Below, one piece after another: positions 1 through 64,000 of a stretch of DNA of 64,000 nt (its first letter is position 1; each line of letters begins with the position of its first letter). The notes beneath the pieces were generated by a model. The model saw nothing but the letters and a program-made list of their open reading frames with translations, was not told the origin of the DNA and did not search any database. Position numbers and translations under genes: made by a program. The stretch covers positions 480,001 to 544,000 of the forward strand of contig CAWKMU010000004.1 in assembly GCA_963850905.1 (NCBI GenBank), read 5' to 3'. Source of the stretch: an uncultured Gemmatimonadales bacterium. Its GTDB lineage: Bacteria; Gemmatimonadota; Gemmatimonadetes; Gemmatimonadales; Gemmatimonadaceae.

Positions 1-2
1 CG

Positions 3-554
3 ATGCAAGAGGGCGTGAAAGCCGCCAGAGAGCGCATCGACATCGCCAGGCAACAAATCGGTGCACGGGTCAACCAATGGGACATGATCCTCGCTCCCGT
101 CGGCACCTATGGAACGGACTACCTGCGGCGGGCCGCGATCGCCAAGTCCGGGCTCGGCGCCAACGTGCCCGACGATGCCATCTATCCAAGCGCATCTATC
201 GACGCGCAGGGGAAACCGCTCGACAGCGCGGCTCGCTACACCATCCACTTCGACAAGGGGAAGACACCGCCGGCGCGAGCGTTCTGGTCAATCACGATGT
301 ACGACCGCCGCCAGCTGTTTGCCGCAAACCCGATCAAGAGATACGCGATCGGTGACCGCTCCGACTTGCAGTACAACGCTGACGGGTCGCTCGATCTCTA
401 TCTTCAGCGCGAGTCGCCAGGGAAGGAGCATGAGCGCAACTGGCTCCCGACGCCCGCAGAGGGACCCTTTTCGCTCACGATGCGCATCTACTGGCCCAAG
501 CCCGAAGTCGCCGCCGGCCGCTGGGCCCCGCCGCCCGTCAAACGCGCCGCCTGA
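3..554 (+). CDS. DUF1254/DUF1214 family protein, C-terminal part (5' end lies outside the window)
   Basis: Motifs YGTDYLRRA, GLGAN..DAIYP, FWSITMY, NWLPTP, LTMRIYWP are typical of the DUF1214 C-terminal domain. Confidence 0.85.
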   Translation: MQEGVKAARERIDIARQQIGARVNQWDMILAPVGTYGTDYLRRAAIAKSGLGANVPDDAIYPSASIDAQGKPLDSAARYTIHFDKGKTPPARAFWSITMYDRRQLFAANPIKRYAIGDRSDLQYNADGSLDLYLQRESPGKEHERNWLPTPAEGPFSLTMRIYWPKPEVAAGRWAPPPVKRAA

Positions 555-572
555 CGGTCGGGGTGATGTGGT

Positions 573-2012
573 TCACGGCGCTACGTACGCCGTTTTGACG
601 ATCGTGTAGAACTCCTTTGCGTACGTGCCCTGCTCCCGCGGGCCGTAGCTCGACTTCTTTCGCCCGCCGAAGGGGACGTGATAGTCCAATCCGGCCGTCG
701 GAAGATTCACCATCACCAGTCCACTGGCTGCGTTGCGCTTGAAGTGGCTCGCGTGCTTCAGCGATGTGGTCACGATACCCGCCGACAACCCGAACGGCGT
801 GTCGTTCGCGACCGCCAGCGCCTCCTCGTACGATGTGACCCGGATCACTCCGGCGACCGGACCAAAGATCTCTTCGCTGTTAATGCGCATGCGCGGCGCC
901 GATTCGGTGAACAGCGCCGGCGCCATGTAGTACCCGTCGGTTGCACGACGCAGCCGCTCACCACCATAGGCCAGACGGGCGCCTTCCTGCTTGCCGATCT
1001 CCACGTACTCGAGATTCTTCTGCAGTTGACGCTCGTCGACCACGGGCCCGATCTCCGTACCAGGCTTCAGCGCATCGTCGATGACGAGCGTCTTCATTCG
1101 CTCGATCATTGCCGTCACGAACCGATCATGGATGCCCTCGGTCACGATGATGCGACTCGACGCCGTGCATCGCTGGCCCGCCTGGAAGAACGCTCCATTC
1201 ACCGCGACCGAGACCGCCGTCGGGAGATCGGCATCGTCGAGCACGATGAGCGGATTCTTGCCCCCCATCTCCAACTGGACGCGACTTCCCGCCGGGATCG
1301 CCGCGGCCACGACCGATGTGCCGACTTCCTGCGAGCCGGTGAAGCTCACGGCGTCCACATCGGGCGACGAGGCAAGCGCGGCGCCAAGTGTGGCACCTGG
1401 CCCCATCACCAAATTCAGCACGCCAGGCGGGAGTCCCGCCCGCTGCACGATGTCCACGATCGTCCACGGAGACGCCGGCACGAGCTCGGCGGGCTTGAAG
1501 ACGACGCAGTTCCCGAAGGCGAGCGCAGGCGCGATCTTCCACGCCGGTATCGCGAGCGGAAAATTCCATGGTGTGATCGCAGCGACCACACCGAGCGGCT
1601 CGCGCGTCACCTCGACCTCGATCCCCGGCCGCACCGAGTCCAGCTTTTCTCCCGTCAGTCGGACCGCTTCGCCGGCGAAGAATTTGAAGAGCGCACCCGC
1701 TCGCGCTGCTTCGCCGATCCCGTCCGCAAGCGGTTTCCCCTGTTCACGGGACAGCAGCCGGCCTAATTCCTCCTTCCGCGCGAGGATCTCACTCCCCGCC
1801 TTGTCCAGAATGTCGAACCGCTGCTGCGATGTCGTCCTCGACCACGTCCCAAATGCTTCACGCGCGGTCGCGATCGCAAGCTCGACGTCGGCGGGCGTGC
1901 CACGGGCGAACTCTCCGACCACGTCCGCGAGATTGGACGGATTGAGATCGGTCGATCGGTCCGCCGAGGCAATCGCTCGGCCGCCAATGACGTTGGGATA
2001 GGTCGTGACCAT
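573..2012 (-). CDS. NAD(P)-dependent aldehyde dehydrogenase (KGSADH/YcbD-like subfamily)
   Basis: ITPWNFP, FTGS, catalytic LEMGGKNP and GQRCTA, EEIFGPV, PFGGRKKSS. Confidence 0.95.
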   Translation of the reverse strand: MVTTYPNVIGGRAIASADRSTDLNPSNLADVVGEFARGTPADVELAIATAREAFGTWSRTTSQQRFDILDKAGSEILARKEELGRLLSREQGKPLADGIGEAARAGALFKFFAGEAVRLTGEKLDSVRPGIEVEVTREPLGVVAAITPWNFPLAIPAWKIAPALAFGNCVVFKPAELVPASPWTIVDIVQRAGLPPGVLNLVMGPGATLGAALASSPDVDAVSFTGSQEVGTSVVAAAIPAGSRVQLEMGGKNPLIVLDDADLPTAVSVAVNGAFFQAGQRCTASSRIIVTEGIHDRFVTAMIERMKTLVIDDALKPGTEIGPVVDERQLQKNLEYVEIGKQEGARLAYGGERLRRATDGYYMAPALFTESAPRMRINSEEIFGPVAGVIRVTSYEEALAVANDTPFGLSAGIVTTSLKHASHFKRNAASGLVMVNLPTAGLDYHVPFGGRKKSSYGPREQGTYAKEFYTIVKTAYVAP

Positions 2013-2021
2013 AGAGATGTC

Positions 2022-2931
2022 CTACGACGAAGTGCTGGTGAGACGTGGCTTGGCGATGTGAGCAATCTCGCACAGGACGTCGACCATCGAGGAGAAATCT
2101 TTCGCCCCGTGACCGGAGCTGCGGGCGACGCTGAAACTCTCACGCGCGGCAGCCGCCACAGGCATCGGGACCTTGACTGCGTTGCCGGCTTGCACGATCA
2201 GAGTGAGGTCCTTGTGAGCCAAGTCGATGGTAAAACCGGGCTCCGTGTCTCCCTTCAACACCTTCGCCGGCCACGCGATCGCGAGCTGTCCGTTCGTCGC
2301 GGTCGTGCCATGAATGACATTCGAGCGTTTTTCGCAGCGAGAGTCCGAACCGCTGCGAGAGGGCCAGGGCCTCGGCGTTGAGCTGGCAGGAGATGATCGC
2401 TAGATAGTTGTTGACCAGCTTCGTCCGCATGCCGGTGCCCACCGCACCGCAGTGATGGATCGTGGTCCCCATCGCCTCCAGGAGCGGCTTGACCTGGGCG
2501 AATGTCGCCTCGTCTGCGCCCACCATGAAAAGCGACTCGCCGCGCTCGGCGTGGCTCGCGAGCCGGCCAACCGGCGCGTCCACGAAGGCCATCCCCTTGC
2601 GCTTCGCCGCCGTCGCTAGCCGATCGGTCACCAGCGGATCGATCGTGCTCATATCCATGATCACCGACCCGGCGCGCGCATGCGCGAGCACCCCGTTGGC
2701 TCCAGTGATCACCTCCTCGACGACAGCCGAATCGGGGAGCATCGTGATGACCACGTCCGACGACTGCGCGACCTCGGGAACCCCTTTCGCGCCCCTGGCG
2801 CCAAGGCCAGCGACTGCGTCGACCGGCGGCGTGAGAACGTCGTACACCACGAGCGAGAATCCCTTGCGCACGAGGTTCGACGCCATCGGCCTGCCCATGT
2901 TGCCGAGCCCGATGAATCCGACCGTTGTCAT
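2022..2931 (-). CDS. beta-hydroxyacid dehydrogenase family oxidoreductase, YihU (sulfolactaldehyde reductase)-like; +1 frameshift near 2320
   Basis: GFIGLGNMG, DMSTIDP, DAPVGR, KLVNNY. Removing one base at 2320-2321 restores LDVIHGTTATNGQLAIAWPAKVLKGDTEPGFTIDLAHKDL and joins ORFs 2140..3168 and 2022..2261. Confidence 0.85.
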
Positions 2932-2972
2932 GGCGCTCCCGTGTAGGTGAGAGTCCGGAATGTACGCACGAA

Positions 2973-3180
2973 GACCGGCTGGGGCGACGCATTGCGTCGC
3001 CCACCATGGCCGTCCGCAGAATCTTCGCTCAGGACGGATAGGGGCGACGCATCGCGTCGCCTGGCATGGCCGTCCGCTGAATCTTGCTTTGGACCGGTAG
3101 GGGCGACGCATTGCGCCGCCCGCCATGAGCCGTCCGCAGAATCTCGCTCGACGGTCAGGGCAACCCATCCCGCCGGCCCA
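2973..3180 (+). repeat. Tandem array of about 59-60 bp units, each holding a GTAG-type REP palindrome (3 good copies plus 1 degenerate)
   Basis: GGGGCGACGCA-N-GCGYCGCC at 2981, 3041 and 3100, each followed by the linker CATGGCCGTCCGCAGAATCT or a near variant. Confidence 0.85.
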
Positions 3181-3183
3181 GCA

Positions 3184-4578
3184 TCACGGTCCGTTAGGCG
3201 GTGCCAGTTGGCCGTCGGAGCGCAGCATCTCGAGGCTCGCCTCGAGTGCGGCCGCCGTGGCGTCGATATCGGCGGCGGTGTGAGCGGCGGACGTGAAACC
3301 CGTCAATCGGCTGTTCAGGTCAACGCCGTTCGTCAACAGTGCGAGGCGCAGGAGCTGGGCCAGCGCCGGTGGGTTCGAGAGTAGCTCGCGATAGCTCAAC
3401 GCCATCGGATCGAACTGCAGCGGGTCGATGTCGCGGCGCTGTGGATTGAGGAAGAAGTGGAAACCGCTGAAGGTGCCGTAGACAGCCCATGGCACGCGAG
3501 CCGCCGCCAGCACATCGTTGAGCCGTGTCCGCAGGGCTTCGGCCGCAGCGGTCGCGCAGCGACACGCGTCGGTGGTGCCGACGAGCGTCAGCGTCGCGAT
3601 CCCGGCCGCCGCCGACAGCGGATTGGCATTGTACGTGCCTGGGTGCGTGATCTTCTCGCGGCCCTTGCGCTCCATCGCCTCGAAATCGATCCCGTCCAGG
3701 ATGTCGCGTCGGCCGCAAACGGCTCCGCCGGGCAACCCGCCCGCAAGGATCTTGGCCAAGGCGGTGATGTCGGGCATGATGCCGAATTCCGCTTGGGCGC
3801 CGCCCGGCGAAACGCGGAAGCCCGTGATGACCTCGTCGAACACGAGGAGGATGCCGCGCTTCTCGGTCTCCTCGCGAACGAGCGACACGAAGCCCGGCGA
3901 GATCGGCGCCGCGCCAAAGCTCGTGCCCGTCGGCTCGAGTATGACGCATGCGATGTCGTCGTGGCTCGCGAGAGCCTGTCGCAAGGCGGCGGGGTCGCCG
4001 GGTGGCAGCAGAATCACATTCTCGGCGACACCTGCGACCACTCCGAGGGTAGCCGAGCCATCGAAGTGATTGGTGTGTCCCGACGTCATGTGGTCGTGCC
4101 ACCCGTGGAACTGCGTGAGGAAACGCACGAGCTTTGGCTTCCCCGTTGCTGCTCGCGCCAGACGCACGGCCAGGAGGGTCGCTTCAGTGCCAGAGGAGGT
4201 GAAGCGTACGGACTCGGCCGACGGAATGAGCTGGTGCACCAGCTGCGCCCACCGAACCTCGCCCGCATGGTTGGCGCCGAAATGCGTGCCGTACTTCAGC
4301 GCCGCCTCGGTCGCTGCCACTACCCGTGGATGGTTGTGGCCGAGGAGCAGCGAGCCGTGGCCGCCGAAAAAGTCGATGTACTCGTTGCCATCGACATCCC
4401 ATTTACGCGATCCCGCGGCGCGCTCGACGTAGATGCCGTATGGCTTGGTGTACCGAGCGTCATGCGTGATACCGCTCGGCAACAGCTCGCGCGCCTCCGC
4501 GGCTATCCGCTCCGAGCCCTGGGTGCGGCTTCGATAGGCCGCCACGATCGTCGAATCAGTCAAGGTTGCGACAGACAT
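3184..4578 (-). CDS. Class III PLP aminotransferase (glutamate-1-semialdehyde aminomutase-like)
   Basis: WDVDGNEYIDF, LLLGH, FTSSGTEA, FHGWHD, FDEVITGFR, PLP lysine in ALAKILAGGLP, HPGTYNANP; start taken at MSVATL (4578). Confidence 0.9.
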   Translation of the reverse strand: MSVATLTDSTIVAAYRSRTQGSERIAAEARELLPSGITHDARYTKPYGIYVERAAGSRKWDVDGNEYIDFFGGHGSLLLGHNHPRVVAATEAALKYGTHFGANHAGEVRWAQLVHQLIPSAESVRFTSSGTEATLLAVRLARAATGKPKLVRFLTQFHGWHDHMTSGHTNHFDGSATLGVVAGVAENVILLPPGDPAALRQALASHDDIACVILEPTGTSFGAAPISPGFVSLVREETEKRGILLVFDEVITGFRVSPGGAQAEFGIMPDITALAKILAGGLPGGAVCGRRDILDGIDFEAMERKGREKITHPGTYNANPLSAAAGIATLTLVGTTDACRCATAAAEALRTRLNDVLAAARVPWAVYGTFSGFHFFLNPQRRDIDPLQFDPMALSYRELLSNPPALAQLLRLALLTNGVDLNSRLTGFTSAAHTAADIDATAAALEASLEMLRSDGQLAPPNGP

Positions 4579-4618
4579 TGTCGGATGGGTGACAAAAGGT
4601 ATCGAACGATTCACTAAT

Positions 4619-5371
4619 CTAGCGCATGGAGCAGTTGACGTAGACGAGGCCGCGGTGAGCGCTCGCGATCGCGCTCGTTCGCGGCAGCTCAGAGGCGTAG
4701 TCCCCGCGCTCGATCCGCCACAGATACGGAGGATGGGAGCCGGGATAGATGTCGACAACGCCGCCATCGAGCAGGTAGTAGGCATAGAGAAGGACGGGTG
4801 TTTCCTCGACCAGGAACATCGCCCACCGTTCGAGGCTCGCGGCGTCACGTGTCCCGTTGGCGCGGTCGCGTGCGTGCGCAACCACATCACTATAGAGGCA
4901 ACCGCGCGCCTCCCACGCCCCGTTGACTTCTCCGCTGAGCCAGGGCGGCGTCTCCGCTGCCAGGTCGCCCCACGAGATGAACGAGAGGCGTTGCGAGTCG
5001 TACCGACGCAGGATCCTGCGCACCTGCCGCACCCGGTCCTGGCTCAAGCGTCGCACACCATCGATCCCACGCTCGGCACTCTGTCCATTGGTTGCCGCCA
5101 CCGCATTACGCAGATACGGCCGGTCGACCACCGTGACGTAGCCGACCCGGAGGCACTCGCTGGCGAACCGGCAGTAGCCGTCGATGAGCGCCGTGGTGAA
5201 CAGGCGATTCTTGATGCTGACCATCAACATCCCGACGCGATCAACAAGGGACGTCGCGTCAGGTGGGGCCGTCCGGCAGCTCATCTCTCCCCCAAGCCGC
5301 TCGTGGCCGCGCCACGGAACCGAGAAGATGACGGGCGGATCGGCCGGTCGCGTCGTCGACCTGGCCGTCAT
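4619..5371 (-). CDS. Putative tRNA-dependent cyclodipeptide synthase (CDPS)-like protein, XYP-type
   Basis: Motifs in CDPS order and spacing: MLMVSIKNRLF (S-x-x-N-x-x-F), YVTVVD, FISWGDL, FLVEETP (Y/F-x-x-x-E-x-P), DIYPG, GLVYV; 250 aa; ATG overlaps the upstream stop (ATGA 5368-5371). Confidence 0.7.
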   Translation of the reverse strand: MTARSTTRPADPPVIFSVPWRGHERLGGEMSCRTAPPDATSLVDRVGMLMVSIKNRLFTTALIDGYCRFASECLRVGYVTVVDRPYLRNAVAATNGQSAERGIDGVRRLSQDRVRQVRRILRRYDSQRLSFISWGDLAAETPPWLSGEVNGAWEARGCLYSDVVAHARDRANGTRDAASLERWAMFLVEETPVLLYAYYLLDGGVVDIYPGSHPPYLWRIERGDYASELPRTSAIASAHRGLVYVNCSMR

Positions 5372-6237
5372 GTGGCGCGCGAACTGACGAAGTCCCGCAG
5401 TCGCCGCGCCGCCAGCTCGAGGTGGCGGCCGACCGGAGGAAAACGTTTCACCCACGACGGGGTAATCCCGACCGTCTTGTTCGCGTCAATCACGGTCGCA
5501 ACATCATCCACCATGAAGTAGTCGATGGCGCCGAAGTCGAAATGCAGTGCGCGCCGCACAGCGATCACCGCATCAGGTACGTCCGAAAAGCACTCGACAC
5601 CCACGACATTTTCGGGGTCGCAGAGCAACCCTTGATGGGTAGACCGGATATTGAGCTCCACGTCGAAGAAGAAATCGTATCGGTATTTCTCTATGGGTGG
5701 CTCGAGACGTCCGGGCAGAAACCGCTCGACCATCAGCCGGCGATCGTCCCACACTGCGCCCGGCACGGCGGCCATCAATGGATACACGGAGTACTCCGGA
5801 CAGGCGCGGGCCACGAAGCGCGTGTCAATCCGGGTTCGGAGGTTGTGCCAGGCGCGCCGCGATAGCGTCCGCCGGCTCTCGAACCGGACCTCGGGCCACC
5901 CGTGGTGGTTGAGCACCGTCTTCACGATCACGGGCCCATCGTAGGCGTCGCCGCGAACGACACGGACCGTCGAGTACAGCAGGCGAGAGATGTTTGTGGC
6001 GCGCCCATTGACGCATGCCGCGTAGCCCTCTTCTATCCCACGAAAGGTGTCTGGCACCACCGTGAGGTCTACGTGGAGAAACGCGTGGCTCCCACAGTCC
6101 TGCGGACGGAAACGGTCCAGGATTCGATACGCCAGGCGATCTCCTCCAGCGGCGCGGAGCATGTGCTGCAGCTTGTAATCCTCGCTTTGCAGAAATGCAC
6201 GCGCGTTCTCGACATAGATGTCGAGCTGGGCTGACAT
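5368..6237 (-). CDS. Atypical ATP-grasp-fold protein of unknown function
   Basis: GPVIVKT..N..G.PE, LMVERFLP and FDFGAIDY...VIDANKT match the ATP-grasp nucleotide/metal-binding pattern. Confidence 0.7.
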   Translation of the reverse strand: MSAQLDIYVENARAFLQSEDYKLQHMLRAAGGDRLAYRILDRFRPQDCGSHAFLHVDLTVVPDTFRGIEEGYAACVNGRATNISRLLYSTVRVVRGDAYDGPVIVKTVLNHHGWPEVRFESRRTLSRRAWHNLRTRIDTRFVARACPEYSVYPLMAAVPGAVWDDRRLMVERFLPGRLEPPIEKYRYDFFFDVELNIRSTHQGLLCDPENVVGVECFSDVPDAVIAVRRALHFDFGAIDYFMVDDVATVIDANKTVGITPSWVKRFPPVGRHLELAARRLRDFVSSRAT

Positions 6238-6309
6238 GTCGGTCCCAATATGCCCGGGATCAGCCCCGGCACCCCGCGCCGTGTGTGGCCAGCGGGCTGC
6301 ACGTGGCGG

Positions 6310-8271
6310 TCACTGCTGGACCGTCAGCGCGAAGACAGAGATGGATGACGCCTGACCCGGCGCCCGATACACTCGTTCGGTCGCCGGCTGGAAATCGGAG
6401 TCATCAGCGCGATAAATGTCCTCGAATCGCTGCGGGTTCCGGTCCACGAGCGGGAACCAGCTGCTCTGAACCTGCACCATGATCCGGTGGCCGCGCTTGA
6501 ACGTGTGGAAGACATCATCCATGTCGAACTTGACGTGGGTCACAGCACCGGGTGTGAAGGGCTCCGGGTGCTCGAAGCTGTCGCGGAACTTGCCGCGGAT
6601 CACGTCCCCACGCACGAGCTCCTCGAAACCGCGGAGCGGGTGGTCCTGTTCGGCATAATAGAGAGCGCGCACCCGCTTCGCGTCGAGCGGCGTTGCCGCC
6701 GGGGGGCTAGCCCAATTGACGCCCGGTGGGTCCTCCGGGTGCACATCGATCACCTTCACCACCCAGTCGCCGTCGGTGCCCGTCGTCGATACGAAGAGAT
6801 CCGGTGCGATCGGTCCGGCAATCGTCACGTCGGCATCGAGCGGTGCGCTCTCGTACACGACCACATCAGGACGCCGCGTCGCGAAGCGCTGATCCTGCGA
6901 CATGTAGTCTGGATCCATATCTGTGCTGAGCGACGGTACGTACGGGACGGGGTGCCGTGGATCACTGACGTATTCGTCGAATGGCTTGCTGCCGGAATCG
7001 GCCGGCGGATCGAACGACAACAGCCCGTTCGCGTGGAAGTAGAGCGACTTCGGCCTCGCGCCCGGCGGCGGCCAGGACGCGAACTGACGCCACGTGTTTG
7101 CCCCCGTCTCGAACACGTAAGCGCGCGGCAGATCGGTCGGAGTGTCCGGCCGCAAATAGTGCTCGAAGAATGGGAAGATGATCGACGTTCGGTAGAACGC
7201 CGACGTGTTCGATCCGAAATGCAACGAGTTGATCGAATCGCCCGCGACAGTCCACTGGCCATGGTACCATGGACCGATCACGAGCCGCGCATCGGTCGAT
7301 GGGCTTTGCCGGACAATGCTCTGATACACTTGGAGCGCGCCGAACAGGTTGTTCGCGTCGTACCAGCCACCCACACTCATGATCGCCGGGCGGACGTTGC
7401 GAAGGTGCGGTCGCAGGTTCCGCGCTTGCCAGAGCGAATCGAACGTGCCGTGCTCCATGAGCTCCGTCCAGCCGGGGATTTGCCCATGGAAGTAGCGCGC
7501 ATCTGCGTTCTTGAGCGAGCCCAGGCCGAGGTAGAAGCTGAAGCCATCGGGCGTACCGAAGTCGAATGGCACGCCACACGACATCGATTGCCCTGCGCCG
7601 CTCCGCCCGCACATCGCCATCCAATTGAAAGCTGAGGTCAGGAAAAACGCGCCATTGTGGTGGACATCGTCGCCCATGAACCAGTCGGCTTGCGGCGCCT
7701 GCGGGGAGACCGCTTTGAGCGCGGGATGCGCATCGATCGCACCGGCCGCCGCGAAGAATCCACTATATGAGATGCCCCACAGCCCGACACGCCCGTTGTT
7801 GTGCTTGATGTTGTGGATCAGCCAGTCGATCGTGTCGTAGGTGTCCGTGCTCTCGTCGATGTCGTGCGGTCCGTGCTTGACGTCGAGGTGTGGCGTCATC
7901 TGCACGAACGTGCCACCGGACTTGAAGCGGCCGCGGACGTCCTGCCGTACGAAGATGTACCCGGCACGCAGAAAGTCGTCGCTCGGCGCGAGCGTATGGG
8001 GATAAGCATTCTCCCCGTACGGCCCGACCCCATACGGCGTGCGAACCATGAGAATGGGATATGCGCGAGCCGTGTCGCGTGGAACGAAAACCGCTGTGAA
8101 GAGCTTGACGCCGTCGCGCGCTGGAATCTCGTACTCGTACTTCTTGTAATGCGCCGGGACGTCGTACGGCGCGGCCCCGTTAGAAACACCCTGCGCACGA
8201 GCACTGACCGGCCCGGTCGAGGCCAGTCCAGTGAGCACAACGAGAAAGCGGAAGAGGCGACAGTGCAGCAT
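6310..8271 (-). CDS. Secreted CocE/NonD family hydrolase (alpha-amino acid ester hydrolase / glutaryl-7-ACA acylase-like)
   Basis: Signal peptide, RDGVKL, RTPY, QDVRGRFKSGG, nucleophile GISYSG, GGWYD, IGPWYHG, SSWFPLVDRNP. Confidence 0.93.
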   Translation of the reverse strand: MLHCRLFRFLVVLTGLASTGPVSARAQGVSNGAAPYDVPAHYKKYEYEIPARDGVKLFTAVFVPRDTARAYPILMVRTPYGVGPYGENAYPHTLAPSDDFLRAGYIFVRQDVRGRFKSGGTFVQMTPHLDVKHGPHDIDESTDTYDTIDWLIHNIKHNNGRVGLWGISYSGFFAAAGAIDAHPALKAVSPQAPQADWFMGDDVHHNGAFFLTSAFNWMAMCGRSGAGQSMSCGVPFDFGTPDGFSFYLGLGSLKNADARYFHGQIPGWTELMEHGTFDSLWQARNLRPHLRNVRPAIMSVGGWYDANNLFGALQVYQSIVRQSPSTDARLVIGPWYHGQWTVAGDSINSLHFGSNTSAFYRTSIIFPFFEHYLRPDTPTDLPRAYVFETGANTWRQFASWPPPGARPKSLYFHANGLLSFDPPADSGSKPFDEYVSDPRHPVPYVPSLSTDMDPDYMSQDQRFATRRPDVVVYESAPLDADVTIAGPIAPDLFVSTTGTDGDWVVKVIDVHPEDPPGVNWASPPAATPLDAKRVRALYYAEQDHPLRGFEELVRGDVIRGKFRDSFEHPEPFTPGAVTHVKFDMDDVFHTFKRGHRIMVQVQSSWFPLVDRNPQRFEDIYRADDSDFQPATERVYRAPGQASSISVFALTVQQ

Positions 8272-8315
8272 GGGAAGATGAAGGTGGCGGGTGCTGGCCC
8301 CGAAGGTCAGGTCTC

Positions 8316-8392
8316 CAACGTCCAGCGTCTAGCGTCCAGCGTGCAGCGTCTAGCGTCTAGCGTCTAGCGTCTAACGTCCAGCGTCTAGCCTC
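8316..8392 (+). repeat. Heptamer tandem repeat (YARCGTC) x11
   Basis: caacgtc cagcgtc tagcgtc ... tagcctc read directly in the intergenic space. Confidence 0.95.
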
Positions 8393-8394
8393 TC

Positions 8395-9904
8395 CTATGG
8401 CGCCGCTGCCGGCTTGCCACTCGGCGCAGCGTGCGTGCCGTCAGGCCCGTGATCGTAATCCTGGACACTCGAGATATTGGGCATGCCCCAGTCGTGCCCA
8501 TTCCATCCATCGAAGCCGTCCATCCGGAAGAACCACACACCGGCGTCCTCGTCGCTGATCATGATCAGGCCGTCGCGATTCCGCACATCAATCCCAAAGG
8601 CCCCTTGATCGACGGACTGCGTGTTCATGAACGCGCGGGCCATTGATCCGATTCTGGTGGCTGCAGGGACAGGTGTAGTACCAGCCGACCTCGGTCGGGT
8701 GCGCTGGATCGTACATGCTGAAAATCTGCAGCCCGTCCTCATAGCCCGACACGAACACGAATGGCCAGCGTACCTCATGGTTGTGTGCGAGGTCCCGCCA
8801 GTCGGCCTGCCACGCACCGATCGGGTGGTTGATAGTCTGCACCTTCCCGTCGAGGCCCGGCTGCAGATCATACACGCGAAGCGGAGCGTATTGGTACTCG
8901 GTCTCCGTGATCGCGAATCGGCCGTCGGGACTCGGGGTGAACGTATGCCCCCAGTCGACGCCTGAAGAGCCGGTCACCGACGTCAGGAGCTTGGGCTGGG
9001 CGACGTCCGTGATGTCGTAGACATAGTATCCGCCCCGGCCGGCGCCATAGAACTTGTCCTGATGCGTCGCCGGGTCGTACGCGACATAGAAGTCGTGATA
9101 ACCCATGCGACCCAGCATGGTCGTCTCACGGGTGTCGGGCACAGGGACCTCGCCAATCTTCCACGCCGCTGGGTCGCCCCCTGAGACGACCTTGGCGAGG
9201 TCGTAGACGTTGGCACGTGGTGCCGCAACGGTCGCGAAGAGCAGCACACGGCCGTCCGAATGCTTGTACACGAAGGTATTGTGAAAGCCGCTCGGCGTCT
9301 CAGGCGCTCGAATGCGCGCGATGATCTTGATCTTGCTGGTGTCGGGAAGATCGGTGACGTCCGCAATCACCGCCCCAAGGTCTGCGTCGGGGGTGCCTTG
9401 GGCAAAGCCAAACGACTGCAGGTAATAGTATCGGCCGTTCAGCTTGAAGTACTTGCCATCCATTCCTCCAAGCATTCCCCGGTGAAGCGCAACGTTCTCC
9501 ACGGTCCATCGATAGAGCAAGCGAACGTTACTGAGGTCGTGGAGGTCGATGATCGCGAAGCCAGAGCGGTCCTGCGCCATCGAGACGTAGGCATATGGGC
9601 GGTTGGGATCCTGCTCGATCTCGTCATCCATGACGCGAACCGATCCGCCGAGCGGGATGTGCGCGATCGGATGGATGTTCGCGCTCCCACCGACCTTGAC
9701 CCCGGGGAGAATGCCGGGAGGGGCGGTCCCGGGAGCCTGCGCGACTACTGCCGCTGCGCTCGCAACCAGCGCGATGCCGACACCGGCGGCCTGCCACCGG
9801 CGCAATCGGTCGCCGCGCCGCGCCGTCCCCTGGCGCCGGGTGGGCGTACGTAGCTCGCGATGACGGCAGCGATCGTCACTTGCGGGAATTGGCATTGGTG
9901 GCAC
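8395..9904 (-). CDS. Secreted LVIVD-like beta-propeller protein; +1 frameshift near 8652; paralog of 22827..24272
   Basis: Colinear with the intact paralog. Removing one base at 8652-8653 restores CSHQIG...VDQGAFGIDVRNRDG. Start is uncertain. Confidence 0.75.
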
Positions 9905-10076
9905 CTCACGATGGGGCCAGAGCCTCGAGACCCAACTCGCACGAGCGAAGATGCAGGGGTTACGGTCGGGCAGCTAGCCCACGTGATTGGCCACCGCCTG
10001 GGCCCCGCCTTCTCGCCTCGACCGCGCAGGGTTAGATATCCGGACGACCTATAATCGCAACCAGGAGGCTCCTCCA

Positions 10077-10721
10077 ATGAAGGCCATCGCCTTTGCCGTC
10101 GCGCCAGCATTGCTCATCGTCGGCGCGCTTCCTGCCGCCATCGCAGCGCAAGGAGCACCACCGCCGGTGGCCACCGAGGTTGGTGGCGCGCAGCTCGCGA
10201 TGAAGGTCCTGCCGGCGCAGGGCGGCGCCACACTGACCGTCACGAGCCCGGCATTCAAGGCCGGCGGGGACATCCCCTTCGAGAACACGCAGTACAAAGG
10301 CAACGTGTTCCCTGGCCTGTCGTGGAGCGCGGGTCCATCAGCGACGAAATCGTACGCGATCATTATGCAGGATCCGGATGCCATGAGACAGGGCGCTCCG
10401 ATCCTTCACTGGACCATGGTCAACATCCCGGCCACGGTGATGAAGCTCGAGGCGGGCATGACGGCGCCGCCGGCTGGCGCCGAGTACGGCCCCAACATCC
10501 GGGGCGCCAACCAGGCCTACATGGGCCCGCACACGCCTCCCGGTCCGAAGCACCGCTACCACATTCAGGTCTTTGCGCTCAGCACGACCATTCCGTCCGA
10601 GGCGACCGCGAGCTACAGCGCCCTCCTCGACGCCATGAAGGATCACGTGCTCGCGAGCGGCGAGCTCATCGGACTCGGCCAAGCCCTTACCGGCGCCACG
10701 ACTGGTATGGCGGCGAAATGA
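10077..10721 (+). CDS. YbhB/YbcL family (PEBP, Raf-kinase-inhibitor-like) secreted protein
   Basis: AGGAGG RBS, signal peptide, VTSPAF, IMQDPDA, HW, YMGPHTPPG..HRYHIQVFAL. Confidence 0.9.
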   Translation: MKAIAFAVAPALLIVGALPAAIAAQGAPPPVATEVGGAQLAMKVLPAQGGATLTVTSPAFKAGGDIPFENTQYKGNVFPGLSWSAGPSATKSYAIIMQDPDAMRQGAPILHWTMVNIPATVMKLEAGMTAPPAGAEYGPNIRGANQAYMGPHTPPGPKHRYHIQVFALSTTIPSEATASYSALLDAMKDHVLASGELIGLGQALTGATTGMAAK

Positions 10722-10764
10722 CCACCGTCGGGTAGCACTCAAACACACGTTGCATCAAATCAGA

Positions 10765-10789
10765 AGGCGAGCGACCGTGTCGCTCGCCT
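10765..10789. terminator. Hairpin between convergent genes, probable terminator
   Basis: AGGCGAGCGAC-CGT-GTCGCTCGCCT, perfect 11-bp stem; no long U tract. Confidence 0.5.
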
Positions 10790-10798
10790 CCATTCATT

Positions 10799-10840
10799 CC
10801 CTGACCCCTGACCCCTGACCCCTGACCCCTGGCGCCTGAC
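10799..10840 (+). repeat. Heptamer tandem repeat (CCCCTGA) x4-5
   Basis: ccctgacccctgacccctgacccctgacccctggcgcctgac. Confidence 0.9.
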
Positions 10841-10861
10841 ACCGCCCTTTGCCGTCCGCCG

Positions 10862-11203
10862 TCAGTCCTTCCTTAGCTCCACGGGCTTGCCATGGGGTGT
10901 GTGCCGGTACGCATCCGCCCACGCCTCCTTACGCGCGAGCAATGCCGGCCGATCGGCCAGATTCTTGTCAATGAGTAGACGCTCGAGCGCCTGGAGCCAG
11001 TACTCGTAGTAGCGCGACCCATCGTCGGCCTCGCCGGTCTCACCAGCCTGCCGCAGCTCGTCGGCCAGCGCCGTCGTCCACTCCTTCCATGTGAAGTAGC
11101 CGCGCCGTGACAGCTCGACCGCGATCCCGAAGGCTTGCGCCTCCCATGGTTCGGCGAATACCCGCTCCGCATCGTCGCGCATCACAGGCTCAGGCGGGAT
11201 CAA
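10862..11203 (-). CDS. Nitrile hydratase accessory protein (P14K/NhlE-like)
   Basis: VFAEPWEAQAF, FTWKEW, YYEYWLQALERL, TPHGKPVEL; follows the beta subunit; start TTG 11203 or ATG 11182. Confidence 0.9.
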   Translation of the reverse strand: MIPPEPVMRDDAERVFAEPWEAQAFGIAVELSRRGYFTWKEWTTALADELRQAGETGEADDGSRYYEYWLQALERLLIDKNLADRPALLARKEAWADAYRHTPHGKPVELRKD

Positions 11204-11849
11204 GGTAGTCGTCCCAGAGATCCAGAAAGACCGCATCGCGTGGCGCCGCACGCTCACCCCAGAGCTCGCGCGCAGCGAACCGCACGGAATACACGTGCTG
11301 TGGCTTCTCACCGAGAAAATGAGCGTTGGTGTCCGGGAACACGAAGACACCGTGGTCGCGCGCAATGCTGCCAATCTTGTCGCGAGCATAGCGCGGCAGC
11401 CGGGTGTGGCCAGCGGGATGCATATTCTTCGTTCGCACCTGTTGGCCGGTGCGAAAGCGTGGTGTGACCGGAACGGCGCGGCTCGTGGGAATTCCCCCGG
11501 CGATGAGCGCCTGCGCTCGGGCCACCGTGAGAGCGGGCGTCACATCCGGCGAGGGAGTCGCTGGAGACGCGGCCGCGACTTCGGCCCGCGTGAGCAGACC
11601 GACCTCCACCATGAGATCGATAAATGCGGCGAGCTGACGTTCGTAGTAGCTCATCGCCAGGTAGTCGGCTGGTGGGACCCGCTCGACACCATAGCGCGTC
11701 GCATCGATGTTCCACTTGCCCCACGCGCCCATCGCGCGCCGCAGCGCGAACACGCGCGACTCCCACCACTCGTGAAAGACCGGCTCGTCGCGCTCGGGCG
11801 CGACCGCACCCATGCCCTGCATCCCTCCCATGTCATGCACGCCGTTCAT
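11190..11849 (-). CDS. nthB: Nitrile hydratase beta subunit
   Basis: [57 protein letters not shown]. Confidence 0.97.
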
Positions 11850-12451
11850 ACGGCGATGCGTCCCACGCCGATCATGGCATCACGCGTGACCACCGCAGCG
11901 AGCCGGTCCTCACTCCACCCCGCGGTCGCCGCGGGGCGCTCGGGCAACACCAGGTAGCGCACCTCGGCCGTGCTGTCCCACACACGGATCTCCACCTCCT
12001 CGGATATCTCGAGGCCGAATTCGCGCAGCACGCCACGCGGGTCGATCACTGCACGCGAGCGATAGGGCGCGGACTTGTACCACACCGGCGGCAGGCCGAG
12101 TACGGGCCACGGATAACACGAGCACAGCGTGCAGACGATGAGGTTGTGTACGGCTGGTGTATTCTCGACGGCGACCATGTGTTCGCCCTGCATGCCACCG
12201 TAGCCCAGCTCGCCGATCGCGGCATCTGCATCAGAGAGCAAGCGCTGCTTGTACGCGGGATCCGCCCACGCTCTTGCGACCACGCGGGCGCCGTTCCGTG
12301 GACCGATCTGGTGCTCATAGGCATCGATCAGCGTGTCGAGAGCCCGCCGGTCCACCAACCCCTTCTCGACTAACAGTGATTCGAGAGCTTTGACGCGGAG
12401 CGTGAGGTCTGACGGAAGCGCTTGGTGAGCGTGCTCGTGTGTGTGTGTCAT
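11846..12451 (-). CDS. nthA: Cobalt-type nitrile hydratase alpha subunit
   Basis: Metal-binding motif VCTLCSCY (Thr/Tyr signature of Co-type), [32 protein letters not shown]; 4-bp overlap with nthB. Confidence 0.97.
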
Positions 12452-12578
12452 TCGCAAAAAACTACAGAGAGTCCGCGGTCTCCTCAACTCTGTATCGACG
12501 CAGTCACAAAGACCGGACATAGGCCTAAGGTCCACTGCTCCGGACACACGTCTCGTCGCGATCATCTCTCGCGCGAAC

Positions 12579-12612
12579 GTCCCATTATTTGGTAAAGTCC
12601 CATTATTTGGTA
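12579..12612. promoter_or_regulatory. Perfect 16-bp direct repeat (18-bp period) in a divergent promoter region; candidate operator
   Basis: GTCCCATTATTTGGTA at 12579-12594 and 12597-12612; AT-rich within a GC-rich context. Confidence 0.5.
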
Positions 12613-12817
12613 GTAGTGGCAGCAGCGCACGAGGCGCCCACGTTGGCTGTGCCCAGACACCTCTCGACAACACAGTCTCTTCGATCACCGATCCAGGCGA
12701 TGAGCTGGGTACGGTAGGCACTGCACCGCTTCGAACGGGGGCAACGCCAGGTGACCAATGACACGACGGCTGAACGCCAGCAAGCACGGCCGACCACGGA
12801 GTCGGAAGGAGCATCAC

Positions 12818-13354
12818 ATGCCTAGCGCTCATGACCCTCGTCCCGATCGCCCAACCGATACGCCCAAAGCGCAAACCCGGAAGCGCAGTTCGCAAAAGGA
12901 GCAACCGATGGCAGATGTCGATGAACATGCAGCGTCAGCCGATCAATCTGCGACCAGGCTCTTCGCGTTCACCATCGATGCGAACACGGCGCAGATCGTC
13001 AAGCTCGAGAGCCTGGACTCGACCGGCAATCGGCACGAGTTGTCGGAAGACGAAATGGCCAACCTCGTCAGGGACGCTCGAGAGGACCGGCTCGAGAAAG
13101 TCGTCGAGCAGGCATTTGAAGCGGGCATTGCCTGCGTGCTGGACACCGGAATCGAACAGGACGACACGCACGAGTCCGCAGACGACGCGGAGCTCCGACA
13201 CATCCTGTTGACGCCGTTGATCGAGCGCAGCGCCGCCAAACACCTGATGGAGCGCGAGGTCTTGAATCGCGCCATTCTCGACACATTGATCGAGCATTCC
13301 ATGAAGGCACGCGGGACCGCCCATGAGGACGGGCCAACTGCCGGCGTGCAGTGA
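12818..13354 (+). CDS. Hypothetical acidic protein, upstream partner of the repeat protein
   Basis: Two in-frame ATGs (12818, 12908), each preceded by AAGGAG; GC3-rich codons; no recognised family motif. Confidence 0.75.
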
Positions 13355-13417
13355 GATCGCTCTGGTAAACCCCGTTAGCTCTATCCGTTTCAGCAAACGA
13401 CAACGAGGAGACCCCCA

Positions 13418-14518
13418 ATGGCAACCACCATCGAGCATGAAGAACTTGCAGGAATCGCGGGCGCCGCGATGCGCGGCAAGCGGGCCCGTCGCGCACTCAT
13501 CGCCCACCTCCTGAAAGAGAGGAGCGAGGGCCAGGACGAGGAGGAGGGCGATGAAGGGTACAGCGAGGAAGGGGGAGGAGATGAGCGCAAGCTCGTTCGC
13601 CTCCTCATCGCCAGCCGCATCCTGCGCCGTCGACGACTGCGTCGCTTGGTCGTTGCGCACCTGTTGAGCGAAAAAGGTGAGGAAGGCGAAGAAGGCGATG
13701 AGGGTGAGGAAGGTGAGGAGGGTAGCGAAGAAGGGTCGACCGATGACCGCAAGCTCGTGCGTCTGTTGATCGCCAGCCGCATGCTCCGCCGTCGTCGCGT
13801 CCGCCGCGCTGTGCTCGCCCACCTCCTCAAGGAGCGAGGCGAAGCAGCGGAAGAGGGCGACGAAGGCGAAGAAGGCGAAGAGGGTGAAGAAGAGTCCGGC
13901 GCAGAAGGAGAAAGCGATGAGCGCACGCTCGTCCGTCTCCTGATCGCGAGCCGCATGCTCCGCCGCCGTCGCGTCCGCCGTGCCGTACTCGCCCACCTCC
14001 TCAAGGAGCGAGGCGAAGCAGCGGAAGAGGGCGACGAAGGCGAAGAAGGCGAAGAGGGTGAGGAAGAGTACGGCGAGGAAGGTGGAGGCGATGAGCGCAA
14101 GCTCGTCCGTCTCTTGATCGCCAGCCGAATGCTCCGCCGCCGTCGCGTACGCCGCGCAGTCATCGCCCACCTCCTGAAGGAGCGGGGCGAAGCCGGAGAA
14201 GAGGGCGACGAAGGCGAAGAAGGCGAAGAGGGTGAGGGAGAGTACGGCGAGGAAGGTGGAGGCGATGAGCGCAAGCTCGTCCGTCTCTTGATCGCCAGCC
14301 GCATGCTCCGTCGCCGTCGCGTGCGCCGCGCTGTTCTCGCCCACCTCCTCAAAGAGCGCAACGAAGGAGAGGAAGGTGAAGGCGATGAGGACGAGTCCGG
14401 CGAGGGTGACGGACGAAATCGAGAGCTCATGCGCCTGCTGATGGCTAGGCAGGCCGTGCGCCGCCGACGCGCGCGCCGTGCCGTCGCCTACTCCATGCAC
14501 AACGGACACGACGAGTAG
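13418..14518 (+). CDS. Hypothetical tandem-repeat protein with alternating Arg-rich helix and Glu/Gly-rich blocks
   Basis: GAGGAG RBS; repeat starts at 13580, 13742, 13916, 14090, 14264; differences between copies are mostly synonymous in this frame. Confidence 0.88.
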   Translation: MATTIEHEELAGIAGAAMRGKRARRALIAHLLKERSEGQDEEEGDEGYSEEGGGDERKLVRLLIASRILRRRRLRRLVVAHLLSEKGEEGEEGDEGEEGEEGSEEGSTDDRKLVRLLIASRMLRRRRVRRAVLAHLLKERGEAAEEGDEGEEGEEGEEESGAEGESDERTLVRLLIASRMLRRRRVRRAVLAHLLKERGEAAEEGDEGEEGEEGEEEYGEEGGGDERKLVRLLIASRMLRRRRVRRAVIAHLLKERGEAGEEGDEGEEGEEGEGEYGEEGGGDERKLVRLLIASRMLRRRRVRRAVLAHLLKERNEGEEGEGDEDESGEGDGRNRELMRLLMARQAVRRRRARRAVAYSMHNGHDE

Positions 14519-14580
14519 TCAGCGGAACAGCGGGCCTTGGGACTCGGGACCGCTTGAGATACAAAGACAGCGATTGCAAA

Positions 14581-14610
14581 GGGCCAGTGGCGGCTATCCG
14601 TCACTGGCCC
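14581..14610 (+). terminator. 13-bp hairpin downstream of the repeat-protein gene
   Basis: GGGCCAGTGGCGG-CTAT-CCGTCACTGGCCC (one G-U pair), weak U tail. Confidence 0.5.
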
Positions 14611-14624
14611 TCACTGTATGTTCA

Positions 14625-14671
14625 CCCGTCATCCGTCACCCGTTACCCAGCCGTTCCGTCACCCGTCACCC
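14625..14671 (+). repeat. Degenerate heptamer tract (CCCGTCA)n
   Basis: cccgtca tccgtca cccgtta cccagccgt tccgtca cccgtca ccc. Confidence 0.7.
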
Positions 14672-14683
14672 TTCCACGCCGGC

Positions 14684-15742
14684 TTGACACTGGCCCACCC
14701 CTTCGAGGAGCCAACAAGCCTGAGACTCGCCATCTACGAGTGGGATGCCTGGCACCAGTTCATGCTGGTGCGCGCCGTCCCGGAAGCCGTTCGGGTCAGC
14801 GCTCGGATAGGCGAGAGCGCTGACGAGATCCTTGCCCGTCTGCCGGGAGGGATCAATGCCTTCGCGTTCCATCTCAACATGACCGCGACTGCGGCTTTTC
14901 CGGCAGACCGGCAGGTACTCGTTCACGAGTTGCTCGCACGGGGGATCGTGCCACTCAACGGGGCCGTCACCGACATCTCCAAAACCCAAGTCCACGCTCA
15001 ATGCCGGGCGTTCGGACTCCCGAGCCCCGCGACCGACATCCATGGCGAGGCATCGGAACTGGTGATCGTGAAGACTGATCTCAACTTCGGCGGCAGGTCT
15101 GAGCGACAGCTTCCGTCGGCGCACTCGGGCACCATCGGGCCGCAGATCTCGGCAGTCATGTCCGACTGGACCGCCTATCAGATCATGCGCCGCGAGGAAG
15201 TGCCAGCCGCGTGGTGGAATGATGCCGCGCTGGTCATCGAGCGCTTCATCGACAATCGCGCGCAGCACCTCTACCGAGTCAATTTTGCAGGCGATCGTGT
15301 CGTCATTCTGCGGCTGACCAATCCGCACCCGCTCAAGAAGATCGTGAACTCGACGGCCCGCCTCGACGTGTACTGCCGGACCGAGGATCTCGCGACCGGC
15401 GCCGTCGCCGGCGTGGAGCCGCTCGTCGCCGCCGCGATCGTAAGGTACCTCGACCGATCCGGCATGGACTTCGGCGCGCTCGAGATCATTCCGGATGATG
15501 CGGGCCACGCGTACATCATTGATGTCAACAGCACGTGCTACGCAAAGGTGCTCAATGTGCGGATCCTCACGTACCTCCGTCGGGGACTGTTCGCGAGAAT
15601 CGCGGCGCGAGCCGCCGGCCTGGGATGCCCGATCCCCCAATGGCGCACCCTCGCCCTCCCAACCTGGCCGATGCTGCGCAGCGACGCGAAACGCCTAGCC
15701 GAAACGCTGATGTCCCGTACCCGCCGCGCACCCAGCACCTGA
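14684..15742 (+). CDS. Atypical ATP-grasp-fold protein, same family as 5368..6237 (start uncertain, 14684-14720)
   Basis: LNGAVTDISK, VIVKTDLNFGG.SE, LVIERFI, MDFGALE...IIDVNST. Confidence 0.7.
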   Translation: MTLAHPFEEPTSLRLAIYEWDAWHQFMLVRAVPEAVRVSARIGESADEILARLPGGINAFAFHLNMTATAAFPADRQVLVHELLARGIVPLNGAVTDISKTQVHAQCRAFGLPSPATDIHGEASELVIVKTDLNFGGRSERQLPSAHSGTIGPQISAVMSDWTAYQIMRREEVPAAWWNDAALVIERFIDNRAQHLYRVNFAGDRVVILRLTNPHPLKKIVNSTARLDVYCRTEDLATGAVAGVEPLVAAAIVRYLDRSGMDFGALEIIPDDAGHAYIIDVNSTCYAKVLNVRILTYLRRGLFARIAARAAGLGCPIPQWRTLALPTWPMLRSDAKRLAETLMSRTRRAPST

Positions 15743-15790
15743 TCTCGCAGCCCTCGATGGCAGAGCGGCCTGGCACCACCCAACTCGCCA

Positions 15791-15885
15791 GGCCGCTCAA
15801 CTTCTGTATCTCCTCTCTCCTTACTCCTCTCTATTTCGGCCGCGCTGTGCGCGCCGAAATCGGCCGCGCCGTGCGCGCCGAAATC
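15791..15885 (+). repeat. Dispersed TCTCT-hairpin element, copy 1 (hairpin tandemly duplicated)
   Basis: Pyrimidine tract, then ATTTCGGCCGCGC-TGT-GCGCGCCGAAAT, followed by a 24-bp duplicate. Confidence 0.7.
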
Positions 15886-16828
15886 ACGGGGCCAAGACCG
15901 CCATCACGAGATCGGAATTCTCCCGCGTGGTCCCGTTGTAGTAAAAGACGTAAACCTTATGCGTCTTCTCGTCCACCGCGGCCGTCCGCGCCCCGCCCCC
16001 CGTGGCCACTTTCCCGACCACCGTGAACTTGTTCGGACTATCCTCGTGCACGATGGTCATGGTGCTGTCTTTGCGATTGGCGTTGAAGGCGAGCTTCGCC
16101 ACTGGATCGAAGGCGTTTTGGTCCGCTCGACTCGGCACGCCGATTCGCGCCACCACGCTGCCGTTGTCCGCGTTGACGACGACCATCTCCGTGTCGCACG
16201 CCATGAACAGCCGGCGACTGGATGCGTCCATCGCGAGGCCCTGTGCGCGGCCGCAATTCGGGATGCGAAACGTCGGCCCGACCTTGTAGGTCGTCGCATT
16301 GACCTCCTGGATGTAGCCCGAATCCTCGACGTTGAGAAAAAGGTTGCCCTTGCCATCCGCAACCCCGGACTCGAGGCCGTCCCCGATCGTCGTCTTCGCG
16401 AGGAGCTTGCCCGTCCGCATGTCCACGACCCACGCGTCTTTGCCCTCCCAGGTGAAGGCGCGGTGGGTGAATGGATCGTAGCGAATGCCATCGCCCTTCG
16501 ATCCGACGTTGCCTTCGACCGCGAGCGTTTTCAGGTTGAAGACCACACCATTTCGCACCAGTCCGCGGTCCTGATCCGCTGCGATCGCAAAGCCGCCACC
16601 CCCACCTTCCACGGTGCCGACGACAGTGTCCTTGTCGACGTCGATGACATTGTCTCCCATCCCGTATAGGCGACGACCCACCGGATCCACAATGAGGTAG
16701 TCGGCGCGGACATGACCCAGGTCGAGACGCTTGACTACGTGATAGCTGGAGCCCTGGGCGCTGAGGCCGGACGCGACAAGCAGCGGCAGCAGGCTGGCGG
16801 TGCAGATGGCGGCGCGAAGCGGACGCAC
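15884..16828 (-). CDS. Secreted YncE/YVTN-like beta-propeller protein
   Basis: CAGGAG RBS with GTG 16828, signal peptide, repeated blades (DGIRYDP, ESGVADGKG, QGLAMD, ARTAAVD). Confidence 0.85.
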   Translation of the reverse strand: MRPLRAAICTASLLPLLVASGLSAQGSSYHVVKRLDLGHVRADYLIVDPVGRRLYGMGDNVIDVDKDTVVGTVEGGGGGFAIAADQDRGLVRNGVVFNLKTLAVEGNVGSKGDGIRYDPFTHRAFTWEGKDAWVVDMRTGKLLAKTTIGDGLESGVADGKGNLFLNVEDSGYIQEVNATTYKVGPTFRIPNCGRAQGLAMDASSRRLFMACDTEMVVVNADNGSVVARIGVPSRADQNAFDPVAKLAFNANRKDSTMTIVHEDSPNKFTVVGKVATGGGARTAAVDEKTHKVYVFYYNGTTRENSDLVMAVLAP

Positions 16829-16922
16829 GGCAACTCCTGGAAGGGGACTGGTCGTTGGTGCAGCCAAGCTAAGGCGCCAACCTGACACGACCATTACAGG
16901 CTGCCGGGAGCGGCGCCGCGAC

Positions 16923-17159
16923 CTACCCGACGCCGTCGACAAGCGTGACGGCGGCGCGGGCGTCCTCGAGGGCCGCCTCCGGGACGCGGACGGTCACGCC
17001 GCGCGCGGTCGCCCCCTGAAAACCTGGGCCGAAGATCCCCACCGTATCGTTGTTGTCACGTATCGCCGGAATACCGGCAGTCTCGAGTTGCGCCATCGCC
17101 AGATCTGCCTCGAAGCCAGAGGCGTATGTGGCCAGCACAGACCAGCCGTCTGCGTTCAT
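16923..17159 (-). CDS. DUF2007 family small protein
   Basis: GGAGG RBS; W..LATY....EADLA.A.LE.AGIPA and V.VRVP....EDA pattern. Confidence 0.8.
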   Translation of the reverse strand: MNADGWSVLATYASGFEADLAMAQLETAGIPAIRDNNDTVGIFGPGFQGATARGVTVRVPEAALEDARAAVTLVDGVG

Positions 17160-17412
17160 CGGTCCTCCAAAGGGGCCACCCGTTGTCACCAGCGACCCGA
17201 TGTCGCGCCCAACGTCCACGGCAACCCACCTACGCAGAATGCGCCACGGAAACGCCGGGGGCAAGCATGCCCCGAACCGGTTCATCACTGGTGTGTACCC
17301 GGGGCCGGAATCGCATTGGCATCCATGCATAGGCCGGGACTGGCATGAGTGGGCGGACGAACACCAATCCCCGACCCTAACTGGGTCAGGGGTCTGTGCG
17401 TCCGCGCTGGGC

Positions 17413-18099
17413 TTACGTTGTCGACCCACGGGCCTGAGCTCGTGCCCTCCGCGCGTCCTCCCACATCCGAAAGCCGCCGACGAAAGCGTGAGCATTGTCG
17501 CCCGCCCGGCAGCCCTCCGGGGGCGTCTTCAATTTCTTTGCGTTGCCGCCCCCCAACACGACGTCATCGAGGTGCATGATGGGCACGAGACGACGCACGA
17601 CTTCCGCAACGTGTTTGCGCCATTTCCGCTTGCCGAGGCGCTCCAGGGCACGCCGGCCGAGATAATCCTCGTACGTCCCCTTGCGGTACGCCAACCTCCC
17701 GAGCTCCATCGGAACGACAACGCCCTCGACGACCAACGCCGCGCCCAGGCCGGTCCCAAAGCCCAGAAACAGCATGGTCCCGCGCTGGTAACTCCCCAGC
17801 GCCTGCATGGCCGCATCATTGATGACCTTCACCGGTCGCTTGAATGCGGCCTCGAAGTCGAATTCGACCCAACCCTTACTGAGGTTGCGCGGCTCAGCCG
17901 TGGGTCGGTTGTGCTCGACGGGCCCCGGGTAACCGATAGACACCACATCGTACCTCCAGTCCTTCGCCAGCGCTTTCACATGTTCCGCCATGAGGTGCGG
18001 AGTCATTGCCCGTCCGGAAGCGAACCGACGACGCTCCTTCTGCCCGGTCGCGAGCAGCTTCACGTTGGTCCCGCCGATATCGATCGAGAGGACGCGCAT
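17413..18099 (-). CDS. ppgK: ROK family polyphosphate glucokinase
   Basis: IDIGGTNVK, IGYPGPV, INDAAMQALG, LGFGTGLGAAL, MELG, VVLGGGN. Confidence 0.85.
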   Translation of the reverse strand: MRVLSIDIGGTNVKLLATGQKERRRFASGRAMTPHLMAEHVKALAKDWRYDVVSIGYPGPVEHNRPTAEPRNLSKGWVEFDFEAAFKRPVKVINDAAMQALGSYQRGTMLFLGFGTGLGAALVVEGVVVPMELGRLAYRKGTYEDYLGRRALERLGKRKWRKHVAEVVRRLVPIMHLDDVVLGGGNAKKLKTPPEGCRAGDNAHAFVGGFRMWEDARRARAQARGSTT

Positions 18100-18336
18100 A
18101 CCTGATTCTCCAGTCGCTCATGTGTTCTACGAGCCGGTCATTCGCATCGTAGCCCGGGCGACGGAAGAGGAGTAGCAGTCGTTGTGCCGATGCTCCTCCA
18201 GAGCTCGCTACCGCCCGCCCACAATTCGTGAGTCGGCGGGAACGTGTGGCACGTGCACCAACGTTCACGAACAATCGACCAATCGACGGGACCGGCGACC
18301 GGCATCACCGTCCACGACCAATTCGTGGATTGGCGG

Positions 18337-18360
18337 ATAGGGGCGACACATGCGTCGCCC
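18337..18360 (+). repeat. GTAG-family REP-like palindrome
   Basis: ATAGGGGCGACACATGCGTCGCCC. Confidence 0.8.
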
Positions 18361-18449
18361 GCCGTTCCCAGAGTGGACCTACCGTCCGCGCACGATCCGT
18401 TCGTCCAACGGGTCGACGGACGCCGCGCGTTTGTCCTCGAGCCAGTCTC

Positions 18450-18805
18450 TCAGACTGCGCCTCCGTGTGTTCGAAACACGAAGTAGACGGCGCCGAGAAT
18501 GCACAGGCCGGCCCAGAGATAGTCGAGATGGACGGGCTGCTTCATGTAGAGCACCGCAAAGGGCACGAACACGGCGAGCGTGATCACTTCCTGGAGGATC
18601 TTCAGTTGCGGGAGCGAAAGCGCCGTGTATCCAATACGGTTGGCGGGCACCTGGAGCATGTACTCGAAGAAGGCGATCCCCCAACTGATGACGGCCGCAA
18701 CGTACCAGGGGCGGTTGCTCAGGTTTCTGAATGGGCGTACCACGCGATCGTCATAAAGACGTTCGAGCCGACCAGGAGGAGGGCGGTACGAGCGACAACG
18801 GGCAT
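18450..18805 (-). CDS. DMT superfamily small membrane protein (DMT_6-like); -1 frameshift near 18730
   Basis: Adding one base joins MPVVARTALLLVGSNVFMTIAWYAH to LRNL..SWGIAFFEY.LQVPANRIG...LKILQEVIT. Confidence 0.85.
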
Positions 18806-18942
18806 GGGGTAGACCGGGCAAAGGGGACGGTTAGCGCAGACCGGCGCCATAGGGTAACATTTGATGCGTAATCTGTAGTATCGTGATACTCGGTACCCCG
18901 TAGTCCGCAGTGACCGCGACTCGCTAACCCAGGAGACAGGCC

Positions 18943-20094
18943 ATGGAACTCTCGCGCCGCAAGTTCATTCATCTCGCCGGTGTCGGCGGCCTCGGCGCCT
19001 TGGCCGCTCCAAGTACGTCGCTCCGATTCGGGTCCGAGGAACTCGCATACCTGAGCGCCGGGCCGCGCAACGTCCCCGGCGCGCCAATGCGGCTCTCCAA
19101 CAACGAGAACCCCAACGGGCCGGGTAGGGCCGTCGTCGATGCGATTCGCGCTCGCGCCGCCGAGGTCTCGATGTATCCGTTCGAGCCCGGTGCCGAAATG
19201 CACCTGGCGATCGCGCGCTACCTCGAGGTGCCGGAAGTGAACGTGATGACGGCACTCGGATCCAGCGAGGTGCTCGAAGTTTGCATGAAGACCTTGGTCG
19301 GCCCGGATCGCCCCCTCGTGATCGGGACGCCATCGTACGACTACATCGGCCAGATGGCCGCGAGGCTGCATGTGCCGGTCCGCGCCGTCCCGCTCACGGC
19401 GAACCTCGAGCTCGACCTCGATCGCATGCTGGAAGCAGTCGACGGCGCCGGCATGGTCTACGTCTGCAATCCGAACAACCCGACGGCGACGGTACACCCA
19501 GCTGCGCATCTGCGCGATTTCGTCGACAAGGTCAATCAACGCGCACCGGCTGCGAAGATCATCATCGACGAGGCGTATATCGATTTCGCGGACGACCCGG
19601 CACAGATCAGCATGATTGCGACCGCGATCCAGAATCCGACCGTGATCGTCACCCGAACCTTCTCCAAGATTTTCGGGCTCGCCGGGCTGCGCCTGGGATA
19701 CGGGATCGCGCGCGAAGAGACATTGAAGCCCCTGATGCCGGAGCGCGTGTTCATCACCGCGCTCGGGAACTACCTGGCAGGCGTTTCGGCGGTCGCCACC
19801 CTGCCGGACCGCGCGCACTACGACTCGGAACGACGCCTCAATCGTGAGTCGCGCGAGTTCACGCAGAAAGCGCTCGCGAGCCTCGGGTATCCGAGTGGCG
19901 CCTCCGCCACCAACTTCATCTTCGTGCCGATCCGCCGCGATTCGAAGGACTTCGCCGACGCGTGCGCCAAGCACAACATCCTCGTGGGGCGCCCCTTCCC
20001 GCCACTCACACAATACGCACGGATCTCGATTTCGACGCTCGACAACATGAAGATCGCCGCCGACGTGTTCAAATCGGTACTGATCAACGTGTGA
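18943..20094 (+). CDS. Tat-exported histidinol-phosphate aminotransferase-like PLP enzyme (class I/II)
   Basis: SRRKFI Tat motif; LSNNENP, YVCNPNNPT, IDEAYIDF, RTFSKIFGLAGLRLGY. Confidence 0.9.
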   Translation: MELSRRKFIHLAGVGGLGALAAPSTSLRFGSEELAYLSAGPRNVPGAPMRLSNNENPNGPGRAVVDAIRARAAEVSMYPFEPGAEMHLAIARYLEVPEVNVMTALGSSEVLEVCMKTLVGPDRPLVIGTPSYDYIGQMAARLHVPVRAVPLTANLELDLDRMLEAVDGAGMVYVCNPNNPTATVHPAAHLRDFVDKVNQRAPAAKIIIDEAYIDFADDPAQISMIATAIQNPTVIVTRTFSKIFGLAGLRLGYGIAREETLKPLMPERVFITALGNYLAGVSAVATLPDRAHYDSERRLNRESREFTQKALASLGYPSGASATNFIFVPIRRDSKDFADACAKHNILVGRPFPPLTQYARISISTLDNMKIAADVFKSVLINV

Positions 20095-20648
20095 AACCAG
20101 CGCCACGGCGGCCAAGTCGCGAGGAGCTGATCGCGGCCGCCGGGCGCACCGTGCGGGATGTGATCCGGCCCGGGCTTCGCATCCTGTTCGCTGGGATCAA
20201 CCCTGGACTGTACTCCGCCGCCGTCGGGCATCATTTCGCGCGTCCGGGGAACCGGTTCTGGCCAGCGCTGTACGCTGCGGGACTCACCCCTCGTCTCGTC
20301 GCGCCGCACGAGGAGCATGAACTACTCGCGCTCGGGTACGGCGTCACCAACATCGTGGCCCGGTCCACCGCAACGGCCGTGGAGCTCTCGACGCCCGAGC
20401 TCACTCGCGGTGCGCTCTCTCTCCAGACAAAAGTGAGGCGCTATCATCCCCGCGTATTGGCCGTCCTCGGCGTGACAGCCTATCGCGCGGCGTTCAGCCG
20501 TCGGCACGCAGCGCTCGGCCGGCAGCCAGACACCATCGGGGACACCGTGATCTGGGTGCTGCCAAATCCGAGCGGTCTCAATGCACACTACACCCCGAAG
20601 GCCCTCGCGCCGCTCTTTCGCGCAGTGCGCAATGCCGTCGACGGTTGA
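20091..20648 (+). CDS. mug: G/U mismatch-specific DNA glycosylase
   Basis: GINPGLYSA, HHFARPGNRFW, VLPNPSGLNAH; GTGA overlap with the upstream gene. Confidence 0.93.
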   Translation: MKPAPRRPSREELIAAAGRTVRDVIRPGLRILFAGINPGLYSAAVGHHFARPGNRFWPALYAAGLTPRLVAPHEEHELLALGYGVTNIVARSTATAVELSTPELTRGALSLQTKVRRYHPRVLAVLGVTAYRAAFSRRHAALGRQPDTIGDTVIWVLPNPSGLNAHYTPKALAPLFRAVRNAVDG

Positions 20649-20650
20649 GA

Positions 20651-21250
20651 CTATCTGGGCCCGCCGTGCTGGCCAACGTTCGACATCTGCTGTTGCATCT
20701 CTTCTTCGCGCTTCGCCTCGTCCTCATGGATCTGAGCGACGTTGCGGTCGAACTGGTCGCGTTGAGGATCAGTCGAGAGAAGATTGCGAGCCGCGGCGAA
20801 TTCCCGATCACGCAGGTCCTTCGCCTGTTGCCGCAAACTGTCCATCCGCTGTCGATCGGGCCGCTCATGCGCGGCATGGGCGCTGTCGACCATCTGTTGG
20901 GCTTGCTCCCCCATCGGCTTGAACAGCTTGCTGTAGCCCCGCTCAATCTCAGGAAACGCGTCCTTCTGGTCCTTGGTGAGACCATCGATGTGTTTCACCG
21001 CATCCTTGAGCGAGGCGAGATCCTCGAAATGCTTCGAAACGTTCGGCGCGCTCGAGTTGGACGACGACTGCGAGCCGTGTCCGTGTCCGCCGTGCCCCCC
21101 TCCACCCATACCGCCCGGCGACCCAAAGCCGCCCATGCCGCCACCCTGCGCGGCCGCCATGATGGGTAATGCGGCGATGGTCACCAGCGCGACGAGCGCC
21201 ACCCTCACCGCGACGCGTACGTCTTGGGTCAGTCCGCGTGCGAACAACAT
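20651..21250 (-). CDS. Hypothetical secreted helical protein (Spy/CpxP-like architecture)
   Basis: Signal peptide, Gly/Met-rich N-terminus, LTKDQK and LLSTDPQRDQF motifs. Confidence 0.65.
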   Translation of the reverse strand: MLFARGLTQDVRVAVRVALVALVTIAALPIMAAAQGGGMGGFGSPGGMGGGGHGGHGHGSQSSSNSSAPNVSKHFEDLASLKDAVKHIDGLTKDQKDAFPEIERGYSKLFKPMGEQAQQMVDSAHAAHERPDRQRMDSLRQQAKDLRDREFAAARNLLSTDPQRDQFDRNVAQIHEDEAKREEEMQQQMSNVGQHGGPR

Positions 21251-21313
21251 CGAGAGCTCCCTGAGTTGATGATCCGCCGTTGCGAAACCCCGCCGGCGAC
21301 AGGTTTTGTCTTC

Positions 21314-21368
21314 TAGCGTCTAGCGTCTAACGTCTAGCGTCTGGTAGGGGCGACGCATTGCGTCGCCC
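21314..21368 (+). repeat. Heptamer tract (x4) abutting a GTAG REP
   Basis: tagcgtc tagcgtc taacgtc tagcgtc tg GTAGGGGCGACGCATTGCGTCGCCC. Confidence 0.9.
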
Positions 21369-21741
21369 TCCTGCGCCGCCCGTCTCAGCCGATAGTCAGC
21401 GTAACAGGACCACTAGCCCCCCAATTACCATTCGCGCGCGGCGCCGCAAACGTTGGGGGGTGGCCCGTGTCTGCCCCACAAACCTACATTTTGCGCCCCA
21501 TGCCCAGCCTCCGGCGAGTCGGCGCCTCGACCGGGGTGGCCGCATCGGCCGTCGCGATAGTCGCATTCGCCTGCGCGTCCGCATCCGCCACGCGATGTGG
21601 ACGGGCACCTGGCCCCTCGTCGTCTGGCTGTGAGCAGCGAAGCCCATCGTCAGAACAGCTCACTGCGCTTCAAGCACCGTGCGCGTTAATACTACGACCC
21701 GGAATAGGCATGTCGGATCATTGACCCCACGGGAGGGCGAA

Positions 21742-22599
21742 ATGCCAAACGTGATCGCGCAGGACCTGCGGAGCCACGTCGAGGTCGGTCACGAAAATTC
21801 CACCCCTATCGACCTCTACTACGAAGACCACGGATCCGGCTCGCCGGTGATTCTCATCCACGGCTATCCGCTGGATGGCGCCTCCTGGGAGAAGCAGATA
21901 CCGGCGCTCATTGCCACAGGTCACAGGGTGATCACGTACGACCGAAGGGGCTTCGGCAAATCGAGCCAACCAACGATTGGCTACGACTACGACACGTTCG
22001 CCGACGATCTGCATACGCTCGTCACGCACCTCGAGCTACGGGACTTTTCCCTGGTCGGATTCTCAATGGGCGGCGGCGAGGTCGCACGCTACTTCGGTAA
22101 GTACGGCGCCAATGGCGTACGCAAGGCGGTGATCCTCTCCGGCGTGCCGCCATACCTGCTCAAGACACCCGACAACCCCGAAGGGGTGGACAAGAGCGTG
22201 TTCGACGGAATCCAGGGCGCGATCACAAAGGACCGGTACGCGTTCTTCACCGACTTCTTCGCCAACTTCTACAACACCAATGTCCTGCTGGGAAAGCGTG
22301 TCACCCAGCAGACGGTCCAGTCCAGCTGGAACGTGGCGGCAGCATGCTCGGCGACGGCGACGCTGCAATGCGTTCCAGCGTGGTACACCGACTTCCGAAA
22401 AGACCTGACCCGCATCACGGTGCCGACACTCGTCATGCACGGGGACGCCGATCGCATTCTCCCCATCAGCGCGTCTGGCGCCAGAACGGCAAAGATGATC
22501 AAGGGTGCGAAGTACGTTGTGGTCAAGGATGGGCCGCACAACATCGCGTGGACCCACGCTGACATCGTGACACCGGAGCTCGTCAGCTTCCTCAAGTAG
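21742..22599 (+). CDS. Alpha/beta hydrolase, non-heme haloperoxidase/perhydrolase family
   Basis: LYYEDHG, LIHGYPL, YDRRGFGKS, GFSMGG, HGDADRILP, GPH. Confidence 0.93.
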   Translation: MPNVIAQDLRSHVEVGHENSTPIDLYYEDHGSGSPVILIHGYPLDGASWEKQIPALIATGHRVITYDRRGFGKSSQPTIGYDYDTFADDLHTLVTHLELRDFSLVGFSMGGGEVARYFGKYGANGVRKAVILSGVPPYLLKTPDNPEGVDKSVFDGIQGAITKDRYAFFTDFFANFYNTNVLLGKRVTQQTVQSSWNVAAACSATATLQCVPAWYTDFRKDLTRITVPTLVMHGDADRILPISASGARTAKMIKGAKYVVVKDGPHNIAWTHADIVTPELVSFLK

Positions 22600-22826
22600 G
22601 GCCCGAAGACGCCTGCACGTGCACGTTGCGCCGGTCCCGCGACTACGCCGTTGCGGGACCGGCGACGTGATGGGATATCGCCGCGTGTGCCGCGTTGGTT
22701 GCGAGAACGCGCGCCAAGTCGCATCATCGTCCCTGGTCTCCGGACGTTGTTACCACGCGTCAAATGCACCGCGAGCGGTGCCCCTGAATCCGTGACAACT
22801 CCGATCATATCGAACGAACCGGGGAG

Positions 22827-24272
22827 ATGAAGGCAATGACACAGTCGTTGATGACGCGTTGGCCGACGCCGCGCCGACTAGCGCACTTGCTCGGGCTAGC
22901 GGGCGTCGTGGCCGCAGCCCAGATGGCGGCAGGTCAGGCCGCGCCCGGATCGGGGCCGGACGCACTGCCCGGCGTGCTACCGGGCGTCAAGATCGGCGGA
23001 AGCTCCAACATCCACCTGGTCGGGCACGTGACACTCGGTGGCTATGACGCGGTGGACGACAATGAGATCGAGCAGGACCCGGATCGCCCGTATGCGTACG
23101 CGTCCCTTGGCGACATCGACCGGCCAGGTTTCGCGATCATCGATCTTCGCGACCTCAACAACGTGAAGCTGCTGTACCGGTGGCAGATCGAGAACGCGGC
23201 GCTCCACAAGACCATCCTCGGCGCGCCGGACGGCAAGTACTTCAAGCTCAACGGTCGCTACTACTACGTACAGACGTTCCAGTTCAACCAGGGCACACCC
23301 GACGCCGAGCTCGGGGCGGTCGTCGCAGATGTCACTGGGTTGCCCGATACCAGCAAGGTCAAGATCGTCGCCCGCATCCGTGAGCCACAGTACCCCGGTG
23401 GGTTTCACAACTCGTTCATCTACCGACACTCTGATGGACACGTCTATCTCGTCGTGACTGTTGGCGGCCCGTACGCCCAGGTCTACGACTTGGCCAAGGT
23501 GCTGTCGGTGAGCGACCCTGCGCAGTGGAAGGTCGCAGAGATTCCGGTGCCTCAGACCGAGTCCAACACGCGGTTGGGAATGTCCGGGTATCACGATTTC
23601 TACCTAGCGTACGATCCTGGTGGGCATCTGGACAAGTTCTACGGAGCCGGCCGCGGCGGGTATTACGTCTACGACATCAGCGACATCCACCAGCCAAAGC
23701 TTCTGACGTCCATCACTGGCTCGGCCGGCATTTCATCCGGGCACACGATTACGCCGACGCCCGACGGCCGCTACGTCGTGACCGAGACGGAATACCAGTT
23801 CGCACCGCTCCGGATCTTCGATCTCCAGCCCGGTCTCGAGGGGAAGGTACAGAGCATCACCCGTCCGATCGGCGCGTGGAACGCGGACTGGCACGATCTC
23901 GTCCACAACCACGAGGTTCGCTGGCCTTTTGTCTTCGTGTCGGGATACGAAGATGGGTTACAGGTGTTCAGCATGTACGACCCCACACATCCGGTGAGTG
24001 TCGGGTGGTACTACACCTGTCAGTGCGCCCACGAGATCGACCCCCAAGGGTCAGACCGCTGGGGCGTGGACCAGGGGGCCTGGGGTATCGACGTCCGGAA
24101 CCGGGATGGCTTGATCATGATCAGCGACGGCGATACCGGCGTGTGGTTCTTCAAGATGGATGGCTTCAACGGCTGGAATGGCCACGATTGGGGCGTGCCC
24201 AACATCTCCAGCGTCCAGGACTACGATCACGGGCCGGAAGGCGCGACGACTCCGGCCAAGCCGGCGGCGTAA
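22827..24272 (+). CDS. Secreted LVIVD-like beta-propeller protein of unknown function
   Basis: Signal peptide; blades ending in IDLRD/YDISD/FDLQP; His motifs FHN, YHD, GHT, HNHE. Confidence 0.8.
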   Translation: MKAMTQSLMTRWPTPRRLAHLLGLAGVVAAAQMAAGQAAPGSGPDALPGVLPGVKIGGSSNIHLVGHVTLGGYDAVDDNEIEQDPDRPYAYASLGDIDRPGFAIIDLRDLNNVKLLYRWQIENAALHKTILGAPDGKYFKLNGRYYYVQTFQFNQGTPDAELGAVVADVTGLPDTSKVKIVARIREPQYPGGFHNSFIYRHSDGHVYLVVTVGGPYAQVYDLAKVLSVSDPAQWKVAEIPVPQTESNTRLGMSGYHDFYLAYDPGGHLDKFYGAGRGGYYVYDISDIHQPKLLTSITGSAGISSGHTITPTPDGRYVVTETEYQFAPLRIFDLQPGLEGKVQSITRPIGAWNADWHDLVHNHEVRWPFVFVSGYEDGLQVFSMYDPTHPVSVGWYYTCQCAHEIDPQGSDRWGVDQGAWGIDVRNRDGLIMISDGDTGVWFFKMDGFNGWNGHDWGVPNISSVQDYDHGPEGATTPAKPAA

Positions 24273-24286
24273 ACCGCCGTGTCTCC

Positions 24287-24312
24287 CAACAGGCGCCCTT
24301 CGGCGCCTGTTG
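24287..24312. terminator. Hairpin between convergent genes
   Basis: CAACAGGCGCC-CTTC-GGCGCCTGTTG. Confidence 0.6.
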
Positions 24313-24314
24313 GG

Positions 24315-24953
24315 TTACACCGCGGCTTTCGCCCCCTTGCACCGCGTCCGCAGCATGGTATCGGCGTAGTCGAGCAGTGAAGGCTGCGCGCCTCTCGGAG
24401 TCATGAAGTCCCGCGTGCCGGCATTCCGCCTGGAGCCGTACTGCTGCGCCAGCGTGGCATCGTTGTGGACCGCCCACCACTCATTGCACTCGTCGGTCCG
24501 TGCGGCAAGCACGGCTTCCGTGCGGGCGCGATAATAAAAGGACACCGAGAGGAAGAAGTTCGTCTCTGCCGTCGACCGCACCGAGTCGGACAACGACAAG
24601 TATCGGATCGCCATACTCAGCGAGTCGACGTGGGTGTTGAGATTCCGCGAGCTCAGGGAATCGAGTCGCGGGGCGATGTTCATTAGGCGGAACAGGCGGT
24701 TGCCTTCGATCAGCGCGTACCGCGAGACGTCGTCCGAGTCTTCCCGCGACGCGGAGAAGAGCACGGCCCGTAGCGTCGTATAGGCGGAGTCCGGCCGCCG
24801 CTTCAGCTGCTCGTTGTACGTCCTGAGCAGCCCCTCCACGGCCGCTGGATCCTGTTGCACGACCTGAGCGTGCACTCGAGCAGTGGAGCCGATCCCCCCA
24901 ATTCCCATGCACACAACCAAGCTCGCGATCTGCTGCACTCGTGCCAGCGGCAT
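24315..24953 (-). CDS. Hypothetical secreted protein
   Basis: GAGG RBS, signal-peptide-like N-terminus ending VHA-Q; helical, with two Cys near the C-terminus. Confidence 0.6.
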   Translation of the reverse strand: MPLARVQQIASLVVCMGIGGIGSTARVHAQVVQQDPAAVEGLLRTYNEQLKRRPDSAYTTLRAVLFSASREDSDDVSRYALIEGNRLFRLMNIAPRLDSLSSRNLNTHVDSLSMAIRYLSLSDSVRSTAETNFFLSVSFYYRARTEAVLAARTDECNEWWAVHNDATLAQQYGSRRNAGTRDFMTPRGAQPSLLDYADTMLRTRCKGAKAAV

Positions 24954-25077
24954 GGTACGGCCTCGCTCCGGTGCCCTGTTCGGGTTATCACTGCGTGACT
25001 CGCCACGAACCCTGGCTCGACCGAAGGCCGAAGCCACCCATCCGATCACAAACGACCTGAATTCTAGGTGGCCGAAG

Positions 25078-25203
25078 AGGCAGGTGAAAGGAGACAGAAG
25101 TCTGCCCTTGTGTACCAACTCTCTCGGCCACCCAAGCTCTTCGTCTCCTTTCTCCTTTCTGGTTCGCTCCTCTCTAATTTGAGCGGCCGTGCCGCTAAAA
25201 TTC
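25078..25203 (+). repeat. Dispersed TCTCT-hairpin element, copy 2 (full composite form)
   Basis: AAAGGAGAC...GTCTCCTTT inverted arms, then AATTTGAGCGGC-CGT-GCCGCTAAAATT; aligns without gaps to 58587-58664. Confidence 0.8.
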
Positions 25204-26805
25204 GGGTATCTCCCCGGGGATGTAATCAGGCAATCCGCCAGCCGGAAAGAAGCCGAGCAGCGCCAGTCCGGCAAGCGCGAAACACGAAACTTTGAGCGCG
25301 ACAAGCCTCGTCTCCGTGTTGATGCGCTCGAGCTCGACCACCTGTCCGGGTGTCGCATCCGTCTGCTGAAAGCTCGCCCGCAACTGGTTGTTGCTGATGA
25401 ACGGGATATCGTCGAGGTTCATCTCGACCTTCAGCTCGTTCGGGATCACGACGTTGTCGGCCAGCTCACGATGCACACTCGTCCCAAGCACCGCGACGAC
25501 CAACGCACCCACCACTGCGGTCCCTACGCCCGAGGCGAGGTTGTTGGCAACGCCGCGCAGCGAGCCGACATCTCCGGCCAGAGTCTTGGGCGAAGCCGAT
25601 ACGAGGACGTTGAACAGCAGGGTCATGAGCGCGCCCTCGCCAAGCCCCGCGAGCGCCATACTGATGATCACGGCAATCGTGCTCCAATCGTTTCGGATGA
25701 CGACGCCGAGCATCGCAACGCCGGCTGACAGGACCAGGAACGCATAACGGGCAATGCGCTGGGGACTCACACGATCGAAGAGTCGTACCACGAGGACCGC
25801 GGCCACGAAGCTCGATAGCGAATAGGGTATGACCGCCACGGCGGTCTGCAGCCCGCTCCGTCCTTGCACCACCTGGATGTAGAGCGGGACCAGGAACGTG
25901 ATGGCCGACCCAAGTGCTCCGACGATGAATAGGCACAGTGTGGCAAATCGTTCTTTGGGAGTCTCCAGCACCTCGAGCGCGAGCAGCGGAGGTTCGCCGA
26001 GCCGCTGGCGTCGCTCAGACCAGGCAAAGAACGCTTGACCGAGAAAAACGCCGCAGATGATCATGATCGGCGCGGGCGACATGTCCACGACGCTGAACGG
26101 CGCTCGAGGTCCAGCGAGCAGCGCGCCCCAATGCGTCAGGTTGTTGGCGCCGATGCTGATCAGGAGCACAGCGGCAGCGGAGAGCACCACGCCAATGGCG
26201 TCGATGCGTACCCCCGAGCGGCCCTGAACCGGTTTGAGCTTGGCGCTGAGAATCCAAACGACCGCCGAGAGCACAACGAGCAGGCCGAATGTGAAACGCC
26301 ATCCCGCGAGCGTGGCCAGCGCTCCGGCGATCAAGAAGGCCAGCACGATCCCCGCCGGCAGTGCCCCCGCCAGCCATCCCAGCGCCTTCTGCTGTTGGTC
26401 GCCTCTGTAGTTGTCAGCAACGAGCACGACGAGCGTGGGAACGAGAGCGGCCGCGGCGGCGCCAGCAATGACCTGAGCCAGGATCACGACCCCGATGCCG
26501 CGACTCAACAGCATGAGCGCCATCGCCCCGCCGAAGAACCCGATCGCCGTGCGAAACACGCGGCGCGAGCCGAACGCCTGACCGAGCTTCGCCCCCAGCA
26601 TGATGAAGCCCGCGACCACCAGCGAATACGTCACGATCGCTGTGCCCAGGACGGTCGCAGGAACATTGAAACTGGAGACAATGCCTTCGATCGACACCTG
26701 AAGTGTCGAGACGTTGAAGATGAGGAGGATCTGTGCCATGGCGATCACAACCATCGGCAACCACGACGCACTCGGCTGGCGATCTGCAGTCGATTCCGTG
26801 TTCAT
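25195..26805 (-). CDS. MFS transporter (DHA2/EmrB-like)
   Basis: Many hydrophobic helices; GAKLGQAFGSRR motif A, GWRFTF. Confidence 0.9.
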   Translation of the reverse strand: MNTESTADRQPSASWLPMVVIAMAQILLIFNVSTLQVSIEGIVSSFNVPATVLGTAIVTYSLVVAGFIMLGAKLGQAFGSRRVFRTAIGFFGGAMALMLLSRGIGVVILAQVIAGAAAAALVPTLVVLVADNYRGDQQQKALGWLAGALPAGIVLAFLIAGALATLAGWRFTFGLLVVLSAVVWILSAKLKPVQGRSGVRIDAIGVVLSAAAVLLISIGANNLTHWGALLAGPRAPFSVVDMSPAPIMIICGVFLGQAFFAWSERRQRLGEPPLLALEVLETPKERFATLCLFIVGALGSAITFLVPLYIQVVQGRSGLQTAVAVIPYSLSSFVAAVLVVRLFDRVSPQRIARYAFLVLSAGVAMLGVVIRNDWSTIAVIISMALAGLGEGALMTLLFNVLVSASPKTLAGDVGSLRGVANNLASGVGTAVVGALVVAVLGTSVHRELADNVVIPNELKVEMNLDDIPFISNNQLRASFQQTDATPGQVVELERINTETRLVALKVSCFALAGLALLGFFPAGGLPDYIPGEIPEF

Positions 26806-27095
26806 CAGTCGTCGGGTTCTGCGTCCACTCGAGCGCGGACCTGGCGCGGCAGGATGCGGCTCGGCATTTGAGTGCCCAGGAGCAGTGCAGGCACTAGCAG
26901 GGGTCGCGCACCTGCCCTGCCGGTCCGAGCGGTTCGGCCACAGCCGGATCAACATCCGTGCCCCGTCGTGCGGCCACGCTCGCAATGGATTCCGGATTCA
27001 TCAGTATGTCGTCCTCGCTTTCGCTGTGCTCGCCGGTACTGCTGTCGTACTCGGCAGGCTCTTCGAGTGCACAGCCGCGCCGGCTCGCCATTGCC

Positions 27096-28289
27096 TCACG
27101 GGAGCGCAACGACTTCGTTCTCCTCCGGGATCGCCCGTCGCCGCGGGATGGTTGGATGCGTGTTCTCCTCGAAGACCTGGCCTGACCCCAGGTCAGTGTA
27201 CGATCGCAGCACGTACGGTATCCCCTCGGAAGCGAATACCGCTGGGCCGTCCGTGATCTGAAAGTGAAGATGAGGAGCCGTGGTCTGGCCACTGTTCCCG
27301 AGCAGTGCGATCACGTCGCCGCTCGAGACGTGCTGCCCCATGTGCACTCGGACGCTGCCGAGCTTCAGGTGAGCGTAGGTCGCGTACTGTCCCGAGGCGA
27401 TGCGGATCGTCACGAGATTCCCGGCAATGTTCCCGAGTGTGATCGGCGGCAGTGGCGAATGCGGCGCATTGTCAGGGATGCTGTCCACGACGGCTACCAC
27501 CTGGCCACCAGCAACAGTCTGGACGAACTGCCCAAACCCCCAATAGCTCTCGTTCCGGTGTTCGTCCCCGCGGTGCGTATCGCCATTCGGCCCGACCATG
27601 TTCCAGTCGATTGCGAACCGCTGCGCGAGCCACACGCGCCCACTGACCGCCACGATGGAGCGCCGATGGTCGGAGCTGTTCGATGGGCCGCTCGCCGCCA
27701 CCCATTGGCCACCACGAACCGGCGCCGTCACGACCGGTGCGGCTCCAGGCTGCACGGCCACCACGATGCTGTCGATCGCCGCCCGCGCGCCATGGTCGCT
27801 CCGCATGCTGCTTGAATCGAGAATGTCGAAGACCAGGCGGTGGCGCAGCGCCGCAGGGACCGCCCGCGTGTTCGGGATCGGCAACCAGACAAAGGCCACA
27901 GTCCGACAACCTGGCTGAAGACGGCTGCTGCTGTCCCCCGTCATCGACCCAGCCGGCGCCACCATGGCGCGCAGCGCAGTGTCTCGATACGCGGCCAGCA
28001 GCGTTTCTGGGCTGGCGACGTCCATGATGTCGAGCTCGCGGAGACGCAACGGCCCCGGGGCGAAGTTCGTGATGTGCAGCTCATAGACGAGCACTCGCTG
28101 CGTATCGACGGCGACCGGTATCGGCGCCTTCGGCACGACGACTTCGACACGCGCCTGCCGCGCCGCGATTTGCGCGAACGCCTGCTGCGGAGCAATGCCG
28201 GTCAGCGCCACGAATATCCCCGCGGGAAGCGTCACTGTCTTGCGCCACGCAGGCGCCACTCGGTTGTCGAGCAGCTCTCTATGATGCAT
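27096..28289 (-). CDS. Secreted M23 family metallopeptidase
   Basis: HRR...RFAIDW, YAHLK, LGNSG.TTAPHLHF. Confidence 0.9.
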   Translation of the reverse strand: MHHRELLDNRVAPAWRKTVTLPAGIFVALTGIAPQQAFAQIAARQARVEVVVPKAPIPVAVDTQRVLVYELHITNFAPGPLRLRELDIMDVASPETLLAAYRDTALRAMVAPAGSMTGDSSSRLQPGCRTVAFVWLPIPNTRAVPAALRHRLVFDILDSSSMRSDHGARAAIDSIVVAVQPGAAPVVTAPVRGGQWVAASGPSNSSDHRRSIVAVSGRVWLAQRFAIDWNMVGPNGDTHRGDEHRNESYWGFGQFVQTVAGGQVVAVVDSIPDNAPHSPLPPITLGNIAGNLVTIRIASGQYATYAHLKLGSVRVHMGQHVSSGDVIALLGNSGQTTAPHLHFQITDGPAVFASEGIPYVLRSYTDLGSGQVFEENTHPTIPRRRAIPEENEVVALP

Positions 28290-28361
28290 GTGCGTCTCGC
28301 TGTGCGAAGATCTCAGGGGTGAACGGTGCGGAGCGACCGGCCGAGTGTGCGCAGGCGGTCG

Positions 28362-29390
28362 CTACGCCGTGCGCAGATCCCGGAACCGGGATCGGTAGTC
28401 GTTCGGCGACACCTGGAGCACGCGCGAGAACGACCGCCTGAGGCTCTGGATGGAACCGAACCCGCAGTCGCTGGCGATCTTTTCCAGCTTGTCAGGGGAC
28501 TCCTCGAGCCTGCGGCGCGCCGCCTCGACACGGAGGCGCTCGACGAATTGTGCGGGTGTCGTACCCGTATCCTTGTGAAATACGCGCGCGAAATGTCGAG
28601 GACTCATTCCTGCCTGCGCCGCCAGCTGATCGACCCGCAATTCGCGGTGGAGGTTATCGAGGACCCAGGACCGGACGTCGGCGATTTGCTTGCGGTCGGA
28701 TGCTTGAAGCGCGAGCGCGGCGCTGTACTGCGACTGCCCACCCGCTCGCCGCAGATGCAGCACCATCTCGCGGGCTACGCCGAGCGCGAGCGACGATCCG
28801 AGATCTTCCTCGACCAGCGCGAGCGCGAGATCCATCCCCGCGGTGACGCCGGCCGTCGTATAGGTATTCCCGTCCCGGATGTAGATGGGATCGGGATCGA
28901 CCGTCGCTCGCGTATACTGGGTCGCGAGGTCGCCGGCCCATTTCCAGTGGGTGACGGCGCGTTTGCCGTCGAGCAGCCCGGCCGCACCGAGGAGAAACGC
29001 GCCGGTACAGACGGATCCGATTCGGCGGACCCGGGGCGTGACTTTCCGAAGCCATTCGACGAGCTCCGGATCCTGCCCGGCCTCCTGCACCCCGGTGCCA
29101 CCTGCGACGAGGAGCGTGTCGATCGCACCGCGCAGTTGACGGTATGGCGTGCCCCCTGCGAGCTCGAGGCCACAGTTCGTGCTGACGGAGGCGCGGCGTG
29201 TCGTGCTGGCGAGGACCACTGTGTACGGCGCGGGTTGCCCCGGGTGGGCCTTGGCGTAGAGCTCGGCCGCCCGCACGAAGATCTGGAACGGACCGGCGAC
29301 ATCGAGGATCTGCGTATTGGGCGCGGCGAGGAAGACAATCGTCTTCCCCCGACCTTTCGGTGCCCGTCGTTTCGAGAGGGATGCGGTCAT
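28362..29390 (-). CDS. GlxA family transcriptional regulator (DJ-1/PfpI plus AraC HTH)
   Basis: LDVAGP, SVCTGAFLL, THW, TAGVTAGMDL, RRAGGQSQYS, MSPRHFAR, CGFGS. Confidence 0.95.
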   Translation of the reverse strand: MTASLSKRRAPKGRGKTIVFLAAPNTQILDVAGPFQIFVRAAELYAKAHPGQPAPYTVVLASTTRRASVSTNCGLELAGGTPYRQLRGAIDTLLVAGGTGVQEAGQDPELVEWLRKVTPRVRRIGSVCTGAFLLGAAGLLDGKRAVTHWKWAGDLATQYTRATVDPDPIYIRDGNTYTTAGVTAGMDLALALVEEDLGSSLALGVAREMVLHLRRAGGQSQYSAALALQASDRKQIADVRSWVLDNLHRELRVDQLAAQAGMSPRHFARVFHKDTGTTPAQFVERLRVEAARRRLEESPDKLEKIASDCGFGSIQSLRRSFSRVLQVSPNDYRSRFRDLRTA

Positions 29391-29414
29391 ACGTCGGACG
29401 CTAGCGGCGGAACA

Positions 29415-29455
29415 CGATGGCAGCAATGACGAAAGAGTATCATTTACTGCCATCG
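29415..29455. promoter_or_regulatory. Spaced inverted repeat upstream of the GlxA regulator; candidate autoregulatory operator
   Basis: CGATGGCAG-CAATGAC ... TATCATTTA-CTGCCATCG, 25 bp upstream of the ATG. Confidence 0.6.
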
Positions 29456-29578
29456 CGTCAGATGCAGCGACTGCCACCCGCGCCCCTTACCCCAGACCCC
29501 CAACCCCAGACCCGTTCAGTTTATCTCCCCTCACCTCTCTCCGTCTCTCCTTTCTCGGGGCGCGAAGCGCCCGCGGCG

Positions 29579-31554
29579 CTAGTGCCCCGCCGCATTCACG
29601 TTGGCGGCAGGCGACACGACGGGCAACACGATCGTGGATGGGTACTGCGGCCCGTGGTGGATGACGTTGTGAGCCACCAGTGGGTCTTTCTCGTCGTAGT
29701 TGTTCCCGCCCGTGTTCAGGTTCCGTTCGAAGTGCGGGAAGTTGCTGCTCGAGATCTCAATGCGAATCCGGTGGCCCGCGGCAAAGGTGTTGCCGGTGGT
29801 CAACGGACTGAACTCGACTTTGTACACCTGCCCCGGTTGCATGAACACCGGGTGGTCCCACCCCTCGCGCCAGCGGACTCGTTGAATGGTTTCATCCAGG
29901 TTGTACGCCTTTCCGCTCGGATCGACATCCAGAAGTTTGAACGTCAGATCGGTGTCCTTGCGGTCCGAGGAGAGGTACATCGTCCCTGTGACCGGCCCCA
30001 TGATCTCCACTGCCTGCGTGAGCGGCGGCGTGGTGTACACCAGCACGTCGGCCCGCATTTCGAGCCCCGATTGATCGTACGCCCCGGCCGGCTCGCCCGC
30101 GGTGAGCGCCGTGTGCGAATAGCAGCACCACGTACCGCCGCCGACCGTTGGGGCCGGCGTCATCGGATCGTACGTGAAATGGTCCGCCGCATGCTTCTCC
30201 GGCTTCGTCGTCGTCAGCCGGCCGTTGCCCAATCGGGTGTTCGCGTCGCCATCGCTGTCGAGATAGTACGTCACGGCAGCGCGCTTCCTTCGGCGGCCAG
30301 CTGTCGTAGCTGCGCCACTCGTTCGCACCCATCATGTACGCGCGCACGCGGGGCTGGCTCAGCACGTCGTTGGGGACCCCCTTCACGAAGTGGTCGAACC
30401 AGTTCTGCACCAGCGTGACATAGTCGAATCGGCCGTCCCCGAGGTCACGCTCGCCAACGACCGTGTGCTCGGTCGCCCCCAATTGCGAGCAGTGCAGCGT
30501 CGGAGCAATGATCATCCGCGAGTCGTTGCGGGCGCTCTCTGTCGCGCCGTCCTTCACCTGGTGCCCGAACATCGTGACGTTGGGCCCGATCGAGATATCG
30601 TACCACGAGTTGATGTACAGGGCGGGCGCGCTGTTGTGGTCCTCGTCACTGCCGAATTCGGTGTCTTTCCACCGTGGATCGTTCGGGAGACGGTTGACGT
30701 AGTTGTCGAAATCACTCGGAGGCTCACCGAGCACGTTCATGATCTGGTTGATGGGCAGCGTGCTGAGCGCAGAGTCGACCTTGAGCGGGTTGACCTTGAG
30801 CTCGGGCATGAGATCCCACTGCTGGTGGATGCGGATCATGTCAGCGCGTGAGTACGATGCGGGAAAGATGGGCCGAGCTGGATTGCCGGCGGAGATGTTG
30901 TCGTACCATCCCACCCAACCCGCGAGATGTACCGCACCACCGCGATAGAAGTTGCCCATCTCGTTGTACGGCCCGACGTGACCGATGCCGGCGCCCGACC
31001 CCATCGGCACCACGGCCGCCAACCCCGGGATATGGGCCGCGTTGAGCCGGTGCTGCTCCTCCGCGCTCGACGAGCATCCGATCGCGCCCACCTTGCCGTT
31101 GGACCACGGCTGCGACGTGATCCACTTGATCGTGTCGAACCCATCCTCGGCCGTCCGGACGAGGAAGGTGTACGTCCCCTCGGAGTAGAACCGGCCGCGC
31201 TCGTACTCCCACACGACCGCGTAGCCGTGCGCCAGGAAACTCTGGATGTACTGGCGCAAAGGACAGGTGGTGGGCGTCGATCCAGTACGGGATCCGGATC
31301 AATACGGTCGGCATGTTCTGTCGGGGCTGGCCTTTGGGAAAGAGGATGAGGTGGTAGAGGCGCACCCCATCGCGCATCGGCACCATCACCATGTCCTCGA
31401 CGTCCGCGTGCTCGTTGATGTACGCTTGCGCCTCGTCGGCCGACGAGACCTGGGCGGAGACGCGAGCGGGCAATGCCCCTGCCCCGGCAAGTACACACCC
31501 GACCGCGCCTATCCGGAGAACCCGAGCCAGTAGTGATCCGCAGTGGCGACGCAC
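29579..31554 (-). CDS. Secreted CocE/NonD family hydrolase; two +1 frameshifts (near 31253 and 30278)
   Basis: MRDGVRL, RGRFYSEG, WSNGKVGAIGCSS, SWYD, YDPMTPAPT.GG, SSNFPHFERNLN distributed over three consecutive ORFs. Confidence 0.88.
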
Positions 31555-31718
31555 GTTACCTCTCCAAGGTGGTTGGTCGCGGCCAATCTGCGGTGATTCG
31601 GGTCGGGATATCAAGCTCGGAGGGGCCGTGCTCGCCGCCAGCCGGTCCCATTTTGCGGGAAATCGTCCCACTACCCTTCCGGTAGGGCGCTGCGGACTTT
31701 CACCGTCCAACCCGACAT

Positions 31719-31761
31719 GTAGGGGCGGCCGTCAGGCCGCGCGGCCACGCATGCGTCGCCC
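31719..31761 (+). repeat. GTAG REP interrupted by a 19-bp insert
   Basis: GTAGGGGCG[gccgtcaggccgcgcggcc]ACGCATGCGTCGCCC. Confidence 0.7.
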
Positions 31762-31818
31762 TCTCGCCCCCCCCGCCCAGGCTTGTCGGCCAAACCCCCA
31801 CCTCTACATTAGGCTTGC

Positions 31819-32301
31819 ATGCGCATCCACAGTCATCGTCCTCTGTACGTCCTCCTGGCCGCCATGTCGTTCCTGGTGTTGCAGTCACGTGCAGACGCAC
31901 AGAATGCCGCGAGCGGCATCGGGTCGCTCGCGACGCGCGACGCCGCCGCCATCCGCGCGGAGTTGGATACCATGGCCGCCGGCTGGAATCGGGGTGACCT
32001 CGGCGTTTACCTCTCCGGCTACGCCGACAGCGTTGCGACCCGCGGGTCCGAAGGGTTCGTCGTCGGTGTCCCGGCCGTCGAGAAGGTCATGCGCGACGGC
32101 TACTGGAAAACCGGACGCCCAGCCCAAACGCTTCACTTCGAGCACCTCGTGGAGCGCGGACTGTCGCCGGACGTCGCGATCGCCACCGGAGAGTACGTGT
32201 TGTCGGGCGGTGGCGAGCCTGAACATACCGGCTGGTTCACAACGGTCTGGAAGCGGACGCCTGCCGGATGGCGCTGCGTGCACGATCACTCGTCGTCGTA
32301 A
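31819..32301 (+). CDS. Secreted NTF2/SnoaL-like (DUF4440) protein
   Basis: Signal peptide; GWNRGDL..YL..Y, GWFTTVWKR...GWRCVHDHSS. Confidence 0.88.
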   Translation: MRIHSHRPLYVLLAAMSFLVLQSRADAQNAASGIGSLATRDAAAIRAELDTMAAGWNRGDLGVYLSGYADSVATRGSEGFVVGVPAVEKVMRDGYWKTGRPAQTLHFEHLVERGLSPDVAIATGEYVLSGGGEPEHTGWFTTVWKRTPAGWRCVHDHSSS

Positions 32302-32317
32302 CAAGGGGAAGCCAAAC

Positions 32318-33955
32318 GTGGCATACTCTCTGACACGCCGACGTCGATGGATCACGCTCGTTGCGCTGCTCGCGCCACACGTCGCGATGCCTCAAACAGC
32401 GCCAAGAACCGCGCAGCCTCCCGACGACTGGCCATCGTACAACCGAACGGTCGCCGGCGACCGCTTCTCGCCACTGACGCAGATCAACCGCTCCAACGTG
32501 GCCGGCCTCCACACCGTCTGCACGTATACGTTGCCAGAGGTCACGTCACTCCAGACCGGCCCCCTGGTCGTGCAGCGCACGATGTATTTCACGACTGACA
32601 CGATCTCCTACGCCGTCGATGCGGCCACTTGCGCCGAGAAGTGGAAGCTGGTCCGGCACAGTGAGACGCCGAGCGGCCTGGCCGTGCACCGCGGCCTGGC
32701 CTACCTGAACGGGCGGTTGTTTCGCGGCACGTCCGATGGGCACGTCATTGCCCTGGACACCGCGCACGGCAAGCTGCTCTGGGATCGTGCGATCGAGCCC
32801 AGGAGTCCGGGCAGCTCAATGCCAATGGCACCCATCGCCGCGAAGGGCCTCGTGTACATCGGTAACGCGGGCGGTGACCTGGTCGGCGTCACTGGGCGCG
32901 TGTTCGCGCTCGACGCAGCGGACGGGCACATTGTGTGGACGTTCGACGTGGTCCCCGACACGGGATTCGCGCGAAGGACCTGGACCAACTCGGCGCTGCC
33001 GGTATCCGGCGGCGCGTTCTGGACGTCGTTCACGCTCGACACGCGTAACGGCGTGCTGTACGTGCCGGCGGGCAATCCCGCGCCCGACTTCGACGTCGGC
33101 CGCCGCACAGGCGACAACCTCTACGCCAACTCGGTTATCGCGCTGAACGCGACCACCGGACACCTGCTCGGCTACAACCAGCTGGTCAAGCACGACAATC
33201 ACGACTGGGACGTCGACAGTCCGCCGACACTGGTCACGACCACGGCAGGCCGCGCGATCGTGGCCTCGGCGAATAAGGATGGTCTGCTGTCGGTGCTCGA
33301 CCGCTCGCGCCTCGCCGGGCGCAGCGTTGGAGCGGCCAAGCCGAATGCTGCGACCGCTCTGCCCCTGGTCTGGCAGATGCCGACCACGACACGCACCAAC
33401 GTCGACGCACCACTCTCGCGCGACAGCGCCGTGCACTTCTGCCCCGGGATGGTCGGTGGGGTCGAGTGGAACGGAGCCGCGTACAACCCAATGACGAATA
33501 CGCTGTTCGTCGGGGCGGTCGACTGGTGCGCGAGCGTGCAGCTTGTACGCGATTCGACCGCGATTCCGCATGCTGGTGCAGCGTGGTTCGCAGCGGAGAA
33601 TCAGGAGCACATGCTCGATTCGTCGGACCGGGCCAAAGGCTGGGTGACGGCGTTCGACGCCGATAAAGGGACCGTGCGGTGGAAGTATGCAGCGCCACAT
33701 CCGATTCTGGCCGGCGTCACGCCGACGGCCGGCGGCCTGGTATTCACCGCGGACCTCGGCGGTCAACTCTATGCGTTCGATGCCGAGAGTGGTCACGTCC
33801 TCTGGGAATCCAGCACCGGCCAGTCGACGGGCGGGGGCATCATTTCGTATGCCGTGGCTGGACGCCAACTCTTGGCCGTCGCAGCAGGCATGAAATCGCC
33901 CGTGTGGCCCGGCGGCGCCAACCAGAGCCGCATGCTGGTGCTTGGGTTGCGCTAA
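32318..33955 (+). CDS. PQQ-dependent dehydrogenase family beta-propeller protein
   Basis: DWPSYNRT..GDRFSPLTQIN, GGAFW, GNPAPD, DNLYANS, HDNHDWD, CPG..GGVEW; GTG start at 32318. Confidence 0.9.
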   Translation: MAYSLTRRRRWITLVALLAPHVAMPQTAPRTAQPPDDWPSYNRTVAGDRFSPLTQINRSNVAGLHTVCTYTLPEVTSLQTGPLVVQRTMYFTTDTISYAVDAATCAEKWKLVRHSETPSGLAVHRGLAYLNGRLFRGTSDGHVIALDTAHGKLLWDRAIEPRSPGSSMPMAPIAAKGLVYIGNAGGDLVGVTGRVFALDAADGHIVWTFDVVPDTGFARRTWTNSALPVSGGAFWTSFTLDTRNGVLYVPAGNPAPDFDVGRRTGDNLYANSVIALNATTGHLLGYNQLVKHDNHDWDVDSPPTLVTTTAGRAIVASANKDGLLSVLDRSRLAGRSVGAAKPNAATALPLVWQMPTTTRTNVDAPLSRDSAVHFCPGMVGGVEWNGAAYNPMTNTLFVGAVDWCASVQLVRDSTAIPHAGAAWFAAENQEHMLDSSDRAKGWVTAFDADKGTVRWKYAAPHPILAGVTPTAGGLVFTADLGGQLYAFDAESGHVLWESSTGQSTGGGIISYAVAGRQLLAVAAGMKSPVWPGGANQSRMLVLGLR

Positions 33956-33957
33956 GA

Positions 33958-33982
33958 GCTAGACGCTGGACGAGCGTCTAGC
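33958..33982. terminator. Hairpin built from inverted heptamer units between convergent genes
   Basis: GCTAGACGCT-GGACG-AGCGTCTAGC. Confidence 0.5.
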
Positions 33983-34897
33983 CTCTATCCCCATTTGGAA
34001 CCGCAAAGGCTCCCACTGCCCTCGCCAAATTGTAGCGGCCAGCAACACGAGCGAAGCGGCCAAACACACGCCGACCGCGGCGACCGAAGCCTCGGGCCCG
34101 AACGCGCCGCCAGTCCAGAGCACATCGCCTGACAGCGTGCTCGAGACGAGGCCATGGGCGGCGTTGCCGGACACCGCGGCGCCAAAGACACCGCCCTCCA
34201 TGAAGTTCCACCCAAAATGCAAGCCGATAGGTAGCCACAGCGAACGGGTCGCTGTGTATGCGACGGCCAGCAGGATGCCAGCCTCCAACGCGATCGCGAC
34301 CGTGCTCACAGTCGACGCGCCGTGGTTGAAACCGTGGAGAATCCCGAAGAGGGCCGCCGAAAAAACGAGCGCGACAAGGGTGCCGAACCCTTCCTCCACA
34401 ATGCGGAACACTGCGCCACGAAACACGATCTCCTCGCCGACGGCAGCGACCAGTGAGACGGCAATGGCATGCCCGAGGTACGTGGTGCCAGCATACGCTC
34501 CGAATTGGGCGACACCCTTCCATGCGAGCACCAGCTCGACCGCAGTGAACAGCGCCATGCCACCGAGGACACCTGACAGGGCTAGTCTGGCCGCATGCCT
34601 CCGTCCCAGCTCCTGAGCCGTGCGCCTTTCGATCGACCGCACGAGCAGGCGATACGCCCCGATCATGACCGCCCCGACGCCCATCGCACACACGACGGCC
34701 AAGGCGCCGCCCCAGGGAGCTGACGACACCCGGCGGAGCAACCCAAAGGCCATCTGGCACACAACGTCCACCGCGAGGAGCGTGACAAAGAACACCAGGA
34801 GTCTGACAGGCATCGATCGCATCACCCGCCAACGATCGACGTGCTGCCCGCCCGAACGCCTTTCGGGTGGCATGAGTTGCTGCAGCTCAGAGTTCAT
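33959..34897 (-). CDS. CPBP (CAAX/Abi) intramembrane glutamic protease
   Basis: EEIVFRG, FGILH, IGLHFGWN, GAFGPEAS. Confidence 0.92.
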   Translation of the reverse strand: MNSELQQLMPPERRSGGQHVDRWRVMRSMPVRLLVFFVTLLAVDVVCQMAFGLLRRVSSAPWGGALAVVCAMGVGAVMIGAYRLLVRSIERRTAQELGRRHAARLALSGVLGGMALFTAVELVLAWKGVAQFGAYAGTTYLGHAIAVSLVAAVGEEIVFRGAVFRIVEEGFGTLVALVFSAALFGILHGFNHGASTVSTVAIALEAGILLAVAYTATRSLWLPIGLHFGWNFMEGGVFGAAVSGNAAHGLVSSTLSGDVLWTGGAFGPEASVAAVGVCLAASLVLLAATIWRGQWEPLRFQMGIEARRSSSV

Positions 34898-34905
34898 CGG
34901 TGCCC

Positions 34906-36864
34906 TCACCGTTTTTCCCTCAGCAACGCGTCGATGCTGTTCGCCTGCTCCGGGGCGGCGGCGGCAATCCCCATTGTCTTCTTGAGCCAGTCCGCGTAGG
35001 CCTCCCGGTCGTTCGCTTGCACCACCAGAGCGAGGCCGAGCGCGAGGCCGCGCGTGCGTACCTGCACACGCGACTCCTGGTCTCGGGTCATGCGCAGCAC
35101 AGCCTGGAGAGCCTCCGCCGCCGGCACCTGGCCCGTGGTCGTCAGCTCTTCGAGGTCGGCCGCCAGAGCCAGACGCTCGGGTTCCTGCAGCTGGCGATAC
35201 CCTGTCATCATCAGATTGTCGAGGAGATTCCCGGTCAACAGCGACCCGTAGTAGCCGCTGCCGTATGCGTTTGGCCAGACCCACGACGGCGATCCGGAGA
35301 GAGGCAGCTCGGCGTGTGACGTGCTGACGACTTCGCAGCGGCGCGGAGCGGTCTCGACATGCAGGCACACAGGGACCGGCCACGGATTGGCGCCCTGGTC
35401 GACGGCAAGGGTTGCTCCTCCCGATCCCGATGCAAGTGAGAATCTCAGCACGGGCGCGCCCGGTCGATCGAGAAAGGCGAAGAGAACCGGTCCGACGTCG
35501 ACGCCCGTCTCTTGCTTGATCGCGGCAGCGAGGTCGCCGGAGGTTGCGTTCCCGAACCGGTGGTCGATCAGGTAGCGGTGCAACGCCCGTTGGAATGGCT
35601 CCGCGCCCACCCAGTCCTCGAGCATCTCGAGGATGCTGGCTCCTTTGATGTAGACGACCACGTGATAGACGGGGTCCGCTTCCTCACGGGAATGGATCTC
35701 GACCCGCACCGGTCGCTCGCCGGCCGTATCCCGTATCATCATCGCATCGCGCGTATCGGTGATGCTGAGGTGGCGCTCGAATTCGGGTAGCTCCATGTCG
35801 GAGATCTTGGCTTCGAGCCACGTGGCAAACCCTTCGCTGAGCCACACGTCGTTCCACCACGCCTGCGTGACGAGGTTGCCGAACCACTGGTGGGCCATCT
35901 CGTGCGTCATGGTCGATCGCATAGCCTCCTGCCGTTCCTGCGTATCCTGATCCGGCGGCGCCAGGAGGAGTTCGGCTCGATAGGTGATCAGCCCAGGGTT
36001 CTCCGTGGCTCCGAAGGGCATATCTAGAACCGCGATGTGGTCGAGCTTGTCCCAGGGATACGGGATGCCCGTGTACTGCTCCAATCGCGCGAGGATCGGC
36101 GCCGTCGCTATGCGCGCGGCTACTGCCTCGCCACCACGTCCGCGCGGCGCGATGATCCGCACGGGAATCTGTTTCTGGCCCGCCACGCCGGCGTCGACGA
36201 CATCGAACGGGCCGACCGCGAACGCGACGACTTCCGAGGCAAGCGGCTGGGTGGGTGCGAACTGGACGCGCTTCATGTCGTCCGGCTCATCCCGGCTGGA
36301 GACCATCGGTGCATTCGCCACCGCCACCTGGTCGCGCTTCACGTGCATGACGAGCTCCCACGGCGCCTTGTAGCCCGGCTCGTCAAAACAAGGGAACGCG
36401 CGCCGAGCATCGATCGGCGTGAAGGAGGTGTAGACGTACCAGTCGGCCCCGGACTTCTTGCGGTACGCCCCCACGTTGGACGTATCGGACAACGTACCGC
36501 TGTACTGGATGGCGATCTCCAGCGGACCGGGTCCGGCACGCATGGGGAGGTCCACCGCCAGGAACTCCCCACCGAGGCGCCACCGGGCCGCTCTCGTCCG
36601 GTTCGCGGCCTTCACGTCGACGCGCTGGATCTGGAGGTCCTTGGCATTGAGCCACACGACGGTGGTGCTCGTGGTCAGCTCGACTTCGATGACCTCGGAG
36701 CCCCGAAAGGTCGGCTGGTCCGGCAGGATTGTGAGGTCCAGACCGTAGTGGGTCGGGTGTGCCGAGTGCGGCAGGCGAAAGTCCGGGGCACTCTGCTGCG
36801 CGCCGAGGAGCGCGGTGGCACTGAGCAGAGCGAGAGTGGAGACGCAGACCGACACCGTCCGCAC
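34906..36864 (-). CDS. Secreted M1 family aminopeptidase
   Basis: ARRAFPCFDEP, GATENPG, HEMAHQW...WLSEGFA, YIKG; start GTG 36864 (an in-frame ATG at 36897 comes from the REP). Confidence 0.93.
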   Translation of the reverse strand: MRTVSVCVSTLALLSATALLGAQQSAPDFRLPHSAHPTHYGLDLTILPDQPTFRGSEVIEVELTTSTTVVWLNAKDLQIQRVDVKAANRTRAARWRLGGEFLAVDLPMRAGPGPLEIAIQYSGTLSDTSNVGAYRKKSGADWYVYTSFTPIDARRAFPCFDEPGYKAPWELVMHVKRDQVAVANAPMVSSRDEPDDMKRVQFAPTQPLASEVVAFAVGPFDVVDAGVAGQKQIPVRIIAPRGRGGEAVAARIATAPILARLEQYTGIPYPWDKLDHIAVLDMPFGATENPGLITYRAELLLAPPDQDTQERQEAMRSTMTHEMAHQWFGNLVTQAWWNDVWLSEGFATWLEAKISDMELPEFERHLSITDTRDAMMIRDTAGERPVRVEIHSREEADPVYHVVVYIKGASILEMLEDWVGAEPFQRALHRYLIDHRFGNATSGDLAAAIKQETGVDVGPVLFAFLDRPGAPVLRFSLASGSGGATLAVDQGANPWPVPVCLHVETAPRRCEVVSTSHAELPLSGSPSWVWPNAYGSGYYGSLLTGNLLDNLMMTGYRQLQEPERLALAADLEELTTTGQVPAAEALQAVLRMTRDQESRVQVRTRGLALGLALVVQANDREAYADWLKKTMGIAAAAPEQANSIDALLREKR

Positions 36865-36882
36865 GATCTCACTGATGGGCGG

Positions 36883-36907
36883 GTAGGGGCGACGCATTGC
36901 GTCGCCC
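36883..36907 (+). repeat. GTAG REP
   Basis: GTAGGGGCGACGCATTGCGTCGCCC. Confidence 0.9.
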
Positions 36908-37071
36908 AGCAGGGCGGCCGAGCAGGTGAGCGGCCGGGATAGGCGGAGTAGCGGCATGGCATACAATAACTCCGTCCGCAACCGGACGGCCCCTGAATTC
37001 CGCCTCATAGGACAGCGGTTGTTGGCGCGATGACGTAGCGCCAGGAGATAGCCGCCGCTACGATACCGCCC

Positions 37072-38461
37072 ATGTGTGCGGGTGGCGCGCCTCGCGACGG
37101 CCAGGACCTCGGCGGGCATCTCGCAATCGTCGACGGCCATCTGTGGGTCGAACAGTGCGATGTCGTGGCGCTGGCCGAGCGGTTCGGCACACCACTCTAC
37201 GTCATTTCGGAAGGGCAACTACGTGCGAACGCCCGCGCGCTGCGTCAGGCCTTTGGGCGGCGCTGGACGTACGGACCGGTGGAGCTCTTGGCGTCGCTCA
37301 AGGCCAACTATGTGATCGCAGTTCGCCGGCTGCTCAACGAGGAAGGTCTGGGCTGCGACGTGTTCGGGAGCAACGAGCTCCAGACCGCGCTGCGGGCCGG
37401 AGTCCCAGCCGCTCGCATCTCGGTCAACGGATCGGCGAAAAGCGACCGGTTGCTGCGCTCGGCCGTGACCGAAGGCGCCACGATCACTCTGGATAGCGAA
37501 CGCGAGCTCGACGCGCTGCTCGTCGATCACGTCGGCGCTGAACAAGAAAGCCCGCATCCGGCTCCGTCTCCGTCCGGACTATCCCGCCCTGACCGAGCCG
37601 TCGGATTTCTTCCCGGGCATGCCGATTCGAGACGCAGCGCAACTGTACAAACCTGGAATCGAGCCGACGGCCGCGGATGCCCTCGGACGCCGAGCGCTCT
37701 CGGACGAAGGCATCGAGCTCACCGGCCTGATGACGCACCTCGGCCGACACAGCGCCGATCCCGCAGTCTGGGCCAAGATGGCCGAGGGATTTGGAGCCCT
37801 CGTTGCTCGGCTCTGCCAATCGTGGGCGCCGTGGAGGCCGCGAGAGCTGGATATCGGCGGCGGATTACCGGCCCCGCGGGACCCCACGCATCCTGAGCGC
37901 CGCCCAGCCGCGGCGATCGACCGTTACGCCGAAGCCATGACGGGCGCGCTCGGCGCAGCTCTGGTCGCGGGCGGAATCGAGCCCGACGGAATTCTGCTAC
38001 AGGTCGAACCCGGCCGGAGCCTCTTCGCGGATGCGGGCATGCACCTGAGTCGGGTCGTCCACGTGAAGACGCAGGCCAGACCTGTGCCGACGACGTGGGT
38101 CGAGGTGGACACGACGGAGATGTTCATGCCCGATCTCCTGATCGAGCACGCGCACTTCAAGCCCGTGTTCGCGACGAGAATGGCCGCGACTCCCGTGGGG
38201 GTGGCGCACATCGTCGGAATCTCCTGCGGTTTCGACTTGCTTGCCCGCAATGTCCCCGCACCCCAGGTCGAGGCGGGGGATGTCATCGCATTTCTCGACA
38301 CGGGCGCGTACCAGGATGCCGCGGCGGCCAACTTCAATGTGTTGGGCCGTCCGGGTACCGTCCTCGTGAACGGCAATCGAGTGCGCCTGGTCAAGCGCCA
38401 CGAGACGCTCGACGATGTCCTCCGACGTGATACACCCGAAGCGGCGGCGGTCGTTCTGTGA
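37072..38461 (+). CDS. Fold-type III PLP decarboxylase (diaminopimelate decarboxylase-like); +1 frameshift near 37521
   Basis: FGTPLYV, SLKANY, NGSAKS, DIGGG, EPGRS, DTGAY. Removing one base restores ITSALNKKARIRLRLRP. Confidence 0.85.
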
Positions 38462-38904
38462 CCAGGCTGCACCACGTCGGCCTCGCCGTCTCTGATCTCG
38501 AAATATCGATCGAGTTCTACTGTGCAGTGCTCGGCTGTGTGATTCGCGAGCGATCGCAGAGTGACGGGCCGGAGATCGAGACCCTGACTGGCGTGGCCGG
38601 TGCCCGCATCCTTACAGCGGATCTCGAGCTGGAGAGCGGCGAAGTCCTGGAGCTGATTCAATATCTCGTGCCGAAGACGGGCATACTGGCGCAACTCAGA
38701 CACCAGCCGGGACACACCCACATCGGATTCGTGGTCGACGACGTGGATGCGGTCTATGACCGGTTGACCGCACATGGATCGGTCCCGAGCTCGCGACCAG
38801 TCACGATCAACGAGCCGGGATCGGCGTGGGACGGCGTTCGGGCGATCTATGCCTGCGATCCGGATGGGCGCACGGTCGAATGTCTCGAGCTCCCTGACCG
38901 GTAG
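38458..38904 (+). CDS. VOC family (glyoxalase-like) protein
   Basis: HHVGLAVSDLE.SIEFY, LELIQY, HIGFVVDD, DPDGRTVE; GTGA overlap with the decarboxylase. Confidence 0.92.
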   Translation: MTRLHHVGLAVSDLEISIEFYCAVLGCVIRERSQSDGPEIETLTGVAGARILTADLELESGEVLELIQYLVPKTGILAQLRHQPGHTHIGFVVDDVDAVYDRLTAHGSVPSSRPVTINEPGSAWDGVRAIYACDPDGRTVECLELPDR

Positions 38905-40370
38905 AAGAAAGTCGCGCCCAGCATCAGCAAGGCCAGCGTGCCGACGACCATCTTCGTCTCGAATACCCACGCCGGCTCACCCCGCCCGGGCGGCACGAAG
39001 GCGACAACGGTGCCGAGGCCGGTGACGACCAAGCCAACAGCGCCGGCGGCCAACAGCGTCGCCCGGGAATAGCGGACTCGCCTGAAATCTGGCCGGCCAG
39101 CGAGACGGAGGAGCGCGGCGAAGATGTACAGAAACGGGATGAGCTGCACGACGATGGCCAGCAGCAGCAGGATCCTGTAGCCCTCCTGCACGGTCGAGCC
39201 AACAAAGCCCATCACCAGCACCGCGCACGACACCGCGCCCTGTACGAGGAGCGCAACGTGTGGCGTCGCAAACCGCGGGTGCAGACGACCGAGCACTGGC
39301 GGCAGATAATGGTCGAGCCCTGCGACGAACGGGATCCGGGCGGATCCCGCGACCCACGCGGACGTCGTCCCCGCGACCGCGACGGTGAGGATCAAGGCGA
39401 GCGGAGCGACCATCCAGGCCACGCCGACTGCGCCTGCCATGCGATCCGCCGCCTGCATGATTCCCTGCACCGCACCGATCTCCTGGACCGGCATCGCGAG
39501 GATGACGGCGAGAGTGACGGCGACGTAGAGTGTCGCGGCTATGATCCCGCCCCAGATGACCGCCCGGGGCAGGCTGCGGCGGGGGTCCTTGATCTCATCG
39601 CCCATGACGGATGCGAGCTCGAGACCCGTAAGCGAGTTGCACACGACCGCGAACACACCAGCGAGGCGCCAGTCGAAGGCTGAAACTCGGAAATCGCTTG
39701 GCCGAAGATGGACTCCCTGCGAGTGTGGCACAGCGATCGCCAGGCCCACCAGCAGCAGGGCCGCGATGACCGATCCGATGCCGCCGAGGTTGTTGAACCA
39801 TTTGCCAATGTTGACGCCGAGGATGTTGGCGGCGGTCATGATGCCCAGGACGGCGACTGCCGTGACCGAGACAAAGTGTTTGTCGTCGCCGAGCGAGTAC
39901 CGCGTCGGCCCGGCCATGAACACCGAGATCCCAACGACGGATAGGACCAGCGTCGGGATGTAGAACATGTTGTTGGTCCAGTAGCACCACCCGGACATGA
40001 AGCCGTGAAAGTTGCCAAAGGTCTCTTTCGTCCAGAGATACACGCCCCCTTCGTGGGGGTATCGCTGGGACAACTCCACGACGGCGAGGCCTTGTGGCAG
40101 GAAGAAAAGCACCAGCCCCAGTGCCCACATCCAGACTGTGACGGGGCCGCTGGCCGCGATGACTGGCACATTGTTGATGTTGACGACCGCGACCACGAAC
40201 AGAAAGACGAGATCCCACTGGCCCAACGCGCGCCGCAAGTGAACGGCCGGGGCGTCGCAGACCACGGGTGCCGCCTCGACGGCAACCGCACGCTGGACCC
40301 CTTCGGCCACACTCATGGCGCCGCGTCCTGGGTGCGCTGGGGAGCGCCCGCGATGCTCATGGGCGCTCAT
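38847..40370 (-). CDS. APC family amino acid permease
   Basis: Multiple TM helices, ELS..YP.EGGVY.W, GLEL...GDEIKDP, RIPFVAG.D; start 40370 (ATGA overlap) or 40316. Confidence 0.93.
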   Translation of the reverse strand: MSAHEHRGRSPAHPGRGAMSVAEGVQRAVAVEAAPVVCDAPAVHLRRALGQWDLVFLFVVAVVNINNVPVIAASGPVTVWMWALGLVLFFLPQGLAVVELSQRYPHEGGVYLWTKETFGNFHGFMSGWCYWTNNMFYIPTLVLSVVGISVFMAGPTRYSLGDDKHFVSVTAVAVLGIMTAANILGVNIGKWFNNLGGIGSVIAALLLVGLAIAVPHSQGVHLRPSDFRVSAFDWRLAGVFAVVCNSLTGLELASVMGDEIKDPRRSLPRAVIWGGIIAATLYVAVTLAVILAMPVQEIGAVQGIMQAADRMAGAVGVAWMVAPLALILTVAVAGTTSAWVAGSARIPFVAGLDHYLPPVLGRLHPRFATPHVALLVQGAVSCAVLVMGFVGSTVQEGYRILLLLAIVVQLIPFLYIFAALLRLAGRPDFRRVRYSRATLLAAGAVGLVVTGLGTVVAFVPPGRGEPAWVFETKMVVGTLALLMLGATFFYRSGSSRHSTVRPSGSQA

Positions 40371-41485
40371 CCTGAGGTTCGACGCAGGAGTGCAAGCAGG
40401 AGCTCTACGAGAATCAATATCACAATCACGATCTCGAGAAGCTCTGCGCGCGCCGCTTGGGCTTCGCTGTTCAACATGGCGTACGTCTCGCGCAGGATGG
40501 CGAGCTTCCGGTCAATGCCGCGGCGCCACGCCTGCGCACGAAATAGATCGAGGGCAGCCGCGTAGATGCGCGCCAGGTATACGTCATTCGTGACCTTGAG
40601 TGAATTCTCGACCCGCTCGACGGTTTCGGTGACGTCGGCGACCCGGGTCTGCAGGTCGGAGAGCACGGCCCGGAAGCGGCCGGCAAGTCGTGGGCTGCGT
40701 CGTGCACGGGCAGCTTCCGCACGGTCGTACAGGGCGGGAAGATCGGCGTCGAGCTGCTGGTCATACACGCGCAGCTCCAGAAGCTGGGCGTTCGCAAACT
40801 CGAGGATGTACTCGACGTCGCGATCGTCGACCCGGGGCTCGACGACCAGCGCACTTTCCCAGGTCAGCACCGTCAGATCGTCGTCGTAGTACGAAAAGCG
40901 GTGCGGAATGAGCTCACGCCGGGCCGCGCTCGAGAGGCGCTGTCGCTCGCCGATGACGAGTGCCGCGATTTCCTCGTCGGTGAGTATATCGGCAATCGGC
41001 ACGGGGACCGGGCGCCCATCGGCGTCTGTCGATGGACCGTTGAAGCTGACGCGATCGACCCGATAGACCTTGTACTCCTCGGCCAGGGGTGCGATCGCCG
41101 GGCGCTCGACAGCAGGCGCAATGCGGGCGGCCAGTTCCCGGACCTCGCGATCGAACACCACCGCGAGGTCGGCCGCGCCTTCGATCGCCGCGCAGGCCTC
41201 GGTGAACGCCGACCACGTCAGGCCGGTCGCCGCAGGGATGCATACCTGCAACGAGCAGACGCCGAAATCGAAGAGATGCGCGGTAATCGTCGCCCGTCGC
41301 AGCGAGCCGCCGACCGCGAGGTCGAAGGTGCTCAGTGTCGCGAGGAGGGGCGGGTTGCGGATCTCGATCGCGCGAGCTTCCAGGCGCGATGGGCGAATCC
41401 GGCCGCGTATGCTGGCGCCCAACAGTTCCGCCGCGCGATCCAGACCAATGGTGTACCCAATGTCATAGAGGCGGTACACCGTCAC
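40367..41485 (-). CDS. Conserved hypothetical protein with a C-terminal TM helix (RMD1/CorA-like architecture)
   Basis: EFANAQLLELRVYD, RVENSLKVTNDVYLARIY, LLEIVIVILILVE. Confidence 0.7.
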   Translation of the reverse strand: MTVYRLYDIGYTIGLDRAAELLGASIRGRIRPSRLEARAIEIRNPPLLATLSTFDLAVGGSLRRATITAHLFDFGVCSLQVCIPAATGLTWSAFTEACAAIEGAADLAVVFDREVRELAARIAPAVERPAIAPLAEEYKVYRVDRVSFNGPSTDADGRPVPVPIADILTDEEIAALVIGERQRLSSAARRELIPHRFSYYDDDLTVLTWESALVVEPRVDDRDVEYILEFANAQLLELRVYDQQLDADLPALYDRAEAARARRSPRLAGRFRAVLSDLQTRVADVTETVERVENSLKVTNDVYLARIYAAALDLFRAQAWRRGIDRKLAILRETYAMLNSEAQAARAELLEIVIVILILVELLLALLRRTSG

Positions 41486-41651
41486 ACTACCGTCTACGTG
41501 GATGTCGTAGCTCAGGTCGGCTCCATGGCAACGAAAACCGCCGGCGCTCGCTTCGCACCGATTGTCTTACCACACTTTACCCCACGCACAGTATACGTTG
41601 GGACACTCATGACCACGATGCATAACCCACGGACGAGGGTCGGAGCTGAAC

Positions 41652-42080
41652 ATGAAAAAGGCCGTCCCGGCGGAATCCGCCTCCGCATTGATCGACGAGA
41701 GGATCAAGGAACTTGGGGATTGGCGCGGGCAATCGCTTGCGAAAGTGCGCGCAATCATCCACGCGGCAGATCCTGAAATCGTGGAAGAGTGGAAGTGGAT
41801 GGGCACTCCCATCTTTTCCCACGCCGGCATCATCTGCACGGGAGAGACGTACAAGAACGTCGTCAAGCTGACATTCGCCAAGGGAGCTGCGTTGAAAGAC
41901 CCGTCAGGCCTGTTCAATTCCAGCCTCGACGGGAATGTCAGGCGCGCCATCGACATCCGCCAAGACGACAGGATCGATGCGCCGGCTTTGAAGAATCTCA
42001 TCCGCGCTGCGGTGGCGCTCAATCTCGAGGGCAAAAGCAAGCCGAAGCCGCGCCGAACGAGCAGTAAGCGCGCCGGCTAG
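41652..42080 (+). CDS. DUF1801 (YdhG-like) protein
   Basis: LGDWRG..LA.VR.IIH.ADP...EEWKW, GIICTGETYK, LFNSSLDGNVRRAID. Confidence 0.92.
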   Translation: MKKAVPAESASALIDERIKELGDWRGQSLAKVRAIIHAADPEIVEEWKWMGTPIFSHAGIICTGETYKNVVKLTFAKGAALKDPSGLFNSSLDGNVRRAIDIRQDDRIDAPALKNLIRAAVALNLEGKSKPKPRRTSSKRAG

Positions 42081-42247
42081 CGCCATCGAGAACCGCGGCC
42101 CCGATCGAGCCGTTCCTGCTGGCCGGCGTCGTACCCACCATCCGCCCCGGGGTCTGACAGGCTGCGGCCTGGTGAAATCCTGTGGGTTTCGCGTGATTTG
42201 GTGATCCGGATTATCAGAACGGTGCGCCGTGAGCCAACACTTCGGTG

Positions 42248-43168
42248 ATGACAAAGATTCTGTTTTTCATCGGTATCGTCCTGGCGGCGAGCGGATGGCT
42301 GTCCCCTCCTTTCGCCCTTGCCCTGGGTCTCGCCTATGGCCTCGTGCTCACCCACCCTTTTCAGGAAAGGAGCGTGAGTCTGTCGCGGTTCCTGCTGAAA
42401 GCCTCCGTCGTCGGTCTTGGCTTTGGCATGAACCTCAAGGAACTGGTCAAGACCGGAAGCTCGGGGTTCGTCTACACGGCGATCGGCATCGCGTTCGCCC
42501 TGATCGTTGGAACGGTTCTGGGCCGCACGTTGCGTGTCGGGAAAACGCAATCCTTCCTGATCTGCGCCGGAACCGCGATCTGTGGTGGAAGCGCCATCGC
42601 CGCAATCGGCCCAGTGATGAATGCCAACGAGGAAGAAATGGCAGCGTCGCTAGGTACGATCTTCGTCTTGAACTCCGTGGCCTTGTTTCTCTTTCCCCTG
42701 GTCGGATGGCAACTCCACCTGACCCAGACCGAGTTTGGACTCTGGTCGGCACTGGCAATTCATGACACCAGCTCAGTTGTTGGTGCCGCGGCGAAATACG
42801 GCCCGACCGCGTTGGCGATCGCAACGACTGTAAAGCTTGCCCGAGCGCTCTGGATCGTCCCGGTCACCCTTGGGACTGCCGTCGCAGAGAAGAACAAAGC
42901 GCCAATTCAATGGCCCGGATTCATCGCGCTGTTCGCGATCGCAGCAATGCTGAATAGCCTCCTGCCCCGACTGCATCCGTTGTTTCTCGAACTGAGCACG
43001 CTCGGGCGAGTAGGCTTGAGTGTGACGCTCTTCTTGATCGGCACCGGGATCTCTCGAAAGGTCCTGCAGCGGGTCGGGGTGAGACCCATGATGCAGGGTC
43101 TCGCGCTGTGGATCATCGTGGCGACGCTCTCGCTGTTGGCGATCCGCAGTGGCTTGATTGCTTTGTGA
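42248..43168 (+). CDS. YeiH/UPF0324 putative sulfate exporter family membrane protein
   Basis: GTAICGGSAIAA, AIHDTSSVVGA, TTVKLARALW. Confidence 0.92.
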   Translation: MTKILFFIGIVLAASGWLSPPFALALGLAYGLVLTHPFQERSVSLSRFLLKASVVGLGFGMNLKELVKTGSSGFVYTAIGIAFALIVGTVLGRTLRVGKTQSFLICAGTAICGGSAIAAIGPVMNANEEEMAASLGTIFVLNSVALFLFPLVGWQLHLTQTEFGLWSALAIHDTSSVVGAAAKYGPTALAIATTVKLARALWIVPVTLGTAVAEKNKAPIQWPGFIALFAIAAMLNSLLPRLHPLFLELSTLGRVGLSVTLFLIGTGISRKVLQRVGVRPMMQGLALWIIVATLSLLAIRSGLIAL

Positions 43169-44802
43169 GGCTCACAGGCTTCGCGATTGCCGTCGTTCTA
43201 GGCCTGCCAATTGCGCTCGATGCATGGGTGGTCGGCTCACACGTGGCCTCCGCACCGAGCGGCGCGGCTGAGCCGTCCCCGCACGGGGTGCGGCCGAGTG
43301 GATCTACCACGTTCACGATCCTCCACACCAACGACATCCACGGCAGGATCGAGGAATTTGTCGTCGACACCGGTGATGCCACGGCACAAACGGGCGATCC
43401 GGGTCGCACGCCCCAGGAGTATCCGCGACTCGGCGTGATCGGCGGGTTCCCGCGCCTCGCTGCGGCCGTGCGCGACATACGGCACGCCCGCGGCGCAAGC
43501 AACGTCGTCCTCGTCGATGCCGGAGACGCGTTCGGCGATCAGCTGCTCTCCAATATCACGCGTGGGGAGGCGACCCTACGCTTGATGGATGCGCTGGGCT
43601 ACGCGTTCATGGCCCTCGGCAATCACGACTACGAGTACACGGCCGCCAATACGCGACGGCTGCAGGGCCTCGTCAGATTCCCGATGCGCGCAGCAAACGC
43701 GATCGTACGGGCGACGGGCCAGCCGTTTCTGGGCGACCCGACACTTATCGTTACCGTCGGTGGTGTGCGTGTTGGCCTGCTGGCGCTGACGTATCACAAC
43801 ACGGACCAGACCGAGAACCCGGAAAACACGAAGGACCTACAATTCCAAAGTGGCATAGACGTGGCGGCCAAGTACGTCCCCGAGCTCCGCCGCCGGGCCG
43901 CGGTCGTCGTCGTTGTGTCACATCAGGGCTGGGTGGTCGACAGCCTGCTCGGCCTCCGCGTCCCTGGCATCGACATCATCGTCGGCGGCCACTCGCACGA
44001 TCGCATCCAACCCCCACGGCACGTTGGCGGCGCCTGGATCGTGCAGGCGCTATCCGACGGCTCGGCCCTTGGCGAGCTCACCGTTACGGTGACCGACGGT
44101 CACGTGGCGCGCGTCGATGGCGTGGTGCACGAGCTGTTCGCCGATCAGTACCAGCCAGACGCACGCTTCGCAGCAATGCTCGACAGTCTGCGTGCGCCAT
44201 ACCGCGACACACTCGAAGCCATGATCGCAACAGCTGCGGACCGCATCTCCCGACACTACCAGTCGGAGAGCCCCATCGACGTGCTCGCCGCCGAGATATT
44301 GCGGGAGTACGGCCGAGCGGACGCCGCGTTCCTGCCCGGGTTGGGCTTTGGGGTGACGATTCAACCAGGCCCGATCACCCGCGAGATGCTCGTCGGCCTG
44401 TTCCCGCACCCGACAAGCGTCGTGCATGAGCGACTCACCGGTGCGCAGATCCTGACCGTCCTCGAGCAGAGCGCCACAAACCTGCGGCCGGCCGACGATC
44501 TCGACCGTGTCGGCGGCATGGTGCAAACCGCAGGGATGCGTTGGACGATCGACCTCACGAAGCCTCTGGGCCAACGGATCCGAAACGTGTGGGTGGCCAG
44601 GCGGCGCCTTGACCGGGATACCAGCTACTCGGTGATGACGACTGGTGGATTGCTGCAGGGCACGCATCGCTATACCGTGTTCGCGAAGGGCAGCCACATA
44701 GTGTACGATGAGAAATCGTTCGCCACGGTGCTCGAAGCCGCCCTTCGCGCCAAGACGACCGTGCACGCCCCCCAACCGGGCGCCATAACATTGGCGAGGT
44801 GA
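43165..44802 (+). CDS. Secreted 5'-nucleotidase/SoxB-superfamily metallophosphoesterase
   Basis: LHTNDIHG, VDAGD, GNHDY, SHQG, GGHSH plus C-terminal 5'-nucleotidase domain; GTGA overlap with the upstream gene. Confidence 0.9.
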   Translation: MRLTGFAIAVVLGLPIALDAWVVGSHVASAPSGAAEPSPHGVRPSGSTTFTILHTNDIHGRIEEFVVDTGDATAQTGDPGRTPQEYPRLGVIGGFPRLAAAVRDIRHARGASNVVLVDAGDAFGDQLLSNITRGEATLRLMDALGYAFMALGNHDYEYTAANTRRLQGLVRFPMRAANAIVRATGQPFLGDPTLIVTVGGVRVGLLALTYHNTDQTENPENTKDLQFQSGIDVAAKYVPELRRRAAVVVVVSHQGWVVDSLLGLRVPGIDIIVGGHSHDRIQPPRHVGGAWIVQALSDGSALGELTVTVTDGHVARVDGVVHELFADQYQPDARFAAMLDSLRAPYRDTLEAMIATAADRISRHYQSESPIDVLAAEILREYGRADAAFLPGLGFGVTIQPGPITREMLVGLFPHPTSVVHERLTGAQILTVLEQSATNLRPADDLDRVGGMVQTAGMRWTIDLTKPLGQRIRNVWVARRRLDRDTSYSVMTTGGLLQGTHRYTVFAKGSHIVYDEKSFATVLEAALRAKTTVHAPQPGAITLAR

Positions 44803-44813
44803 AGCGATGCCCC

Positions 44814-44848
44814 CAGTGTCCAACGTCTAGCGTCTAACGTCCAGCGTC
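44814..44848 (+). repeat. Heptamer tract (YARCGTC) x5
   Basis: cagtgtc caacgtc tagcgtc taacgtc cagcgtc. Confidence 0.9.
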
Positions 44849-44875
44849 TCACGTCCTTCTCACCCGGAGTAGCTG

Positions 44876-45583
44876 ATGGCAGACCAAACCCACGTTCGCG
44901 ACACGGTATCTGCTCGCCGCGGTTTTATCGGCCGGCTCCTCGCTGGCACCGCCAGCTTGGTAGCCGTCGCTGTGACGACACCGGTCCTCGAAGCGGCGAC
45001 CACGGTGGGATCCGGGGGCCCACGGCCCGCCGCTCCTGGGGACGACTGGATGAAGGCCCTGACAGCGCCGCACCGCACGGTGTTCGACGTGACGGGCCAT
45101 AAGAACGGAAAGCCCCTCACTCAGGCGAAGAACTTCCTCGATGCGTGGCGCGACGCGTTCAAGATTCCTGAGCACGACGTGAATCTCGTCATCGGGATCC
45201 ATGGAGAAGCGGCTCCGCTCGTGCTCAACGACGCCCTGTGGGAGCGCTACACGATCGGCCAGCGATACCAGGTGACGGACGGCGAGACGAAGGGCGCAGC
45301 GACCCGAAACGTGTTTGTATCCACTCATGCGGCGGCCGCAGGTCTCGTGACGCCTGAGCAGTCTGTCGAGGCGCTCCAGCAGCGAGGCGTCCAGTTCGTC
45401 ATCTGCATGAACACGATCGCCAACACCACGAAGAAGTTGGCCGCGGACGGTCTGGGTGCGCCGGACCAGATCCATGCGGCCCTCCTGGCGGGCCTGCTGC
45501 CGGGGGTGATCACGGTGCCCGCGATGAACGTCGCGCTGACGCAGTTGCAGGAGCGCGGGGTGAAATACGAGAAGCTCGACTAA
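44876..45583 (+). CDS. Tat-exported DsrE-like protein
   Basis: ARRGFI Tat motif; VIGIHG.A, LQQRGVQFVICMNTI, LLPGV..VPA....L..LQERG. Confidence 0.75.
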   Translation: MADQTHVRDTVSARRGFIGRLLAGTASLVAVAVTTPVLEAATTVGSGGPRPAAPGDDWMKALTAPHRTVFDVTGHKNGKPLTQAKNFLDAWRDAFKIPEHDVNLVIGIHGEAAPLVLNDALWERYTIGQRYQVTDGETKGAATRNVFVSTHAAAAGLVTPEQSVEALQQRGVQFVICMNTIANTTKKLAADGLGAPDQIHAALLAGLLPGVITVPAMNVALTQLQERGVKYEKLD

Positions 45584-45602
45584 TGCTCTCTCTCGACTAG
45601 TG

Positions 45603-45641
45603 CTCTCTTCTCTATTGTTGGCCGCTGTGCGGCCAACAATC
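45603..45641 (+). repeat. Dispersed TCTCT-hairpin element, copy 3
   Basis: TCTCT then ATTGTTGGCCGC-TGT-GCGGCCAACAAT then C; perfect 12-bp stem. Confidence 0.75.
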
Positions 45642-45660
45642 GGCTAGGTTACGCACCACA

Positions 45661-47142
45661 ATGCATCGAAACCCCACCACCGCGCCGGCCAGCAACGCCG
45701 CCGGCTTCGCCACGCTTCCCCTCCACCGCGACCTACTCGCGGGTGTCACCGAGCTGGGCTTCGTCCGCCCGACACCGATCCAGGCCGATGCCATCCCACC
45801 AGCGCTCGGTGGGCGCGATGTGCTCGCCTGCGCAATGACGGGGAGCGGCAAGACAGCGGCATTCCTGCTGCCTATCCTGCACCAGCTTCTGCGTCATCCC
45901 CGCGACGCGAAGCACGGGACCACGCGGGCGCTCGTGCTCACGCCCACGCGTGAGTTGGCGACACAGATCGTCGATGAGCTGAATGCGCTTGCCGTCCACA
46001 CGCCCGTCACCGCGGCCGCAGTGATCGGCGGCGTGGGTATGGGGCCGCAGGAGCACGCGTTCCGGAGCGGGGTCGATGTGATCGTCGCTACCCCGGGTCG
46101 CCTACTCGACCACTTGTCCCATCCCTACGCGCGGCTGGACCGCATCGAGCACCTGGTGCTCGACGAGGCCGATCGGATGCTCGACATGGGGTTTCTCCCC
46201 GACATCCGGCGTATACTGAGCCGCCTGCCCGCGCGGCGGCAAACGCTGTTCTTCAGCGCGACGATGCCGGCGCCGATCCGCGAGTTGAGTGCATCCATGA
46301 TGCGCAACCCGGCGATGATCAACCTGGAGCGCCGGTCGGCACCGGCCGTTGGTATTACGCAGGCGGTGTACCCGGTCCCGCAGCAGCTCAAGTCGGCGCT
46401 GCTATTGGCCCTCCTGCAGCGCGGAGTGATGCAGCAGGCGCTGGTGTTTACGCGCACCAAGCATCGGGCCAACCGGCTGTGGGCGTTGCTCGACGGAGCG
46501 GGCATCAGCGCCGCCCGTATCCACGGGCGCCGCTCACAGGCACAGCGGACCGATGCGCTCGACAGCTTCAAGGATGGCCGCTACCGCGTCCTGGTCGCGA
46601 CCGACATCGCGGCCCGTGGTATCGACATTGAGGCGCTCGGCCATGTCGTGAACTTTGACGTGCCAGCCGCGCCCGAGGATTACATCCACCGGGTCGGACG
46701 CACGGCACGGGCGGAGACCACCGGCGAAGCGTTCACGTTCGCCGCGCCCGAGGAATCGGGCGACGTGCGGGCAATCGAGCGCGCGATCGGGAAGGCATTG
46801 CCCATCGTCACCCTGCCCGACTTCGACTACGCCGCCAAAACGACGGCCCACCTCGAAATACCGATCGCGCAGCGTCTCGCGGCGATCCGCGCCCAGCGTG
46901 CCACCGCGCGCGCGCGCGCCAAAGAGAAGGAAGAGCGTCGCGCTTCGGGCAGCCGCACGAGCGGCGGCAACACCGGGACCGGCGCCTCTCACGATGGCCG
47001 TGCCGCCCCCGCCCGCGGTCACACGCCCGCGCAGCGACCGGCGTCCTCCGCGCACCATCCAGATGGCTCGACCCAGTCAGCTCGGCGCCGATACCGCGGG
47101 GGCAGAGGCCGCCCACCGCAAGGCCGCGGTGGCGGCCGGTGA
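45661..47142 (+). CDS. DEAD-box RNA helicase (RhlE-like)
   Basis: PTPIQ, TGSGKT, PTREL, TPGRL, DEAD, SAT, ATDIAARGID, HRVGRTAR; basic C-terminal tail. Confidence 0.97.
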   Translation: MHRNPTTAPASNAAGFATLPLHRDLLAGVTELGFVRPTPIQADAIPPALGGRDVLACAMTGSGKTAAFLLPILHQLLRHPRDAKHGTTRALVLTPTRELATQIVDELNALAVHTPVTAAAVIGGVGMGPQEHAFRSGVDVIVATPGRLLDHLSHPYARLDRIEHLVLDEADRMLDMGFLPDIRRILSRLPARRQTLFFSATMPAPIRELSASMMRNPAMINLERRSAPAVGITQAVYPVPQQLKSALLLALLQRGVMQQALVFTRTKHRANRLWALLDGAGISAARIHGRRSQAQRTDALDSFKDGRYRVLVATDIAARGIDIEALGHVVNFDVPAAPEDYIHRVGRTARAETTGEAFTFAAPEESGDVRAIERAIGKALPIVTLPDFDYAAKTTAHLEIPIAQRLAAIRAQRATARARAKEKEERRASGSRTSGGNTGTGASHDGRAAPARGHTPAQRPASSAHHPDGSTQSARRRYRGGRGRPPQGRGGGR

Positions 47143-47224
47143 CGCGTCCTTAGGGGGCCCGTAGCACCGTCTGCAACTGTCCGCCTCGCAAGCATGCCTT
47201 GATCATCGAAAGCGAATACGCGCA

Positions 47225-48838
47225 TCAATGCGGGGCGTGCTTATGCGCGGAATCGTTCGGCATGCCGCCGCTCTGCTGCAACGGGACGAGCCCTTTGTAG
47301 ATGGGGTTCATCGGCCCTGGGAAATAGACGATAGCGTACAAATAGTTCTGCACGAGATTCGTGCCCTCAAAGCCGTTTCCGAATGAGAAATTCCACTCAA
47401 AACCGTTCGCGGGTCCTTGCGTCTCACAAGGGGATTGGGCGGTGCGCGCTTCGCACGCCCAGTAGAGATACGGCTGAATGTTGTGGAAGGAGCCAAGCTT
47501 GACGTCGGGAGTGCTGACGACGGGTGTCCCTGCAGGGAACGCGAGCTCGTCGTAGTACAAATGCCCCATCGGACTCGCAGTGCAGCTGAAACCAGTAGTG
47601 CCTTTCATGCTACAGGACGGGTCAGACGGCCCGGTTTCGGGCAGGTCCCAATGCGTGAACCCAAGGTATCCGTGGCCGTTATCAGCCTTGTTCATGGCGT
47701 CGATCCACAGGACCGCGGTGTTGTGATCCATCGAACCGTCCGGACTGATGCCCGAGACACCGAAGGTTTGTTTGGCGGCCAGATTGGCGTCCGCGAGCCA
47801 CGTCACGTCTGAAACGGGGTCGTAGACGGTCTGTCCGCCTGGATTGAGTTGCAACCTCGTGCCGTTAGCGGGGGGCGGCGTAGCGGCCAGCTTGCCTTTG
47901 ATCATCGGCAGCACGTATAGCTGATTTCGCGATACGTTGGCTCCCTGAAATCCCGTATTGAACGAAAAACTTACAAACCCTTGTGTCGGATTCGCCGCCG
48001 CGGACTTCGACCAGTACAAGTAGGGTTGGAAATTGCCGAACGGACCCGTGGTACTGCCGGGAATTTGAACGGCTGTGCTGGGCTCCTGCAGACGCATTGT
48101 ATTGTAGTAAAGAGATCCGAGTGCACTGCCCGAGCAGTGGAACCCGAAGGACTCGCCCTGGGCCCCCGTGCGGTCGCAGTGGGAATCGTTCTGCGGGGCC
48201 GTTGGCAGTTGCCAGTTGTTGTGACCCAGGTATCCGCCGCCCTTGTTGAATGCGTTCAGGGCTTGAACCCAGAGGACCGCCGTCTGATAGGTCATCGAAC
48301 CGCTCTTATTGATGCCCGACACTCCAAAGGTCTGCTTGGCGGCCAGATTGCCGTCCGCCAACCACGAGACGTTCAAATGGCTATCGTACACCACCTGGCC
48401 GTCGGTGGCGGGCGGAAATTGGCGGGGCTGACCTGACGTAACTTGAGGGCTCTCAACGCCGCCGTCGGGCACCGCGGCCGCGCCGGCGGTCGGTGCCTTA
48501 AGACTTGCGGTCGGCGGTGGCTGGCCAGCTGCTGAGATTGGCCCTTGCCCGAAACGCGGATTCCTCGCTTTGCAAGCTGTCACGACTTCCGGAGCTACCT
48601 GCGGCAACGGCCGCGCCGCAGCCACCGGCTGAGCTATACCCTGCATGATGGGGATGACGCAGTCGACCTGCAGCCCGGTCCCGCTGGCGACGCCGCCCTG
48701 CGTGAAACCCGCGGCCGTGCAGGCCGCGGTGATTTGATCGCACGGTCTCGAATTCTCAGGTGGCTGGGCCGCCAAACGACCTGCCACCCCGACGACCAGC
48801 AAGGATAGGCCGGCAATTGCAATCGATACTGAGGACAT
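47225..48838 (-). CDS. Secreted protein with a Cys-rich N-terminal domain and two tandem DUF1566/Lcl-like domains
   Basis: Signal peptide; duplicated VYD....V.WLAD.NLAAKQTFGVSGI...GSM....AVLW...W.LP...F.N.QPYLYW. Confidence 0.7.
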   Translation of the reverse strand: MSSVSIAIAGLSLLVVGVAGRLAAQPPENSRPCDQITAACTAAGFTQGGVASGTGLQVDCVIPIMQGIAQPVAAARPLPQVAPEVVTACKARNPRFGQGPISAAGQPPPTASLKAPTAGAAAVPDGGVESPQVTSGQPRQFPPATDGQVVYDSHLNVSWLADGNLAAKQTFGVSGINKSGSMTYQTAVLWVQALNAFNKGGGYLGHNNWQLPTAPQNDSHCDRTGAQGESFGFHCSGSALGSLYYNTMRLQEPSTAVQIPGSTTGPFGNFQPYLYWSKSAAANPTQGFVSFSFNTGFQGANVSRNQLYVLPMIKGKLAATPPPANGTRLQLNPGGQTVYDPVSDVTWLADANLAAKQTFGVSGISPDGSMDHNTAVLWIDAMNKADNGHGYLGFTHWDLPETGPSDPSCSMKGTTGFSCTASPMGHLYYDELAFPAGTPVVSTPDVKLGSFHNIQPYLYWACEARTAQSPCETQGPANGFEWNFSFGNGFEGTNLVQNYLYAIVYFPGPMNPIYKGLVPLQQSGGMPNDSAHKHAPH

Positions 48839-49125
48839 CGTCAGGGATCCGGTGACCGGCGCTTCTTTATGAAAGCCCCTCCCCAAGAAACGGGAGGCTG
48901 CATCGGCCGAGTAGGAAAACGCGCGTTGATCCGAATGGATGCTGGGCGCTCGCCAATGCTACGTCACCGTCAATGGCACGTCCAATACTTTGTGTCGAGC
49001 GCGCCGATAGGTGACGGCTATGCACTGATCTCGCTCGAGACTGCCATCTCCGGACACGCAAGCTGCTGGACCAACGCTCGAAGGCGCTCGCCTGGGGCGG
49101 TGCACCGTGACCGGCCCTTGGACCG

Positions 49126-49150
49126 GTAGGGGCGACGCAGTGCGTCGCCC
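49126..49150 (+). repeat. GTAG REP
   Basis: GTAGGGGCGACGCAGTGCGTCGCCC. Confidence 0.9.
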
Positions 49151-49179
49151 GTTGTTGTCGGTGCGGTTGTCGGCCGGCG

Positions 49180-50760
49180 CTACTGGACCTCGACGGCCCC
49201 CGCCGTACACGCCGACGCCCGCCCGGCGCCGCGTTGATCGGTCGACGGGCAATGTCGTCCGATCCCGATCGCCGGACTACCAGCGGCCGGCAACATCGTT
49301 TCGGTGACGCCACCGTTGTTCTGAAGTGTGCCCAGGGACGGATCGGCGACCAGCGTGGTCGGCGTGCAGAGCGCACTGGGCGCATCTGAGCCGCCACCGG
49401 CGCGCACGACTGGGTACTGGATATCGCCACCGCCATCCCCGAGCGTCGCGCCGCAGTTGATCGGATTGTACCCATTGCCGACTGTATTGTCCGCCACGAT
49501 CGAGTTCTGCAAGATGAGATGTGTCGATCCGAAGGCGATGCCTCCATCGAACGACACAGGTCCCGGCGCGTGGTTGCCAGCGATCGTCACATTGAGCAGC
49601 GTCCCGCTCACGTTGCCGTCGACGAAGATCCCCCCGCCAAGACCGGTGAGCGCTGTGTTACCGGCGATCGTCGTGTTGGTCAGGTTCGCCGTCGATAGTG
49701 GACCGATGAAGAACCCGCCGGCAGTGCCAGCGGAGTTGTTGGAGATCGTGCTGGCGGACATGGTGATCGTCGTCCCCTGCAGATAGAGACCGCCCGCCGC
49801 GCTCGAGCTGCTGGGCGCGATCACGTTCGAGTCGAGACTCGTCCGGTCAATGATCGTGGGTTCGGTCCCCAAATACGCGACACGAAAGATGCCGCCGCCG
49901 AACGCGTCGCCTGTGTCCGACACTAACCGGTCACCGCAGAACGTGATCGTCGTGCCCTTGCCATCGATGGAGACGCCACCGCCATTGCCGCCGTTGCCGG
50001 GGTTCCCGCCCGTCCCAGTGGCTCTATTCCCAGTGAGGCGGCTGTTCACGAGCGTGAAATTGTTGCCGAGGTTGCCGATCGCGCCGCCGTTGCTGGCCGT
50101 GTTGCGAGTGAAGAGACTCCCGACGACCGTCGTGGGTCCGTTGCCAATTGAGTAGATCGCGCCGCCAGCAACGTCCTGGCCAGTGACCGGGCCATGGTTA
50201 TCGTCGAACGTGGCGTTGATGACCGTCAACGATCCGCCAAGTCTGAAGATCGCCGCGCCGCCGGAGTCGAGACCGGTGGTGTTGGCGACGTCGGTCGTGT
50301 ACCCGTGGCTGAATGTGATGTTTTGTACCGTGAGAGCAGGGTTGGTGACGTTGTAGTACGTCCGGATCGCGAGAATGCCGTGGGCATTGCCGCCGTCCAA
50401 CGCGATCAGACCTCCGCCGTCAATCACGGTGTTCTGGGTGACGAGGTGTTGTCTCGTCATGGGAATCGTGATCGGCTCCGATCCGCAGTCGAACGTGATC
50501 GTACCGCCGGCCGCGAGCGCTGCCGCAAAGCTCGCTTCGGTGCAACTCGCGGCGGTACCCGTCCCGACCACTGTGGTGGGATGCGAAACGTTGGCTGGTG
50601 TGACCGGCGACGTGCACGTCGTCAGGCCACTCCCGGGAGGCCCTGGTGGCGGGCTACCGTGTCCCGGCATCGTGACCGCATCGCTGCCGCAAGCCGTTGA
50701 AGCGACCAGAAGCGCGGCAACGGTGAATCGGTCGAGGAGGGGCATACTTCGAGACGCCAC
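49180..50760 (-). CDS. Lipoprotein with a right-handed beta-helix (GGAI/FxxN repeats) and a choice-of-anchor-Q-like C-terminus
   Basis: Lipobox STA-C; GGAAIF, GGAIY, FTRN; DPSLGTLQNNGG.T.T..P..GSPAI, TDQRG..R...GAVE. Confidence 0.85.
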   Translation of the reverse strand: MASRSMPLLDRFTVAALLVASTACGSDAVTMPGHGSPPPGPPGSGLTTCTSPVTPANVSHPTTVVGTGTAASCTEASFAAALAAGGTITFDCGSEPITIPMTRQHLVTQNTVIDGGGLIALDGGNAHGILAIRTYYNVTNPALTVQNITFSHGYTTDVANTTGLDSGGAAIFRLGGSLTVINATFDDNHGPVTGQDVAGGAIYSIGNGPTTVVGSLFTRNTASNGGAIGNLGNNFTLVNSRLTGNRATGTGGNPGNGGNGGGVSIDGKGTTITFCGDRLVSDTGDAFGGGIFRVAYLGTEPTIIDRTSLDSNVIAPSSSSAAGGLYLQGTTITMSASTISNNSAGTAGGFFIGPLSTANLTNTTIAGNTALTGLGGGIFVDGNVSGTLLNVTIAGNHAPGPVSFDGGIAFGSTHLILQNSIVADNTVGNGYNPINCGATLGDGGGDIQYPVVRAGGGSDAPSALCTPTTLVADPSLGTLQNNGGVTETMLPAAGSPAIGIGRHCPSTDQRGAGRASACTAGAVEVQ

Positions 50761-50842
50761 GATCTAGGTGGCGGTCACGTCGCCATGCGTCCTCGGTTCC
50801 CGCGTCCTTCTCTACGCCGTTCCCCGTTCAGAGAGGAGATGC

Positions 50843-51046
50843 TCACACAATGAACGCGCCGCGCCCCCCCTCGAGCACGGCCAACACGGCCCTCTGGCTC
50901 GGCTCGGGCAGGGTTGCCAGCTTGGCGTCCTTGCTCCCGCCATCTATGAACGAGAACACGACGGTCTCGTCGCTCCGCTCAATACGCGTGACATGATCCA
51001 TGTTGATCGCGAGGGTCGAGTCGAGACGCAACCAGTTCGCAGCCAT
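50843..51046 (-). CDS. Small hypothetical protein (67 aa)
   Basis: GGAG RBS; WLRL....AINMDHVTRIE pattern typical of small beta-rich proteins. Confidence 0.6.
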   Translation of the reverse strand: MAANWLRLDSTLAINMDHVTRIERSDETVVFSFIDGGSKDAKLATLPEPSQRAVLAVLEGGRGAFIV

Positions 51047-51450
51047 GAAGTCTCCGGAGAGCGTGTGGCGCGTAACGTAGCGCCAGTCGCGCGGCTGGGT
51101 AACGTTCACACGAATCGACTCTGCTCGCAGCCAACGCGGGCCTCACCGCCGCGCGGTGTTCCGGCAGGTCAAGCGGCGCGAGGCCGTGCCAGCACGCAGC
51201 CTCTGCAACGCGCTGCCGTCCCACGGTCTCCATCCGGTGATTTTTTGGGCCACGACATGGTCCGAGCACCGCAACTCGCCCTAGGCACTTGAGCGATACG
51301 AGCCGTCCCGCGCCGCTTCCTATCTTCCAACGGCCGGGAACAAGCGAAAGAGGAAGCACGCTCCCTTCGCGTGGCTCGTAGGTCGCGAAGGGGGCGCAGC
51401 CTCATTGTCGACGGGACGTTCAGCGAAGTCACAGAGGGAGAAAGAAAACA

Positions 51451-52060
51451 ATGGCCACGCACGTGATGCCAAAAAATGGGCCGCAGCCACAGGTGGCCGG
51501 GCCCCCACCGGAAGCTGACTGGACGAAGCCGCGAGCGATGGCGATCCCGAAACAGGGCTACTTCACCGTCGAGCAGGGACGATACGGGCCGGTCTTCCCC
51601 CGAACGCCGGCCTGTTACGGATTCACGATCATCGCGAAGATCAAGCCGGGGACGGAAGACGACATCCGACAATACGGTAAGAAGCTGGAGACTGCGGTCG
51701 GCGGTGACCCCAACGTGCTTGCCTCGCTTCAACTGCATTACCTGCGATGGGTGTTGTTCGACATCGGCCCGGACAAGTACTTCATGTATCAGGGAATCTT
51801 CGACACTGACTTCGACAAGTACGTTGAGGACGCAGTCGCTATTTTTGCTCAGACGGGAATCACGACGGTCTTCGAGAAGCTCGACGGATTTCCGGAGGAT
51901 TGGAAGACGAATGCTCCCGCCTTTATCAAGTTCGTCCGCCAACATCAGTGTCCCAGTTTCCTGGAATACGGCGAGTACCCGTACGTCACGGCGGGCGAGA
52001 TCAAGAAGGCCCTGAAATTGAAGCAGGCCTTCGCCGAGATGCTCGACCAGAATGCAGTAA
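51451..52060 (+). CDS. Hypothetical DyP-associated protein; extra A at 52051-52052 (true end probably LDQMQ-stop at 52060)
   Basis: Strong coding bias; LHYLRWVLF, YQGIFDTDFDKY. Removing one A gives TAA at 52058-52060 and removes the overlap with the next gene. Confidence 0.8.
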
Positions 52061-52094
52061 CGCCGGCGCACCAGAAACCCGCTGAGTGTGTGCG

Positions 52095-53429
52095 GTGCTG
52101 CAACTCGACGACATCCAGCATTTCCTGCTGACACGCACGCCCGCACTCGCGGCGCGATATGAATTCCTGACCTTCCGTCAGCCTGACGCCGGACGGGCTT
52201 GGTTGGCTGGCATGATCGATAAGGTCGGCACAGGGCAGTCGGTGGGGTCTGCCTCGCCAGATTCGCGATGGGTGACCGTGGCTTTCACGTGGAACGGCCT
52301 CCGGGCGCTCGGCCTGGACGAAACGTCGTTGGCGACGTTTCCCGAGGAGTTCCGGCAGGGCCTGGCAGGGCGCGCGGAGATCGTGGGCGCCACCGGCCGG
52401 AATCACCCGGATCACTGGATGGGTGAATTAGCCAGTCCAGCTCTTCACGCCATCGGCATCCTGTTCGCCCGCGACGTCGAAGAGCGGGAGCGAGCCAAGC
52501 GGGAGCACGACCGATACCTCTCGCAGATCGACGGAGTGGGACGTCTCTCCGGGTTGGATCTGGAGGCAATTCCGCCAGGCGAAGCACGTGAGCATTTCGG
52601 CTATCGCGATCGTCTGTCGCAGCCGACGATCGAGGGAACAGGCGAGGAGCCGACACCCGGGTCGGGACCGCCCACAAAAGCCGGCGAGTTCTTCCTCGGC
52701 TACCCCGATGAGACCGGCTCGCAGGGGCCCATGCCGCAACCAGACATGCTGTCGCGCAATGGCAGCTACCTGGCATATGTCCGGATGCAGGAGCATGTGG
52801 GCGCCTTTCGCGACTTCCTGCGCCAACAAGGCGCCACGCGCGACGAGCAGGAGCTGATAGCGGCCAAGCTCATGGGGCGATGGCGCAGCGGTGCTCCTCT
52901 CGTCCTGGCACCCCAGAGGGACGACCCGGCGCTCGGGACCGACATGCAGCGCACCAACAACTTCGCCTACAAAACGGAGGACCCGTACGGCTACAGTTGT
53001 CCCGTCGGGTCCCATATCCGGCGCATGAACCCGCGTGACACGGCGGAGAACATGCAGCGGCGCAAGATGATTCGCCGCGGAGGCACGTACGGCCCGCCCC
53101 TGCCAGAAGGCGCGCCTGAGGACGGCGTGGAGCGCGGGGTCGCCGCGTTCATTGGGTGTGCGAGCTTGGTCCGACAGTTCGAGTTTGCAATGAACGTGTG
53201 GGCCAACGATCCCAAGTTCAAAGACCTCGGCAACGAGCGCGACCCGATCATCGGCACCCAGGATGGCACGTTCGACATGACCATTCCAAAGAAGCCGATT
53301 CGAAGAAAACTCAAGGGACTGCCTGCCTTCACCACCATACGGGGAGGCGCCTACTTCTTCCTCCCCGGCATTCGCGCGCTGCGGTTCCTCGCGGCAGGCC
53401 GTCCAGGAGTTACCCAACCAGCAGGATGA
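52095..53429 (+). CDS. Dyp-type (dye-decolorizing) heme peroxidase
   Basis: EHFGYRDRLSQP (distal Asp), GEFFLGY, MGRWRSGAP, SHIRRMNPR (proximal His), IRRG, GGAYFFLP. Confidence 0.92.
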   Translation: MLQLDDIQHFLLTRTPALAARYEFLTFRQPDAGRAWLAGMIDKVGTGQSVGSASPDSRWVTVAFTWNGLRALGLDETSLATFPEEFRQGLAGRAEIVGATGRNHPDHWMGELASPALHAIGILFARDVEERERAKREHDRYLSQIDGVGRLSGLDLEAIPPGEAREHFGYRDRLSQPTIEGTGEEPTPGSGPPTKAGEFFLGYPDETGSQGPMPQPDMLSRNGSYLAYVRMQEHVGAFRDFLRQQGATRDEQELIAAKLMGRWRSGAPLVLAPQRDDPALGTDMQRTNNFAYKTEDPYGYSCPVGSHIRRMNPRDTAENMQRRKMIRRGGTYGPPLPEGAPEDGVERGVAAFIGCASLVRQFEFAMNVWANDPKFKDLGNERDPIIGTQDGTFDMTIPKKPIRRKLKGLPAFTTIRGGAYFFLPGIRALRFLAAGRPGVTQPAG

Positions 53430-53448
53430 CGACCCGGGAGGACACGAA

Positions 53449-54465
53449 ATGCCGACACTGAAAAGCCGTCCGCGAACGTACAACCAGGTCCAGACCCCGC
53501 GGAAATACACCCAAGGGAAACCACGCGTCAGCATTTACTGGACGTGGAGTTACCCCTGGGAAGCGAACCGTGATACCACCGAGCTGGACAACCGCTTCTC
53601 GACGATGACTGAGGTTCGTCGAGTGGGGTGGCCTGCCTACGAGACGATCGAGTTTTCCGAGAAAATGTTCGTGCAGGGAATCGCCGGAACGCTCGAGCTG
53701 TTCCACTTGGGCCTCCTGAGATTCCAGCAGTGCGTCAGCGAGGTAACGGGACATCCAGTCGCCGTCTACCAGCGCATCGATCAGGCGGGGCAAAAGCTTC
53801 CGCTCGATGAGCGGGTGCTCGACGATACCGACGTGCTCATGGTATTCGGGCTGGATCATATCGTGACCGAGCAGGAGGCGGCTCCCGAGGAGATCGAGGC
53901 CGTTCGGCACTTTCTTGCTCGGGAAGGAACGCGCCTCATCCTCGGACCGCACCACGACGTCGGAGTGTCCAGCGATCTGAAGGAACGCGCCATGGAGTAC
54001 GCGCATCACGGCGACCCGCTCGTGCCCCGCCAGCAACGCTTCGGCAAATACACGCGTTCGCTCATGAAAGGCCTCGCAGTCCCCGTCGAGAATCGCTACG
54101 GCCTCCGCCCAGCGACGATTCCGGGCACGAACACCCTCCAGCCACTCCGCACCTCGAAGGACCTGGATGCTCGCGACTGGCTCGCCGGTGTCACCACGTT
54201 CAATTTCCACATGCACCTGCCCCATTACGCCGTGACGACCAGTGATCCGGCCGTCATCCATGTATTGGCGCGGCAAGCGATCGACATGGCACATCCGCAT
54301 CCGTTCACGGAAGCCGGGAACCGCGAGTTCAATATGCTGCTCTGGATGCCTCCGAGGGGCGAACGCGCCGGCGACATCGTGCTCGCAGATTCCACCATCT
54401 TCAGCACGTTGTTCGGCGGGAATGAGAGCCTGGATCGTTTCTGGAAGAACATCGCGACCAAATGA
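53449..54465 (+). CDS. Hypothetical His-rich protein downstream of DyP
   Basis: GGAGG RBS; GLDH, GPHHDVG, HHGD, FHMHLPHY, HPHPF. Confidence 0.8.
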   Translation: MPTLKSRPRTYNQVQTPRKYTQGKPRVSIYWTWSYPWEANRDTTELDNRFSTMTEVRRVGWPAYETIEFSEKMFVQGIAGTLELFHLGLLRFQQCVSEVTGHPVAVYQRIDQAGQKLPLDERVLDDTDVLMVFGLDHIVTEQEAAPEEIEAVRHFLAREGTRLILGPHHDVGVSSDLKERAMEYAHHGDPLVPRQQRFGKYTRSLMKGLAVPVENRYGLRPATIPGTNTLQPLRTSKDLDARDWLAGVTTFNFHMHLPHYAVTTSDPAVIHVLARQAIDMAHPHPFTEAGNREFNMLLWMPPRGERAGDIVLADSTIFSTLFGGNESLDRFWKNIATK

Positions 54466-54488
54466 TTGTTGCTGGGTGACGCGCCCGC

Positions 54489-55418
54489 ATGGCCCGCCCA
54501 CGCTGTCACCGGGTGACGCTTCTCGCATCGCTCTGCGTGCTGAACGCGACAACGGCAGTCCGCGCTCAGAACAGAGGCGTGTATCCTCTCGGAATGAGCG
54601 CGACCAACTCCGGAGTGACGCCGCTCCCGGGATTCACCTACTCCAACCAGTTGCTTTTCTACTCGCGCGATGAGGCGAAGAGCAATGATGGCTCAACGTT
54701 GTCAGTCGCCGGCAACAACGCCCTCCTGATGGACATGAACACGCTGATCTGGGTGAGCCGCAAGGAAATCCTGGGTGGCGCTCACTATTCGGCTTTCGTA
54801 ACGCTCCCGTTCGCCAAGAACGATCTCACATCCGACGTGAACGGCAAAATCAGCGGAGGGGGCGGATTTGCCGACTCATACTACGTGCCATTCGTCCTGG
54901 GCTGGAACAAGGAGCGCGTGGCCCTTCGCATTCTCTACGGATTCCTGGCCCCCACCGGCCGTTTTGTGGCAGACGGCGGTGATAATGTTGGTTCCGGATA
55001 TTGGACGAACGCCTTCTCGTCTGGCCAGACGTTCTATCTGACTGATGACAGGGCTTGGGCGGTCTCGGCGTACGAGATGTACGAGCTTCATACCACGCAG
55101 GAAGGCACCGGCACGCGCCCCGGCGATACGTTTGATCTCGACTACTCCGCGACGCGAACATTCACCCTCACAAAGGCTACCGCTCTACAAGTCGGAGTTG
55201 GCGGCTACAATGCACGCCAGACCACAGCGAAGACAGGGCCGGAGATCACGGCGGATCAATCAGAGGAGCGTTACGCCGTCAATGCGCTCGGTTTCGTGAC
55301 AAATCTGACGCTCGCGAATCGGAGAGTGAACGCGGGCGTGAAGTTCTTCGAGGAATTTGCGAATCGAGCGACGTTCCAGGGTTTCTCCCTGCAGCTGTCC
55401 GGCTCGGTGCATTTGTAG
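54489..55418 (+). CDS. SphA/Phenol_MetA_deg family outer-membrane beta-barrel
   Basis: Signal peptide; YPLG, GFADSY..P..LGW, APTGRF...NVGSGYW, PGD.F.LDY. Confidence 0.85.
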   Translation: MARPRCHRVTLLASLCVLNATTAVRAQNRGVYPLGMSATNSGVTPLPGFTYSNQLLFYSRDEAKSNDGSTLSVAGNNALLMDMNTLIWVSRKEILGGAHYSAFVTLPFAKNDLTSDVNGKISGGGGFADSYYVPFVLGWNKERVALRILYGFLAPTGRFVADGGDNVGSGYWTNAFSSGQTFYLTDDRAWAVSAYEMYELHTTQEGTGTRPGDTFDLDYSATRTFTLTKATALQVGVGGYNARQTTAKTGPEITADQSEERYAVNALGFVTNLTLANRRVNAGVKFFEEFANRATFQGFSLQLSGSVHL

Positions 55419-55521
55419 TCGCTTCGCATGCGCCAAGGGGATGAAACAAGAGCGTGGGGCTGCAGGGCCTGCGACGCGCGCGCCGTTCTCTCCTTGCGCC
55501 TACGCACCCACAAAGGAGTGC

Positions 55522-55932
55522 ATGATGACCACCGGCCCGATGACGACCGTCCGGCACTACATCGACGGTTTCAATAGAGGTGACGCGACGGCGATGGCGG
55601 CGGCGTTTGCCATTCCGGGGTCGATCCTAGACGGCATGGCTCCGCATGTGTGGCACGGGCCGACCGCCGCTCAAGATTGGTACAGAGACGTGTTGGCGGA
55701 AGGTGAGGATGCAGGTGTTTCAGGTTATGCGGTTACTCTGGGCGAGCCGCTGCATGTCGACGTCACCGGGGATAGCGCGTATGTCGTCGTTCCCGCGTCC
55801 ATGACATTCACGACCCGCGGCAGGCAGGTCACTCAGTCCGGCGCGCTTTTTACTGTGGCGCTTCACAAGCTCAACCAGGAGTGGCGGATCGTGGCCTGGG
55901 CCTGGGCAAAAGGTAGTACGGCCATCCCATAG
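55522..55932 (+). CDS. NTF2/SnoaL-like protein
   Basis: AAGGAG RBS; YIDGFNRGD, GDSAYVVVP, WRIVAWAW. Confidence 0.85.
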   Translation: MMTTGPMTTVRHYIDGFNRGDATAMAAAFAIPGSILDGMAPHVWHGPTAAQDWYRDVLAEGEDAGVSGYAVTLGEPLHVDVTGDSAYVVVPASMTFTTRGRQVTQSGALFTVALHKLNQEWRIVAWAWAKGSTAIP

Positions 55933-55945
55933 CCCGCTCACCTCC

Positions 55946-56857
55946 ATGCAAGAGTCCGCCGCGGCGATCTACGCGTCGATCATCGCGAACCTGCTCATCG
56001 CGGTGCTCAAGTTCACCGCGGGGCTCGTCACGGGCAGTTCCGCCATGGTGGCGGAAGGGATCCATTCGGTCGTCGACAGCGCCAACGGGTCGCTACTGCT
56101 CGTCGGCCAACGCCGGAGCCGTCGACCGCCAGACGACAGCCATCCGTTCGGCTACGGGCACGAGATGTACTTCTGGTCGATGGTCGTGGCGATGCTGTTC
56201 TTCGGCGTCGGCGGGGGCGTGTCGGTGTATCAGGGAATCCATCGGGTACTACAACCCGAGCCGCTCGAGAATGCCGTCTGGAGCTACGTAGTGCTCGCCG
56301 GCGCTGGCGTGATCAATGGCGCATCGTTCCTGATTGGGTTTCGTCAGTTCAGGCGAACGACTGAGGGTCGTGGTTTTTGGGGCACGGTGCGCGCGAGCAA
56401 GGATCCGTCCCTGTTCAGCGTCGTACTGGAGGACGTCGCCGATCTGATTGGCGTTGGCATCGCGTTCGTTGCGATCGCGCTCGCGCGAGCGCTCCATGCG
56501 CCCTGGATCGATGGCGCCGGGTCGATCGGGATCGGCCTGGTGCTGGCGGGAATCGCGTTTGTCCTCATGCGGGAAAGCAAGGCGCTGCTGATTGGCGAGC
56601 GCGCCCGTGGAGACGTCATCGACGCCGCGCACGCTGCCGCCGCTGGCGAGCCGGCGATCCTGGCCATCCGGCAGCTCCTCACGTTGCAATTGGGTCCCGA
56701 AGACGTGCTCATTGGGTTCGGCGCCGAGTTTGAGCCCAGCCTTACCGCATCACAAGTGGCTGATGCCGTGGATCGCCTCGAGCGGGTGATCATGTCCGCG
56801 CACCCGGAGGTCAGGCACATCTATATAGAAGCGGAGGCCTTACGGGGCCGGCACTAG
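55946..56857 (+). CDS. Cation diffusion facilitator family transporter
   Basis: GSSAMVAEGIHSVVD, HPFGYG.E.YF, VLEDVAD, cytosolic C-terminal domain. Confidence 0.93.
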   Translation: MQESAAAIYASIIANLLIAVLKFTAGLVTGSSAMVAEGIHSVVDSANGSLLLVGQRRSRRPPDDSHPFGYGHEMYFWSMVVAMLFFGVGGGVSVYQGIHRVLQPEPLENAVWSYVVLAGAGVINGASFLIGFRQFRRTTEGRGFWGTVRASKDPSLFSVVLEDVADLIGVGIAFVAIALARALHAPWIDGAGSIGIGLVLAGIAFVLMRESKALLIGERARGDVIDAAHAAAAGEPAILAIRQLLTLQLGPEDVLIGFGAEFEPSLTASQVADAVDRLERVIMSAHPEVRHIYIEAEALRGRH

Positions 56858-56872
56858 CGACGTTGGTCCTCC

Positions 56873-56953
56873 TGAACGATCAGGGATGTGGCCCATGTTA
56901 CAGTCAACCAAGCGTTGCCGTAGACCGGTAGGGGCGACGACCGCCGTTTGCCT
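56873..56953 (+). repeat. Extended REP-containing element, copy A (REP hairpin partly deleted)
   Basis: Aligns with 61276-61360 from TGAACGA to CCGCCGTTTGCCT. Confidence 0.7.
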
Positions 56954-57047
56954 GGCCACAGCGAGTAACCACAACGGCGCGTAGAGAACCAGGGTCGATC
57001 AAATGCGGACCAGGTGCCTCCCTGTACCGAAGCGAATGGTGCGTCCT

Positions 57048-57103
57048 CAGCGTCCAGCGTCCAGCGTCTAACTTCCAACGTCCAACGTCCAGCGTCTAGC
57101 GTC
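57048..57103 (+). repeat. Heptamer tract (YARCGTC) x8
   Basis: cagcgtc x3, taacttc, caacgtc x2, cagcgtc, tagcgtc. Confidence 0.93.
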
Positions 57104-57147
57104 TAATTTTGATTGCCCTGTTAGAATCGGAAAACCTGGAGGCGATC

Positions 57148-58461
57148 TTGAGCGCAACTCAGCCGCGCGTAGTGATCGTTGGCGGCGGATTCGGCGGACT
57201 CTCCGCGACGCGCCATTTGGCTGGGGCTCCCGTCAGCGTCACGCTCATCGACAAACGGAACTACAATCTCTTCCGTCCCATGCTGTACCAGGTAGCCACG
57301 GGGCTCCTATCCGCCGACGAAATTGCCGGGCCCCTCCGTTCGATCCTCAACCGCCAGCAAAATGTCGAGGTGCTGCTCGACGAAGTCGGCGGCATCGATA
57401 CGGAGAAGCGGCTGGTGCATTTGAAACAGCACGTGGTGCCGTACGACTTCCTCGTGCTCGCGACCGGGATTGAGTACAACTACTTTGGTCACGAGGACTG
57501 GCGTAGCGCCGCGCCGGGCCTCGAATCACTCGACGACGCCGACCTGATTCGCGGCAAGGTCCTGCTGGCCTTCGAGCGCGCCGAGGAGATTGCCGCGCTC
57601 GACCACGCGGACACGGAGAAAATACGCCAACTGCTCACGTTTGTCCTCGTCGGCGGGGGGACCGTCGGCGTGGAAATGGCGAGCACGCTGGCGGAAATGT
57701 CGCGCATGGCCCTGACGCACGATTTCCGCCACATCGATCCTCGCTCGGCGAGGATTCTCCTGTACGAGGCCGCCCCGCGAGTGCTTCCCACCTTTCCGGA
57801 GGTCCTTTCGACCAAGGCAATGCGCCATCTGGAGAGTCTGGGCGTGAAGGTGTTCACGAACACACGCGTCACGAATGTGGACGCCGCCGGCATCGTCGCC
57901 AATGGTGAGCGCGTGCCGGCCGCTACGGTGTTGTGGAGTGCTGGCGTGCTTGCGTCTCCCGCAGGCCGATGGCTGGGAGCGGCAATGGACAAGTCGGGGA
58001 AGATCATCGTGAACTCGGACTTTTCCGTGCCGGGGCACCCCGAGATTTTTGCGATTGGCGATACGGCGCACATCGTCGCGCCCGCGCGGAATTTGTTGGG
58101 CATGAAGGTGAAAGAGCCAATGGTCATGCCCGGGGTAGCACAGCCGGCCATCCAGGAAGGGAAGTACGTGGCCCGCGTGATTCGGCGACGCGCGCAGGGA
58201 CAGTCGCCGCCGGCGCCCTTCTGGTACTGGGACAAAGGCGATCTCGCGATTGTGGGCCGCACCTATGCCGTCGCGGATCTGCGATTCGTGCGCTTCGCGG
58301 GATTCCCAGCCTGGTTTGTCTGGGCCGCAGTGCACATCTATTTCCTGATCGGATTCGCGAACCGCTTCTTCGTGATGCTCCAGTGGGCAGTCACGTTTGT
58401 GACGAAGCGGCGCCAGGTGCGCGTGTTCCCGGAGCCAGACGACGCCGCGAAGACGCCGTAG
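57148..58461 (+). CDS. ndh: Type II NADH dehydrogenase family flavoprotein
   Basis: VIVGGGFGG, LFRPMLYQVATG, VGGGTVGVE, FAIGD, PGVAQPAIQEG, DKG.LA.VGR; GGAGG RBS with TTG. Confidence 0.88.
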   Translation: MSATQPRVVIVGGGFGGLSATRHLAGAPVSVTLIDKRNYNLFRPMLYQVATGLLSADEIAGPLRSILNRQQNVEVLLDEVGGIDTEKRLVHLKQHVVPYDFLVLATGIEYNYFGHEDWRSAAPGLESLDDADLIRGKVLLAFERAEEIAALDHADTEKIRQLLTFVLVGGGTVGVEMASTLAEMSRMALTHDFRHIDPRSARILLYEAAPRVLPTFPEVLSTKAMRHLESLGVKVFTNTRVTNVDAAGIVANGERVPAATVLWSAGVLASPAGRWLGAAMDKSGKIIVNSDFSVPGHPEIFAIGDTAHIVAPARNLLGMKVKEPMVMPGVAQPAIQEGKYVARVIRRRAQGQSPPAPFWYWDKGDLAIVGRTYAVADLRFVRFAGFPAWFVWAAVHIYFLIGFANRFFVMLQWAVTFVTKRRQVRVFPEPDDAAKTP

Positions 58462-58482
58462 GGGCAACGCCATGCGTCGCCC
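58458..58482 (+). repeat. GTAG REP whose TAG is the stop codon of ndh
   Basis: GTAGGGGCAACGCCATGCGTCGCCC. Confidence 0.8.
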
Positions 58483-58533
58483 GCTGGCATAAGACAGGTA
58501 ACCCGCGCCGGACCAAGCGTCACAGCTGATAGG

Positions 58534-58664
58534 AGACAGGAGAAAGGAGACCGAGGAGCGCGGCCTCATGGCGCATAGCCCACCCAGGCCACCCAACCTC
58601 TTGGTCTCCTTTCTCCTTTCTGCGTCGCTCCTCTCTATTTTGGCCCGCTGTGCGGGCCAAAATC
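58534..58664 (+). repeat. Dispersed TCTCT-hairpin element, copy 4 (full composite form)
   Basis: 19-bp inverted arms at 58534-58552 and 58603-58621 (1 mismatch), then ATTTTGGCCCGC-TGT-GCGGGCCAAAAT. Confidence 0.8.
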
Positions 58665-59652
58665 AGTCCGGGGTGCGTGTCCAGGATTTGTCCGGGTTGA
58701 ACCGCTCCATTTTCTTGAATTCGTCGAGCGTTGCTGGCCCGAGATCTTTCTGGTAGACGACGCCGTCGTGGCTGACGATGAACGTCTTCACTCCAGTGAT
58801 GCGGTATTCCACCGGCGCAGCTACAAGCGCGAATCCACCGATCATCACGCCTTCTACCACGAAATCCATCTCGCCAAGCGGAGCCGCGGGTCCCTGCCCT
58901 TTGAGAATCTTGAACAGATAGCCGTGATACGGCTGTGCGCCAGCGGTGTAGCCTTGTTCGATCGCGCGCGCTATTGCCTCACCAATGGGACCGCCCCAGG
59001 TGCCGTCTGGGTTTTGCCACGCGAGACCATCTTGTTTGCCTGGAGTACTGATGACGCGCTGCGCGTATTGGTGCACGGCATACCCTTCGCGCTTCGCGAG
59101 GGCGTAATCCTGCTGCGCTACCACGTAGCCACGGCAGATGTGAATGGCATCCAGCTCGTTGTAGCCTATGCGGCGGTAGAGCAGTTCCTGGCGGCCGGCG
59201 TTGGCATCGAACGACCACGTGTCGCCGCTTTTCACAATCGGCACGGGGAACGGCCAGTTCTCGTTGCCTACGATGAGGACCGCGCGGTTCCCGGTATTCG
59301 GATCCAGGGAAATGCTCTGCTTTTCGTGAGCCTCGGCTGCGAAAGCAGTGGCGCGCTCGCGGTCTTGCGGATACTCGCCGGTGAGAACGAGGTCGTCGCC
59401 ATCAGGGCCGAAAATGTCTTCGAGCGCGAGCTCGTCGAACTTCCCGGCTGCAGCGACGAGCGCATTGGCAGCTTCTTGGGGCGTAGTAAAGCTCTTGCCG
59501 CCAGCGCCGGAGTCTGCGGGAGCAGACGGCGCCGCGTTCGCCGTCGATTGCGCGTGGCCGAAGAGGACCGCTACGAGCAGACACGCGCACGTCGCCGCAC
59601 CCGCGGTCCGCAGAAGTCGGGAGCGTCTATCGCTCGCAGAAGTTGGTTGCAT
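58663..59652 (-). CDS. DUF2950 family protein
   Basis: F.TP.EAA.AL, WPFPVPIV, RRIGYNEL, STPGKQDGL.W, PYHGY.FKIL..QG, GVKTFIVSHDG.VYQKDLG. Confidence 0.93.
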   Translation of the reverse strand: MQPTSASDRRSRLLRTAGAATCACLLVAVLFGHAQSTANAAPSAPADSGAGGKSFTTPQEAANALVAAAGKFDELALEDIFGPDGDDLVLTGEYPQDRERATAFAAEAHEKQSISLDPNTGNRAVLIVGNENWPFPVPIVKSGDTWSFDANAGRQELLYRRIGYNELDAIHICRGYVVAQQDYALAKREGYAVHQYAQRVISTPGKQDGLAWQNPDGTWGGPIGEAIARAIEQGYTAGAQPYHGYLFKILKGQGPAAPLGEMDFVVEGVMIGGFALVAAPVEYRITGVKTFIVSHDGVVYQKDLGPATLDEFKKMERFNPDKSWTRTPD

Positions 59653-59694
59653 TCGTGCGCTCCTCAGATCTGCTCTCGCCGGTCACGCGCCTGA

Positions 59695-60972
59695 TCAACG
59701 TCGTCCGCGACCACCGCCACCACCCCTGCCGCCACCGCCGCCTCTGGATCCCATGCTCGACGCACCTCGGCTGCCAGCGGAGCGAGCACTCGATCCGTTG
59801 AATCCCCCGGAGCCGCCTCCGAAGGCGTCCCGGCTTCCGCCACCGGCGCCCGACAGATCCCGGCCTCCGATGCTATTGGCGCCGGTCGAGCCCGTGCGGG
59901 TGCCTGTGCCGCCTCCCTGGGCGGCCCGACTGCTGACATCGCCGCCCTGGGTTTGTTGCCGCGCCCCAGCCTGGGCCTGGCGATTGCCCCCGGCGCCCCC
60001 AGCCCCCCCAGCCTGGCGATTGCCCACCGACTCTCCGCGTGTTCCCCCGCCAAACCGATCTGCGGTTGCGCGGTCCCCGTACGGCGCGCCGCCGCGGTGC
60101 TGCGCATTATGCTGCCAGTTCGAGGTTCGATTTGCGTTGACGTTGCGGTTGACGTTCGTGTTCCGATTGAAACTGTTGTAATTGTTGACTTGAACGTTGC
60201 CCCCACCCCAGCCGGGTCCATAGCCCCAACCACCGCCCCACATCGCCCCCATCGCCATGCCAAAACCAAAAGAGATCGCCATCCCTGCGGCGTAGTAGCC
60301 GGGGGGTGGATAGTAAATCGGTGGGTAGGCGTAGACCGGCGGCCCGTACACCGTTACAGGATTGTATGAAGGCACATACACGACTTCGGGGTTGGCTTGT
60401 TCGACCACAATCACGGTCTTGTCTTCGACAACCTTGGTTTCGACCTTCTGTTGCTCGGTCGAGGTCAAGGTGCCTTTCTCCTTGGCCTTCGCGCGCATGC
60501 GCTGCACCGCATCCATCACGGCGCTTTCCTGAGCGAGGAACGCATTGCCGAGATCGGTGGTCCACTGGATGTCGTCCGCGAGGCGCTTCACCACATCGGG
60601 CAAACCCGCCATCGATTGCACGCTCGGGTCCCACGGCTGCTTGGCCACGGCATCCGCCAGCTCTTTGTCTTTCAGGTTCGGGTTCTTGGCAAGCCACTGT
60701 TGGAGCTGGATGAGCTCGAGAGGATAGGTTGACGCCACCAAGGTCTGAGCCAGCAAAGGATCTGGATAGAGCGCAATGGGGGCCACGAGTGCGTCGAGCT
60801 GATCGGGAGGTAGCGGCTCCGACTTTTGCTCTTGCTGAGACGCGCTCGCCGTCTCCTGGGACTGAGCGGATGCGGCCAACTCACCGCCCACGAGCACGGC
60901 CGCACCCAAAGCGCCCATGCAGCGTCGTGTGATTGTCGCGAGCAGTCTCGATCGAGCGTTTTTGTTCGTCAT
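59695..60972 (-). CDS. DUF3300 family protein with a Gly/Arg-rich tail
   Basis: LDALVAPIALYPDPLLAQ.L.ASTYP, WDPSV, WTTDLGNAFL, VVYVPSYNP; alternative GTG start at 60990. Confidence 0.93.
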   Translation of the reverse strand: MTNKNARSRLLATITRRCMGALGAAVLVGGELAASAQSQETASASQQEQKSEPLPPDQLDALVAPIALYPDPLLAQTLVASTYPLELIQLQQWLAKNPNLKDKELADAVAKQPWDPSVQSMAGLPDVVKRLADDIQWTTDLGNAFLAQESAVMDAVQRMRAKAKEKGTLTSTEQQKVETKVVEDKTVIVVEQANPEVVYVPSYNPVTVYGPPVYAYPPIYYPPPGYYAAGMAISFGFGMAMGAMWGGGWGYGPGWGGGNVQVNNYNSFNRNTNVNRNVNANRTSNWQHNAQHRGGAPYGDRATADRFGGGTRGESVGNRQAGGAGGAGGNRQAQAGARQQTQGGDVSSRAAQGGGTGTRTGSTGANSIGGRDLSGAGGGSRDAFGGGSGGFNGSSARSAGSRGASSMGSRGGGGGRGGGGGRGRR

Positions 60973-61275
60973 GCCTGCTGCCCCGATCACCGATCAGCGT
61001 CCCCTCGTGCTGTCCAGTCGCGGAACGCGGCCGACCGGATAATCTCCCCTAACCATTTGTACAAGGAGGGAAGCCACAAAACACAGTGTGCTTTAGGTGG
61101 ATAGCGTCCTGTTGAAGTCGCTGAGGGCAGCCAAATGCTCGCCCAGTCACAACGTCAACTCGAGCACGATTCGGCGCCGCGACTAAGCCTCGTTGCTCGG
61201 TTCCCTTCTCTTTGGCAGGAGCACGTAGGACACGGACCAACGTGCGGCGAGTTGGTTTGCACTAAGGTCGCATGG

Positions 61276-61360
61276 TGAACGAAGGATGGCCGGCGTTACC
61301 GTCAGACAACCGGTGCCATACACCGGTAGGGGCGACGCCTGCGTCGCCCGCCGTTTGCCT
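61276..61360 (+). repeat. Extended REP-containing element, copy B (intact REP at 61326-61349)
   Basis: GTAGGGGCGACGCCTGCGTCGCCC inside flanks shared with 56873-56953. Confidence 0.75.
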
Positions 61361-61364
61361 ATCC

Positions 61365-62540
61365 ATGACCGAGCCCAATCCTCTCGAGAGCGATTTCTCG
61401 CTGGTACTCGGTGGGCCCATCTTCCAGATCTATCGGAAGGCACACCTCTCGGGAACCGCGTTGGAGCTTTTGCAGCGTCGAATGGCGGTCATCACGCTGA
61501 TCGCCTGGCTCCCGTTGCTGGGTCTCACGCTTGCGCGATATGCAGGTGGCGGCATCAGTCCACTCTCCTTTTTTCGTGACGTGGAGGCGCACGTTCGCTT
61601 CCTCATCGCGCTACCGGTCCTCATCGCCGCCGAGGTAATTGTTCACCGGCGACTGCGTCTGGTCGTACGCAATTTCGTCGTCCGAGAGATCGTACGTCCC
61701 GAGGACGTGCCCGCCTACGATCGCGCACTCGCATCAGCCATTCGACTGCGGAATTCTGTTCCCCTAGAAGTCGGGTTGATGATCGCCGTGTACACCTTTG
61801 GTTTGGTGCTCTGGAGTTATCGCGCCCCGCCGGGTTATCCAACCTGGTATAGCGTGAGTGGCGACCGTTGGCGGCTGACGCCAGCCGGCTTCTGGTACGT
61901 CTTCGTCAGCATCCCGCTCTTCCAGATCATTCTGCTGCGTTGGTACCTCAGGCTGCTCATCTGGTTTCGTTTCCTGTGGTACGTCTCCAGGTTGAACCTG
62001 CATGTCGTTCCCACTCACCCCGATCGCTGCGGTGGGCTCGGCTTCCTGGGCAGAGCCGCGTATACGTTCGGGCCGATCCTGTTCGCGGAAGGAGCGTTGC
62101 TCTCGGGTCTGATCGCCACCAGCGTTCTGTACGGAGGAGAAACCTTGATGTCCTACAAGGTCGAGGCCGTGGGCTTCGTTGCGCTCTTTCTCTTCTTCCT
62201 GCTTGGGCCACTCTTGATGTTCACCCCGGCGTTGCTTCGCAACAAAAGAAAGGGATTGGCGGATTATGGCCTGTTCGGTGAACGATACGTCCAGGGGTTC
62301 GAGCAGAAGTGGATCTTGCAGGCGGCCCCGACCGGCCCACTCCTGGGAAGTCCCGACATCCAGTCGCTCGCCGATCTCGGCAACAGCTACGGTCTCGTGC
62401 GCCAGATGCGCGTGTTTCCATTCGGAGCCCAGGACATCGTCAATCTCGCGTGGGTCACCGCCTTACCGCTCCTGCCGCTCCTGCTCACAGTCTTCTCAGT
62501 GGATGAGCTCATCAAGCGGGTATTCAAGGTCTTGTTCTGA
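61365..62540 (+). CDS. Conserved hypothetical integral membrane protein
   Basis: Several TM helices; FSLVLGGP, HPDRCGGLGFL, PDIQSLADL.NSY. Confidence 0.82.
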   Translation: MTEPNPLESDFSLVLGGPIFQIYRKAHLSGTALELLQRRMAVITLIAWLPLLGLTLARYAGGGISPLSFFRDVEAHVRFLIALPVLIAAEVIVHRRLRLVVRNFVVREIVRPEDVPAYDRALASAIRLRNSVPLEVGLMIAVYTFGLVLWSYRAPPGYPTWYSVSGDRWRLTPAGFWYVFVSIPLFQIILLRWYLRLLIWFRFLWYVSRLNLHVVPTHPDRCGGLGFLGRAAYTFGPILFAEGALLSGLIATSVLYGGETLMSYKVEAVGFVALFLFFLLGPLLMFTPALLRNKRKGLADYGLFGERYVQGFEQKWILQAAPTGPLLGSPDIQSLADLGNSYGLVRQMRVFPFGAQDIVNLAWVTALPLLPLLLTVFSVDELIKRVFKVLF

Positions 62541-62559
62541 CTCGGTCCCGACATTTGTC

Positions 62560-62717
62560 CGGCGTCTAGCGTCCAACGTCTGGCGTCGTGGGTGACAGTA
62601 ACAACAACGGCCGGACACGGCCGGCCTGAAGGTGTGCACAGACTCACCCCCGGCGGGTAGGGGCGACGCATGCGTCGCCCTCTAGCGTCTAGCGTCCAGC
62701 GTCCAGCGTCCAGCGTC
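62560..62717 (+). repeat. Heptamer tract (x4), then GTAG REP (62657-62680), then heptamer tract (x5)
   Basis: Read directly; the REP is followed by tc tagcgtc tagcgtc cagcgtc x3. Confidence 0.9.
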
Positions 62718-62974
62718 TCAGCCCTTGGTCCTACGGACCAAAGGCCACCTCGTGATTGCGCCAACGAGCCGCGTGTGCAACCCCACGGCTGCGTACATGA
62801 CTCAGGCAGACCTTGGTCATGATTGCCGTAGAGGCGCGCGCGCTTTTGACTGATACCCATATCTGATCGTGCGTCGGCAAGGGGCGGAGCGCAGGTCGGC
62901 GCCACGTCCCACATGACCGGCGCCACCGCGACCGCGCGTCCGTCCACGGCGCATGCACAGCAACCCTCGCAGGC

Positions 62975-64000
62975 ATGTCTCAACGCCAAGCGGTCGTCGT
63001 CGTTGTCCTCCTTGCGAGCGTGCTCACCGCCTCGGCCTATGGCCAGACGACGGCCGGTGCGGCGGCCGACACCGCGACCGCCACGCAGAGATCCCAGCAG
63101 CCGCCAATAGCGTGCGAATCGCAACTGGGTCAGCGCACCCATTGCCCGGCAAACACATCGAAGGGCGTGGTGCTCGCGGGCTCGACGGGCGCGGCGCCGT
63201 GTTTGCTGGGCAAGACGTGGGGCTACGACGACACCGGCATCTGGGTGGCCGACGGATGCAGTGGTAAGTTCGAAACGGGCGAGGTCAAGCAAGCGGCAAC
63301 AACGAAGAAAGAGACCCCCCGCTACGTCCCCAACCTCGGATTCCTGCTCTTCGACGGTGACAAAGGCCAGATCTACTTCCGACTCTTCACGTACGCGCGC
63401 TATCTCAATCAACTCGGCCTCGATCCCATATACGTCGACCATTTCGGCGTCAGCCACTCCGTGCAGCTGCGCCAGGATATCCAACTGACGAAATTCTTCG
63501 CCCCATTCGCGGGTTGGTTCCTGACGCCGCAGTTCCGGTACTACCTCTATGTCTGGTCGGCCAACACCTCACAGGGCCTGCCGGCGCAGGTCGTCGGCGG
63601 CGGCAATTTCAGCTGGACGTTCAACAGGTTCCTGACGCTTGGCGCCGGGATCTATGCTCTGCCGTCAGTGCGAAGTACTGAGGGCCAGTTCCCCTACTGG
63701 CTGGGCGTCGACGACCGCCTCACCGCGGACGAGTTTTTTCGCGGCTCGTACACGCAAGGCATATTCATCAAGGGCGAGCTGACCTCGAAGCTCAAGTACT
63801 CCGCGATGCTCGCAAACAACTTGAGCACCCTTGGCGTGAGCGCGGCACAACTCGACAACAAACTTGGCACGCAGAGCGCCTCACTCGTGTGGCTGCCCTC
63901 AACCGGGGAATTTGGCCTGTACGGGACGTTCGGCGACTACGACGACCACCAGCAGGTCGCCACGCGGCTCGGCGCGCATTATACGCATAGCCTCGAAGAC
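62975..64000 (+). CDS. Secreted DUF3011-domain protein with a probable beta-barrel C-terminus (runs off the window; absent from the ORF track)
   Basis: Open from ATG 62975: MSQRQAVVVVVLLASVL.., CES..GQRTHC, CLLGKTWGYDDTGIWVADGCSGKF, then YFRLFTYARYLNQ. Confidence 0.85.
   Translation, partial: MSQRQAVVVVVLLASVLTASAYGQTTAGAAADTATATQRSQQPPIACESQLGQRTHCPANTSKGVVLAGSTGAAPCLLGKTWGYDDTGIWVADGCSGKFETGEVKQAATTKKETPRYVPNLGFLLFDGDKGQIYFRLFTYARYLNQLGLDPIYVDHFGVSHSVQLRQDIQLTKFFAPFAGWFLTPQFRYYLYVWSANTSQGLPAQVVGGGNFSWTFNRFLTLGAGIYALPSVRSTEGQFPYWLGVDDRLTADEFFRGSYTQGIFIKGELTSKLKYSAMLANNLSTLGVSAAQLDNKLGTQSASLVWLPSTGEFGLYGTFGDYDDHQQVATRLGAHYTHSLED

Follow-up and report, generated by a model that had tools for sequence, protein, structure and literature searches.

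The window analysed here is a 64,000-nt stretch of contig CAWKMU010000004.1 (positions 480,001 to 544,000) from an uncultured Gemmatimonadales bacterium. It carries two adjacent forward-strand genes, which we call A and B; their products are an acidic protein (A) and a repeat protein built of blocks of opposite charge (B). The pair is a real, selected and fixed two-gene unit in some soil bacteria. Its features, in window coordinates, are the following:

12806–12811, forward strand: Shine–Dalgarno sequence AAGGAG of gene A, ahead of the long start
12818–12907, forward strand: basic low-complexity N-terminal tail of protein A (30 aa), in the long form only
12896–12901, forward strand: internal Shine–Dalgarno sequence AAGGAG, preceding the second in-frame ATG (12908)
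12818–13354, forward strand: gene A, acidic partner protein, 178 aa in the long form and 148 aa in the short form (from 12908)
13405–13410, forward strand: Shine–Dalgarno sequence GAGGAG of gene B
13418–14518, forward strand: gene B, 366-aa charge-block repeat protein of seven units (first, five internal, last), net charge –19
13436–13525, forward strand: first unit of gene B, putative N-cap, with Ala at core positions 6, 9, 14 and 23
13580–13675, forward strand: internal core 1 of gene B
13742–13837, forward strand: internal core 2 of gene B
13916–14011, forward strand: internal core 3 of gene B
14090–14185, forward strand: internal core 4 of gene B
14264–14359, forward strand: internal core 5 of gene B
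14414–14509, forward strand: last unit of gene B, putative C-cap, less hydrophobic at core positions 15 and 20
14580–14611, forward strand: 14-bp GC-rich hairpin 3' of gene B, with no U-tract

An earlier note, made from the letters alone, had described B as a 366-aa protein with five full units and degenerate ends, and the ORF at 13418–14518 indeed contains five 32-aa cores, starting at 13580, 13742, 13916, 14090 and 14264. Measurement of these starts reproduced the spacings that had been given (162, 174, 174 and 174 nt) and added a last step of 150 nt to the degenerate final unit at 14414, while TRF detected a 174-nt array with a score of 1018. The linkers, described as 18–26 aa of nearly pure Glu, Gly and Asp, are 22, 26, 26, 26 and 18 aa long, and these three residues make up 81–92% of them. 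Between cores, 8–15 codons differ synonymously versus 1–7 non-synonymously, and comparison of the gene with its orthologues at two other loci, L001 and L002, gave dN/dS values of 0.12 and 0.07, respectively. The copies therefore differ mostly at synonymous sites, as had been claimed, and gene B is under purifying selection. An antisense ORF of 524 aa (12935–14509) was rejected as a shadow, because its dN/dS is 1.5–3.2 and only 17 of 34 homologues keep it open, versus 34 of 34 for the forward frame of gene B.

The ribosome-binding site that had been called good is the GAGGAG at 13405–13410, and similar sites stand ahead of most gene B homologues. The downstream hairpin was also borne out (z of –6.7 versus 200 shuffles); it was not among the calls of a terminator scan, and we infer that it is terminator-like or stabilising. 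At the locus, a promoter scan found no sigma-70 promoter-like site and Rfam gave no match of note; inspection by eye of the upstream regions shown revealed no promoter motif in common. There is no signal peptide, in line with the earlier description: neither A nor B has a hydrophobic signal or transmembrane segment (maximum 19-aa hydropathy, 0.41).

The alternation of charge in B is pronounced and conserved. Over 124 units, the mean charge is +9.9 for the core and –13.3 for the linker, with linkers of 19–30 aa and a period of 49–60 aa. The net charge per residue (about –0.03) lies between –0.017 and –0.052 in 34 of 35 complete proteins, the remaining one being at +0.006; this balance is kept across lengths of 163–400 aa, and the net charge is slightly negative at any unit number from 3 to 8. 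In 34 of the 35 proteins, charged residues account for 41–50% of the chain, Arg for 78–96% of the basic residues, and Cys is absent. For the B of the window, with 64 Arg in 366 aa, the segregation parameter kappa is 0.44 (0.14 ± 0.02 in shuffles), and all five B proteins tested fell at 0.44–0.52, versus about 0.15 when shuffled. By charge segregation it ranks first of 3313 host ORFs. B thus combines segregated blocks of opposite charge with a nearly neutral total and is an extreme natural block polyampholyte. Since the net charge is negative, nucleic acid could be bound only if the acidic linkers were moved aside.

Two Leu-rich blocks, roughly 15 residues from each other, surround a Gly-Ser-Arg motif and a run of Arg in each core. 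The earlier note had spoken of amphipathic helices, a description that fails: the hydrophobic moment at 100 degrees is only 0.07–0.25, and the spectrum peaks near 75 degrees. Unlike in a classical amphipathic helix, the hydrophobic residues of the cores lie all round the helix and so need burial. Membership of the dehydrin or LEA proteins, suggested by analogy, was rejected on the low moment at 100 degrees and the lack of any LEA or dehydrin Pfam match for B.

The first and last units depart from the internal ones at specific positions. Among 35 locus proteins, large hydrophobic residues occupy positions 6, 9, 14 and 23 of first units at frequencies of 0.14, 0.14, 0.23 and 0.06, versus 0.87, 1.0, 1.0 and 0.74 in internal units; in last units, positions 15 and 20 have frequencies of 0.49 and 0.09, versus 1.0 and 0.78. 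We repeated the comparison on 23 full-length-looking B proteins among 126 representatives. There, first units had large hydrophobic residues in 44 of 92 cases at positions 6, 9, 14 and 23 (internal units, 169 of 204) and were normal at positions 15 and 20 (37 of 46). Last units had them in 30 of 46 cases at positions 15 and 20 (internal, 88 of 102), and were also somewhat depleted at the first-unit positions (64 of 92, p = 0.014). B therefore has distinct N- and C-terminal repeats, as alpha-solenoid proteins do, but the caps are not cleanly complementary and the last-unit signal is the weaker one.

Gene A ends 63 nt before gene B, the distance first reported (the median gap across loci is 19 nt), and its product is acidic as described, with a net charge of –18 counted from the start at 12908. 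Among 31 close relatives, A has invariant Glu and Leu residues and an AFEAGI motif; in the extended form of the motif, AFEAGI(A)C, the Cys is replaced in distant lineages. The dN/dS of gene A versus its orthologues is 0.26 (L001) and 0.15 (L002). An AF2 model (pLDDT 68) predicts a three-stranded sheet and four helices.

Two starts are plausible for gene A, at 12818 and 12908. Of the 63 distinct loci whose upstream DNA was long enough, 33 show a pair of in-frame ATGs, both preceded by a strong Shine–Dalgarno sequence, while 17 have the long start only, 6 the short start only and 7 neither, in a tally whose kin are not independent and in which the motif missed four loci. The long start is led by such a sequence at 50 of the 63 loci. 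Among internal ATGs of host genes, such a sequence precedes 164 of 6739 (2.4%). The segment between the two starts is a basic tail of +3 to +8 (+3 in the A of the window; where both starts are present, at 33 loci, the median is +6). We infer from this that there are two A products, with and without the basic tail.

The earlier note had recognised no family, and our searches agree: Pfam, NCBIfam and PDB, by sequence or fold, gave no match for A or B. Pfam, NCBIfam, PADLOC and PHROGs returned nothing credible for either protein (in PADLOC, no match below E = 0.05), and PDB sequence searches gave no match at E ≤ 10. With the A model, Foldseek found no match at E ≤ 0.001 in PDB or BFVD; in a VIA fold comparison the best Z was 6.2, on generic helices, and the N-terminal sheet was barely covered. 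The B model gave no fold match. The ESM Atlas held no usable match for A and, near B, clusters scoring 0.79–0.85 that are labelled DUF4054 or hypothetical. B does score 38.7 bits against Pfam DUF4054 (PF13262), above the 23.9 cut-off, but this is a sum over repeats: no single stretch of B passes alone, and the best one covers 26 of the 105 profile positions (36–61). We rejected the membership as a repeat-summing artefact, which will lead automatic annotation to mislabel the B family. No description of the pair was found in the open-access literature searched, where a phage paper mentioning DUF4054 came up. The two-gene family is undescribed as far as these searches reach, and its architecture is unusual.

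Both families are sizeable. A single query retrieved 281 relatives of A and a profile retrieved 875 (counted as clusters); for B there were 129 matches at E ≤ 0.001 among 50%-identity representatives, three of which were dropped as non-members. The closest loci belong to Gemmatimonadales MAGs (A identity 93% and 80%), followed by Steroidobacteraceae MAGs (64%). Gene A occurs in 4 of 401 Gemmatimonadota genomes searched and gene B in the same four. In the family of a Steroidobacteraceae carrier, gene A occurs in 3 of 251 genomes searched, and in the class of that carrier in 1 of 400, namely the carrier itself (one genome was not scored). These counts are samples, and absence refers to the genomes searched.

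Co-occurrence with the upstream gene and variation in repeat number, both proposed as checks on the initial description, came out in its favour. Of 239 metagenome relatives of A, the best 80 went into the locus set, which comprises 86 foreign loci (L001–L084, L087 and L088; L085 lies in the window itself and L086 is a repeat of L001). Core matches lie directly downstream of A on the same strand in 82 of the 86, and inclusion of two further carriers with B right after A (G407 and G447) makes this 84 of 88. As for the misses, one contig ends within A (L034), another stops 116 nt past A, where a B-like ORF can be seen to begin (L032), and the last two (L074 and L075, one sequence, identical over 1169 nt) have no B in the 836 nt downstream. 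By HMM, the 52 complete B genes have 3–8 units.

The tree distances of A and B are correlated (Spearman 0.77, n = 63 pairs, permutation maximum 0.22). This shows joint inheritance and not binding, since kin share both genes. In a tree of 36 A proteins, the Gemmatimonadota copies were rejected as a single clade (p-AU = 7.8e-7), whereas a single clade was not rejected for the Steroidobacteraceae-family copies (p-AU = 0.19). The groups were named after an earlier tree had been seen, so that horizontal transfer is suggested, not proven. No copy of the pair was found in phage, plasmid and IMG/VR collections.

A patchy distribution (4/401, 3/251 and 1/400 genomes searched) and Gemmatimonadota copies that do not form one clade would suit a B that is a latent, cationic, membrane-active polyprotein, silenced by its acidic spacers and by A until proteolysis or loss of A sets the cores free, in the manner of a toxin–antitoxin or abortive-infection system. 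Toxin–antitoxin pairs have a small acidic gene first, the same order as here, and acidic spacers mask cationic peptides in the peptide precursors of animals; the B cores, at about +10, are also rich in Leu. However, they have no lytic amphipathic face, and position-specific caps are unexpected for units that are to be cut apart. Together with the lack of a PADLOC match, of copies in phages, plasmids or IMG/VR, and of a defence, peptidase or export gene among the conserved neighbours, this renders the toxin explanation improbable.

B can also be compared with a gas-vesicle protein. GvpC contains five helical repeats, each some 33 residues long and with Arg and Leu conserved, that bind Glu of GvpA through Arg (PMC9994262). 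PF00741 genes are present in all five Gemmatimonadota carriers tested (G000, G278, G131, G337 and G403) versus 30 of 401 genomes of the phylum, a B on the outside of gas vesicles thus being conceivable. Yet these five carriers represent about two lineages, and 24 of the 94 genomes of their family have PF00741 genes (the phylum and family tallies include one unpublished genome, G157). None of four Steroidobacteraceae-family carriers (completeness not given) has a PF00741 match, so that the pair also exists in genomes where gvpA was not matched; the host has its gvp genes on another contig than the pair. B also differs from GvpC in its long acidic linkers and its lack of linkage to gvp genes, and no Gvp family of Pfam or NCBIfam matched A or B. 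We consider a GvpC-like function very unlikely.

Beyond the pair, there is no third conserved neighbour; other neighbours recur only within lineages. Scanning 43 chosen neighbours in Pfam revealed metabolic, transport and regulatory families (phosphoketolase, GNAT, asparaginase, TonB receptor, YicC and sulfatase were seen) and no defence or export family. A nitrile hydratase operon adjoins the pair in the window and in L001, and asparaginase and lyase genes adjoin two Steroidobacteraceae-family copies.

These nitrogen-related neighbours, like the 64 Arg of B, would fit a proposal already present in the earlier note, that B is a ribosomally made nitrogen store; as an arginine store it would substitute for cyanophycin, with A as a granule protein. 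The numbers hardly bear this out. B holds 1.62 N per residue versus a host median of 1.38 (rank 57 of 1600), and at just one of 95 loci searched (L001) does a nitrile hydratase alpha gene lie next to the pair. Purifying selection maintains the Leu pattern and the end caps, which a store would not need, and with so modest a nitrogen content the idea becomes most improbable.

Downstream of the pair, an ATP-grasp-like ORF (14618–15742) weakly matches TIGR04187, a family of ATP-grasp peptide maturases, at E = 0.01 and far below the cut-off. Since the B linkers are rich in Glu, one might regard B as a multi-core RiPP precursor or a substrate of this protein. But the ORF lies beside the pair in only two of 95 loci (L001 and L002) and has four paralogues elsewhere in the host, and no modifying enzyme, peptidase or exporter is conserved near the pair, which sets it apart from graspetide-type RiPP clusters and makes a RiPP precursor barely credible.

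AF2, run on B with a shallow alignment of 54 rows, returned the seven units as separate helices (pTM 0.24), one of about 33 residues per core, with disordered linkers and no packing between units. Covariation among 273 B units likewise yielded short-range pairs only.

Separate helices whose hydrophobic residues point all round would need a partner, and A could be that partner in a protein-only structure, either wrapping each B helix, like beads on a string, or forming a filament or gel with it. Such a structure might protect the cell, or its acidic linkers might bind cations; neither nucleic acid nor polyphosphate would be a ligand. The acidity of A (net –18) and its conserved Glu residues are in keeping with this, and so is a resemblance of its last helix to the second half of the B core (gapless PSSM median of 23.8 versus a shuffle 99th percentile of 15.9, in a window picked after the resemblance had been seen). 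Neither HMM (maximum 2.9 bits) nor hhalign (probability 0.4%, E = 0.14) found the resemblance significant, and we rejected homology of the two segments; a search of 8000 candidates for a longer, fused form of A found none, which is weak evidence. Moreover, the cap pattern points to packing inside one B chain, and the basic tail of A would be left unexplained. A protein-only structure is accordingly possible, if on the unlikely side.

Starting from the observed linkage, selection, charge balance and end-unit pattern, we tentatively prefer another proposal for the folding, binding, ligand and role of these proteins, although we would still stop short of calling it probable. B may be a self-masked, charge-patterned scaffold that co-assembles with A and condenses DNA, RNA or polyphosphate, which would be its putative function. 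This retains the scaffold or polyanion-binder idea of the earlier note, in which A was a putative chaperone or adaptor. The Leu/Ile-rich cores would pack together, with the end units as caps, and thereby align about 7–10 Arg per unit into one basic surface. The Glu/Gly loops would cover this surface and keep B soluble and near neutral, until they were displaced by polyanions or by a change of pH, salt or water activity, which would drive multivalent assembly. Acidic A would bind the B cores, either nucleating the assembly or keeping it soluble, and would anchor it to nucleic acid through the optional basic tail. Dps has a basic tail of this kind. The use would probably be to protect nucleic acid or polyphosphate, or to store it, during stress in the soil, and this is the weakest step of the proposal.

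In favour of the scaffold are the strict linkage and joint inheritance of the two genes, the charge patterning, the cap pattern and the all-round hydrophobic residues. On the other side, AF2 shows no packing of units, covariation is short-range only, the caps are not cleanly complementary, B is net negative, L074 and L075 carry A with no B, some lineages lack the basic tail of A (6 of 63 loci have the short start alone), and no neighbour points to a ligand or a stress. In its fullest form, the proposal describes a new type of two-gene module for building a bacterial organelle, handed from phylum to phylum, in which a capped Arg ladder, switched by its own acidic loops, and a two-form A, with and without a tail that binds nucleic acid, produce a stress-responsive condensate of nucleic acid or polyphosphate in soil bacteria; we regard this wider version as unlikely.

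The separate elements of the scaffold proposal have counterparts in known proteins. Alternating charge blocks promote phase separation in Ki-67 (PMC9106583), whose repeat domains, like NPM1, share with B the tandem positive and negative blocks. Those proteins are eukaryotic, disordered and switched by phosphorylation, whereas B has hard-coded blocks, a conserved hydrophobic basic helix and a co-encoded partner; we claim no sequence relation. In HMGB1, an acidic disordered tract masks the adjoining basic element until DNA displaces it, an example of Asp/Glu tracts that autoinhibit nucleic-acid binders (PMC10250230). B, which comes from a bacterium, differs in that every repeat brings its own acidic tract and that it has no known DNA-binding fold; its binding is putative.

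EPYC1 of the pyrenoid and PopZ combine repeated stickers, disordered spacers and a co-assembling partner, and B resembles them, as well as CsoS2 of the alpha-carboxysome, in this design. Unlike all three, B has no linked enzyme client or shell gene and no family match, its cores are longer and far more hydrophobic, and its linkers are strongly acidic. CsoS2 is presented in PMC13637733 as a multivalent scaffold with short and long forms. Stacked repeat proteins, as described in PMC4756613, share one hydrophobic core closed by N- and C-cap repeats, and it is armadillo and the other alpha-solenoids that B recalls by its near-identical internal repeats and distinct end units. It departs from them in having one predicted helix per unit, acidic loops of 19–30 aa and no family or fold match, and AF2 did not reproduce a packing of its units.

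If the scaffold proposal is true, the pair would be a minimal and portable system for forming condensates or packing nucleic acid, of a design that has so far been studied chiefly in eukaryotic disordered proteins and polymer models. It would then inform the question of how nucleic acids and phosphate are protected or stored in slow-growing soil bacteria, and could offer a tunable scaffold for synthetic biology. B has natural length variants, with 3–8 units, and the pair is open to direct testing in E. coli. As a minor observation on the surroundings of the pair, a gene for an S15 peptidase is a neighbour in the window and also in L001 and L002.

In the window, the gene pair coding for the acidic partner protein (gene A) and the charge-block repeat protein (gene B) is surrounded by the following features:

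10862-12400, minus strand: nitrile hydratase operon (alpha, beta and a beta-like accessory), divergent from the pair
12580-12613: direct repeat CCCATTATTTGGTA, two copies at a 17-nt spacing, in the stretch that separates gene A from the nitrile hydratase operon
14618-15742, plus strand: ATP-grasp-like ORF (weak TIGR04187 match, E 0.01)
8319-8393, 10799-10840, 21312-21342, 57048-57103 and 62684-62722: short 7-nt tandem repeats detected by TRF (e.g., CGTCTAG, CCCTGAC), the first two being intergenic

The direct repeat upstream of gene A is a possible operator. The nitrile hydratase operon also adjoins the pair in L001, one of the two closest Gemmatimonadales loci, and not in the other, L002. Searched against Pfam, the ATP-grasp-like ORF gave no convincing match; it has four paralogues on host contig C3 (30-36% identity), and its L002 copy is disrupted by frameshifts.

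Elsewhere, at L003:5869-8325, yicC (which follows rph) lies on one side of the pair and a pRiA4b ORF-3-like gene on the other; this placement is suggestive of an inserted island. In two Steroidobacteraceae-family carriers, a cluster of lyase (aspartase/fumarase-like), asparaginase and porin-like genes (L098:2504-6618, L099:1195-5159) is located no more than a few kb from the pair.

The host also carries three gas-vesicle (PF00741) genes at G000:C3:2009462-2011552 (L102-L104). Such genes occur in 30 of the 401 Gemmatimonadota genomes, the majority from the host's family.

Some unusual forms were encountered. In one lineage, gene A has no repeat gene directly downstream (L074:781-1239, L075:480-938). 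Upstream of L041:793-1260, an in-frame stop, either natural or a sequencing error, separates the two Shine-Dalgarno-led gene A starts from each other, leaving the short form only. Finally, A-like and B-like sequences are apparently joined within one ORF in three proteins (P0128, P0159 and P0173), all of which could be assembly or frameshift artefacts; the A-like N-terminus of P0159 is very divergent.
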